A stretch of DNA of 64,000 nt. Source: Hydrolagus colliei. Taxonomy: Eukaryota. The first letter of the stretch is position 1. Each line of letters starts with the position of its first letter. Shown piece by piece: positions 1 to 64,000 of this stretch. A program made the position numbers and the translations under genes. The notes beneath the pieces are model-generated. The model was not told the DNA's origin. It searched no databases and was given only the letters and a program-made list of their open reading frames with translations. The stretch spans positions 8,742,001 to 8,806,000 of the forward strand of contig CM068751.1 in NCBI GenBank assembly GCA_035084275.1, read 5' to 3'.

Positions 1-294
1 AAAGCTCCGTGGATATTATTCATTCTGATCTAAGCCTTTATTCAGAGAGAAAGTTAACTTGTAAAATTACTGACGGTACTCGGCAGTTCAAATCATTTAA
101 AACGCTTGATCTCAAACACGGTGGGGGGAAATAGAAGGAAACAGTGCATTTCAAAGAAGAACCTTTCATTGTACTAAAAGGACAATGCTCAATCGAATTC
201 AACGGAGATTGATGTTCAACGTAAGTGGCTGCTAGGAGGCAAAACATATTTTTTTACTGTGAGACTGCCTTAAAACCGACAGCGTTAACATTTG

Positions 295-445
295 AACATA
301 AGAATTAGGAGCAGGAGTAGGCCATTCAGCCCCTCGAGCCTGCCCTGCCATTCAATAAGATCATGGCTGATCTTCTAATCTAACTCCACCGACCTGCCTT
401 ATCCCCATATCCCTTTATTCCTTTGTCCATAAGAAATCTGTCCAT
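295..445 (-). mobile_element. CR1-clade LINE 3' end (shark type)
   Basis: Minus strand reads ...gatcagccatgatcttattgaatggcagggcaggctcgaggggctgaatggcctactcctgctcctaattcttatgttc, typical of chondrichthyan CR1 3' termini (recalled). Confidence 0.75.
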
Positions 446-1267
446 GTTTGGACAGTGTTCTCAATGTTTTTCAAATCATTTAGATCTTAACTTCCTATCT
501 TTTTAAAAAAAATAAGACAATTGAGATTGTTGGGTGAATTTCCCATATCCTAGTGGCAAACGTTTCTTAACAGCAATGCTTTCTACTATTGACCCAATGC
601 ACTATGACCTTACGACTCCAGTATTATTGACAACCAGTGTGGACAGAAAGTGTTAGAAAATAAGCTGAGAAAATCGCTATAGTGTTGACATCTTGTGTCA
701 GAGTGAGGTGCCTTCTATGCTGTGTTGTTGTGTTTGTGTAACGCTTTTTAGTCTTATAGTATTGAGACGATCTGGTGCTGTATTTCACAAATTCTCATGA
801 TTATACCACTGCGATAGTGGACTCCGTCATTTGTTTATTTATAGCAGTAAGTTTGTACCATAAATGTCTCTTTGCTAATGCAAGTCATTAGATGTTCCTC
901 CTCCTTCTCCTGGCTTCTTGTGTTGTCCGTATTTAAGGGCGAAAAGAAAGCAGCATGGAACATTTCATGATTGTAGGCTGGGAATGCCTATCCCACATCA
1001 TTAACAATTGCTCTTTCATGTTTAAGCTAACAACCGCACAGTCATTTTAAATCCAATGAATTTATTCCAAAGAACTCATTTGCTGATTAAATATCTTGTA
1101 TTTAATTGCAGCGGTGTTGAAGTGGTTCTAGGCACTGTTTATTGATCATATATCTCAGTTTCCTAGGTTAATCAAACGTTCTCCAAAAGGCTGCTTTTAT
1201 TTTTACAATTCCAACAGTAATTTGCTAATTCAACTTTCATAGTCACCTTCAATAGTTCTGCCATTTT

Positions 1268-1599
1268 ATAATAATAATAGAACAATCCTTGCATTTTGAT
1301 ATAGCGCTTTTCACATCTTATCGACGTCTCAAAGCGCGTCACAGAATGTACTGTAAAATTAATAGACTGTATGTTTGTGGGTGAAACACAGCAGCTAATT
1401 ACGCACAGCAGTGTCCCACAAACAGTCGTGGATTGAAATCACCAATTTTTATTATTGTGGGGGGTTTTTTGGACAGGTTATTATTAGGTTTGTGGAGTAA
1501 GGAAACTTGGCCCAAGGTTTCGCCTTGATCTGCCTGGATTCAAACACAGGTCTCACGCTTGCAAGGCAAGTGCTCTAACCGCTGAGCTACAGGAGCTCC
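1268..1599 (-). mobile_element. tRNA-derived SINE, full length
   Basis: Reverse complement of the window's SINE consensus (head GGAGCTCCTGTAGCTCAG, tail AAATGCAAGGATT...). Confidence 0.9.
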
Positions 1600-2227
1600 A
1601 AAGGGTCGAAGTTAGCCGCTATCTTATAGCACCAACATGGGGCAAAGGAAACCCAGATTTATGTTTGCGATGTCCACATTACGCTTGCTAGACCAAGGAG
1701 GAGGGTGGTAAGGCAACAAACACAGGCTTAAAGATGTATCTCACCGGAGAGATAATCGAGTTCTTTGAGCCCACATTCAGATCTGTTGCTCTCGCCTTCT
1801 TCCGTTTCAGTTCACAATTAAATGGATGTAGAGAGTAGGCTGCTACCCTCTGCTATTTTGTAAACGCAAACCCATTCTGACACACCACTTGTCTCGTGCT
1901 AAGAAATTCTCCTTCATTTCCATCTGTTCCATGGCGCCAGTGTTAAATTCTATTACTTTCCTGTGACGGCCTCGATATAACAGTCACTGCAAGCATCGAG
2001 CAGCTGTCTTCAACTGGCTCCATCTCCTGAAGCAGTTCACCGTTTTCTAGTCGGGTCAGATTTTGGTGGAGGTTCAAAGTTGGACTGGGGAGATACGATG
2101 GAATGGTTCCAGGCCATAGTCCGTAAATTGTGTTAATATGTCTAGAGAAGCAAATGGTCACAACATAAGGGGTCTAACCAGGTATTCCGTTACCTGTCAT
2201 TTGCATCATGTCATCTCGACCATTTGT

Positions 2228-2550
2228 GGAGTCCTGTAGCTCAGTGGTTGGAGCACTCGCCTTACAAGCGTGAGACCTGTGCTCGAATCTAGGCAGGTCA
2301 GATCAGGGTGAAACCTTGGGCAAATTTCCTTAATCCACACGCCTAATAATAATCCCTCCAGAAAAACAAACACAATAATAAAATTGGTCATTTCAATCCA
2401 CGACTGTTTGTGGGGACACTGCTGTTTGCAATTAGCTGCCATGTTTTGCCCACAAATATACAATCAATTCACTTTAAGTATATTCTGTGAAGTGCTGTGA
2501 GCCATCTAGAAGACTTGAAAAGTGCTATATCAAATGCAAGGATTATTATT
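2228..2550 (+). mobile_element. tRNA-derived SINE, full length
   Basis: A box TAGCTCAGTGG, B-box-like GCTCGAATC, body, tail CAAATGCAAGGATTATTATT. Confidence 0.9.
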
Positions 2551-3174
2551 CTCTACAAATCAAAGGTCTTGGCCATCATGATTAGTTGGCCTTAATCTCA
2601 ACAAACTCATGAGTTAGCAAGACTGAAATGTCATTGTCAATCTTATTGGTAGTCCTTCTTTTAGAAACATTCCTCGAGGTCTTCCGATCCCTTATATATT
2701 TTTAAGTAAATAAATAAATAAAGAATACCGCAATGCATATTTTCTACATATTTGTATCGATTTTCTTAAAAATAGTCTCCAATTTCAAAATCAGTTCCAA
2801 TCCCACCCAGACTGGAAAATACCACCCCAAACACCAGACACACATTCTGTGGAAAGTCATCAGGTATCTCTGAAGAAATCTTTGAGGCTGCATCCCAGAG
2901 CAGTGTGAAAGAAGGTTATAGTTTATGCAGCACTATGGATAGCAAGTTGACCAAAGAACCTGTGTGATCTACCAAGATCACCTCCCTCAATTGTGCAGTA
3001 TCATGTAAGCAAAGCTTGTTGCCTGATTGAACACTGGAGTGAGTACTTTTCATACTGTTCTGACAGTAGCTACTCTCTTCTGTAAGGCTTTATGTAATAA
3101 GGCTCCATTTGTCCCTTGTGATTGATGCTTCCCTTCATTTGATGGTTAGAATCTAGCAAGCATTTGAGATACTT

Positions 3175-3340
3175 GTGGGATTCCATCTCCTGCTTGCTCT
3201 CCAGAGGTCCTGCTGGAAGCCTTTGCAAGTGTGTTTGTTGAATGAAGATAGTATCTGGCTCGGGTGCGAATACTGCCCTTCACTGTCCCCCTCCCCACCA
3301 CAACCCCCAAAAACGGCCAATGTGAAGGGTGAACTATGGT
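3175..3340 (+). mobile_element. Old SINE-like repeat fragment (related copies at ~34140-34230 minus and ~43925-44110 plus)
   Basis: ttccatctcctgcttgctctccag at 3181 resembles ttccctcacttgatagttatcca at ~44003. Both resemble a widespread old shark repeat recalled from memory. Highly diverged. Confidence 0.35.
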
Positions 3341-3532
3341 CATGGACTATTCCAAAAGTAGATGTAAAGAGGTATCAGCCAACATCTAAACAACTACAAA
3401 ATTACATTTATAGCTTGCCTTTCACGTCGGGAGGACGTCCCAACGTGCCGAAGGAGTTGAGGAGAAATGAAACAGTCTTTTCATGCTTTCTCATTATAAA
3501 CAGTAAAGAAATTGTTGGCATTTAATAAAAAT

Positions 3533-3832
3533 GATAATAATAATCCTTGCATTTGATACAGCGCTTTTCACATCTTCCAGATGTCTCAAAGTACTTCACA
3601 GAATATACCGTAAAGCAAATTGACTGTATATTTGTGGGCGAAATGCAACAGCAATGACCCACAAACGGCAATAGATTGAATTGACCAATTTTTTTTAATT
3701 TTTTTTGAGGGATTATTACTAGGCGTGTGGAGTAAGGAAACTTGCCCAAGGTTTCGCCCTGACCTGCCTGGAATCGAACCCAGGTCTCTTGCTTGTAAGG
3801 CGAGTGCTCTAACCACTGAGCTACAGGACTCC
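3533..3832 (-). mobile_element. tRNA-derived SINE, full length
   Basis: Matches the SINE consensus on the minus strand. Confidence 0.9.
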
Positions 3833-3998
3833 ACAATGTCTGAAGAGATCATTCAGAATCCATCTTTATCTCTCAGCTGCTTGATGGCAGAGCATCCACA
3901 TCTACATTTCAACCCTGTGCAAACTTTTTCATTCCAGACATCATGTTGGCCAGTCTGAAAAAATTCCAATCGCTACCAACGCATTTCACATCAAACCT

Positions 3999-4328
3999 GC
4001 TCCTGTCGCTCACTGCTTAGAGCACTCACCTTGCAAGTGTGAGACCAGTGTTCGAATCCAGGCAGGTCAGGGTGAAACCTTGGACAGGTTTCCTTACTCC
4101 ACATACCTAATAATAATCCCTCCAAACAAAAACATAATAATAAAATTGGTCATTTCAATCTACAACTGTTTGTGGGACACTGCTGTGTGCAATTGGCTGC
4201 CGCGTTTCGCCCACAGATATACAGTCAATTTGCTTTACAGTATGTTCTGTGAAGCGCTTTGATACATCGATAAAATGTGAAAAGCGTTATATCAAAAGCA
4301 GGGATTATTGTTATTTATTATTATCATT
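3999..4328 (+). mobile_element. tRNA-derived SINE, full length
   Basis: Matches the SINE consensus; head-to-head with 3533-3832. Confidence 0.9.
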
Positions 4329-5750
4329 AGAAATCCAATATACATTACCACTTACATTTTCTGTGTCTCTCTCTTTGAGGCTTATTCTTATATCATTGCA
4401 CTGAATGTCGGAAAGTACATTCTTGACAGAAGTGACAGAACAGTGTCATCGGGGTCTAATAGGCAGCAATTTCTAATGGGGTTGATTCATAAAGAAGCCA
4501 GTAATATGACTTGTAACACCAGCAATGTCACTCCAATATAACTTGCTTTTGGAGCAAAGAACCTGTGGTTTGCAATAATGTACGTGGTTTGAAAATACTG
4601 GCAGGCAGGAGCTCCCATTAATCCTTATTAAGCAGTTTAGTTTTAAATTACTGCGTGATAGACCCCATAAGCTTCAAAGTGTTTGTTCGGTCTTCCATTG
4701 TTTGTTACTGAGGTGTATGTATGTTCTGCCTCGAAAGTGCTTGAAGATAGGTTATACAGTGTAAAATGATTGAATAAGTCTCCCAGTGAATCTTTCAATT
4801 TGACTCTCAACCTATCTCATAATGAAAGTGGAGCTATCTTCCAATACAATGTTCTTTTCGTCCCCGAACAACGTGAAAAGATAGATTAAATCAATTGATG
4901 CTCCTCTTGTTCTAAACAAATTGCTATATAACAACACATATACTGGTTGTTAAAGGTGTAAATTAAAATGGATTGCCAAGCAAAGCACTGTACTTTTTGA
5001 TTTTGCAGCCAAGGCATTTTTTGAGTGAAGAGGAGGGAGCATTATATTGTTTTTAATCCATGCTGCATTTACAACAACAACAGCAACAACTTGTATTTAT
5101 AAAGCGGCCTTCAAACGGCTTAGCGTCCTGGAGTGTTTTACTCTGAGCAGTTATAATATGGTTCATTTTCGCACTGCTGACGCTCCTTGCTTTCTTGGTC
5201 AACAATCTCACGCACACACGCGCACACGCACAAGCACATATACACCATCCCTGCTAACACAGCTAAATGTTCAAATTAACCTACATCGATAAACGGAACA
5301 TTTGACAAGTCACTGTAAACAGAAGGCGAAGCACTTTAGTTCGGTTGGTTCTGCGACGCGGCCATTAATAGCATCTCTTTAATCGTACGTCCGCAAACGG
5401 CTCAACAAACTCAACAGTCCTAGAAAAATATGTCAAATTGTGGACTTTAAATAATTACCCTTATTAAACCATCATGTATTTTATGGGAGGAACGCGTGAT
5501 ATTAATTTAACATGAAGCTTTCACATTTGACTTCCCCCACCTGGCTCTGATCAAATCTTCGTGCCACGACATTGATCCTGTTCAAGTTGGGGCTGATCTG
5601 TACCGGTTTCATGTACAGCATGGAGATGTGTTATCACCTGCTCCCTGCACCATCAGTGCACCCTGCATTGTAAAGTGGTTCTGGTAAGGAAAGCTTTTTA
5701 AAATGGGTTTGTTTTCCATTTGTTTGCCATACTCTCAAGTACTGCAGTAA

Positions 5751-6057
5751 GGACTTCTGTAGCTCAGTACACTCGCCTTGCAAGCGAGAGACCTGGGTTC
5801 GATTCCAGGCAGGTCAGGGCGAAACCTTGGGCAAGTTTCCTTACTCTACACGCCTGATAATAATCCCTGAAAATAACACGATAATAAACTGTTCATTTCA
5901 ATCCATGACTGTTTGTGGGACACTGCTGTGCGCAATTGGCTGAGCGTTTCACCCACGTATATACAACACAGTCAATTCACTTTACAGGATATTCTGTGAA
6001 GCACTTCGAGACGTCGAGAAGATGTGAAAAACACTATGTTAAATGCAAGGATTATTA
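5751..6057 (+). mobile_element. tRNA-derived SINE
   Basis: Matches the SINE consensus, with a small deletion in the D arm. Confidence 0.9.
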
Positions 6058-7570
6058 CAAGTACATTATGCACGTGGCACGATTTTGATCCTGCAAGATC
6101 TGATAGAGGCCTGTTGTGTGACCAAACCTCAGGCATCATTCCCCTTCACAGCTCTGTCCGTCACATTGTGATGCCTCCAGAATTGTGGCTGTGAATACCG
6201 TTTCCCAAAGTTAATGCAGTGTTAAATAACTTTATGGATGCTTGGCAAGATAGTGTTCAAAGAACATTAATGACACCAGGCACCATGTTGGTGGACTCGT
6301 GATCTTAAATTAACAACGTGTGTTTCGCCCACAAACATTACCATCAATTCACTTTACAGTGTTTTCCAGGAAGAGTTTTCTTTGACATCTTGATAACATG
6401 ATAAGACACGAGTCACCTTTCGTCACGTCAAATGCTCAGATTATTATTATTGTTATTTAATTGCATGTGACATTGACTATTACCTAAACCTTTGTCTCGT
6501 TCCTACCTTTATTTAAAGAGCAAGTTTGTTGGCTATCAAAAGTTACATGAACCTGCACGAACCCCTTGCCTTTAAACAGTGTGGCGTTGTCAATGTGCAG
6601 CTGCTCGTCTTGTGAAAGTTCTAGGAGCATACAGACAGCTAGATCCCATGTCTGAAATTGGAACTTCTCTGTTCGTACTGAATAAATCTGGCTTAAAACA
6701 TAATTCTAACTGTCACTGTTCCAATGAAGTTACTGGGAATCAAACCCAAGGCTCTTGATAGCTCCCTTCAGTGGTATGTTGTTGCTCCCTATCCCACTGA
6801 CACTTTCATCTATCTTGCTTGTGATTTATTACAAAAGATACATCAAAGGTAATCTCTTATTATATTGCTTTGCACAAAGCCGTATCTAACTCGAGGTTCC
6901 AGTGGACAAATCTCTAAAGCCCTGCTGTGAGATGGCAGTTCAGTACAGTAACCGAAGTCAAAAAAAACAAGCAACACTGTGCGAATAGAGAAACATTCCT
7001 AAATCAACTGGGATTGTTAATGGAGCATAAAGATTGTAACCGAAGTGAGGTGGGACGACCGGACGTGAATATACACTGACCTTATTTCATCGGGTCATTG
7101 TGCCTACAACTTAAGAGTTCCACATCTACACACGCATACGCACACGAAAGAGTTGGAGGTTGAAATCGCAAATTCATAAGCAAACCGTGGGGTTTTCAAG
7201 GTGCGTTAGTCTCCCGTCGATGCTCTAATTTCCATCAGATTTTTTGAATTAATAAGGGTCATCTTCATAAAAAGAAGAAACTAAAAAGCACCCGAGGGGG
7301 TGGTTGGTGCAAAACCGAAGCTGCTGTAGAGTTGAAGTCTTGGGATGCAGTTGCCATAGAAACTGTTTAATTCTCCCTCACTGTCTGAGTTGTGACGTTA
7401 ATGTATCCAGCAGGTCCATCGAGCCCGAGCTAAGGTTGACTCTGTTTAGGACAGGTCTCTGCTGATATAGATTAGTACTGCAGCAACTATATCTAATCAT
7501 AATAATCTTCCTTGCCTTTGATATAGCACCTTATCACATGGTTGAGATGTCTCAAAGATATATCTATCTA

Positions 7571-7576
<6 letters not shown>

Positions 7577-7608
<32 letters not shown>
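7577..7608. repeat. (AT)n microsatellite
   Basis: Direct inspection. Confidence 0.95.
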
Positions 7609-7609
<1 letters not shown>

Positions 7610-7769
7610 TTATATATAAAACAACTATATGTCAGACTGAATTGAAACCAGAAATACCCCCTATGGAGTGATCATCTCACTCTTTCTGTGTTTAGATGTG
7701 AGAAATTAGAATTTTAAACTGTGACTAAAATGAACTAGTCGCTGGTTAAAATTAGAATTGTGACGAGAA

Positions 7770-7915
7770 CTGTGCGCAATTGGCTGCCGCGTTTCGCCCA
7801 CAAAATACACAGTCAATTCGCTTCACGGTGAAGATTCTGTGAAGCGCTCGGGAGGCACCACGGAGACGTGACAAGGCGGTGGAGGTCAAATGCAAGGATT
7901 ATTTATTTCTATTAT
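7770..7915 (+). mobile_element. 5'-truncated SINE (similar partial copies near 6318, 7495, 15254, 19438, 30805, 33450, 41953, 46030, 47695, 52500, 52741, 54118, 54315)
   Basis: Contains CTGTGCGCAATTGGCTGCCGCGTTTCGCCCACAAAA and the AAATGCAAGGATT tail but no tRNA head. Confidence 0.85.
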
Positions 7916-8099
7916 AATCAGAGTGATCGATCAGGTGGGGGTATTGCAAATCAGATCATTGATTTCTAAAGCCTTTCATAGGCAAACATTTTCCATCTTC
8001 CAACTCCAACTCCCAACAATTAGCAGAGCAAGATGTGTTTGGCTTTGCTTTCAACACGAATGTATTTTTTTTCGAAATGAATCAGTTTGCGGGCTAGGG

Positions 8100-8809
8100 T
8101 CTGTTTGGGGTATATATATTTTTGACTCCCATCCACCCCATTCAAAAAAAAATAAGTGAAAAGAAGATGATGGGGAGAGAGGGAGGGAGGGAGGGAGGGA
8201 GAGAGGGCTGGGTTTGGGATTTTTAAAAAAAAAAAGTTAATATTAATGAGGTAAGGAGAGACAATCCTAAAAACAAAACTGTCATGAATTATTCAGATGA
8301 GACAGGAACATTTCCTTACAAGGTCGATTGGTGTGTTTTTTTTTAAAAAAAGAAGGCTGGGCTTTTTTTATATAAAAAAAAGATTGGAGAATCCCTCTCT
8401 CTCTCTCTCCCTCTGTCGTTTCAGTTTTGCGTTGAAAACTCCAGGCTTTAAGAGGGGGTGGGGGGGGGGTGTTAAAAAGGACTCTGCAGCAGTCATAATA
8501 ATAGCAACGTCGATTCATTCGAATGAGGTTTCATTGAAATGTTACCGGGAGCCACAGCTTTACTTCACAGCTGCCAGGAGATTTGTTTGAGGACGTTTCA
8601 TTGCTAAGTGAATTAAGTCTATTTTGGAACTCCAACCCTCGGCAGCAAGAGGATGGGCTTTAAAACAATAGGAAAGAAAGAGCATCCAAATTAACAGCCA
8701 GTCCAAACAACACATAACACACACACACACACCCAGCACACACACACACACTCACACAATATAGGATTTGTTCCAGACAATGTCTTGATGGGATCATTAC
8801 CAGCAGAAG
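8100..8809 (+). promoter_or_regulatory. Putative promoter / 5' UTR of the MT first exon
   Basis: Unique, SINE-free sequence with a (GGGA)n purine tract at ~8173-8207, G runs and (CA)n, leading to the ATG ACT|gtgagt donor. The transcription start cannot be located. Confidence 0.4.
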
Positions 8810-8815
8810 ATGACT
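8810..8815 (+). CDS. SCHIP1: Candidate alternative first coding exon end (Met-Thr), phase 0, would splice to 14187
   Basis: gaagATG ACT|gtgagt: A at -3, consensus donor at 8816, in-frame TGA upstream at 8786-8788. Joins DYREDG in frame. Lies in a SINE-free promoter-like region. No transcript evidence. Confidence 0.5.
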
Positions 8816-9749
8816 GTGAGTACAGTAGTCTATTTTGAGAGGCTTGTAATGCAGACACTCTGATAAAAATGCTGTACAGTATACTGTTTGCATTTCTTCA
8901 TGTGTGCACTGTAGTGATTTGTTTTGCACTGTGGTCAGAATCTCCTCTGGGTTTGTGTTTTAGTGTGGAATTTTGTATGGGTAATCTTTTTGATATTTTT
9001 CTTCCAACCCCCCCCCCTCCCTCTCTCCCAGAAAATCAGTGCTCAACCCATCTCCACATTCATTTCCTGGTAACCTCATCATTACTATTATTCCATTGGA
9101 ATATTGTACAGTGGGTGTCAAATAGCGTAGACTTGTCCTGGGCGAGAGAAAAGATGTCTGGAAATAAAAAATCTATTCGATTTTAATATTAAATTACCCT
9201 TGATGGCTGTATGTTGTTGTTTTTTTGTTGGGGGGGGGGGGGGGAGGTCATTTAAAAGAGCTTTCCATGTAAATATTTATTTGTGTTTTTTTTTATATAT
9301 ACGTGTATCTAAAAAAAACACATGAAAATAACTTTTAATGAAAGGTCGTGTCTGGGGGAGCGTTTTTGCCTTGAAAACCAGGGCAGATGTGAGATGGACA
9401 AGGGGGTTGGGGGAGTGTGGGTGGTGGAGATTGATCTGTCCAGTCTGTGAGTCTCTTCCTCAAGTCCCAGGGATGGGCTTGTGGTTCAGGGTGGAGAATA
9501 AATTTCTGTCTGTGTGTGAATGAGTGAGTGAGTGTGTGTGTGACTCATTCCCTAACAGTGCCGGCTGCCTCAACATACTTTTAACATCCACATATTTGTC
9601 AATTGACGTCAAGGCGAGCGTTAAAAGGGAAACTAACCACCTCGACCATCCCTCCACCTCACCCTTTCCTTCCTTCCTCCCCTCCCTCTTCTACCCCTAG
9701 TTTCCTTCGTATCGTTTCTTCCTAAATGATCAAACTCCACAGTCGTCGT

Positions 9750-9774
9750 CCCCCCCCCCCCCCCCCCCCCCCCC
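9750..9774. repeat. Poly-C tract (25 nt)
   Basis: Direct inspection. Confidence 0.95.
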
Positions 9775-10077
9775 ACCATTGTTTTTTTTCTTGGCTGATT
9801 TGCAGTTCAAAAGAAATGAGAATTGTTTGAAGCATTTTTGCTTAGGGGGGAAAAAAAACACTTAAAACCTAGGAATAGGTTCCTCTGGCTATTCCCCCCC
9901 ACCCACCCCTTTTTGGGGGAAAAAAATATAGATTATTTTAAGATAGATTTACTATTTATTATTATTATTATTTTAAGAAATCAGGGGAAACAATTCCACC
10001 TGCCCTGACTTCCAGCAGTTAGTTGCTCAGTGCTGATGCATTTTCACTCCATAGATGATACAAACCTCATGTAGGTT

Positions 10078-10645
10078 AGGGGGGGGTGCTGTGTGTGTGT
10101 GTGTGTTGTACAATATCAAATGGATGAGAATATGTTGCTGCTCTAACCCAAAGAGAGGGCGTTTTACTGCGTCTGTTTGAGTGTGTTGGGTTGGGAGAGA
10201 GACAGAGAGATGTGTTTGGAGAGAGAGAGAGAGGGAGACGAGTGATGGAGAGATAGATAGAGGTGGTGTGGAGGGGGGGGGGGGGGGGTCTGTGTTTGAG
10301 AGAGACAGACAGACAGAAAGGTGTGTGCAGTGTGTCTCTGTGTGTGTTTGAGAGACAGAGAGAGAACTGTGTGTGTGTTTGAAAGACAGAGGTGTGTGGG
10401 GTGTGTCTGTGTTTGAGAGAGACAGACAGACAGACAGACAGAGAGACAGACAGAGAGAGGTGTGCGTTTGAGGGACAGAGAGAAGTGTGTGTGGAGTGTG
10501 TCTGTGTTTGAGAGACAGACAGAAGACAGGCAGAGAGAGGTATGTGTGGAGTGTGTGTGTGTGTGTGTCTGAGAGAGATACAGGCAGAGGTGTGTGTGTG
10601 TCTGAGAGAGATACAGACAGAGACAGCTGTGTGTGTGTGTGTGTG
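10078..10645. repeat. Compound (GT)n/(GA)n/(GACA)n low-complexity array with a loose higher-order unit
   Basis: The motif gtgtgtctgtgtttgagagagacagacag recurs in degenerate form about 8 times. Confidence 0.9.
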
Positions 10646-10974
10646 AAGAGGGTTTACTGGCAAGTTAGCAGCTGCAACAGCGACGTTTCCCTTTTAAGAA
10701 GACTTGGGAGTGAGATGAAAGCAAGGTCTGGTTAGGTTAAGGTTTACTGACTGAGTGACTGAGGAGTGGAGCCAGGGCTGATGTGGGGGCTTTAACCTGC
10801 TCTTTAGGTGGGTGAAGCTTTTCCCTCAGAGGGTAACCATTTGTCTGGATAGTTTGTGGTGCCGAGTTAATGTGTTGTGTGTGTGTTGTGTGTGTGTGAG
10901 AGAAGCCAGCGTTGATCCAGTGGTTAAGGTCTTTCCTCTTTGCACAGACTGTGATTTATTTAATTTACACTCTC

Positions 10975-11016
<42 letters not shown>

Positions 11017-12148
11017 TCACACTAACTAGTTGTTCTCTCCTCGTCTTTCCTTTGTTCCCAGTGGCTGTTGCTCTCTGGATAACCTGTTTTAAAGTAACGT
11101 GGGGGAGTGGGGGGGGGGAAATAGGCAGTGAGATAAATGAGCTGAAACTTGCAAGAGTTGAGATTGATTTCTCTCTCTCTCTCTCTCTCCTTCGCTTCCT
11201 CTCTCTCCATTTCCCAGGAAAAGGAAGAGGAAAGGGAAGGGCTGAGGCTGGGATGGAATCTTTAAATAATCTTTAGCCTCCCCACCAACATAAACCAAGA
11301 CCTTGCAAACCGTTTGATCTCACGAATGCTGCCCATTCTCTCTCTCTCTCTCTCCCCCTCTCTCCAAAGGAAGGTTTCAATAGTTTGAACACACATGTCA
11401 CACAGAAAGCAACGTGTTAGTTAGGCCCTGAAAGGCCCCAGTATGTTTGAAAGACCGTTGAGATTTCATAATGTGCCCATCTCTTATTTTTATATGCTTA
11501 TTCTGCTTTTTTTGGAAAAAAAATGAACAAAAAGAAGAATTAATGTGTTTCAATGGAAACCTGTTGTGCGCTGCGAAAGATTTGTGTGTGGATTCCCAAT
11601 TGCATTGCACACTGTGGCTACATCTTTTCTTTGGAGGGTGGGGGGCTTAACGAGATTTTTAATTGTGGATGTATTGTGAGAGATGTTCACAGCTGATGGG
11701 ACGCAATCATTTGTTGCTTTGTTTGGAAATTGTTCCAAAAAAACGATGTGTAATTATAAGCGACTGTAAATAATGAAGGGAATCTGAATTGCAATAAATC
11801 TCGCCCAGCGCATATTTATTTGTATATTTCTGCATATTTTAGTTGGCGTTGGAATAGAAAGCCTTCAGGCAAAGCGGTGCTTCAATGAGTGCAGTTTAAG
11901 CGAGTAAGTCAGTGGTGCGGAATACAAAATAGCAAGTGATCTGTGCTCTTACCTCTATTCCTATTTTGTGTTGTAAATGAGCAAAGTTTGGTTCCAAATA
12001 GTGTAGCCATAACAGTCCTGTGTGTGTGTGTGTGTGATTTGTTACCGGTAAGGTATTCGGCTAGTGTTTCAACCATAGAGGACAATGAGTTGGCTAAATG
12101 CCATTCTTTCAAACTTAGTTGAGGAATGTCTAGCCGATTCAAGACACA

Positions 12149-12466
12149 TAATAATAATAATAATAATCCTTGCATTTGATATAGAACTTTTCATGTCTTC
12201 TGGAATCTCAAAGCGCTTCACAGAGTACACTGTAAAGTGAAATGACTGTATATTTGTGGACAAAATGCGGCAGCCAATTGTGCACAGCAGCGTCCCCACA
12301 AACAGTCGTGGATCGAAAAAGACCAAATTATTATTGGATTTTTTTGAGAGATTATTATCAGGTGTGTGGAGTAAGGAAACTTGCCCAAGGTTCCACCCTG
12401 CCTGGAATTGAACCCAGGTCTCTCACTTGCAAAGTGAGTGCTCTTACTACTGAGCTACAGGTCTCC
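12149..12466 (-). mobile_element. tRNA-derived SINE, full length
   Basis: Matches the SINE consensus on the minus strand. Confidence 0.9.
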
Positions 12467-13136
12467 AAAATGCCTATGAACTGAATCACCCCACTCTTAC
12501 CACACCGCGTATATATATCATTGACCAACAGGATGATTGAAATCTTGGAAGCAGTTATTTTCATTTAACCTGAAGCAGGATAAAGCCAGACATGTACTAT
12601 ATCAAACAATAGGAAAAAACTGATCAAATAATATACTGTAACTGTAAAGAACAGAGCTTTCCACTTGGGTTTTCTACTGCAGTATTGAAAGTACTGAAAT
12701 TCGCAGGTTAACCCATAATAAATTGCAGCCTTGATTGTTGACCTGCACTGTTGATTGATGGCTTAAAACAATCCAGAGGCATTAACTGTTAGCATAGCTG
12801 TGGGGCTGGTATGCTTTTGAGCATGTGCAATTGAGAGTTGAGCTGACAATCTCACCTCCTCAACTGTTTTTGTCGATGGACGCTGCCTTGTTAGACTCTT
12901 GCTATTTCCATATTTGATTTGAATTGTTTTTGAAGTATTTTGACAATGAACTGATGTATATTATTGGACATATTTGTCCAGTCTTTCACAATTCCAGCGT
13001 AAAAATAGCTGGAAGCATGGCTGGCCAGCCTGGTAGTTTGGATTGCCTATTATTACATGGAGACGCGTCTCTCGAGGTTTAGAAATAGAGTTTAAAATGT
13101 GCAATTTGAGATTTTAAATTACAGTATATTAAATCT

Positions 13137-13345
13137 ACAACAACTTGCATTATAGACAGCTCCCTTTAGGTATAATACTATCTTGGAGGGTTTTGTAACA
13201 GACACAGAGCAAATATTTTTAAGGCAGGATTTAAGGACAGAGGGAGAGAGGGTGTGTCAGAGGGTTAGAGATAGAGAGTTCCAAAGGTTAGAACCGGAGT
13301 AGCTGAAGATGTGGTCATGAATGGTGCTGGGAAGAGTATTGGGGA
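13137..13345 (-). mobile_element. Diverged L2 LINE 3' fragment
   Basis: Minus strand encodes ...FSYSGSNLWNSL (L2 ORF2 C-terminal motif) followed by an L2-type tail. Confidence 0.6.
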
Positions 13346-13692
13346 AATAATTCTGTATGTTTGTTTCCAGGCTCTCTGGGTTAAATGGGGATCCTAGTAG
13401 ACTTAATGCTTTAGGGTGATGAGTTTCATTGTTTGTAAATCTCTGAATATTGGCTATTATGTACAAAGTATACAGGCTTTATATACAAAGTATTTCAGCG
13501 CCCCTTGTGATGTCCTCCCGATGTGAAAGGCACTCTACAAATGTAATTTTGTTGTTGTTTGTTAAAAAGTAAACTATTTAGAGGTATTTTGGAAATCAGC
13601 TACAATTGTGAATCATTGACATTGGAAGCACAAGGCACATTTTATTTTTGAAGTCAGCTCACTTATGTTGGTCCGTTTGAAATTTTAAAAGT

Positions 13693-13980
13693 AATAATAA
13701 ATAATAATAATCCTTTGAATTTGATACAGCGCTTTTCATGTCTTCTCGACGTCTCGGCAGTCAATTGCGCGCAGCAGTGTCCCACAAACAGTCGTGGATT
13801 GAAAATGACCAATTTTATTATCGTGGGTTTTTGGAGGGATTATTACAGTATTAGGCGCGTGTGTTGGAGTAAGGAAACTTGCCCAAGGTTTTGCGCTGAC
13901 CTGCCTGGATTCGAACACAGGTCTCACACTTCTAAGGCGAGTGCTCACAGGACTGTGGAGTCCTGAGCTACAGGACTCCA
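13693..13980 (-). mobile_element. tRNA-derived SINE with a rearranged 5' end
   Basis: Matches the consensus, with an internal deletion and a foldback at 13956-13980. Confidence 0.88.
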
Positions 13981-14186
13981 GAGTACAAAGTATTCTGCAT
14001 GTGCAAGATGTTTTTTCGGTAAGCAAAAGGATGTATTGTTTTGGAATGTTCTCCTGGAGACTGGATGTGCTTTCGTGAGAAAGCTGGCTTCGACAGGAAA
14101 CGGGAAGTAGCGTTTTATCGCACATTATATCAAAGTAACCAGACACGGCTGGCCTTTTTTTTGATTGTTCTGCTTTTCCTCCGCAG

Positions 14187-14798
14187 GATTACAGGGAGGA
14201 TGGTATGGATTTGGGAAGTGATTCTTGTAGCCGGGCGAGTTCAGAATCAAATTCCAACAAAGTGACGCCGTGCTCCGAGTACAAATCCTCTCCGAGTCTG
14301 GACCTGTCTACACTCGGGGACTATGAGGAAGACGAGGATTATCAGGAGTATAAAAAGAAGGTGATCGAGGAATGGGAGAGCGAGTACGGCAACTACTCTG
14401 AGAACAATGGTTACGTCAAAACTATGAACAGCCGGAGTCTGGCCGAGGAGTTTCAAGAGGTTAAAATCATCCCCACGGCACCTCCTGACACTGTGACTGA
14501 AGAGCTTAAGCAGAATGGCAATGTAGTGCCCAGTAGGGGAGGCGCAAAGGGAAACAAGACCTTCGCAAAGCCACAGAAGCCACAGCGAATAACTGGTGGT
14601 GGTGTTGTTGGTGGTGGAGTTGGCAGTGTTGGTGTGGCCAAACACCCATTGGAGAGTTTGGGAACGTTTGTACCAGAGGAACCTCAGCTGCCCACAATGG
14701 ACTGGGCGGCTCTGGAGAAACATCTCGCAGGTTTACAGTTTCAGGAGCAACAAGCACAAAACCAAAACCAGAGCCAGGCAAAAAACAACTTCACATCA
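14187..14798 (+). CDS. SCHIP1: SCHIP1 large N-terminal coding exon (612 nt, phase 0-0)
   Basis: Acceptor tgcttttcctccgcag|GAT TAC AGG GAG GAT GGT ATG; donor ACA TCA|gtaagt. 204 codons without a stop, containing SCHIP1 motifs SNKVTPCSE, KKVIEEW and PTMDWAALEKHLAGLQF (ORF 14205..14864). Confidence 0.96.
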
Positions 14799-14914
14799 GT
14801 AAGTCCCAATTCTACTGCGCTTACATTTTCTTTTCTTTTTTTTTGCAAACAAACAGTCATCTAAATACTGTTCTGAACTGGTATTCTGTTTATAACTGGA
14901 TAGTCATTGTTTAA

Positions 14915-15216
14915 TGCAGCCTTTGATATAGCGTTATTCAATTCTAGATTCTCAAAGCACTTCACAGAATATACTGTAAAGTGAATTGACAATAATTTTT
15001 TTTGTGGGCAAAATGCAGCAACCGATTGCGCACAGCAGTGCCCCCACAAACAGTTGTGGATTGAAACGAGAATTTTTTAGAATTTTTTTTTGAGGGTTTA
15101 TTATTAGGCATGTGGAATAAGGAAACTTGCCCAAGGTTTCGCCCTGACCTGCCTGGATTCGAAACACAGCTCTCACGTTTGTAAGGCAAGTGCTTTAACC
15201 ACTGAGCTACAGGACT
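14915..15216 (-). mobile_element. tRNA-derived SINE
   Basis: Matches the consensus on the minus strand. Confidence 0.9.
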
Positions 15217-16219
15217 TGGGAGGGATGCTGTCGTATAGCATTGATATATACCGTAATAATCCTTGCATTTGATATAGCGCTCTATTTACATCTCCCAAGT
15301 GGCGTTTCCGTGCTGTGTTTCAGTGGGGAAACGGTGTTGATGTGTTTGCGTGTCTGCGGATGGTTCCTGAAGGAACAATGAGCAGAGTGATGTCATTGGA
15401 ATCCGCTGTCCCCATTAAGGTTCACTGTTTCTGCTCCTGACAGAAATACAAAACTGAGACGTTACGGTTAGTTTTGTTTTGGATTTTCAGACTCTAGCTT
15501 AAGGCAGAACCTGTCTTTTCCACCTTCACTGAAACAAGATAAAAGAATAGCAACTCTTTGAAATTGAAAACCAAATTGTTGAAGCGTTTTATTTTCTTGA
15601 CCCCCCCCTCTCCCCCGCCCAACCTCCACTCATCCATTGACTTCAGTAATAAGAGCTTTGTGAAATCCGTGTACTGTGAAACATTGAGATTAGTTTATCC
15701 TTCCATATTCGGAATTGGCAAATGTACTACAAGTTGAAATGCTTTTCCTGCCTTTGGCTTTCGCTCCCACAGAGGACCCTTGCTTAGCTGGGTTGGCAGA
15801 TAGATTAAATCCCATGTTTCTCTCATGGTCATTGACATTGCCCTTGTTTGATCTGTCAGTATCCAGGATACCTTTCCATTTACTGTGACTGCTCAATGCT
15901 GGCTGACCGTTGAAGTTCTAAGAAGTCTAGCTCAACTGGTGCATATGATTCGGCGAGAACTGTGAAAACGGCGCCGTTGTAATGTTATAAATTCTTCTGT
16001 ACATCTTTGAAGATGAGAGATTATTGTCATAGCACTGGAGAGTATGGGAGATGGATGGAACAGAGAACTGAACTGAACCACACATATGTGTGGTTTGTAT
16101 ATACAACGACTTCCTTGTAGTTTTGTTTTATAGAGTGCTTTTGAAAAGGGTGTGGCTTTTGGAAGGGGTGCAACAAAAGATTCCTGTGGTAATTCTTATT
16201 GATTTGAAAAAATTAATCA

Positions 16220-16545
16220 AATAATAATAATGATCCCTGTCATTGATCATAGCGCTTATCACATTTTCTAGACGACTCAAAGCGCTTCACAGTAGTTACA
16301 GTATGTTTTGTGGGCAAAACGTGGCAGCTAACTGCGTACAACAGTGTCCCACAAACAGCCGTGGACTGAGCGACCAAATTATTATTCTGTTTTTGAAGAG
16401 ATTATTACTCCCGAGAAAAGCGATCTATAAATCGACTAACAAATCGGGTTCCTGCTTACTGCTAGGTAAGCAGAGGTGTGTGGAGTAAGCAAACTTGCCC
16501 ACCATTTCGCTCTGTCCGGGAATCAAACCCAGGTCCTCTCACCGC
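16220..16545 (-). mobile_element. tRNA-derived SINE, diverged, with a ~60-nt internal insertion
   Basis: Consensus body interrupted at ~16408-16473. Confidence 0.8.
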
Positions 16546-16683
16546 CCGCTAGTTTTTTCTAGTTACTGGCTGAGAATGAAAATAAACAAGATAAAAGTTT
16601 CTCAATTTAAGAAAAAAAACCTTCTTTATCTTATCCACTGATTAAAATATACTGGAAAAACATAATTGATTACATTTAATATA

Positions 16684-16995
16684 TAATAATAATACTTGCA
16701 TTTCATATAGCGCTTTTCACACCTTCTAGACATCTCAAAGCGCTTCAGAGAATATACTGTAAAGTGAATTCACTGTGGGCGAAATGCGGCAGCCAATTGC
16801 GCACAGCAGTGTCCCACAAACAGTCGTGGATTGAAATGACCAATTTTGTTATTGTGGTTCTTTTCGGAGAAATTATTATTAGGTGGAGTGTGGAGGAAGG
16901 AAACTTGCCCAAGGTTTCGCCCTGACCTGCCTGGATTCAAACACAGGTTTCACGCTTGTAAGGAGAATGCTCTAACCACTGAGCTACAGGACTCC
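16684..16995 (-). mobile_element. tRNA-derived SINE, full length
   Basis: Matches the consensus on the minus strand. Confidence 0.9.
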
Positions 16996-17332
16996 ATATG
17001 TATAATATACATGTGTATGTGTGTGTATAAAGTATAGTCCTATTACTTGACTTCTACCAAAAATCATTATTTATTCTTGTCAGAAAAATAAATGGTTGCT
17101 CGCCTTGCAGGTATGGGGAATGACAAAAGTGTCGCAATTAATTTCAAGCAACACTGTTGATGTGTTACTTGGATTCCTGCAATGTAAAATATTCCGCATT
17201 CCAGCTTCCGAGGATTAGCCCGGAATGTTTCAGTGGGAATGTCGTGCATCATTTACCAGAGAGATTCGGTGCTCAAAAAGGTTATAGAGATTTTTTTTTA
17301 AATCGTTGAATATGGAGGTAGTGTAGGATACC

Positions 17333-17352
17333 TAACTGCAGGGGGCGCTATT
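17333..17352 (+). promoter_or_regulatory. CTCF-like motif
   Basis: AACTGCAGGGGGCGCTATT matches the CTCF core (CAGGGGGCGCTA) in unique intronic sequence. Motif match only. Confidence 0.45.
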
Positions 17353-17929
17353 CACATTTGTTTGGTACGTTGAGTTGCTGAAATTCCAATTGCAATCTCA
17401 GAGACTTGCAAGGTGAATGCCACACATTTACTGCCTTTTTTTTTAAGTGTGTTTTAGGCAAAGTGAGTAATATTGCACGATTTCAAATATTTTTCTTCCA
17501 TTGTTTTTTACGAAATGGATTCATTGAACTCATCCGTTTCTGAACTGGATTGGCGAAGGACTTAGTTTAATACCTTTAACGAGAACACAGTGTAACAATA
17601 GTGGATTTGTACATTATCTTGCAGGGTTAGCAGTGGGGACATGCCAGTGTTTGAACCAATAATGTTGCATTGAAGTTGATTTCATTTTTCTTTGGGATGT
17701 GAGGTTATGGATGCCTAAATATTGCATATCCCTGGATATGCATTAAGAGTGTACGTATGCATAGCACAGAAAGTGGCTTCAGTGGTGACCTTATATATTA
17801 CTTAACAACACGACCTTTAGTATATTAGCTCGGGACGACAATGTTACAGCTGCGTTGCCTTTTATTGTAAGATCCTGCGAATCTCCTGCGATATATCAAA
17901 TGCAAGGATTATTATTATTATACCAATAT

Positions 17930-18122
17930 ACAACAACAACAACAAAATTACACTTTCAATCAGGAAGAGCTCCCAAGGCCCTGGACAGTCATTGTTTCAG
18001 ATCCGAGCTGGGGACGGGGAGGGTGGAGGGAAAGGGGGGGATTTAGGGTGACGATGGGACCATCGAAGAGGAGGGTCTTGAGGCGGGACTTAAAGGAGCC
18101 CAGGGACGGGGGCGAGGCGGAA
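17930..18122 (-). mobile_element. L2 LINE 3' fragment
   Basis: Reverse complement of the same L2 3' end seen at 35200-35385 and 36850-37087; (CAA)n tail. Confidence 0.85.
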
Positions 18123-18749
18123 TAGAGTATTCATTGTTGTTTTTACATTGTATCTAGATCTGCTTCGCTGGCCCATGGATTTTATTTTTCCCGTTTTCCC
18201 TTAAAATATCCTTCCAAAAGGGCAGCTTGCGCTTGCAAATCAAGTGTTTTCTACATTTAAAATCCTAACAGTCAATGAAGGAACAAACAGCAGAAAAAAA
18301 AGTGACTTTGCTTTAAAAGGGGAAAATACCTGAAAAAACATGACTTGGCGAGGGTAAGCTGAAGCGCTCTGAGACGCCGCCCGGCACGGAGGGCGCTATA
18401 TAAATACAAGTTGTTGTTGTCGTTGTTGTTACACTATGTAATGGGCAGCTAACAATCGCCACACGTGGTGTTATATTCTGGCAATGTGCCTCCATGTAGT
18501 TGATGTTTTGATCGAGAGAGAACAAAAACGCTGAGTGTGAGCAGCCCATTTTACGTCTGAGCACAGTCATTAGTCTTACCCCGGCATTGATTGGATCTTG
18601 GGCTCACTGTGTGAACTCCAGCTGTACAGTACTCAGGCAATTCCAAGCGCCTGCACTGCCAGATTGAAAATGGATTGTTTCAGAAGTTGTAGGTCATTGA
18701 AATGATGCTACTTTGTAAATGTAACTTCATGGTTTGAGCCCCCAACTGT

Positions 18750-19403
18750 CCTTTCTACCCCCACATCCGTGTCATGACTTCCTCTGCTTTGGCCCGCCTC
18801 CGCAACGTCACTCTGCTCCACCGCAGTCTCACTCCGCGGGCCGCCAAGACTCCCTGCTTTGTCGGTCTCCCCAACAACTCCTCCGTCCATAGAGTGTAGA
18901 TCATCCAGCACTCTGCAGCCCATGTCCGCTCCCGTACTAGGCTCCGTGACCATCTCGCCACCATCCTTTCCCAACTCCACTTCCCACCATGTTCAAGATC
19001 CTGGCCCTCACCTTCAAAGCCTTCCATAGCTTTGCTTCCCCTTCTACCTCTGTGACCTCCTAACCACCTACCAACCTGCTCACTCAGCGGGCTCCAGCCT
19101 GCTTCATGTCCCTCCCATTGGTAGGCAGGCCTTCAGTTCCTCTGCCCCCATCTTCTGGAACTCCAGTCCACTATCCCTCCGCCTCACCCATTCCCTTGCG
19201 TTCTTCAAGACTCATCTCAAGACCCTCCTCTTTGACAGTGCTTTCAATCACCCTCCTTCTCCTCTCCCCCCCACTCCCTTCCCCCAGCCCTCCACACTCC
19301 CAAATCCCGCCCTCCAGCTCAGGTTTGAAATACTGACTGGCCAGCATTTTGGGACATCCTCCCGACATGAAACGCGCTATACAAATGTAATTTTGTTGTT
19401 GTT
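18750..19403 (+). mobile_element. L2 LINE 3' fragment (decayed ORF2 C-terminus and 3' UTR)
   Basis: Homologous to 36330-37087; ends AATGTAATTTTGTTGTTG. Confidence 0.88.
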
Positions 19404-19617
19404 CTGTGTGTGAAAATCATCTAATCAATGGGATTGCAGATTTCGCCCACAAAATATCACTTTACAGTGTGTTCTGTGAAGCTCTTTGAAACATCTGGAA
19501 GATGTGATATGGAACTATATCAAATGCAAGGATTAATTTTTTTTATGGAGCAAAATTACAGAATAGTTCAAATGATTTCTCGCATTATGGAGGGGAAGCT
19601 AAACATTTTTTGAAAAT

Positions 19618-19822
19618 TCTGAAACAAAAGCAGAAAGGGCTGGGAACACTCAGCAGGTCAGGCAGCATCTATGGAGAAAGGAAAAGTGAGTCAACCTTTC
19701 GGGTCCACGCCCTTTCATCTCACTTTTTCTTTCTCCATAGATGCTGCCTGACCTGCTGAGTGTGCACAGCGACTTCTGTTTTTGTTTCAGATTTCCAGCA
19801 TCTGCCATATTTTGCGTTTTTA
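19618..19822. mobile_element. Penelope-like terminal repeat in inverted (hairpin) arrangement
   Basis: ~73-bp inverted arms (19618-19690 and 19719-19791) containing GATGCTGCCTGACCTGCTGAGT. Same family as 48327-48460. The Penelope assignment is recalled from shark repeats. Confidence 0.7.
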
Positions 19823-19999
19823 TTCAAAGAATTCTGCTGCCTTCAAACCTCACATTGTAGGTGAATGTAGATTTATTTCTAGATGGTTTAGTATGAATTG
19901 GCTGTACCGTTAATATATTTCTTTCATCGTTAAATGCCAGGCTTCCTGTTGCATTTTATGTTTGTTAAAAAGGGTGACTTAAAAAGTCATGATACCAAG

Positions 20000-20270
20000 A
20001 CTTACAAGCGTGAGATCTGTGTTCGATTCCATTCAGGCCAGGGTGAAACCTTAGGCAAATTTCCTTACTCCACAGGCCTAATAATAATTCCTCCCAAAAA
20101 AAATTGGTCATTTCAATCCACGACTGTTTGTGGGACACTGCTGTGTGCAATTGGCTCCCGCGTTTATCTCACAAATGTACAGGCAATTCAATTCACAGTA
20201 TATTCTGTGAAGCGCTTTGAGACGTCTAAAAGACGTGAAAAGCTCCACATCAAATGCAAGGATTATTATG
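20000..20270 (+). mobile_element. tRNA-derived SINE, slightly 5'-truncated
   Basis: Starts at CTTACAAGCGTGAG; matches the consensus to the tail. Confidence 0.9.
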
Positions 20271-21544
20271 ATTTCTTTAAGGCTTGTTAGAGATTGTAAT
20301 TTTATCATGATGGTTCAGTCACCCTGTATTAAGAATGGAAAATATGTGATTCTTTATGACTTTTACATATAGAACCGTTCTTTGTGCCCAATCTAATGCC
20401 GCAGTACATCTTCATTTAACTTTGCTATCCATCCTCACACTGGTGTGCTTCAAAGCATCCAGCTACGGACCCTTCCCCTCCCCCCGCTTCTCCCCTATTC
20501 CTAACCCGGGCAACATGCCCAAAACTGGTTGTTATTTTACTCTTGGGAATCCCTGTGAAATGAATGGTGCCTCCTTTTGGTCTGAATGGCCTTTTCTCAA
20601 AACTGACTTGTTTTACAATTTAATCCGCCCCCTTATTGTTGTTAATCGACATTCAACTGTGTTACAAATTAGTGAGAAGTAAATGGTCGTCTCCATTAGA
20701 GGTGAGAGGGTTTGTTGTCTCGGGGTCTTATCTTTTGATGCAAACTGTCACTGTACTCCAGCGAGTGAAAAATTAGCATTTCCCCACACATCCGCATCTT
20801 TACTTAATAGTTAATTTTGTTCTCTTAAGAGCCCGTGTGAACTATTCTATTGTTAGTTTTTGGAAACAAATGAGTTAGTTCCACATCAGCTTTTCATGAG
20901 TAAGCAATACCCTCCGATTGCATAATTTTTTTATATGACCATAATTTGTACCTAAACGCTGGTTCCTTTTTGTATGGAAAGCAGTGATACTTTCCATTCT
21001 GATACGGATCCAAGTACTTTGGCCTCCCAGTTGGAAAGTGCTGTCTATGTGATACTTTGCCCTGGTGAAACGTCTGTTTCAAAGGTCAATGTGGTAATCT
21101 TAGTAGAGTACAGTAATGAAGAGCTATTAAAATCAAATTACCGAATGCAATCGCGTAAAAAGGCATGTTGATAGGTTCACCGTAATGCTTATTGGGAGGT
21201 TTCGGGTGCTAAGTAAACGCCCACAACGCATGATTAATCTTTTTACTTAATAAAAGTATTTTCCTAACCGTTTGCAATGAGACAGAGGGACTGTACTGTG
21301 ATTGCTGAATGGTCAACGGAGTACATGGATGAACTGAACGTCTGGAAAATAAGCGGTGTTTAACGTGTGATATGATACCAACTGAAACCTTTTGGATTAG
21401 ACGTAGTGTAACCATGTTACCATCCTGTAAAAATCAGGTTAATGACTGAGAAGCTTTTTACCCCAGTAAAACAGGAAATGTTATCTCCTCAAAGGACACT
21501 CTTATCAAGACAATTGGTGAGTAGTAAGTAAGTACTGTCTCTTT

Positions 21545-21610
21545 GAGATATGGTGCCATTTCAATGGGCCAAATGGCCTCTTTCTGTGCTGTACATTTCT
21601 ATCATTATGG
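21545..21610 (+). mobile_element. CR1-type 3' tail remnant
   Basis: atgggccaaatggcctctttctgtgctgta resembles 56162-56191. Confidence 0.55.
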
Positions 21611-21922
21611 CCAATGTGTGTGTGTGTTGGGTTCATTCATCTGCCTTATGGACCTCTAATGTCACTTAAAAGTTCAATCCTTTCAGTCACTGTTGCCCTG
21701 TTCTCTGAAATTCTTTCTCCAAATTCCTCCACATTACTTCTTCTCTCCTTTGTTGTTAAAATCCTTTTCAAAAAGCTACCTCTCAGACTGTGCCCTTCAC
21801 CCACCTTTCACCTGCATAAAATAACCTTATATTTTTTGGGGGAAAATACTTACCTGTTTGCTATTGATGATGCAGTAGCGATTTTCCACATCTGCAGCAT
21901 TGATTTCTTTGAGGTTTTTATT

Positions 21923-22124
21923 TGTGACATGATACCAACTGGAACCCTTTGGATTAAAAATATTATAACCAGGTTACCATAATACTGTATTGTATTTCAG
22001 CACTCACTTGGAAATACAATATCATGCTAACTTGGTTACAACCTTTCTAATCCCAAAGTGTCTGGGACAGAAGGGACTTAATTAATTGTTCCGAATACTG
22101 GGTCAAACACTTCAGTTGGTATAC
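21923..22124. repeat. Old foldback / MITE-like palindromic element, with a partial second copy at 21366-21423
   Basis: Arm 21947-22000 is imperfectly complementary to 22008-22058; GATACCAACTGGAA (21931) pairs with TTCAGTTGGTATAC (22111-22124). Confidence 0.6.
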
Positions 22125-22326
22125 GCCAGGTATTTGAGATTCACCTCGCACACATCTCAAGTTTCATATGGCTTCCCGCAGGGAATTTCATTCCCTTTGG
22201 TAAGACAACACCCCTTTCAGCACTGCAAGTATCCTTCATAACTCTGGATGAATAATGTATTGTCACCATTTTTTTTGAAAAAATCCCTAATAAATTTACG
22301 GCTTCACAAACCAGATTTACCATTTT

Positions 22327-22641
22327 ATAATAATAATAATCCTTGCATTTGATGTAGCGCTTTTCACATCTTCCAGATGTCTCAAAGCGCTTCACAGAAT
22401 ATACTGTAAAGTGAGGTGACTGTATATTTGTGGGTGAAACGCAGCAGCCAATTGCGCACAGCAGTGCCCCGCAAACAGTCGTGGATTGAAATGCCCAATT
22501 TTTGAAAAACATTTTTGAAGGATTATTATCAGGCATGCAGGATAAAGAAACTTGCCCAAGGTTTCACCCTGACCTGCTTGGAATCGAACTCAGGTCTCTC
22601 GCTTGTAAGGCGAGTGCTCTGGCCACTGAGCTACAGCATTC
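22327..22641 (-). mobile_element. tRNA-derived SINE, full length
   Basis: Matches the consensus on the minus strand. Confidence 0.9.
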
Positions 22642-23968
22642 CACGCATGCATCTAGAGTGATAACCTGAAATTGTGCCGGCTTGGTTTCGCTCTTCACTA
22701 CAGTGATGGACTGTCTGTGCATCCTGGTTTTGTGTGTAATATTATTTGTGTGTAGCATTGCAGAAGACTGATAGACAAAATGGGATCCAAGGTCCATAAG
22801 TTCCTATAATTGGTTTCCAGCAGTTCAGTGTATGTAAAGAGAAAGTGTTAATCTGTAACCAAAGCCTCAGTTCTTGAATTATTTACGATTTTATAATAAT
22901 CCCATTCCATTGGAATCCTTCCACGTCATCAAAGAGCCTTTTTGTTTTGGTGTTTCATGAAATCGTTCAGGGTTTTCAATTATTCCTAGTTTCAAACATG
23001 TTTTCAGATTCGGCAGCCCATAAATATCAAACCGAATACAATTTAAATCTATGTCACTGCACGGGAAAAGTACCATATCTATGGCTTGTTTTCCATGTAA
23101 TTTGATGATATATTACTGTAGACTGCAACCCATCTTTCAAAATGAAAACTCCTACTGTAATGTAAAATGCAAAGTTTTTGAACAAATAAGTTTTTATACT
23201 TTAAATACTACAAAAAGGACTGAGTATTTCTCTATATGCAGTATCTCTCTTTTTTCCCCTGCACACCTAGTCCCGTTAGTTTACCTCATAGGGAGGTACG
23301 TAATTTATTCTATTAACATAATATTTCAGAGCATTCTGAGTTTGTCTCTTATAGAAAATCTGTGGGTTAAGAGTAGGTGAAAAAATTTCATTGGACAAAT
23401 GATTTGGGTAAAATCTGATTTTTTTTTCTAATCAAGTCAATGCATTGAAGGAAAACCTCTTACCATTTAGTCCATGAGAATTTGAGCAGTAACGTTAGAA
23501 GGCTTTTAGTGAGTCATTAAAAATTCATCCAAAGTGCTTCTTTCTGTGCCTGAACTGCGAACGGCAACAACATATATCTCAATAGGGTGAATTAGCTGAT
23601 TTTTAGCTTTCAATTATCTATTTTAGTCTAGATTCCGTGGTATTTGAAGCTGGTTTCTATAATTCTGCTTTCATATGGACAAAATGCCACGTTACTGCAA
23701 GCTTCTAGGCAGTGCCTGAAGTAATGCCCTCTGGTATGTTTCATCATCCAATATACAGACAGACTGAGTTATCCACTGCTCCTTAATTGTTTGGGAAATC
23801 TAAGAGCTGGATAGCACATCGCACTGATATCCTTCTCCATCACTCTGGCAAGATTTGAAACTGCCCTGAGGCTAATAATTCCTCTCAGTCACTGCTATTC
23901 AAGGTTGCACGTGAAACTGAGTACTTTTGTTGCTCCAGTCTCTGAATATTGCTGTCTGTTCTACTGTA

Positions 23969-24224
23969 CAGACCTCGCTTAACGTTGCTTCGGTCAATGT
24001 TGTTTTGTTATTACGTCGCTGATATATCAGGGAACGTATATTCATTTAACGTCGCAGCGTTCGCTGTTACATCGTGCGCATGGGTGGAAATGAACTACTT
24101 TGTGTCGCGTGGGAGTACATAGACGCTGAGCGTCTGGCATTCTTGCTCGCGGTCGCCTAACTTCGTTTTGCTCAAAGTTGCACTTTCCACGAACACAGCG
24201 ACAATGTTAAGCGAGGACTAAGTG
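23969..24224. mobile_element. Tc1/mariner (pogo/Tigger-like) MITE
   Basis: Terminal inverted repeats CAGACCTCGCTTAACGTTG and CAATGTTAAGCGAGGACTAAGTG, flanked by TA at 23967-23968 and 24225-24226. No coding capacity. Confidence 0.75.
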
Positions 24225-25606
24225 TACATTGTGGGGCCAGAACCTCACTGATCTGCAAACCGGACCAGTGTTGCATTCATAAGAATCCATCCACAGTGGC
24301 TGTGCATTGTTCAAGATGTCTGTTTCATCGTTGCTTCAGTAAAGCAAGTATTCCTCCTGCAATTAAAAAAAAAGAAACAAGCAAGACAAATCGACAGATA
24401 TACCATTATTCAATTACAATGAATGTGATGGTGAGCTTTTCTTGAGTAAAGGATTTAGTGATTTTTGCAAGGAGCGAAACTGACAAATCAGAATTATTTT
24501 TAATCAGCGAGGCATCTACTCCGTGACACTTAATCCTAGCAAATCTGCGAGTTACTGATGAAATTCTAATTTGGGTAAGGGGAACCCAGTTCAAATGACA
24601 GGCTGCTCGTGAAGCCTGAGTGTTGCTAGCCAGCTGCAATCTACTGCTCCAAATGTCTGAGATGTTTCACATTCATAATGATAACTAGTGCTGCAGCCAT
24701 CTTCTTCTAAGCAATTTTAAAAAATATATTATTTTGTGGTTTTCAGCAGATTGCCAAATCAGGTAAACATGAATGCAATATCCTACATTAAAACACTGCA
24801 AAACCCCGGCTGGTGTGAAGGGCTCTATATAAATGCAAATTGTTGAATTTTATTTTATTATTATTATATATTATTATTATTTTATTGGAATCGTCAGCAC
24901 TGAAGCACAACCAAGCAAAATGGAAACAAATTCTCCTCCAAAAAAATTCGAGTCTTGAGACCTTTAATTGGAAAACGGTGCCACGTACTGTAGTATTGTT
25001 GCCTCCAGGATCACTGTAACCAAATGATTCCACTAACTGTCAGCCTCTACCAAACGTGCTGAATTTTAATTTCTGCTGCAGCCTCATAGCTTCATTGAAA
25101 AGCATTTTTTGTTCTCTAGATTCTGAAGCGCTATTTGCGTTTTCTTTTATTAAACCATCAGCTGCTTGCGTTTGGTTCTGGTAGTGATCACTTATCAAGT
25201 AATAGGCTGTGCAGTTCTAAAAGCTACTTTCACAGAGTGCCTGCACGATCTCTGGGCCAACCGACAGATTGTCATAGCAAAACTCAGAGCACGCATGTAA
25301 TGGTCTAGATTTAATCCATTGCAGGAGCTGAGTGCTTTGACTGCAGATGTATTTCAGTATTGAGTTATGCCAAATCGCTGTGGACTGAGAGTTGCCATCG
25401 TCAAAGGCTAACGGTTGGGTGGGTGCGAAAAGAATGCACTGAATGATAGAATTAGTTGAATTACACATTGAAATCATTTGCAATTGTATCACCTTCAAGG
25501 GTTTGTTCTGAACGACCTCAGTGTGTAACTACAGTACTCGGTTCTCTGTGATTTGATCTGAGGATTTGCAGACAATTTATCCCTCAGGCTAGGGATTCAC
25601 CTTAAC

Positions 25607-25915
25607 TGCTCCTGTAGCTCAGAGGTTAGAGCACTCGCCTTACAAGCGTGAAAACTGTGTTCGAATCCAGGCAGATCAGAGCGAAACCTTGGGCAAGTTT
25701 CCTTACTCCACAGACCTAATAATAATCCCTCCAAAGAAAACCACAATAATAAAATTGGTAATTTTTAATCCACGACTGTTTGTGGTCTACTGCTGTGCGC
25801 AATTGGCTGCCGCATTTCGCCCATAATTCATTTTGCAGTATATTCTGTGAAGCGTTTGAGATGTCGATAAGATGTGAAAAGCACTATATCAAATGCAACG
25901 ATTATTATTATTTTT
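25607..25915 (+). mobile_element. tRNA-derived SINE
   Basis: Matches the consensus. Confidence 0.9.
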
Positions 25916-26041
25916 ATGATATTACAGTAGTTGGAATAAGCTTAGAACTGTCTACCCTTTTGCCACTGGGGTAGCTGTATAAATTTAGTTCAGGTTCAGT
26001 GAGAAGCTTTATCATTACATAAGTATCAACACAAATAAAAG

Positions 26042-26308
26042 TAATAATAATCCTTGCATTTGATATAGTGCTTTTCACATCTTCGAGACGTCTCGGAGCA
26101 CATCACAGAATATAGTGTAAATTGATTGTATATTTGTGGGTGAAACGTGGCAGCCAATTGCGCACGGCAGTGTCCCCACAAACAGTCATGGATTGGTATC
26201 AGGCGTGTGTTTGGAGTAGGGAAACTTGCCCAAGGTTTCGCCCTGACCTGCCGGAAATCAACCCACGTTTGCGAGGCGAGGCTCTAAAACCACTGAGCTA
26301 CAGGACTC
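26042..26308 (-). mobile_element. tRNA-derived SINE with internal deletions
   Basis: Matches the consensus on the minus strand; tail-to-tail with 25607-25915. Confidence 0.88.
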
Positions 26309-27013
26309 GATGAGAATCTGTTGAGAATCTCAAATGAGAATCTGCTGTCGGAAGGTTGGCAAATCAATTGGAGGCATGAGATCAAACTCTTCCCAGAACA
26401 TTCGGACGTACTCCTAAAGGTGAAAGGCGATAGTATGCAAGTGTAATTTGTTGATGTCGTTGTTCACGGTGTGGTTCGGAACTTCTTACTTCTTACCTGA
26501 GAGCTGACTGAACATGTACCCAGGTAGAGCAGGCAATTTTAAGCCTTTGGGGCTTGAACTCTGTCAGGCGCCAGTTGTTCAGCTGCTTTGTCTGAGTCTT
26601 TGATTAGTTGTGTTTCAGGAATGCATTGCCAGAGGCATACAGGGTGGAGCTGCCGATCAGTCACTCTGTGTGCACCTCGGAAGTTATCACGTCAGCTGTA
26701 GATTCAGCAGCCTGAGTCATATTGTCATCACACTATCTAGACGAATTTGACCTTTCCGACATGCAGTGAGTGTAGTCATGGCACTTTGGGTTGTGAGTGT
26801 GTTGTAAATCTGCAGACAACAGTGCCGGGAACGTTACCAGCTTGTAATTCCAGGACAAGGCAGACTCCGCAATCTGTCTTCGGTGGGAGTTCTACACCCA
26901 AATCTATCAAGGTTTTGATAACAGCCATTATTGCATGGCAGTGTCCCAGGGAAGGTAACGCAATGAGGAACATTTTCTTCGCTGGCAAAATCAATGAAAG
27001 TGTCCATATTTGT

Positions 27014-27325
27014 GGAGTCCTGTCGCTCAGTGGTTAGAGCACTCGCCTTACAAGCGAGACCTGGGTTCGATTCCAGGCAGGGTGAAACCTTGGGCAAGTT
27101 TCCTTCCTCCACACACCTAACAATAATCCCTCAAGAAAAATAAAATTAAATGGGTCATTTCAACCCATGAATGTTTTGGAGACACTGATGTGCAAAATTG
27201 GCTAGCCCGTTTTGCAGACAAAATATACAATCAATTCACTTTATAGTGTATTCTGTGAAGCACTTTGAGACATCTAGAAGACGTGAAAAGCTGCTATATC
27301 AAATGCAAGGATTATTATTATTATG
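27014..27325 (+). mobile_element. tRNA-derived SINE
   Basis: Matches the consensus. Confidence 0.9.
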
Positions 27326-27589
27326 TTATATAACCCCCCTCTGCTCAAATGAGGGATGGCTATATCAGAATGGCCTGGGAGATTGTTTAAGGCCTCTCAA
27401 CATTAAAAAATAATAATCACATTGAGTGGCTATTCCTCTATAGTCACAGATGTGGGTACAATAAAAAATCTAATGAGATCCAATCTCCTAAGTATTGCTT
27501 AAAAATGTTAAGAAAGAAAAAATCTGTTGAGATTCAGCCATTCATTGATCTCATTTTCTATTGCATTTCACGGCCTGTATAGAATAAAC

Positions 27590-27786
27590 AATAATAATCC
27601 TTGCATTTGATATACAGGTAGCACTTTTCACGTGTTCTAGACGTCGCAAAGTGCGTCACAGGGGATACTGTCAGGCATGTGGAGTAAGGAAACTTGCCCA
27701 AGATTTCACCCTGACCTGCTTGGAATTGAACCAAGGTCTTGCCCTTTGTAAAGTGAGTGCTCTAACCACTGAGCTACAGGACTCCC
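27590..27786 (-). mobile_element. tRNA-derived SINE with central deletion
   Basis: Head and tail present; the Deu-like middle is missing. Confidence 0.85.
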
Positions 27787-28449
27787 AACGAGTGTGCAGG
27801 ATGAGATGTACGAAGCAGGCTGGTGGGGCTCACTGAACAAAGCGAGCAGGCAGGTCGGTTGTGTCAAAGGAGTTCACAGAGGTAGGGTGGGGAGAGAGGG
27901 ATTTATAAGGTATAAATTCACATGAATTTTGAACACGATCAGCTGGGGGATGGGGAGCTGATGAAGCTGGGGGAGGAGGGGTTTGATCGGGTGATGGAGC
28001 CCAAAGCTAGCGTGCCAGTCGATCTGACTTTGCCCTGTACAATTTTACAGCTGAGATATTTCACAATCAGTGCATTTTGCTTTTGCAAATGGCATTTTTA
28101 TTTCCAGTTAAATGGTAGAGGTGGGCTGGGTTGGGTGGGTGGGGGGGGGGAGGGAAACACAGTACAGTACATGGATCGAAAGCTGTTGTTTTTTAAAAAC
28201 CTTTCTGCAAACCTTTCTGAGCTGAACAATTCCCTTGGGAGCTCTGCAACTGGAATTCAGTATCCAGTGTTCTACTTTTATAATCATGTACATACATTTT
28301 AAATGTTTTCAATGAGCGTAAACGCCAATAAATCCGCTTACTAGTCCTGATGTATTTCGGTTACAATACAGGGGTGAGTGTAAGATCCGTGCCCAAGGTC
28401 TAAACTCGCTCAATTATACTATTGATTTGTCTTTTGTCTTCTTCCATTT

Positions 28450-28871
28450 GATGGGCGCAAGAATTTTTCCACATCAGCAAGCTGCTTTCATAAGCCACCA
28501 GAAGGTCACACCCGCCTCGAAACAGCTCTGTTTCTGTGTGCGCGCAGGCAATATAATTGGCTGATTGTGTTTGCGATGATTGACTCGCCCTTCCCCTCCC
28601 CCCACCCCCACCCCCCCCGCCTCCCCCCATAGCCTTCCCAAATAGATGCTGGCTCCCTCAGGAGAATTGCTGCGATCTGCTCCATTCCTCACAACAGGCG
28701 AGAGAGCTTGAGCCATTACGCAGGTTAGACTGCAGCAGAAGCATCCATTTTTGTCTTTAATCCCAGCATCTCTGCGACTTCTCCCTCCGTTAGCTGTGAG
28801 AGACCTGAACTGCGTACGATAGCTTCAGTCAATTTAGTCACCGGTGTCGACCTCCCATACAATGCTCTGAG
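28450..28871 (+). promoter_or_regulatory. Promoter / 5' UTR of the MVHQENCAYQ isoform
   Basis: Locally CpG-richer. Contains TGCGCGCA (NRF1-like, ~28539), a reverse CCAAT box (ATTGG, 28556-28560) and a C-rich tract with GC box CCCCGCCTCC (~28615), directly upstream of a recognised first exon. Confidence 0.65.
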
Positions 28872-28901
28872 ATGGTACATCAGGAGAACTGTGCTTATCA
28901 G
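28872..28901 (+). CDS. SCHIP1: SCHIP1 short-isoform first coding exon (MVHQENCAYQ), phase 0
   Basis: ATG GTA CAT CAG GAG AAC TGT GCT TAT CAG|gtaatg. Matches the recalled N-terminus MVHQENCSYQ of the mammalian short SCHIP1 isoform and joins AQKNE at 48089 in frame. Confidence 0.9.
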
Positions 28902-31802
28902 GTAATGAAGGACATTTTGGCTGGATGGTGGTGAGGTGTACTGAAGTCTGTATTCAGCTCGCTTGCTGTACAGCAGCAGCAGGTTGCTGCATTGTCTATG
29001 TTGCTTGGCCTTTTATAACAGACAGTATTCACAACCGTGAAAAATGCGGCAGCATAAGCAGTATTTAGATACTAATTTGAAAGTTGAACCATTGCAGGCT
29101 AGTTTACAAGTCGCGAGTGTTAGCCTGCACCAAAGTTGTATTTAATCGTAAAAATGTTTTTAATTGTGTGTGCGGAGGGAGGTGGGGTTGGGGGGTGGGG
29201 GACGAAGAGAGGGAGGAGGAGGAGATGCAAATCATGAGGTGGGGTAAGTTTGCACTCCACCGAGACGTTGTTCCAAGATTGTGTGTTTTGTCTTAAAACG
29301 TTTGTCAATAACATCCATACACAATTGTGATGAAAGGTTATTTAGTACACTCGCATCAAATTGCTGAACAGTAATGGAAAGGTTTTTGCCAGTCTCTAAT
29401 ACTGTAACTATTTGGTTTGTCTCCTTGTGGGGATTCTGACGCAGAAATATACAAGAAGATTCCTCCTTTGTTCTGGTGTGGATTATTTTGTATACTCCAT
29501 ACAGTAAAATGTGTTCCTCAGATATTCGCTGATGTCAGTGACTTGTTAAATATTGGAGCTCGTTCTTCATAATCTTTGCAAATGGAAGTTTGGGCGGAAT
29601 AGCTCTCTCTCGTCATGAAGCAACAATACAAATAATAATAATCCTTCCACTTGACCTCATTAAATATTTGCACGTGAAAATACTGATATCAGTTTACCAT
29701 GAATTGCCATAAGCAGGCTAATGTTTTGTGACCCACTACATTTTAAGAAACTAGCCAGGATAACAGAAGTGAGTTTACCAACCTATAAGACAGTGTGTGA
29801 TCCACTGACTGGAATCCTTTGTCAATTAGTTTCTTCAGGTATTATCAGGCGCTTGCTGAACATCAGTGACTGAATCTATTATCAGTTGATGGCTTACATT
29901 GCTCTATCGCAAAACTGCGTTGGTCTGCAAAACGTACATCTTTTTTATTTTGGCCGTAAAAACAAGAATCGTTCGTCGCGACAATCTCACCATCTGCGGT
30001 ACTTGCTCTATGCAAATCAGTTTGAGGATGTCCATGAATAATCAACCCCATGTTGTTCAAGACATAAGCTTCATCGACGGGACGCCTTTCCATTGGCACA
30101 TGCGCCAAGGCCTGGTTGCATTGTGTTGGCATGTTAACGCATACGGGCCAGTTAAACTGCAAATGCCACATGCTTTTGGTTGCCACAACACAAGGAGGTC
30201 AATCAACTTTCTGTGTCTGTAAATTTTGGAGAGCGAATGCGGGGAGGAATTTTGTCTTCCGTTGCTTTGGTTTTTGTGGAACTTAAATTGTGAGATGGAA
30301 AACAGTGATGGTAAAAGGTTCAGTGGTTCGCTTTAATTCTTACCAACCTCGAGGCTGGCAGCTATGAAAATGGGCTACACATTCCCGTCTGCAAGAGCAC
30401 TGAAGTTCACTTGCCCTGAGCTCTGATCTGGGGATTGTGAAAGCCAAAACTAAAGGCTTGTAAAAGCCTGCAATTTTAAGTGTCAAAAGTAGCTTAAAAA
30501 TTATCAGTGTTGTGCGTGGAGTCAAACTTTCCCTCATTGTTCCATCAGCTACAGAGGTCAGGCTGAGTCCACATTAGATGGTAGTTCATATGTGGTGAAA
30601 TCTCTGCGTTTCAGAATGTGTTATTTTCTTTCACATTGATCATAATATGAAACGTCACAGCGTTTTTTCCCTCTTTGTGTCCGTGTGTGACTGTATATAA
30701 ATTTATACACATATATGGTAGTGCAGATATCTAGAAATAATTTTAAAGCAGAAATGTCCACATGGAATGCCTAGTGTGATGATAAGCTAGCCAAGCCATT
30801 CATAATAATAATTCATATTATTAAAAAAAATAACTTGGTCACTCCATCCATGACTGTTTGTGGGACACTGCTGTACGCAATTGGCTGCCGTGTTTCGCCC
30901 ACAAATACAAGGTCAATTCACTTTACAGTATATCCTGTGTTGAGGGCGCTTTGAGACGTCTAAAAGATGCGATAAGGCACTATATCTAACGCAAGGATCA
31001 TTTGTCCCTTAATTCACTCTCATTTGTCTCTTGTATTAAATACGTTCTAGTGAGATCTTTTATTCATTCATTTTAATTACCGATCATTCAATCCTCTTCT
31101 AGGAAATGTTAAGGAGGCTATTTGAAGGATAAAGCATCGACCCACACCCAAATTAGCGCTTCCATTGCCTCAAGCTGCACTTGAGTAGTGCATCACTAAA
31201 TACTTTTTTTGAACCCATTAAGCTGATTCCGTGAGAACTTTCTTTTCAATTTATGCTTTGCACCGAACACATTATGAAGACCCATTAAATATCCCATTAG
31301 TGGCACTCCCTATAATTCACTCGCAACTGCCATATTTTGTTGTGAATTCGTGCACTATAGTGAATCCAGAAAACTATCTTCACACCAGAGGGTCACACAC
31401 TACAGAATGCAGTGGACCAAAGGCCATGGAGACAGAAATGAATTTAGGTATTCGAGAGGCGGATAGATACTTGGGGGAAAAATATTAAAGGATAATGGAG
31501 ACAAGGCAAGGGAACTGAATTAAAAAGATAAATTGTCAAGGAAATATCTCACTCTATTTCCTATAGCTTTTATTTTAGTTATAAACATACGGATGGAATT
31601 ATGAATTAGCAATCTCACACTGATAATCTCTAGTATTATACCAGCTAACATCAAAATTTGTCTAAATGCAAAATTAGCATTTTTGACCTATATTGACCAA
31701 ACAAGGCATTTGTTTAATTTTCCCAACACTTTCCGTGGACTTTAATGGCATTTTTAATCATTCTGGATCTAAACTAACCAGAAAACAGCTGGCAAGTGTT
31801 TT

Positions 31803-32076
31803 AATAAGAAGAATAATCATCCTTGCATTTGATATAATGCCTTGTCAGGTGGTTGAGATGCTGCACAGGATATACTGTAGTGTGGATTGACTGTATTTTT
31901 GTGGGCTAATTGCGGCAGCCCATTGGTCACAGCAATGTCTCACAAACAGCCATGGAGTGAGTGAGTCACCAATTTTGTTTGGGAGGATTATTGGCCAGGA
32001 CACTGGAAGAAACTTCTTCTCTGTTAGACTAATGCCATGGGACCGTAAACACCCACCTGACCAGGCAGATGGGAAC
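31803..32076 (-). mobile_element. Older Deu-domain SINE fragment
   Basis: Minus strand reads atctgcctggtcaggtgggtgtttacggtcccatggcattag...ccagtgtcctggccaataatcc...ggctgtttgtgagacattgctgtg, matching the Deu domain (AmnSINE1/SacSINE1 type, recalled), followed by the same tail as the young SINE. Confidence 0.7.
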
Positions 32077-32080
32077 TTAT

Positions 32081-32404
32081 TTCCCTCCATTCAGTAGGCT
32101 CCAGCCTGCTCCATGTCCCTTGATCCACCCGCCCCACCATCAGCGGGCGAGCCTTTACCTACTCTACCACTAACCTCTGGAATTCCATCCTGCATTGCCT
32201 CCGCCTCACCCCCTCCCTGGCCTCCTTCATCTCCCGCCTCAAGACCCTCCTCTTCGATGGACCCATCGATCACCCCAAATCCCCACATTTCCCTCCACCC
32301 TCCCCGATCCCAATCCCAGCTCAGGTCTGAAACACTGACAACCCAACGCTTTGGGATGTCCTCCCGATGTGAAAAGCGCTGTACTGTGTAATTTTGTTGT
32401 TGTT
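32081..32404 (+). mobile_element. L2 LINE 3' fragment
   Basis: Homologous to 36735-37087. Confidence 0.88.
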
Positions 32405-34297
32405 AGTTCCATGTCTCTTCCAAAGGATGGGTTCACTTCGCTGAAAACATAAAAGTGGGCAGAGAAAGTAACTATTTGTTAGATTCCATTGTTATTTATT
32501 CAGCCAGTGCTCATTCGGTAATTTAAGAGGATTTTACCAATGATATTGAAACTGAAGATTCCAGGTGTACAACTCTTTATCTGATCAGAGATAACAAAAG
32601 CATTCAGTGACAATCCAAATCTTGTCATTTAAAGTTGCAGAACAATGTTTGACGGTTGCTTAAAATCCTGCTTAAGTACTGTTATTCAACCTTGTGAGAC
32701 GGGTTCCATGTAGTCTTAGGAGAGAAACCGATTGGTGTCTAAAGAATAGTTACAGCGTAAAGATTAATTTTTATCTAAATCCATTTCTTTAGCTCCGAAG
32801 AAAGGTACGCAAATTGGCATTGAACCGCAGGTGCTATTCTCTGCATTACATTCCTATTTTTGCTTCACAATTTAATGGGGTATGGCGTATTTTTTCACCT
32901 TTTCCTCAAAACCCTTGGGGCAATTAACCAGGTTCTTTCATAACGAGACAATGGTAGCTTTTTAAGCTGAATGTACCATTTGACAGTGACAAATGCTCGC
33001 ATACCCTTCAGGCTGGGAATATTTTTGCTTGGCCAAGTGTTTTACAGTGGAGGATAGTGCGATTTGAATAACAGAGACTATTCATTTAGCTGCATAAAGC
33101 CAACATTGTTAACTCTGTAAGAAAGTGCTGAATATTGATGTGTTTGAAACCACACATTTCTTCCCCACCGCCCCTCCCCCCCAACAACCCCCCTCCTGAA
33201 TTGTTTTGCTTGTTTGGCCAGTACTGGGAACTTGTTTGTGCTCATTTGGAATGTAGTGGGGAGCCTGGTAACAAATCTAAGTGGACGCGATTTAAAGAAT
33301 TCCTTGTTCTTTTGTTGAACATGATAGCCGTACGGCAGGATTTACATTTTTTTATGTGGTGGATGTGAGTGTCCTCACATTTGACACCTCCGTTTCCATT
33401 TATTTTCTTGACGCAAATAAAGCATTTAGCCTGCACAAAACTTGCTTTAAATAATAAGAATAAGAATAATAATCCTTGCATTTGATCTAGTGCATTATCA
33501 AGTAAGGAAACTTGTCCAACATTTCACCTAACTGGGAATCGAATCCAGATCCTCTCTCTTGTGAGGCAAGTGCTCTTAACCACTAATGTACAAGCTAAAG
33601 GGGTAGTCCAACTGATATGAACATACCATTAGTAATTCTGTTGGCAACAATCTAAAACCAAAGCGTTTTGCTTGTCATCTCATCAAATATTAGACATTGT
33701 TCTATCTTTTCCCCACTGAAACGAGTTGTCATAGATGAAAAAAAATAGAGCCAAAGAAATCAGAAGGTCAAAAATGCCTCATGACATTAATACCATTTGC
33801 ATTCAAATTTAACCTTTAAAGAATTTGGGAAAATTCTTAAATTTCAGAATCCGGTTGGCACTATTTTTCTAATAATTGATGTTGAAGAAATGTGAAAATT
33901 CATCTCAAATTTGTTGCTACCACCCATCCCGGCTCTTCAAGCGAAGAATTGTGACTATCAGTATTGTTTCACTCTTTTCCCTTGCCCTCCTTCCCCCAAT
34001 ACAATTGTAGAAAATAGAGGAAAACTGCACCCAACAAGCTTGGCAAGGTATTCAGTCGTAAACTTCATAGACAGACCTAATGACCTTTCTCACACACTTT
34101 CCAGCACAGGTAGACAGTCTAGAATTAGAAGCAGGAGTTCTGCTCTCTAGCCTAGAGCTGCTGAACCGAGTTGTAAATAAGTGCCTCTGCCATTGCCACA
34201 GCTGAGACTAACCATTCACAAAGAGGATTTGGGGTTTCTGGTGAAGTTCAATGAAAAATCTGAATAGGGTTACAATTCAAGTTCCTGCAAACGAGCA

Positions 34298-34562
34298 AAC
34301 AAAATTACACTTCTATGGCGCCTGTCACGTCAGGAGGACATCCCGAGGCGCTGGACAGTCACTGTTTCAGACCCGAGCTGGGGATAGGAGGTGGAGGGAA
34401 GGAGGGATTAGGAGTTGCTGATGCGACCACCGAAGAGGAGAGTTTTGAGGCAGGACTTGAAGGAGGCCAGGGAGGGTGCGAGGTAGAGGGACTGCGGGAT
34501 GGAGTTCCAGAAGTGGGGGGCAGAGAGGCTAAAGGCTCGCCCGCCGATGGTGGGGCGGACAT
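34298..34562 (-). mobile_element. L2 LINE 3' fragment
   Basis: Reverse complement of the L2 3' end. Confidence 0.88.
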
Positions 34563-35019
34563 GCAAGTCACAGAACTGCTACAGGAGTACAGGCTCCAGG
34601 GAATAAATTGCTTAATTTAGATCCAGATGAGACCTTTCGAACCTAACTTGAGTCTTTCTGCTTAGCTGACAAAGTGGGTTGCTGTTATAGGGAAGGAAGG
34701 CAGTGTAGCATCACGTGGCCCGACCTGGAGCGCTGTCTCTCGTACTTGCCTACAGTCGGGTGCAGACAGACGCTTGCAGTCTTGAGGCTTGCTGTGATGA
34801 GTTCATTCCACTGTTGCCAGGGAAACTAGGTCATAAGCAGAGGATGGAAAATCTACTTGATTTCCTCCCTGTCCTGGGTCAGGTCGGTGTTTTCAGGTTA
34901 GTGTGGTGACAGATGGTGCATTTCTGGATTTCCCGCCCCCCCTCCCCTAACTATAACTATACTAGTGAGATGAAGGTCTTATTCAGAGGATTCAATTCAC
35001 GATCTTAGTCCTCAGCTTT

Positions 35020-35385
35020 ACAGACCTCCATGTCCTTGCCCCACCCTACCTCTGCGACCTCCTAAACCCCTACCAACCTGTCTTCTCCCTCCACTCAGCG
35101 GGCTCTGGCCTGCTCCATTTCCCCCCGCCCCACCATCGGCGGACGAGCCTTCAGCCACTCTGCCCCAAACCTTTGGAATTCCATTGTGGAATCCTTCCGC
35201 CTCGCCCCTTCCCTTCAAGTCCAGCCTCAAGACCCTCATCTTCGACTGTGCCATCGGTCACCTCCCTTCCCTCCACCCTCACCAATCCCAACCCCAGCTC
35301 AGGTCTGAAACACCGACTGTCCAGCGCCTTGGGGTGCGCTCCCAATGTGAAAGCTGCTGTACAAATGTAATTTTGCTGTTGTTGT
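35020..35385 (+). mobile_element. L2 LINE 3' fragment
   Basis: Homologous to 36650-37087. Confidence 0.88.
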
Positions 35386-35756
35386 TCCTCTTGTAGCCTG
35401 TAATTGGCTGCTGCAGATTTGACATTTGCAGGCGTTTGGCATGATGTGTCCTCTCCCCGCTGGCTCGTTGTCGTGTGCCATTAAACACGAGCCCGCAGCA
35501 GTCTGAGTTACATTTGGCAAATGGTGGAAATCCCAGGGTATCAATTAAGGGGGGAAAAAAAGCTTCTGGAGATGCTGTTGGTTTTGGCTGGTGCTTGGCA
35601 GGCAGAGTCTTGTGTAGTCTGTTCTACCAAAATAAGCAGACGCCTAAACAATTCTGGTTGATATCTGCTGAATAGAATTGTGCCGACTGATCTGATCTGC
35701 TTGAAACAAGAAATGGAGCAAAATAAAATGGAAAGGGATTTGCATCCAGGTTGAAT

Positions 35757-37087
35757 TGCCTCTGCCTCCTCGTCCTCCTCGACCTATCCGCTGCCTTCGA
35801 TACTATGGACCACGCTATTCTCCTCCACCGCCTCTCCCTCCTCAACCTGCAAGGCTCTGTCCTCGAATGGTTCCTGTCCTATCTCTCCCACCGCCTTCAC
35901 TTTGTCTCCTCCAATGGCTTCTCCTCCAGCCCCCGCACAGTCACATGCGGTGTTCCCCGGGGCTCTGTCCTTGGCCCGCTGCTCTTCACCCTCTACACTC
36001 TCCCGCTGAGCGACATCATCCGCAGACATAGGGTAAATTTCCACATGTATGCGGATGACACATCGGCATACCTATCCGCGTCAACCCTCGATTCCAGGAC
36101 CACTGGCGTTCTGACTGCATGTCTGTCTGACATCGAGTCCTGGGCGAGGGCAAATGTCCTATAACTCAACAGGAGTTGAGTTATAGGTCAACAAGACGGA
36201 GGTCCTCCTGATTGGCTCACGTCAGCGCCTCCGCACCTCAGGCGCTGACAATATCCGCGTTCAAAGCTGCTCTCTCCACCTCTCAAAGCCAATCAGGGAT
36301 CTGGGCATCTTGTTCGACCCTGAACTATCCTTCCTCCCCCACATCCGCTCCATGACCAGCACAGTCTTCCATCACCTCCGCAATATTGCCAGACTCCGCC
36401 ATTACCTCAACCCCCCACGCCGCTGAAACTCTCATCCACGCCTTTATCACTTCCAGGCTCGACTACGGGAACTCTCTCCTCATCGGCCTTCCCAGCTCCT
36501 CCCTCCACAGGCTGCAGATCATTCAGAATTCTGCAGCTCGTGTACTCTCCCGTACTAGGCTTCGTGACCACATCACTCCCACCCTCGCCCGTCTCCACTG
36601 GCTCCCCATCACCCAGAAGATCGAATTCAAGATCCTTGTTCTCACTTTCAAGGCCATTCACAGCCTTGCCCCCGCCTTTCTCTCTGACCTACTGTCCCCC
36701 TATCAGCCTGCCGCCCCCTCCTATCAGCCTGCCGCCCCCTCCATTCAGCAGACTCAGGAATGCTCTGCGTCCACCGCCCTAACCGCCCAATCATCGGTGG
36801 CTGGGCTTTCAGCCTCTCTGCTCCCACACTGTAGAACTCCATCCCGCAGCCCCTCCGCCTTGCTTCCTCCCTTTCCTCCTTCAATGCCAGTCTCAAGACC
36901 TTCCTCTTTGACCGCGCCTTCGGCTGCCCTACTAACTCTTCTCCCTCTCCCACTTTCCTTCCCCTTCCCCAACCTCCCCCGCCCCGCTCGGGTCCCAACC
37001 AGACTGTTCAGCGCTTTGGGACGTCCTCACGACATAAAAGGCGCTATATACCGGTAAGTGCAATTTTGTTGTTGTTGTTGTTGTTGT
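35757..37087 (+). mobile_element. 5'-truncated L2-clade LINE with decayed ORF2 reverse transcriptase (stop codons and frameshifts)
   Basis: ORF 35751..36164 has LLDLSAAFDTMDH, GVPRGSVLGPLLFTLY and YADD. ORF 36386.. has IHAFITSRLDYGNSLL and HITPTLARLHWLPI..IEFKIL. Ends in a stem-loop tail and (TTG)n. Confidence 0.95.
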
Positions 37088-39062
37088 ATTCTTTATTATC
37101 TGAGCCGCCTCAAAATTCGTTGCTGTAAGTGCTACTCATATATGTTGCAGAACCTATTACGCCCCCCGACGTAAAAGGTGCTATTTAAAGGTAATTTTGT
37201 TGTTGCATGACTCGTCCCTAAACTCCCACAGAAACTGGGAATGTCATGGATTCAGATTCAACTGAGGAAACTGGTAGATTTTGGGGTGGAAATTGTTATG
37301 CTTCTCATAATGCGTTTGATGAAACAATTATCATGGTGAATGCATTCCGAACCTCTGCAAATTTCATCCGTGCGTGTGTATATACGTGGTCTGACCAAAG
37401 ACTGTAACATGCTGTTCCATTTAATGAGTCTCTCAGTAACACTCAGCAGGTCGTCTCCAACACAGTCAAGCAATGTTAAAGTCAAATTGGTAATCAAGGT
37501 GTAACTATAAAAGGGTTTTGTGCAACCATTTTTCATAATTTGCGCAATATCAAGCACATTAATATCTTTGACAGCTGCATTTTGGCATATTGTTAACATA
37601 GCAACTCTCAAATAAAACCTCCATTATTGGGGTCTCTGATAAGTAAATGGTCCTGAGGTTCACATATACTCCCTTAATTCATCACAGCCCGTTGAGTTTG
37701 CGATGATTTCACCTATACATGAAGTCAGACTTCATTACACAGAAGTAACGCTTTGGGAGGAAGAAACCAGTCTTCAACCAGTCTCTGTAAAATGGCTTCT
37801 GACAGAATTGTACCTCCTGTCAACATGGTTCCATTACGTTACAGCTTCTGTTTGTATTGGCTGACATGAGAGAATCCTTGAGTATGGGAGAATCCTCGAA
37901 TTACTGAGTGCTAAGGATGTTGCTTAAATAATAATCATCATCATAATAATAAATTCCATATTAGAAGCTGAATGATAAAGCACAACATTAAGAGCAGTGC
38001 TTAATCCAGTCCTTCTTTTACGTAATGCAATCTCTTTTTGGAATGAGTGGAGTGAAATAAAATAGTTTGTATTGAATTGTTCTTCAGCTGGTTTTCAAGC
38101 TCTGCGTTTTCTGATACAAAGAGTTGACCTATATCCAGACACTCGTACTAGTAAACAATGTCTTGCCAATGTCAAAGGTGTGCATAGTTTGCCTCTGTTC
38201 TCAGACTAAAATATAACAACAAAATTACATTAGTACAGCGCTTTTCATGTCAGGAGGTGAAATAGAATTTTACCTATCCCCAAGGTGCTGAATATTACAT
38301 TTTGAATAAATATTAAAACACTGCAGTAAAACTGCTTTTACTGAGTTGCGTGTTAGTCTCTCTTAGCACTTTGAAAACAATATATTTTGTGTGCTGAACG
38401 TGTGATATCATAGCTTTACAAGTGGTCTCTGTGTAGCAGAGACGTGTGTTCTGTGCCCAGTGAGATCCATGAATATTGCACAAGTCTACGCTTTTCTCCC
38501 CAATGCAAACCTCTCACTCAAGCAGCTGTTCCAGCAAACACTCCAAACTAGACAATGGGTTAAATTCCATATTCATTGACATAAGCAGGGGCCATATTAG
38601 AAGCAAATTAAATAAATTGAGTGTTTACAGCATCTAATCCAGCTTCACATATAATTACAATCAAGCGTAGGCAAAAGATTCCAGCCATGAGGCAAGTGCA
38701 TGACCAATTCATTTGGAGGACATAGGGAGAAACATCATGAATAATGTCTGGAGATTTTTAACGTCCACCTCACCAGGCAGGTAGAACTTGGTTTAAGATC
38801 TTGTGCAAAGATGACCTGACAATGCATCTCTTGCAACTCAGTGTTGCTGTGGCATGTTAGCAAAGACTGTAAGCTCAACATGGGATATGAAGCCACAACA
38901 TTGTGATACACAGATAACACTGGCACCAACCCAGCCAAACTGACTCAACCTTAACACGTACCGTTCAGACTATTACCTGACAGTCCCAGACCACCCCAAA
39001 CAAAACCTAAGTGAATTACTTTTCAAGACATGAGGTTGAAGTTGTCGTTCCGTTACATTCGT

Positions 39063-39280
39063 GGAATCCTGTACCTCAGTGGTTATAGCAATCGCCTTAA
39101 AAGTGTGAGACCTGTGTTCGAATCCAGGCAGTGTCAGGGCGAAACCTTGGGCAAGTTTCCTTAGTCCACACACCTAATAATAATCCCTCCAAAAAACACA
39201 CAATAATTTTTAAAATTGGTCATTTCAGTCCAGGACTGTTTCTGGAACGCTGCAGTGCGTAATTGACTGCCATGTTTCGC

Positions 39281-39333
<53 letters not shown>

Positions 39334-39430
39334 GACAATTCACTTTACAGTATATTTTGTGAAGCACTTTGAGATGTCTAGAAGACATGAAAAGTGCTAT
39401 ATCAAATGCAAGGATTATCATTATTATTAT
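39063..39430 (+). mobile_element. tRNA-derived SINE with an internal (AT)n(AC)n expansion at ~39283-39333
   Basis: Matches the consensus; the microsatellite expanded from the internal AATATACA motif. Confidence 0.9.
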
Positions 39431-40230
39431 AAAGAGTCCAGAGATACAGCGTCCATTCCCCCCACCCACCTCCACCACTTAACAGATTATTCCATAGAGT
39501 TCGTAACTGGTTGGATTGTTTGCCTTCTGCTGTTTGTCCTCCAATGTGAACAGAAATCACAGACGAGAACTGCAAACTTTCTGAACGAAACTTTCACGAG
39601 ATCAGAGCCATCTCCTCTGCTCTCACTTATTAATTGCATGGAACCTTTTACAAGATTGGCAGACCCCACACAATTGGAATTCAATGCCACTTTGGAAGTC
39701 ACGTTGGTACAAATCATACGCAAACCAGCGGACGTTCGTGGCAGGAAGCTTTGAAGGTTGCGTGGCACCTCAGTTTATTTTGGCGAATTCACTTCTCGAC
39801 GTCAGTCCCAAAGAGTTACTGTGACAGATGGTATTGGGGAATGAGTGGCTGGCAGTGGTGGTGGGGGTCTGAAGCAAATCCAGATTTAATATTTGTATTG
39901 CGCCTTTCCTGTCAGGAGGTAGAGTGCGATCAGATGTGTCGGTCTGCAATTGAAGCAGCTTGAATTCTGATGAGAGGTTTCTGTATTGTAAGTCTGATCA
40001 TGTGCCTAATTGCATGATGCAAGTGCAATGAAGTGATGAATCATTTTCCCTGGATATTTTGCAGCACGTCTAAAATATTATGGTGTTCTACCGGGCTGTG
40101 ATAAAACAGGCATTTATTTTTAACCAGTAAATGTCATGAAAGACATGGAAACAGCTGTTTAAACTATGGAGTGTGTGGTAATATGCCTCATCTATCAGAT
40201 AATAATAATCCTTGCATTTGGCATGCGTTG

Positions 40231-40540
40231 GGAGTCCTGTAGAACAGGACTTACAAGCGAGAGACCTGGGTTCTATTCCAGGCAAGTCAGTGTGAAACCT
40301 TGGGCAAGTTTCCTTACTCTACACGCCTAATAATAATCCCTCAGAAAAATACAACAATAAATTGGTCATTTCAATCCATGACTGTTTGTGGGACACCGCT
40401 GTGCGCAATTGGCAGCCGCATTTCGCCCATGTATATACAGTCAATTCATTTTACAGGGTATTCTGTGAAGCGCTTTGAGGCGTCTAGAAGACGTGAAAAG
40501 CGCTACATCAAATGCAAGGATTATTTATTTTATCATTATC
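40231..40540 (+). mobile_element. tRNA-derived SINE with foldback/deletion in the head, followed by an L2 fragment (40541-40710)
   Basis: Matches the consensus; the D arm is replaced by an inverted copy of the 5' end. Confidence 0.88.
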
Positions 40541-41065
40541 TTCAGCCACCACGCCCCAAAACTCTGGAACACTCTCCCTGAGTCTCTCCACCTCACCCGC
40601 TCTCTTCCCTGTTTGAAGTCCTGCCTGAAAACCTTCCTTATCGGCTGTGCTTATGGTCACCTTCTGCCCCCTGTGTGGAGGGCGAGATATAAATGCAAGT
40701 TGTTGTTGTCTTCGTGACATCTCAAAGTGCTTCACAGAATATAGTGTAAAGTGGTTCGACTGTATATGATGACCCTCCTGCCACTGTGAACTCTTAATGT
40801 AGCGCTGGTGGGAGTTGCATTGTCATTAAACTTATTGGAAAAGTTTATCAATGGGATTGATCGCTTTAATTGGATTATTCTAGATTATCTCCAGAGTGAG
40901 TGTGTAGGTGGAGTGAAACTCATCTGAATCTATCATTGTACTTAGCGCTTATTCATTTTAAATCTGTCACCTATTTTGGCACTTAAGTAGCTGCTCACAT
41001 CTGTCATCTATTTCTCCCGGCATTTTAAAACCTAGATGCATGTATTTCTTCTACCCCGAATGTTA

Positions 41066-41378
41066 GGAGCTCCTGTAGCTCAGTGGTTAGAGCACTCGCC
41101 TTACAAGCGTGAGACCTGTGTTCGAATCCAGGCAGATCAGGGCGAAACTTTGGGCAAGTTTCCTTACTCCACACTCCCCCTAATAATAATCCCTCCAAAA
41201 AGAACCACAATAATAAAATTGGTCATTTCAATCCACGACTGTTTGTGGGGACACTGCTGTGCGCAATTGGCAGCTGCGTTTCGCCCACAAATATACAGTC
41301 AATTCACTTTACGTCTAGACGTCTAGAAGATGTCAAAAAGCGCTATATCAAATACAAGGATTATAATATTATTATTGT
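41066..41378 (+). mobile_element. tRNA-derived SINE
   Basis: Near-consensus head GGAGCTCCTGTAGCTCAGTGGTTAGAGCACTCGCCTTACAAGCGTGAGACCTGTGTTCGAATCCAGG. Confidence 0.92.
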
Positions 41379-42599
41379 TATGTCCACCGACCATCCAAAT
41401 CGCCCTACTGACAGCAGAAAGCTTTCCATTCTTTGGAACTAACTCCAAACCCGAATTTCTCTGGCTTTTCCTCCCTCAACTCTTCATCAACAAAAATACC
41501 TACCTATTTCAACTATGTTTCAGACTACCTTTCCTCACTCCCGCCCACCCCTCACTCACCACCACCAGCCACTCCTTCACCTCCTCTTCCTGCCTCGAAC
41601 TCCCAGTCAACCAGGGAATCTTTGCAGGAACATTTGTAGATGTGTCGTGAGGACAGTCAGGCTGAGCTCTGAGTCAAATCAATCAAATCGCCTGCACACT
41701 CCTTGTTAAAAGTCGCACGTGAATGATTACCTTCAACCTGAACATCACTGGAATGAATCCAGGATAGGATGGAAGAAGAATTCCTAACAATTCCAGTTGA
41801 TCTGGTAACAATTCTAATTGTTGAACTAGGTGCAAAAACATGTTTACTATATATATATATATACTGTATATATCACAATATATTGTATATATCTGGTCCA
41901 TACTGCATACACTGCATAGATCATTAACATGTCCAGATTTTAGAATAATATATAATAATAATCCTTGCATTTGATACAGTGCTTTTTCACATCTCATCGA
42001 TGTCCCAAAGCGCTTCACAGAATAGACTGTAAAATTAATTGATTTTTTGTGGGAAAACTTTACAAAGCGGTGGGGTTTCGCTATGAAAGGGTAAAATTCT
42101 GAATGAAAATTTAAGTTGGTAAATATTCTCAACTGAATCCTTTGATTAAATCTCAGTTTATTTCAGAAACTGGGGTTTCTCTCCAAAGCTGTTTCTGTGG
42201 AAGAGAAGTGCGAAGGTCATTTCAGCAGAGAGCAAGCTCCAGAGAAATTCTCTTTCCCACACCTCCCGCCCCCCCCCCCCCCACCGGCCCATCATTTATA
42301 TAAAAAATAAATGACATTCAATAGAATTGAAAATACTGCCAGCCAGTAACTTCATTAAAAAATCTCTTCCAAACAGTGGCGGACACACAGAGATGCCTGG
42401 ATTAACCACATCAAAATAGTCCTGTGACCAAAACAAACCCAAACAAATGACTGCACTCCATGTTATTCTCGAACAAGTGCCTGGCAATTCGATTGCTGCA
42501 AACTGTTACTGTTTCATTTTTTTTAAAACTGCTGTCATTCAGCTCTGTTCTAATGTATAATGAAATGGTTTCTGTGCGACTGTGAAGGCTGCTGAACAC

Positions 42600-43449
42600 A
42601 CACAGAGAGAGAGAGAGAAAGATTAGTGGGGATATGTCTTTAGGACATTGCTAACAGGAATGCCCTGGTACAAGATAAGGTTGGCATTCCGTTGCACATA
42701 TACATTTATAGCTTGTGTTTCTCTTTCTCTAACACCCCTCCCTAAATAGCCTGGGCATGTGCTTGGCATTCTTGCCTGGTTTAGCTATGTTCTTTTACTG
42801 TTGGTTTCCCATTGGTCATTCACGACAAGTCAGTGCAGCCACGATGATTGAACGCAGTCTAGCAATCTATTTTTATCCCATAGTAACAGTGACGGAGTCG
42901 GGGTGGGGGATTAGGTTGGGGGTGGGTGTGGTGGTGGGGGGGGGTTAGGGTGGGCGAGTGGAGAAGCTGTCTTTCTCATTTAGCAGCAACGCAAGCAAGA
43001 ATTCTGGGTGCAATCACAGCAGCAGCACATCAGTAAGCCTTTGTCTTTATTAGATATAAGGCATATTCTGTTGCTGTTGCTTTGGAGGGTGATTCTATGG
43101 AGTGGAGATTTTTGTCGTAAGGAAATTGTTGGGTGACAGAAGGAGGCCTGGTCCCCTTGGCAGGCCAGAGCACGGGGCAGGAAGGTGTTGGAATTTTTGA
43201 TGCAGTTGACTTCACACCGACAGGAAACAGCAAACAAACCCAGGTTTATTCTGATTGGGGTGCTTCGGGTTACAAGACGGAGAAGTGTTCAGACTCTTTA
43301 AGAAGAGCGAAGATGAGAAGCGAAAGAGACCGAAAATTGCAAACAAAAACTTGAGTTCCTTTTGGGTATGGCTGAGGTGAAATAATCTGGTTGTACTATG
43401 TAAAGTCACGGGCTCATGAGAGCAATTGGATTCTTAAACCACTTACATT
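42600..43449 (+). promoter_or_regulatory. Putative promoter / 5' UTR of the 43450 first exon
   Basis: ATTGG at 42811-42815, G-rich GT/GC-box tract at 42900-42957 and MEF2-like CTAAATAG at ~42742. No SINE between ~42060 and 44129. Confidence 0.45.
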
Positions 43450-43527
43450 ATGTCTATGAACCACGGTGATGGAACCAAGATCACTGGAAATGTATCTGCC
43501 GCCAATCTTGTGGCCAATTATAGAAAG
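43450..43527 (+). CDS. SCHIP1: Candidate alternative first coding exon (MSMNHGDGTKITGNVSAANLVANYRK), phase 0
   Basis: 26 open codons ending at a strong donor AGA AAG|gtaaga, in frame with the exon at 48089. Preceded by ~1.3 kb of mostly repeat-free sequence with promoter motifs. Confidence 0.72.
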
Positions 43528-44128
43528 GTAAGAATCTGAAGTCATTGGGATTCATTGATTTGCAGGTCCAATGGCTTCAAGGCTTGAGTTAGAATCCAGG
43601 TTATCGGTTATTTATTATAAACTTTCCATCACTGCTTGTGGACCACATTTCCTGGCTTGTCTACATCCCGAATGTTTAAGGTTACTGAATCAACATCATA
43701 ATTTTCTCTTTGCATAATTTGATCTTTGCCTGTAAGATGTTTCTTAAAATTTCAGATTGCAGAGAATGTTTGGAAATGTCTTTAAATTGTCTCTCTTTTT
43801 GGGTGGGGGGAGGGTTGGCTTTCCCTACATCTTTGGAAATGACAGATTTTTTTGAAAATCTGCGCAATCTTAATTTTTAAGACAATGGTCCTAAGGCTAA
43901 AACCATGAGATGATCTTTGAACTGCGCCACACTAGCTGATCTCAGCATCTGGATACCTGTAAATGGCCTCAATGCCCTCGAGTGGAGGAAAATTGGCCAG
44001 CATTCCCTCACTTGATAGTTATCCAAAAAAACAGTTGTGCTTATAATGGCTCAGCTGTCTCGTTTTTCTTTCTCTCTCTCTCTCAACCCCTCCCATTGTC
44101 GAACAAATTTCCTGTGTGCCCTGCTATG

Positions 44129-44435
44129 GACCTCCTTTAGCTCAGTGGTTAGAGCACTCGCCTTACAAGCGTGAGTCTTGTGTTTGAATCCAGGCAGATG
44201 AGGGCGAAACCTTGGGCAGGTTTCCTTACTCTATGTGCCTAATAATAAATAATAATCCGTCCAAAAAAAGCCACAATAATAAAAATTGGTCCTTTCAATC
44301 CACAACTGTTTGCTGTGCGCAATTGACTGCCGCCCAGAAATATACAGTCAATTCACGTTACAGTATATTCTGTGAAGCGCTTTGAGACGTCGCTAAGATG
44401 TGAAAAATGCTGTAAAAATGCAAGGATTATTATTA
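44129..44435 (+). mobile_element. tRNA-derived SINE
   Basis: Matches the consensus. Confidence 0.9.
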
Positions 44436-46634
44436 TGCTTCACCTGTGAAGTGTTGGAAGAAAGGCACGATGAATGCTCAGGGAACCTCCAAATCTAATA
44501 CTCCATTTCTTAAGTCTAACAGAGCATAACATAAAAACAACCATATTTGTATAGCCCCTTCACATCAGGAGGACGTGAAAGGTAAAAATGACCTAAGTTA
44601 ATTTGGGTGAAAACCTGCATTGATAACAGTAAAAAAAAAACGAGAAAAAAAACGTGAAGGGTTAAGAGACTAAAATGGGAGATGGTAGTCAACAGCCTTG
44701 AAAGCAGTGGGGAGAAAGATGGGTCAGTTTAATGGTGGTAAAAATAAATTTATGTCATTTCATAATACAGTACATTTCTTGGGATGGTTATTACAAGAAA
44801 CACACAACAAAACAGTGTTAATTTCAACCTCTTTTCCCCAACCCCACATACGTTTCAGATCTCTTCAACCTGAGATTTAGTGACTGAAGTTAAGGGAAGC
44901 GGTATTTTTTTTAGAAGAGCAGCTGGAAAATCTTAACTTTCTATGAATAAATTCAATGCTTATTTGCATATTTCAGTTACAATTCAGGATGCAAATCCAG
45001 TTTGAAAGATTACAATGATAAAATCGTATTGATCTGAAACTGGTATGGTTGAGTGTCTCACTTAGAGAATCATGTTGGTGTATTAAGCTCAAGCAAGGCA
45101 GTGTGTAGAAAGCTTCCCAGCGTCTTGGGACATCCTCCTGATGTGAACGGCGCTATGTAATTGCAATTTGTTGTTGTAAAATGGCTTCAACTCCTGTGCA
45201 TTAGGAAGGGGAAAAATCGACAAGGTTCCTACCTTGGGAAAAGGCAGAGAAATGATTGCTAACCAGGCGTCTTTTAATTGTGCATAGAATTGCAACTACT
45301 CTGGGAGTGTTAAGTATTTTGGATTTAAGGCAACATAACAAATCTGTATTTCCAATCACACTTGAGAAGAACAATGCCTGCCTTGAATTCTGGCTTTTTG
45401 ATTTACGTTAATGCATCCCTCTGTTTCCAAATATAGAAATGATTTAGCAGCCATCGCCAACAGCCTCTGGGATTAAGAGGGTATTTTTTTTTAAAAAAAT
45501 CTTGTTTGAAACAGAACAGCTGGAAGGAAAATTGACCTGTCATGGTGCTCACATCATGTCCTAAATTGCCATCTGATCTCACATTAATCCTGGTCAGTAT
45601 CTTTACAGGCCAAGTGTCTTGTTAAGAACGTCCAGAGATAAATATTTGAAAAATATTGTCAGGAAAAACTACAGCTGAACTACTCCTTCCTGTCCCCTTG
45701 AACTAATTAGATAGTAGCTCGTTAACATTGAGTATGCATATTGGTCAGTCAACAGAAAACTATAAGATATAAGGAACAGATGACATTATTGAGACATCAC
45801 TTTATCTTCATGTGCAAGGAAGGAATTTGGTTGCATTAGCAACTATAGTATTATCAATGTCTCCTGTAGATTTCTACGATTGCCAAATCACTTCAGGACA
45901 TAATTGCAAAGAGATCGATTGAAATAACACTTTTAAGACACAGACTGGGAAGGCAGGAGATTTAAGATGAAAGCATTGTGGATTTGAGGTTTTACAATGG
46001 TTATTATATAGATATATATATATCTATATAATAAACCTTGCATTTGATATAGTGCTTTTCACGTCTTCTAGACATCAGAGCACTTCACATAGCATACTGT
46101 AAAGTGAATTGACTGTATATTTGTGAGCGAAATATACATAGATACATAATATACTCATATATATATATAATATATGTAACCTGGCAGGTAGCTGTGGTTA
46201 TGATTGTAGACATAAAGAATCAGCAATATGTATTACTTGTAATTCTTAATGAAGGAGTTTGTTTTAGCTTCACGGATACGTTTATAAATTATTTTCCTCT
46301 ACATTACATTAAGACAATACTTTAGTTTTTTGCAGGATGACTCTCCACCTCCCCCTTCTTTATAATGCGGAGTTTAGGGTCCACAAAATGAAACTTTAAT
46401 TATTACAGAATTGTGAGACAAAATGGCCACTCAGCCAATTTGCAGGTCATCAAGTTGCTAGTGCAAATGATACTTTGGAGAGACTCTTAAGCATCGTGTT
46501 GGGTTTCCGCATGTGTCAGGCACCCGGCTGACCAAAATAAATAAACTGATATAGAAAAGCCATCTTTCCTACACTGAGAAACACAGTGGGTATAAGCCGT
46601 TGTTTTGCAACAATGTCATTGGACATGTGAAAGT

Positions 46635-46965
46635 GGAGTCCTGTAGCTCAGTGGTTAGAGCACTCGCCTTACGAGCGTGATGTTCGAATCCAGGCAGGTC
46701 AGGGCGAAACCTTGGGCACGTTTTCTTACTCCACACACACGCCTAATAATAATCCCTCCCCAAAAAAACACAATAATAAAATTGGTCATTTCAATCCAAG
46801 GCTGTTGATGGGACACTACTGTGTGCAATTGGCTGCCGCGTTTCGCCCACAAAATATACAGTCAATTCACTTTACAATATTTTTTGTGAAGTGCTTTGGG
46901 ATGGCTAGAAAATGTGAAAAGCGCTATATCCAAATGCAAGGATTATTATTATATTATTATTATTA
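46635..46965 (+). mobile_element. tRNA-derived SINE
   Basis: Matches the consensus. Confidence 0.9.
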
Positions 46966-48088
46966 AGTACCATACCAAAACCAGGTGCATCGCTTAATAA
47001 GAATAAGAATATAGAGCCATTTGAGCAGATATTCTGTTGGGAATCTGCTGAGTCCTTCAGAGGTAAGAGCCATATAAATAAATCAATAAACAAATGCTTT
47101 TTACCTTCCTCTGTGAAGAGGGACTGTAGTAATTGCTCTGTGTGTAGACCTGCTGGCTCCAGTGACTTGCAGAGAGAGAGAGAGACCTGCACGTTGGGTT
47201 ATTTGGGAAATAGAGCTTGTTCTCGAGAATGTTTTCTTCCCGGATTCATTTCTTACTGGGATGCCTTTGGCATCAACCAATTAACCACCAGCAGGAACTC
47301 TTTTGCTCTGTAAGGGAATTGAATCTACAGCCATAGGGAATGTGTATGGCTGAAAAATGAGGAAATTTAATCAGTGTGGGAGATTCCGCAGAGCATTCTT
47401 GATAATCTGCATGTTTGAAGGACAACATAAATTTCTTGAAGATTTACGCATTGTGCATTGTCTGCAAAGTGAAGGGATGGCCTTATTTTAAATTCATGGT
47501 GGTGCATTAGGGAATGTAGATCAATTTGGCATTCACATACTAACAGGCAGGCGCTCGCTCAGTGGACAAGCTGAAGGAAATACATTTTGTAAATGGCAAT
47601 GGTGTGTTTTCAGCCAATGGAAATAATAAATAATAATCCCTACATTCCATATGGATATGTTCAATTCTAGGCAGTGCAATACCTTAGGCGGGTTTCGTTC
47701 CTCCACAAGCTTGATAAAAATCCCTTGAAAAAAATAATAAATTGGTCATTTCAATCCATGACTGTTTGTGGAACACTGCTGTGCACAATTGACTGCTGCG
47801 TTTCGTCCACAAATATACAGTCAATTCACTTTATGGCATATTCTGTGAAGCGTTTGGAGGCGTACAGAAGACGTGAAAAGCGCTATATCAAATGCAAGGA
47901 TTATTATTATTATTATTATTATCTGCCATTATCAGATTGTCTCTAGTCATCTCCACATCCGCGGTATTTGTCTCTACCTTGTCTCTTAACGTGTTTCTGA
48001 CTCTTTTCAAACCAGCAGAGGGTTCAATGCGGTCATCTTTCCAGGTCTGTGCAGCCGTCTGAAATATTTTCCTCTTGTTTGTTTTCAG

Positions 48089-48207
48089 GCTCAAAAGAAT
48101 GAAAGGGAATCAATCCGACAGAAGTTGGCACTGGGCAGCTTCTTTGACGATGGTCCAGGAATTTACACCAGCTGTAGCAAGAGTGGTAAACCCAGCCTCT
48201 CTTCACG
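48089..48207 (+). CDS. SCHIP1: SCHIP1 common exon [39 protein letters not shown](R), phase 0-2
   Basis: Acceptor ttgtttgttttcag|GCT CAA AAG; donor TCA CG|gtgagt; 119 nt. Confidence 0.97.
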
Positions 48208-48326
48208 GTGAGTGTTGGGAGTGAAAAATCATTTTTTTTTAAAAACAATCAAGTGCGTTAACATTTATCTGTGGGCAGAGGTCGGGCATCACAGCAAACT
48301 CTCATCTCAGACTTGCTCAACATCAT

Positions 48327-48460
48327 CTGTTGAAGGATGGGTCGTGGACCCGAAACGTTGACTCACTTTCCTTTCTCCGTGAATGCTGCCTGACCTGCTG
48401 AGTTTTCCCAGCAACTTCTGTGTTTGTTTCAGATTTCCAGCATCTGTAGTATTTTGTGTT
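48327..48460 (+). mobile_element. Penelope-like mini-element with a hammerhead-ribozyme-like 5' end and a 14-bp target site duplication
   Basis: Flanked by TTGCTCAACATCAT at 48313-48326 and 48461-48474. Starts CTGTTGA-aggat-GGGTC-gtg-GACCC-GAAACGTT. The body is homologous to 19719-19822. Confidence 0.75.
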
Positions 48461-48494
48461 TTGCTCAACATCATGCTTATCCTACAACAAAATT

Positions 48495-48680
48495 GTTCAA
48501 CAACAAAATTACACTTGTATAGCGCCTTTCGCGTCAGGAGGACATCTCAAGGCGCTGGACAGTCACTGTTTCGAACCCTAGCTGGGGACAGGGGGGGGCG
48601 GAGGGAAGGGGGGGGGATAAGGAGTTGACGATGAGACCATCAAAGAGGAGAGTCTTGAGGCGGTGACTTGAAGAAGGCCA
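48495..48680 (-). mobile_element. L2 LINE 3' fragment
   Basis: Reverse complement of the L2 3' end. Confidence 0.85.
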
Positions 48681-49019
48681 ACATTCTCTCTCTCTCTCTC
48701 TCTCTCTCTCCCCCTCTCATTTTATTAAACAAATGTAAGTTGTTGTTGTTGTTTTTATGTCATCCAAATATTACTAACATTGACATTGCTAAAGTCAATA
48801 GAAATTAATTGTAGTTTCCCATAATTTCTTACTCTACTGATGTTTCACTATTTGACAACAAGGTTAACAATATTAACTGCCATTATATATAGTGCCTTTC
48901 TGTTTGAACAGATGCCTTCACAGGGTTTACTACAAAGTGTGGTGCCTGCGTTGTGTAGACTACTCTGGTTGTTAAGTTGTGTTCTGGCTTCCGATTTGCA
49001 CAACTCTCTGATCCTTGTA

Positions 49020-49346
49020 GAGCTCCTGTAGCTCAGTGGTTAGAGCACTCCCCTTACAAACTTGAGACCTGTGTTTGAATCCAGGCAGATCAGGGCAAAA
49101 CCGTGGCAAGTTTCCTTACTCCACACACCTAATAATAATCCCTCCAAAACAAAACATGATAATTAAAATTGGTCATTTCAATCCACGACTATATGTGGGA
49201 CACTGCTGTGTGCAATTGGCTGCTGTGTTTTGCCCACAAATATACAGTCAATTCACTCTACAGTATATTCTGTGAAGCGCTTTGAGACGTCTAGAAGATG
49301 TGAAAAGCGCTATATCAAATGCAAGGATTATTATTATTATTATTAT
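49020..49346 (+). mobile_element. tRNA-derived SINE, full length, abutting the SCHIP1 acceptor at 49355-49356
   Basis: Matches the consensus; the (TTA)n tail ends ~10 nt before the exon. Confidence 0.92.
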
Positions 49347-49356
49347 CCCGTTGCAG

Positions 49357-49474
49357 CCTTCAGAGTGGAATGAATCTGCAGATCTGTTTCGTTAACGATA
49401 GCGGAAGTGACAAGGATAGTGATGCGGATGACAGCAAGACTGAGACTAGTTTGGACACTCCTTTGTCTCCGATG
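49357..49474 (+). CDS. SCHIP1: SCHIP1 exon (R)[39 protein letters not shown], phase 2-0
   Basis: Acceptor cccgttgcag|C CTT CAG; donor CCG ATG|gtaagt; 118 nt; completes the CG|C Arg codon. Confidence 0.97.
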
Positions 49475-50270
49475 GTAAGTATTGTAACCAGGTATTATAT
49501 AGGTTGACCGAAAGGTTGTTAAGCCATTACTATGTCTAATAAGTCTTAAAGAATTGATGATATTTTCGGGGAGGGGGTGGGTTGCTTTTAGAAAATAGGG
49601 TAGATATCACAACTTTTTGCTCACCGTATGTAACAAATGATTGTAAATGAAATCAAATAATGCAACATATTCGATTCCTACCTTTGGTAATATAACTGTT
49701 TCTAGTTAATAAGCGTTCAAATCACTTAATTAGTAACTTGTCATTGTTCTCAACCTTTCAAATCCTATCTAGTGACCTTTGTTGTCATATTTTGAAACAC
49801 CACCAGTGATTTATTCACAAGCAGCAATTCACATACAAAAAATAATCTGCGCTTGTTAAGAAAAAGCGCAAATGATCCATTCGCCTGTTAATAATTGATC
49901 CCAGTTCTCATTTGTCTCCATCAAATAGCAGCTGAATTGAAGTCATTGCACTTCACACAGTTTACCAAGAAAGCAATAGCAACTGGAAAATCTGGTGTGT
50001 CATTATTACAAGTACATTAGACAGATTCCTTTCGTTGTAATTCAGGCAGAATTAGATTTTGTTTGTTAAAGTGAAATAAGACACAGCTAACATTGCACCA
50101 AAAATGTTCACTGGAAAAATATTTTCGAAGGATTAACACTGCGGATATTTTATGGCAAATAAAGCAGCTACATTTTCCATAGCAATTAACATATTCTTAT
50201 GCAGTAGCTTCTTTGCATTTCACATTTGAAAAAACATTGTTTTTTGGTGGTGCGATTCCTGTTTTCTTAG

Positions 50271-50468
50271 AGCAAGCAAAGCTCGTCCTACTCCGACAGA
50301 GACACCACTGAGGAGGAATCCGAATCGCTTGACGACATGGATTTTCTTACGAGGCAGAAGAAGTTGCAGGCGGAAGCAAAGATGGCTCTCGCTATGGCAA
50401 AACCGATGGCCAAAATGCAGGTTGAAGTCGAGAAACAGAACAGAAAGAAATCGCCTGTGGCTGACCTC
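50271..50468 (+). CDS. SCHIP1: SCHIP1 exon [66 protein letters not shown], phase 0-0
   Basis: Acceptor cctgttttcttag|AGC AAG; donor GAC CTC|gtaagt; 198 nt. Confidence 0.97.
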
Positions 50469-50493
50469 GTAAGTATTGGTGGCTGCGTTACAT

Positions 50494-50807
50494 CCTCATC
50501 GCTCGTCTCGCAAGCGAAAGACCTGGGTTCGATTCCTTGCAGTTCAAGGCGAAACCTCTGACAAGTTTCCTTACTCCACACACACGCCTAACAATAATCC
50601 CTCAGAAAAATAAATGACCATAAAGTTGGTCATTTCAATTCATGACTGTTTGTGGGACACTGCTGTGGGCAAATGGCCGCCGCGTTTCGCCCACAAATGT
50701 ACAGTCAATTCACTTTACAGTATATTCTGTGAAGCTCTTTGAGACGTCTAGAAGACGTGAAAAGCGCTATATCAAATGCAAGGATTATTATTATTATTAT
50801 TATTATT
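50494..50807 (+). mobile_element. tRNA-derived SINE ~25 nt downstream of the donor at 50469
   Basis: Degraded head with intact body and tail. Confidence 0.88.
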
Positions 50808-53249
50808 TAAATGTTGCACAACAAATAGAGAAATTGTGGTTGTCTTTGTGGATCAGCAAATACACCAACACAAAGTAATGGTCTGAATGGCTTTGCTGCT
50901 ACGTCTCACTAGAGGTCTGTGGCTTCCTGACTTTCTGATTGTCCCATTCAGTAACCATATTTTCAAGCAAACTGCAATATTTTAATAACGAGTTCAATTT
51001 ACTTGTTACTTTCAGGCAAGTATTTCGGGTGTAAATGAAACGCATCATTCTGCCGAGGATATTTTGATACATGATCGCAGTAATATTCTTGCACATTGGA
51101 ATTTAGCCGAGTTTACGCAGTAAATATATTTAAATATAGATGCTACTGTGAAATGGGAACTATCAAACAAGATTGTAATAAATGACTAGAAGATACTTTA
51201 CCGTGTCTATGCGCGGTTAAATCCTTTCAACGTCTTGCCTGTTATATCAGAAGCCAGGGAAGGCCATTAAGTATTCGCATCGCTCCGAGCCTGCGAGTGA
51301 TTTCGACATAGGATTCTGCAGGTCATGTTCCAAAGTACCTAATAAGCACAGACTGATCTGGAGAATGTGATAGCCCGTTTGCACGTCAGATGCTAATTGA
51401 GTTTGGTGCTGCAATTAGAGAGCCATTCTGAATTAGGTTGGGACTTGTGAACTTTGCAAAGATGCCTGAATAGAATGCCTCCACTCTGCAGATTAAATTC
51501 TGCAACACATAGCACAGAAATTTATGGTTGTGCAAAGACCCCAGCACCAATTGAATTCATTTAGTTTCCTCAGTGCGTTGCGGCACGGTGGGCTTTACTT
51601 TAAACGGCTGCAATTTACTGCATCACCCACCAAGATTAATTGAAGCAGTTCTCCTTTCAATGAACAAATAAAGGTGTTTGGCCACTGCAAACCTGGATTA
51701 AATTGACAATCACCTGGTTCTAAAGAGAGAGTGGTTTTCACAATCAATTTGTTAACCATTTTTTAAAAAATCATTTAATGTGTTTAAAGGAATTGTATGG
51801 AGACTTATCGTGGCTAAAAAAAACATAGGATTGATTTAACCTTCCAACTCAAGGGATCTGAGAGAGATGGACAAACGTCCTTGCCGGATCCTTGCATCAA
51901 GCTTTGAGTTAATGTTCTTTGCTCCAAATTCCTCCTTCAGTTTAGGTGTCAAAAATGAGTTATTAACCCACAGTAAGCAAGTATTATTTTCAGAAATAGG
52001 ATGTGGATTGAGTCAGGGTCTGTCTGCCAGGTGCTGTAAACCAGCTGAAAGTTGAAAGGTTCAAGTGCCTGAGTTGTAATGACTGAAAGGTTTTGGTTTG
52101 GTGGGAAGAATTCTATCAGTGGAGAAACCAACTGAGTAAGTAATGATTATACAGTGGCCTGAACCACGGAAAGTGAAATACATATATAGCACAAAAAGCT
52201 TAAGTGGATAGGAAATTAGAGGGTGAATTGAATCGACGGCATGAAATAGTTTAAATGGCTTCCATTTTTGCATTATTCTGAATGTACTTTTACTGGAAGA
52301 CCATTGGAACAAGTTACTCCTTCGTAACTAGGATTAAAATGGATAACTAAAAATAAAGTGTTATTAAAATGTTTTGAGAATGCTAATCCTATTTCTAATT
52401 TAACTTGATAATATTAATTATCAATTGAAATCACCTGGGAAGTTCATTTGTGTACGGTAAATATTTGGGGGTAATTACAGTTATATAATAATAAGAAGAA
52501 AATAATAATCCTTGCATTTGATTTAACACTTTTCATGTCTTCTAGACGTCTCAAAACGCTTCACAGAATATACTGTAAAGTTAATTGACTGTATACTTGT
52601 GGGCGAATATCATTATATGCTTGTGGATTAGTCTCTGGTGTGGTTGAAATGAGGTTGAAGGGACTTAATTGACATCAACAAAATTATTTGAAATGTTCCA
52701 ATACAAGGCGGATCTGAGCACAAGCTTTAAAAAATAGATTTTGCTGTGCGCAATATGGCTGCCGCGTTTCATCCACAAATATACAATCAATTCAGTTTAA
52801 AGTATATTCTGTGAAGTGCTTTGAGATGCATTGAGACGTTTAGAAGATGTAAAAAGCGCTATATCAAATGCAATGATTATTAGTATTATTTCAGAATAAT
52901 AATTATTAATAAATTATTTAATTATTCTTCTTAATTAATTATTATTATTATTATTGCGTTTGATAAACCGCATTTCACATCCAGGACGTCCCAAAGTGCT
53001 TCACAGGATTTATTGTAAAGTGTAGTGACTGCACTTTGTAGGCAAGCCACTTTGTAGCCAATTTGTCCACAGGAAAGACCCAGTAACAGTCAAGAAGTCA
53101 GTAATCAGTTTTATCTGAAGGGTACTATTCTGTCAAATGATTGCAGTCAGAGTGACACAGGATTCCCTGAAGGAGGTGCAATTTTCCCCCAGAGATTTCC
53201 CAGTGTTACTTATGCTGCAGTTTCCCTTCACTGCTATCACCGGTAAAAT

Positions 53250-53500
53250 AACAACAACAAAGTTACATTTGTAAAGCGCTTTTCACATCGGGAGGATGTC
53301 CCGAGGCGCTGGACGATCAGTGCTTCGGACCTGAGCTGGGGACGGGATCAGGGAGGGTGGGGGGCATGTGGGTGGGGGTAAGGAAGGGTGACAGATGGCA
53401 CGGTCGAAGAGGAAGGTTGTCAGGCGGGACTTGAAGGAGGCTAGGGAGGGGCGAGGCGGAGGGGTGGCGGGGTGGAATTCCGAGAGTGGCACTAAATCCC
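53250..53500 (-). mobile_element. L2 LINE 3' fragment
   Basis: Minus strand encodes SLASFKSRLTTFLFDRA, followed by the L2 tail. Confidence 0.88.
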
Positions 53501-54469
53501 AAATGGAAGCCAACAGGAAGGGGCAATAATGAGATCCATCAACGACAAGTGGTGCACCAATAAGGCTAACGTTGCTTGATTTTTGTCACAGTGGATCGCT
53601 CAGTCGATTGCTCGTTTTCACCTTCAAACCTCATTCACGTCCTGTGGTTCTTGTCGTGTCTCATGGCTTATTGGCAAATGTTCTTCCCAGGTTATTTAAT
53701 AGGCAAAGTAAATGAAGGACAAAAGTGACACCAATGCTCCAGATGCTGGAGATTGTGCTTACGCAGTGATTCCTAAGTAGGTAAAAATCGCATGCAATTA
53801 TGTTGGATTTAAAGTGAGCAGAATCCCCAGTGATTTGCTGGTATCTTCCGCAGTATAGTCCGAGTCATTCGTATTTAAGACCCTCTGAGATCTCAGCAGT
53901 TTACATCGCTCCTTGTAAAATATCAAATTATCCCATTATATAAGAAGAATCCAGAAAAAGAGCAATTCTAGGAGTGGTCACTATCTGTACCATAGTCTTA
54001 CAAAAATGAACACAGAATTACTCTACATTACATAATACTGCATATTTAGTGACCCATATTTGTTCTACATGTTCACATGAAGTTTCTGTAAAGTTTGGCA
54101 AACATTTTTTTCACTAACTGGGACGCTGCTGTGCCGAATTGGCTGCTGCGTTTTGCCCACAAATATACAGTCAATTCACTTTACAGTATATTCTGTGAAG
54201 CGCTTTGAGACGTCTAGAAGACATGAAAAGTGCTATATCGAATGTAAGGATTATTATTATTAAAATAACTTAATGTTTGTTCCAGTAACAAATAATACTA
54301 ATAATTTGTTTTATTAATTCACGACTGTTTGTGGGACACTGCTGTGTGCAATTCACTGTTGCATTTTGGCCACACAATATACTGTCAATTCACTTTACAG
54401 TGAAGCGTTTTGAGATGTTTCGAAGGCATGGTAATGTGCTCTATCGAATGCAAGGATTACTATTATTTA

Positions 54470-54700
54470 TACAGCACTTTTCACGTCAGATGAACATCCC
54501 AAGGCACTGGACAGTCATGGGTTTGGGCCCAAGCTGAGGGCTTGGAATCCAGGGATGGAGGACAAGGGGGTGGGAAGATGACTGAAAGCACGGTTGAAGA
54601 GGAAGATCTTGACATGGGGCTTGAAGGAGCCAAGGGAAGGGGTGAGGTGGTGGGACTTGAGATAGAGTTCCAGAGGGTGGGGGCAAAGAGGCTGAAGAAT
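54470..54700 (-). mobile_element. L2 LINE 3' fragment
   Basis: Minus strand encodes FSLFAPTLWNSI, followed by the L2 3' UTR. Confidence 0.85.
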
Positions 54701-55084
54701 TGATGGTGGTACATTTCATTCACTCCACTTAAGATCTTTCTTTTATATATGGAAAAATATATATATTTTTAATTCTATAATTCATTCTTTGGAACGATTC
54801 TGTAGAAGCCTTGACTATCCATCACTGCCCAGCTGCCAGAGATAATGACATTCATGTGTGCATCTGTCAAATGTGACCTTTTCACAAATTCAAACCCAAG
54901 TCTGTGGATAGCGCTTGCTCAGAATAATTTATTCTTATATAGTTCAAGATGTCATACCTGCAGCATGTGAATTATAAGTTGGTGGAGAGCAAGGAAACTG
55001 TAATGATAGATATTTGTTGCTGCTTCACCCAGCAATCTGGTATTGTTGTTGTGCCTGTTACAGTATTTGGTTGCCTCCAAGAGT

Positions 55085-55263
55085 GGGAGCTGCGAACAGC
55101 AGTATCCCATAAACAGCGTGGATCGAGTGATCAAATTATTATTTTTTTTCGAAGGATTATTATCAGGTGTGTGGGTGCAGTAAGGAAACTTGCCTAAGGT
55201 TTTATCCTGCCGGGAATCAAACCCAGGTCTCTCACTTGGGGAGGCGCTGAGCTACGGGACTCC
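55085..55263 (-). mobile_element. tRNA-derived SINE 5' half
   Basis: Head, CORE-like part and start of the Deu-like part on the minus strand. Confidence 0.8.
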
Positions 55264-55280
55264 ACAATTAATTCATGGCG

Positions 55281-55308
55281 AATTAATTAATTAATTAATT
55301 AATTAATT
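55281..55308. repeat. (TTAA)n palindromic microsatellite
   Basis: Direct inspection. Confidence 0.95.
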
Positions 55309-55393
55309 GTTAATCTAATGGCTGTGGGGGGGGAAAAATGTTCGAGTCATTTCTGACATGTTCATGCTAAAAGTATGTTATGTTCTCTTGCAG

Positions 55394-55517
55394 TTGCCTC
55401 ACATGCCTCACATCAGTGAGAGCTTAATGAAGCGGAGTCTGAAACCCACTGACTTGAGAGATATGACTATCGGGCAGCTGCAAGTGATCGTCAATGATTT
55501 ACACTCCCAGATTGAGA
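55394..55517 (+). CDS. SCHIP1: SCHIP1 exon [41 protein letters not shown](S), phase 0-1, start of the C-terminal coiled coil
   Basis: Acceptor tgttctcttgcag|TTG CCT; donor GAG A|gtaagt; 124 nt. Confidence 0.97.
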
Positions 55518-55757
55518 GTAAGTGTTTTATCTTCAATTCTATTCTTTCTTTGGTGCCTGTAAACACATACACTTAATGAATTACTTACATGCAATATCCA
55601 CAGTGGATTACGAACATCTCCCTTTGAAAACAGTAAAGTTTTTTCCGATGGCAATAATTGTTCCTGCACGTGATTTGAGGCATTCAGTCATCATGGAATA
55701 GTTAAGGGTGGGTCATTTCACTTGTATGGGCCTGGGGTTAAATCCAAACATATGTTT

Positions 55758-56073
55758 GTCCTGTAGCGCTGTGCTTAGAGCACTCGCCTTACAAGCATGA
55801 GACCAGTGTTTCGAATCCAGGCAGGTCAAGACGAAACCTTGGGCAAGTTTCCTTACTCCACACTCCTAATAATAATCCCTCAAAAAACAAACTACAATAA
55901 TCGGTCATTTTCAATCCACGACTGTGTGCTGGATTGCTGTGCGCAATTGGCTGCCGCATTTCGCCCACAAATATACAGTCAATACACTTTACAATATATT
56001 CTGTGAAGCGCTTTGAGACATCTAGAAGACGTGAAAATTGGTATATCAAATGCAAGGATTATTATTTATTATT
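55758..56073 (+). mobile_element. tRNA-derived SINE
   Basis: Matches the consensus. Confidence 0.9.
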
Positions 56074-56075
56074 AA

Positions 56076-56211
56076 GGAGGTATTATGCGGGATTATGGGG
56101 AGAAAGCCGGGGAGTGGGATTGACTTTGAATGGCTCTTTTCAAAGAGCCGGCACTGACACGATGGGCCGAATGGCCTCCTTTCGTGCTGTAAAATTCAAT
56201 GATTCTATGAT
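56076..56211 (+). mobile_element. CR1-clade LINE 3' end
   Basis: gagccggcactgacacgatgggccgaatggcctcctttcgtgctgta followed by the CR1-type octamer-like tail ATTCAATG ATTCTATG. Confidence 0.8.
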
Positions 56212-57159
56212 CCTTCTTCAACTGTTGGCTGTAAGCGGGGTCAGCCCAGTTCCTAGGGAACAGTATTAGCAGAAAGTTACCTTAGTTTGGCAATAATTGC
56301 ACATCAACCTTACTCAGGTCACAGCCTGGCTGGTGTTGGAGGTGGAAACTCATTGAAGTGTTGCAGGAGATGTTTTGTCTGAGTTTGGTCTTGAGGTACA
56401 TTGATGTGACAAAGATTGGGGGCATTTTGCTTTGCAGCTAGCTACAGACTTGACCTAGACCTCTTTGATCCTGATATTGGTCCTTTTCGCTGTGAACCAT
56501 CCTTCCAGTTCAAAGAGCCCAAATTTCACCAGCGGCGAAATTCAGCCAGAAACACTGTGGTCAACCTGGGTAGTAAGAGTTGGCAAAATCTTTGAAAGAG
56601 AGGACCTGCCACAAACACATCTTGAAACATGTTCAAATCATTCCGATTTATGGGTAATTAGAGTTGAACCTCGGTGTAACAAGTGGTTACAAATCGTTAT
56701 TTTTACGACTTTGTTTTTTCTTCTCTCCTCCCCCCCCCCCCACCCCCCCCGCCCCCCGCCCCCCTTTGAACAGCAGGGGCCATAAAAATATAGCATGAAT
56801 TTAAGACTAATTGGGCCTACATGCTGCATGTCTACCTCAGCTGGAGCTGAACAGATCCAGCTGTTCATTTCAATGTGTTTTTTTATATGCCGATGCCACG
56901 ATACAACAGTCACTGCAAAGAAAATACAGTACATTTTTTATTTAGCACGGAAAATATACCAAAAAAAACATAGGCATTGAGCAATAAAGCCTTATCCAAA
57001 GATTCCTCCTTTCTATAGACGACACTGGTCGAGATGATCAATGAGACTCTTTATATGCAACACAGTAACTTCACTGTGGAAGCTTTTGTTCGCTAGGTGC
57101 CAGATAAGAGGTAGCAATCAATGAACCACATTAGTGCTGTGTTTACACCATATAGGTTT

Positions 57160-57670
57160 ACACCAAGCTCCGCGACCAAATAACTCCCTCCGCCCCTCCA
57201 TTGGCTCCCCATTTCCCCGGTAGATTGAATTCAAGATCCTTGTCCTCACTTTCAAGGCCATTCACGGCCTTGCCCCCTCCTATCTCTCTGACCTGCTGTC
57301 CCCCGATGAACCTGTGCCCATGCCTTCCGTTCAGTGGGCTCCGGTCTGCTCCATGTCCCCCGCCCGACCCACCCTACCTTCGTTGGACGGGCTTTCAAGC
57401 TCTCTGCCCCCACACTTTGGAACTCCATCCCACAGTCCCTTTATCTTGCTTCCTCCCTTGCCTCCTTCAAGACCGGACTCAAGACCCTCCTCTTCGATCA
57501 TGCCTTCTGCTGCCCTACCAACTCTCTCCCTTCCCTCCTCACCCTCTCCTGCGCCTCCCCCCCTACCCTGCCCTCTCGCTTACTTGGGTCCCAACCTGAC
57601 TGTTCAGTGCCTTGCAACGTCTTCCTGACATGAAAGGTGCTCTATAAAATAATTTTGTTGTTTTGTTGGT
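57160..57670 (+). mobile_element. L2 LINE 3' fragment
   Basis: Encodes GRAFKLSAPTLWNSIP...SFKTGLKTLLF; homologous to 36550-37087. Confidence 0.9.
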
Positions 57671-57953
57671 TTTGTTGCATAGATGGCGGCAGATTGCCTA
57701 ATTATTGGGAAGTCTTTTTTTGAAGAGCACTTTGCTTCTCCCAGCTTCTATCTCTCCCCCCCACACCACGGCCCAACTCTATCATAAAAAAATTATCCCT
57801 TGGACACTTCATTAAATCATCTCAAAACACCACCGACAGATCATTTTATTAATGTCAGTAAAACAGTGAACACAGCTCACTTATTTATTTAGGGGCCTCG
57901 ATTTTGACAGCCTCAATAAAATATTCCGTGGAGGAGCAGGAATATACTTTATT

Positions 57954-58230
57954 GAGTCCTGTAGCTTAACGGTTACAGCACTCATCTTGTGATGGGTTCG
58001 ATTCCCAGCAGGGTGAAACCTTGGGCAAGTCTCCTTACTCCATATGCTGACTAATAATCCCTCGAAAAAACATAGTTTGGTCACTCAATCCACGACTGTT
58101 TGTGGGACACACTGTTTGTGCCCAATGTGTGTGTTTCGTCAGTAGGTATACAGTCAATTCACTTTCCAGTATATTCGTATATTCTGTGAAGCGCTTTTGA
58201 GATGTCTAGACGTGAATTATTATAAATCAA
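57954..58230 (+). mobile_element. tRNA-derived SINE, diverged
   Basis: Matches the consensus with several deletions. Confidence 0.82.
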
Positions 58231-59821
58231 ACTTTCCACGTGCTATTGTTATACTGCAGAGAGAACTGGCACTTCACTCCCAGCAGTGTAAACACAACAC
58301 CAACCATTACAAAAACATTATTATCTGTAAAGTTTTACAGCGCTCAGTTTGCTAACCATGACCGTCATTTTGGTGGCCAGATCTATTGCTTTGTGTTATG
58401 TCTTCACTATTCTGTGGGGGATGGTGGTGGTGGTGGTGGTGGGGGGGGGGGGGGGGAAGGAAAGTTACATTGGAAATTGAAACGAAATATTATATAACGG
58501 CTGGCTGAGAAGCAGGGATTTACTTGCTGGGAACTCGAGATTTCAAAAAACTAACCGCTGTGTATAATGGCCTTGTGATGTTGTTGCAGTTTAGATTCCT
58601 GCTAGGAGTGTAATGGATTAGAACATGTGAAGTGCGCTTTCATCCTGTTGCCGTTCTTGTGTATAAGTAGATGTTTTCCATAAGGATACCACCTTCAGGG
58701 CGGCGTGTTGCTGGATGGAAACTTGGTGGAACTGCCCTTGCCAGTGAAATTCAACTAACACCAATCCTTCTGTTCTGTTTTACAATTGCGTGTTGGGGTC
58801 TGCGTACCTCATTCCTCCTTGCGACAGTAAACGATGTGAGACGCCTTTCATCTGTTGACTGAAACTGCCGAGTTTCGCAGGGAGTACAAACGTAGCATAA
58901 ATTGAAAGCCTATTTTGGAATATGAATGTTGTTCCGCTTGAATTGGAGCTGTCATGAAGCAGTGCAGGGAAAAAATATTTGCTTGATGTGTTTTACCATG
59001 AAAGCAGCTATGGACCTCTGCGAGGGAGTGTCACAAAGCCACAGCTTATTTTAGCAGTCAACCATCAGCTCTATGTGTGTGTGGGGAGCCCTTTGACACG
59101 GGAATGCAGAGTTCTCACAGCAACGGAAAGCCACATATGCAATATGTTGTTTTAACGTACGGTCACGACAATAAAACATGGGTCATTTTGAAGTTATATT
59201 TAGCTGCTTACGATTTATGAGTTAACCCTGCCTCGGGCACACAGTTCTCTCAGATGTAACCACCACCACCACCACCACAACAACAACAATAACAACAAAT
59301 TACACTTGTAAATCACTTTTCACATGGGGAGGACATCCAAAGATACTTAACAGGTCTTTACTGAATGTAAAACTCATATCTTTTGGAGATGCTATAAAAT
59401 CTACCTGTCGGTAATTGTTAATCAGCCCAAATAATCAGCATCGGAGGATCTTTGCTATCCCACTGAACGAGGTCTGGTAGTCCTGAGTGTCACCGTCCCC
59501 AGTAGCTGGTTTCAATGAGTAGATTTCAGTGTCCTAAAGTCAAGAGAGATACCGCATTACCTCGTTCGAAGAGAAAGGACAGGGTTAATCTTTACTTTTG
59601 CTGGGCGCAACATGTGTAACGTGCCAATTAGAGCTTAACATTAACCTACTGGGCAGGTTCAGAGAACGATTCAGTGAATGATTCAATAGGTCTTGTTAGA
59701 CACAGTGTGCCAACAGCAATGGGACACTATTGGTTTTGGCCAGATGGGGGCACTAGCAGAACATTTAAACAAGCTTGTTGAGAAATGTCTATGAATTCTG
59801 TTCAGTAAATGTAACTACAGT

Positions 59822-60305
59822 AACAACAACAACAACAACAATTTACATTTATAGAGCGCCTTTCACGTCGGGAGGACGTCCCAAGGCGCTGAACAGGAGG
59901 CGTGTGACCCGAGCTGGGAGGGGAGTGTTTGGGCCTCCGATGGTGGGGCGGTTCGGGCGGGGGGCTTAGAGCAGGCCAAGTCCTGTTGAACGGAGGGTCC
60001 GGGTGGGCGTGTAGATCGGTTAGGTAGGATGTGGCAAGGCCGTGTAAGGCCTTGTAGGTGAGGACGAGGATCTTAAACTCGATCCTCTGGAGGATGGGGA
60101 GCCAGTGGAGACGGGCGAGGGTGGGGTTTATGTGGTCGCGGAGGCGGGTGCGGGATAGTACACGGGCTGCAGAGTTTTGGATGGCCTGCAGCCTATGAAT
60201 GGAGGAACTGGGGAGGCCGACTAGGAGAGAATTTCCGTAATCCAGCCATGAGGTGATGTATGCGTGCACGAGTGTTTCGGCAGCGCGGGGGGTAAGATAG
60301 TTGCG
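59822..60305 (-). mobile_element. L2 LINE fragment with internal deletion
   Basis: ORF 59802..60269 (-) has HAYITSWLDYGNSLL...QNSAARVLSRTRLRDHINPTLARLHWLPI; intact tail stem-loop. Confidence 0.92.
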
Positions 60306-60494
60306 GAGTAATTATATTATCAAGTGGTTCTCGTTTATTTCCACGTCCCCTCTGCCCACACCCTTCCCTCCCGATCAAAGATTTCCTTTCCTGTGGACCA
60401 GTACATTTTTTAAAATATTTAAGGGCTCAAATTACTAGAAATCTATATTCCTTAGCTTTAAAAACATTTCTGTCGGTAGACAACAAAAGACATT

Positions 60495-61030
60495 GTGACT
60501 AGTTTTGGGCACCACATTTTAGGGAAATTTCTCAAAGCGCTTCACAGGATTTACTGTAGGTCTTGTGTATTTTGTAAGTGAACCCAGTAACCCAATTTGT
60601 GCAATATCAATTTGCAATATCAGGGAAGTTTAGAAGTTTTAGTTATGAGGAAAGGCTAGGAAAACTGGAGCTGTTTTCTCTAGATAAGGGAAGTCTAAAG
60701 GGACATCATATGATGAAATTACGAGGGTGTTTGATAAGGTGAATAGGGAAGAAAATGTTTCCACTGATAGTTGAGTCCATAACCAGAGGCAATGAATTGA
60801 AGATCATTATGACAACATAGAAGGGAGCGAGTGGGAGAATTGTATTAATCAGATGTTTTTTTTTAAATGATGTTTGAAGGAGAATCTGCAATCGCTTTTG
60901 AAGGGAAATGACTGTGCAAAATCTTTGAAACTGGAATTTCTGAAAGGTTACAGGGACAAGGGAATGACAGCTTTCATAGAAATTGCATAAACACCAGGGC
61001 CCAATGACGTGCTCAATTCCTGCACTCCTG
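60495..61030 (+). mobile_element. Highly decayed CR1 LINE ORF2 3' region
   Basis: ttttgggcaccacattttaggg, agttatgaggaaaggctaggaaaactggagctgttttctctag (SYEERLGKLELFSL) and aaccagaggcaat are CR1 ORF2 C-terminal motifs. Confidence 0.7.
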
Positions 61031-61214
61031 TTAGATAACTTAACAACTCTGAAAAGAAGTGATTGCATTTTCAACAGATTTATTTTCTGGTGGCAGAATC
61101 TCCAATTTGCACCTTCCATCTGTGCCACCTTGATCATTGCAGATGACCTCAGTTGTCATCCAGGGCCTCATTAGGGCGACTTATATGCGATTCTGAGCAA
61201 ACGTGGAGCTTTGT

Positions 61215-61540
61215 GGAGCTCCTGTAGCTCAGTGGATAAAGCACTCGCCTTACAAGCGTCAGACCTGTGTTCCAAGCCAGGCAGGTCAGGGTGAAACTTT
61301 GGACAAGTTTCCTTACTCCACATACACACACGCCTAATGATAATCCGTCCCAAAACACCCCACAATAATAAAAAAAATTGGTCATTTCAAACCATGACTG
61401 TTTGTGGGACACTGCTGTGCACAATTGGCTGCCGCTTTTACCCCAATTCACTTTACAGTATATTCTGTGAAGCGCTTTGAGAAATCTAGAAGATGTGACG
61501 AGCGCTATATCAAATCCAAGGATTATTATATTATTATTAA
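61215..61540 (+). mobile_element. tRNA-derived SINE
   Basis: Matches the consensus. Confidence 0.9.
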
Positions 61541-61975
61541 CATTATACTAATAACAATCCACACATTTGATATAGCGCCTTATCAGGTCTGCGAGACCAT
61601 CTAACAGATTATATTGTAAAGTAAATTGACTGTGTAGTTTATGCGATGGAAAGAAAGTGTGCAAATGAGTTGCTGAACAGCAGACACAAGACAGTTCACT
61701 TTTATAGCACGGTGCGAGCACCCGCCTTGGGTAGAACTTAAAACAAGGAACAGTAAATATAATGGAAAAAAATAGATAATGAGGCCAGGACACTTGATGC
61801 CATGATTGGAGGACCAGTAGGGTGGGTATTCTAGAAGCATAAGATCTTAACCAATCATGGGAGACATCACTGATAATACCACGGGTTTGCTCTCTGCGGC
61901 TAGCTAGGATTGTGATCCTGAGTTGTGTGTGGCTGGTTGAATTCACCACCATGGCAATGAGGATCTTGGGAATGT

Positions 61976-62296
61976 GGAGTGCTGTAGCTCAGCGGTTAGA
62001 GCAGTCGCCTTACAAGTGCGAGACCTGTGTTCGAATCCAGGCAGGTCAGAGCGAAACCTTGGGCAAGTTTCCTTACTCCACACACACGCCTAGTAATACT
62101 CCCTCCCAAAAAAACATAATAATAAAATTGGTCATTTCAATCTACGACTGTGTGGGGGGACACTGCTGTGCGCAATTGGCTGTCACACTTCAATTCACGG
62201 TCAACTCACTTTATAGTATATTCTGTGAAGTGCTTTGGGACGTCTAGAAGATGTGGAAAGCAATTTATCATATGCCAGGATTATTGTTATTATTAT
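61976..62296 (+). mobile_element. tRNA-derived SINE
   Basis: Matches the consensus. Confidence 0.9.
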
Positions 62297-62540
62297 GGGG
62301 AGATGATGATGGTGATGATAACAGTTGGGTTTTATTTTTCGAAGCTTAGCAACGGCATCTGGGGATTTACATTGTTGTCTGGTAAGGATGGAAAGTATTC
62401 CAGGAGCTCGTGTTGATTAAATCATTTTGCCTGCTGATTAATATCACACAGGGGAAGTCTAATTTAAGCGCACTGTGGTTGGGAGTGAAGTGGGAGTGGG
62501 GGGAATGATTGGTTGCTAGGATGGGCTATGTTTGCACTGT

Positions 62541-62866
62541 ATAATAATAATAATCTTTGCATTTGATATAGCGCTTTTCACGTCTTCTAGACGTCTCAAA
62601 GAGATTCACAGAATTGACTGTAAAGTTAATTGACTGTATATTTGTGGGGGAATCACGGCAGCCAATTGCGCACAGCAGTGTCCCACAAACAGTCGTGGAT
62701 TGAAATGACCAATTTTTATTATTGTGGGGTTTTCTTTTTGGAGGAATTAGTATTAGGCGTGTGGAGTAAGGAAACTTGCCCAAAGTTTCGCCCTGATCTG
62801 CCTGGATTCGAACGCAGTTCTCGCGCTTGTAAGGCGAGTGCTCTAACCACTGAGCTACAGGACTCC
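62541..62866 (-). mobile_element. tRNA-derived SINE, full length
   Basis: Matches the consensus on the minus strand. Confidence 0.92.
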
Positions 62867-64000
62867 AGTTGGAACTGTGCATTGGTTCAGTTTTTATTAA
62901 TAAAAATGAAAAGAAACATGGCCACTCCGCTAATATTTCTTTTCCCCAAAGGTTTCAAGTGGCCCGAGTTGAACGAAAATGGGTAGGACAAATCCTGAGT
63001 GTTACCTGTGGTAACATTCCGAAAGCATTACAGTGTGACGCCTTCAGCCGTTACCACACGGGGAGATCATTCAGCAACACCTGAGGATGTACTCTTTTTT
63101 TTTAAATGTTCCTGTTTCAACCTCGCTCAGACTGCTCCAGTCTTAAATCATCTGTTGGGTTTTCTTTTCCCCTGTGGAGAAAGTGGGTCAATTAAACTCA
63201 AAAGCTTTCAAAAAAGCAGCCCACCCAGTGTCGGAAACCTGACCCGCAGTGAATCCTGCCGGTGATTTGTGTCCTGTTTTTGAGTGGAACATTAACACTG
63301 ATTTATCCACTTTTCGCCTCCCTCCCTCCCTCCCTCCCTCCTTCCCCCCCCACCCCACCTCCTCACTGATCCTGTCCATGTTTTGGGCAAATCTAACCTT
63401 TAGCGCTTTGATTCTTTTAATTCAATCGAATCACAATACTGGCCATGGATCTACATGACCTGATTGCTATTGAGTAATGGAGTATCAGATGCTTAAATCA
63501 CTTGTAAGGCAGCAATTCCACATCAGTCGTTTATCCCTTTAGGCCCAGGCTATGATTTGCTTATGATTCAATAATTGGAGGCCTACTCCAGGGCTATTAG
63601 TGTGGCACTATATAACCAGCACAGAACCAGCCACAAAACAGGCGAGTGATGAAATCGCAAGTGCAAAAGGCCCACACGTTGAGCAATAAAATAGGTGTAG
63701 TGTGTCGTTAGTAGCCACAAGGGTAATAATTCTTGTATAATAAAAGACCTGAGAAGTTGGCAATTTTCCCATTAATAATATTCAACGGAGCAGAGATTGA
63801 TTGGCCTCATTATTTTTGTGGTGTCTCTGGTTTCAATGCTGCTCTGGAAGCGGTTCAGCCCAGCTGTCACCGTCGTCACTTCACATGTATCTGCGGTGCC
63901 TGGTGTTATTAGTAGCAAACCGGGAGGGGTTAATTGGAGTTGTATAACTTCAGCTCAAAGGAAACTAGCACTGGCTCCCCCTGCTGTGAAGGCTTGCAGC

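What the first reader, a model, noticed from the sequence alone, without database searches (positions are those of the whole stretch)
48313..48474. 134-bp Penelope-type mini-element that begins exactly at a hammerhead ribozyme core, with a 14-bp target duplication
Seen: a perfect direct repeat TTGCTCAACATCAT (48313-48326 and 48461-48474) brackets an insert starting CTGTTGA-aggat-GGGTC-gtg-GACCC-GAAAC-GTT. That is a CUGANGA-like core, a 5-bp stem II, GAAA and the palindrome AACGTT. The second copy (19686-19720, minus strand) reads GATGA-AAGGGCGTGGACCC-GAAAG-GTT, so together they imply a consensus CTGATGA-A-GGGTC-GTG-GACCC-GAAACGTT. Known: Penelope-like element termini carry minimal hammerheads with a palindromic stem III that can work as dimers. 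Inference: this is a mobile non-autonomous ribozyme-bearing family. This copy is probably inactive (A6 to U, extra bases before stem II, no upstream stem I strand), but it sits in sense orientation 120 nt into a SCHIP1 intron.
Basis: partly seen in the sequence, partly recalled or inferred. Interest (0 to 1): 0.7.

Follow-up and report, generated by a model that had tools for sequence, protein, structure and literature searches.

The report
Penelope retrotransposon stub with broken hammerhead
This 134-base insert in a fish SCHIP1 intron is the short end-piece of a common, known kind of jumping gene (a Penelope-like retrotransposon), and its self-cutting RNA motif is predicted to be dead; the one lead is that about a third of sampled copies start at the same few bases, which likely marks where the element's RNA begins.

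Summary
The repeat, insert and target duplication are real, and a related species has the empty site. The insert is not a separate non-autonomous family. It is the last ~135 bases (hammerhead plus tail) of the pseudo-LTR of a full RT + GIY-YIG Penelope-like element, of Neptune/Nematis type by its linker motif. The genome holds 1,063 exact copies of the intact core. The family motif meets the published minimal-hammerhead definition; this copy is broken.

Of 90 copies picked by a downstream motif, 33 start 2-7 bases before CUGANGA and only 1 at the predicted cut. Best reading: reverse transcription primes inside the 5' pLTR and runs off the RNA's 5' end (TATA-like box, initiator match, weak extra-G excess). 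This step is inferred; no RNA data were available. No clear cleavage footprint was found.

This scan has reported the same kind of stub, and the run-off idea, in other shark and chimaera genomes and elsewhere in this genome. Verdict: new member of a known kind.

The parts
48089..48207 (+). SCHIP1 coding exon upstream of the insert (host gene); intron starts GT at 48208
   Evidence: Pfam PF10148 SCHIP-1_C E 2.7e-9; sequence
48313..48326 (+). left copy of the target-site duplication
   Evidence: single copy at the empty site in organism C
48327..48463 (+). Penelope-like pLTR stub, family positions 0 to +132 (0 = C3 of CUGANGA); its last 3 bases overlap the right repeat
   Evidence: 93-98% identical to the 39 other best genomic matches; same sequence ends RT+GIY-YIG elements
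48327..48338 (+). damaged hammerhead core: CUGANGA with A6 changed to U, the normal unpaired A, then 4 extra bases; no stem I 5' strand upstream
   Evidence: the exact placing of the 4-base insertion is ambiguous
48339..48351 (+). stem II, 5 bp with a 3-base loop
   Evidence: 68-70 of 72-73 family copies paired at each position, 67 of 72 at the first pair
48352..48363 (+). GAAA, palindromic ACGU (stem III of a dimer), predicted cut after 48359 (GUU), stem I 3' strand GACU
   Evidence: sequence; numbering by analogy with PMC4209133
48433..48463 (+). optional ~30-base tail between the two family 3' end points (about +100 and +132)
   Evidence: tail as described in PMC8557442 and PMC11167929
48461..48474 (+). 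right copy of the target-site duplication
19615..19820 (.). second insertion of the family: head-to-head pair (minus-strand arm +3 to +101, plus-strand arm +32 to +132), about 86% identical to the first, with a decayed duplication

Best explanation
The insert is the terminal ~135 bases of the pseudo-LTR of an autonomous Penelope-like retrotransposon (RT + GIY-YIG), inserted with an 11-14 bp target duplication, and it likely arose when the element's reverse transcriptase primed inside the 5' pLTR and ran off the start of the element's RNA just before the hammerhead. Shown: identity with the pLTR end, the empty site, two fixed 3' end points (+100, +132), a sharp 5' boundary at -5 to -3, and frequent head-to-head partners. 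Inferred from the Anolis Poseidon in-vitro work: the endonuclease cuts both strands, and each end primes internally at +132 or +100 on uncleaved RNA. Inferred here: transcription starts at about -4 (initiator match CC|AGTTC, TTAAAAA 29 bases upstream), so priming in the 5' pLTR gives a short run-off cDNA, while priming in the 3' pLTR gives longer, variably truncated copies. The stubs lack the upstream promoter part and the RNA beyond +132, so they are predicted dead ends. This copy's ribozyme is predicted inactive and neutral for SCHIP1.
For: 30 of 30 loci chosen by the GIY-YIG region carry the insert sequence downstream in sense, 26 within 350 nt (one locus is the query's own). 21 of 30 loci chosen by RT do so within the 1.5 kb flank. 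4 of 5 long loci fetched have it directly before the ORF as well. RVT_1 E 5.8e-7; GIY-YIG E 0.0054, below cut-off; 60% identity to a stingray protein. 5' ends: 33 of 90 at -7 to -2, 18 further upstream, 1 at +29; inverted partners 17 of 48 at -7 to -2. Genome-wide: 2,106 exact matches reach -3, only 585 reach -9, against about 1,550 expected at 5% decay per base. Duplications in 49 of 90 against 4 of 444 shuffled pairs, commonest length 14. G before A(-4) in 173 of 365 non-C cases, 47% against 27% by composition.
Against: No transcript 5' end was seen, so the start site is inferred. The extra-G signal is impure: by my reading of 30 loci, about 9 G's come from a partner copy or the target, 7 are ambiguous, 14 are unexplained and only 3 sit cleanly against a duplication. 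The TATA-like box is not canonical, and one subfamily has TTAAGAA. The same boundary also reads as a splice acceptor (CAG|TT). D. virilis Penelope has an internal promoter, and its intron ends at helix I (PMC2377424, PMC4209133). 585 exact matches do extend upstream. The three long elements with a short 5' pLTR start at about +38 to +56, not -4. The priming model comes from a different clade.
Confidence: 0.6

Rival explanations
1. Same origin as a pLTR stub of the autonomous element, but the sharp 5' boundary marks a 3' splice site (or an RT drop-off point at the base of stem I), not a transcription start.
For: Upstream reads as a branch-point-like CTCTAAC/TTTAAC, a pyrimidine tract and CAG just before -2. 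In D. virilis the intron ends at the 5' end of helix I (PMC4209133).
Against: No common upstream exon is joined to the stubs: bases -7 to -13 are mixed in 30 loci, and duplications abut the start directly in several. One subfamily has two AG dinucleotides inside the tract. A structural stall would be expected at the 3' side of the fold (about +32), not after it (reasoning).
Confidence: 0.22
2. The short copies are a self-propagating non-autonomous family (SINE- or retrozyme-like) mobilised in trans by the Penelope protein.
For: Thousands of copies, a sharp 5' end, fixed 3' ends, target duplications. Retrozymes derive from pLTRs (bioRxiv 10.64898/2026.07.22.740005, abstract). An internal promoter as in D. 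virilis would make stubs transcribable.
Against: Both subfamilies appear among stubs (13 and 17 of 33) and among GIY-linked copies (13 and 10 of 27), with no diagnostic column. 0 head-to-tail tandems and 96 head-to-head pairs in 282 loci (loci overlap and are not a random draw). In Anolis the template needs RNA beyond the priming sites (PMC11167929), which stubs lack.
Confidence: 0.13
3. The insert is a host-recruited ribozyme or splicing signal that regulates SCHIP1 pre-mRNA.
For: Sense orientation 119 nt into the intron. The substrate half (GUU|GACU) is intact. An acceptor-like TTTCAG lies at 48427-48432. The insertion may be shared with organism B (contig runs 24 nt into it).
Against: Core broken, no stem I. 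Absent in organism C. One of thousands of dispersed copies. Even the intact motif's active dimer is predicted less stable (-15.7 kcal/mol) than two inactive monomers (-22.8).
Confidence: 0.03

Closest known systems
[quoted passage not shown]
   Same: CUGANGA and GAAA cores, one unpaired base between 9 and 10.1, G10.1-C11.1, palindromic 15.2-16.2 with no loop 3, 4-bp helix I; mostly single dispersed motifs tied to truncated elements; pairs on opposite strands.
   Different: Helix II is 5 bp, shorter than the 7-8 bp reported for Schistosoma. The cut triplet is GUU. This copy is broken. The parts I read name fishes, coelacanth, Xenopus and reptiles but no cartilaginous fish (supplements not read).
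Poseidon of Anolis carolinensis (PAc; Frangieh et al. 2024, PMC11167929)
   Same: Insertions end at two sites downstream of the hammerhead that bound a tail; both strands cut; uncleaved RNA is the main template, with no reads at the cut site.
   Different: This family has a C-x4-C-x2-C linker that Penelope/Poseidon lacks. Its main ORF starts about 170 nt after the core, not at stem II. The parts read do not describe a fixed 5' boundary at the hammerhead.
Neptune/Nematis clades of EN+ Penelope-like elements (Craig et al. 2021, PMC8557442)
   Same: Single ORF with DKG motif, RT, CX2-5CxxC linker and C-terminal GIY-YIG with two cysteines between GIY and YIG; heavy 5' truncation, inverted 5' copy, 30-40 bp tail at one end.
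   Different: Clade assigned by motif only; no tree was built, so Neptune versus Nematis is open.
Non-LTR retrozymes (Li et al. 2026 preprint, 10.64898/2026.07.22.740005)
   Same: Short, non-coding, type-I hammerhead, pLTR-related.
   Different: Retrozymes are defined by head-to-tail tandems; none in 282 loci here.

Membership tests
EN+ Penelope-like element (family as a whole) | ORF with RT and C-terminal GIY-YIG endonuclease | tested here: met
   RVT_1 E 5.8e-7, above cut-off; GIY-YIG E 0.0054, below cut-off; DKG and YIDD motifs. All 5 long copies carry stops or frameshifts.
EN+ Penelope-like element (family as a whole) | pLTRs in partial tandem flanking the ORF and holding the hammerhead | tested here: met
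   pLTR part directly before the ORF in 4 of 5 long loci, and at both ends in 3 of 5
EN+ Penelope-like element (family as a whole) | 5' truncation, inverted 5' copy, optional 30-40 bp tail, variable duplication | tested here: met
   48 of 90 with an inverted partner, 40 of those 48 lacking the tail; duplications 9-17 bp in 49 of 90
Neptune/Nematis clade | CX2-5CxxC linker between RT and EN | tested here: met
   C-x4-C-x2-C in L097 and L098; first C changed in L100; definition from PMC8557442
Neptune/Nematis clade | RT phylogeny | not tested
min-HHR (family motif) | CUGANGA, unpaired base, G10.1-C11.1, helix II, GAAA, palindromic 15.2-16.2, helix I 4-5 bp | tested here: met
   1,063 exact matches; pair counts in 74 copies; the common variants are one-sided and keep pairing. 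No two-sided compensatory change recurs.
min-HHR (this copy) | intact core and helix I | tested here: not met
   A6 changed, 4 extra bases, no helix I 5' strand
min-HHR | self-cleavage as dimer or with protein | not testable with these tools
   needs an in-vitro assay; the genomic footprint test was inconclusive
Non-LTR retrozyme | head-to-tail tandem units, each with a hammerhead | tested here: not met
   0 in 282 loci with a match; not a genome-wide scan
independent non-autonomous family | own diagnostic sequence or lineage apart from the autonomous element | tested here: not met
   no diagnostic column; both subfamilies shared (33 stubs against 38 longer copies)

The most novel reading that the evidence does not exclude
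The pLTR works like the R region of an LTR element. Transcription starts at the first base of hammerhead stem I; internal priming in the 5' pLTR makes a strong-stop-like cDNA of 105-135 bases, which either integrates as a stub or jumps to the 3' pLTR and goes on, regenerating the promoter-bearing partial tandem. The ribozyme stays folded in an off state and rarely cuts the template. The thousands of stubs are then a fossil map of the transcription start and of an intermediate in Penelope replication.
Probability: 0.3. Interest if true: 0.6.

Novelty: new member of a known kind. Interest (0 to 1): 0.3.

Why it matters
The single locus matters little: a dead stub in an intron. The family pattern bears on an open question, how Penelope-like elements build their pLTRs and what the hammerhead is for. 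Copies start at the ribozyme's 5' edge and hardly ever at its cut site. That fits the in-vitro finding that uncleaved RNA is the template, fits less well with the cleave-and-circularise model, and gives a base-level prediction for 5' RACE and for run-off products of purified RT.

Tried and rejected
Rfam scan: no hammerhead family at E<=10; the MIR1507 match at 19653-19757 is only the head-to-head hairpin. Random 5' truncation: rejected by the peak at -5 to -3. Cleavage footprint at +29: 22 matches (21 distinct) against 30 at a control position. After inspection about 17 of 22 were true junctions against about 4 of 20 controls read, but many +29 junctions join an inverted partner through stem-I microhomology, and clean target junctions were 4 of 22 against 3 of 20; inconclusive, at most a small excess. 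Selection on the core among inserted copies: none seen (divergence 5.1% core, 4.6-6.2% downstream). Sequencing runs: no RNA holder listed, so expression, splicing and start sites were not tested. Runs X12 and X8 gave no cover of the junction; organism B's contig ends 24 nt inside the insert, short of the 31-base bridging rule. Pfam found nothing in 4 of 5 ORF pieces. An intact ORF was not sought genome-wide. Lunse et al. (PMC5785218) is not held; seen only as cited in PMC6765202. Paper searches for a strand-transfer or strong-stop model of PLEs and for shark Neptune elements gave nothing relevant; the library lacks most subscription papers.

Full report
Observation. The 14-base direct repeat and the 134-base insert are at the stated places. 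The other 47 identical 14-mer pairs at 50-400 nt spacing in the window lie in microsatellites or SINE copies. Contigs from two runs of another species (organism C) follow the intron to 48327 and continue with sequence matching 48476 onward, so the site is empty there and the repeat is a target duplication. A second sample of the window's species has the insert; organism B's contig enters it by 24 bases only. The upstream exon is SCHIP1. The genome is 1.0 Gb; a cartilaginous fish, probably a chimaera, is my inference from size and from the stingray homologue.

What it is. A search of the own genome gave 2,181 first-look candidates; the 39 best others are 93-98% identical. Several continue upstream through a pyrimidine-rich stretch into a GIY-YIG reading frame. 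Searching from the other side, all 30 loci chosen by the endonuclease region carry the insert sequence downstream in sense, 26 within 350 nt (one locus is the query's own). So do 21 of 30 chosen by RT, where the flank ends about where the pLTR lies. Four of five long loci have it directly before the ORF too. The ORF has the DKG motif, RT, a C-x4-C-x2-C linker and GIY-YIG. By the passages read in PMC8557442 that linker marks Neptune/Nematis, not Penelope/Poseidon. All five long copies have stops or frameshifts. The insert is therefore the 3' part of the pLTR.

The ribozyme motif. The intact 32-base core occurs 1,063 times exactly, the reversed control 0 times. In 74 copies stem I (4 bp) and stem II (5 bp) are mostly paired; the common variants change one side and keep pairing, and no two-sided change recurs. 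It fits the min-HHR definition in PMC4209133 (parts 1-2 of 4 read), including the unpaired base before stem II. Folding predicts an off state in which the core pairs with the cut-site strand (-11.4 kcal/mol per monomer); the active dimer scores -15.7. The window copy has A6 changed, 4 extra bases and no stem I 5' strand. The second window copy is a head-to-head pair folded into a long hairpin.

Ends. I took 90 of the first 100 listed matches, in order along contig C1, of 1,879 exact matches to a motif at +76 to +101. Copies starting after +76 or ending before +101 are excluded, two rows are arms of one insertion, and BLAST ends can be off by 1-3 bases. 3' ends: 78 of 90 at +129 to +132 (the references stop at +132; the printed flanks are unrelated beyond it), 5 near +100. 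48 of 90 have an inverted partner, and 40 of these begin at +88 to +109. This is the two-site tail explained by internal priming in PMC11167929 (parts 1-2 of 4 read). Duplications: 49 of 90 against 4 of 444 shuffled pairs, commonest length 14. 5' ends: 33 of 90 at -7 to -2 (28 at -5 to -3), 18 further upstream, 39 downstream, 1 at the predicted cut +29. Genome-wide, 2,106 exact matches reach -3 and 585 reach -9. The window copy, starting at 0 or -1, lies at the edge of this peak.

Mechanism. A fixed 5' boundary shared by over half the copies that reach it points to a template end. The boundary reads CC|AGTTC, which matches the initiator consensus YYANWYY (recalled), with TTAAAAA or TTAAGAA about 29 bases upstream. 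A TATA plus initiator-like pair is described in a rotifer pLTR (PMC3846280, passages). G precedes A(-4) in 173 of 365 non-C cases against 27% by composition, as copying a cap would give, but about 9 of 30 inspected are explained by partner or target and only 3 are clean. I infer that RT primes at +132 or +100 in the 5' pLTR and runs off the RNA start. When both DNA ends do so and join, a head-to-head pair results. No RNA was available to test this.

Rivals. A splice acceptor at the same place has a precedent in D. virilis (PMC4209133; PMC2377424, passages), but no shared exon is joined to the stubs. A separate non-autonomous family is not supported: both subfamilies occur among 33 stubs and 38 longer copies, no column separates them, and 282 loci show 96 head-to-head pairs and no head-to-tail tandem, whereas retrozymes are tandem by definition (preprint 10.64898/2026.07.22.740005, part 1 of 5 and passages). 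A cleavage footprint at +29 was tested and is inconclusive. A role for SCHIP1 is unlikely.

Novelty. Hammerheads in PLE pLTRs, truncated single copies, inverted partners and tails are in print. I found no paper on a fixed 5' boundary or a strong-stop model, but supplements of PMC4209133 and PMC11167929 were not read and may show such ends or shark examples. PMC6765202 was seen as passages; Lunse et al. only as a citation. The scan's own notes report the same stubs and the run-off idea in other genomes; my reading was written down before I saw them. Verdict: new member of a known kind, interest 0.3.

Noticed in passing
window 48487-48678: A repeat with an AAC-rich end lies just downstream of the insert. 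Organism C lacks it too: its contig goes from sequence matching 48476-48486 to sequence resembling 48679 onward.
   Followed up: partly
window, about 20 copies, e.g. 3648-3834, 41066-41271: A dense tRNA-derived SINE with an (ATT)n tail accounts for the Rfam tRNA matches and most repeat families.
   Followed up: no
window 48421-48432: The stub carries an acceptor-like pyrimidine tract and CAG in sense to SCHIP1, a possible cryptic 3' splice site; no RNA data.
   Followed up: no
L097-L100, pLTR-ORF junction: A short reading frame of about 38 codons starts inside the pLTR and stops at a TAG two bases before the main ATG; that TAG also looks like a splice acceptor, hinting at a 5' UTR intron or reinitiation.
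   Followed up: no
L157, L218, L228, L248: Partial repeats of the first 10-25 bases of the stub stand before its start, as if RT restarted near the template's 5' end; the 4 extra bases in the window copy may be of this kind.
   Followed up: partly
L222-L251: The base before the extra G is T in 20 of 30 loci, in line with AT-rich cut sites or untemplated A additions.
   Followed up: no
window near 49376 and 50373: Two further plus-strand coding stretches that look like later SCHIP1 exons (found with recalled motifs, not checked against Pfam).
   Followed up: partly
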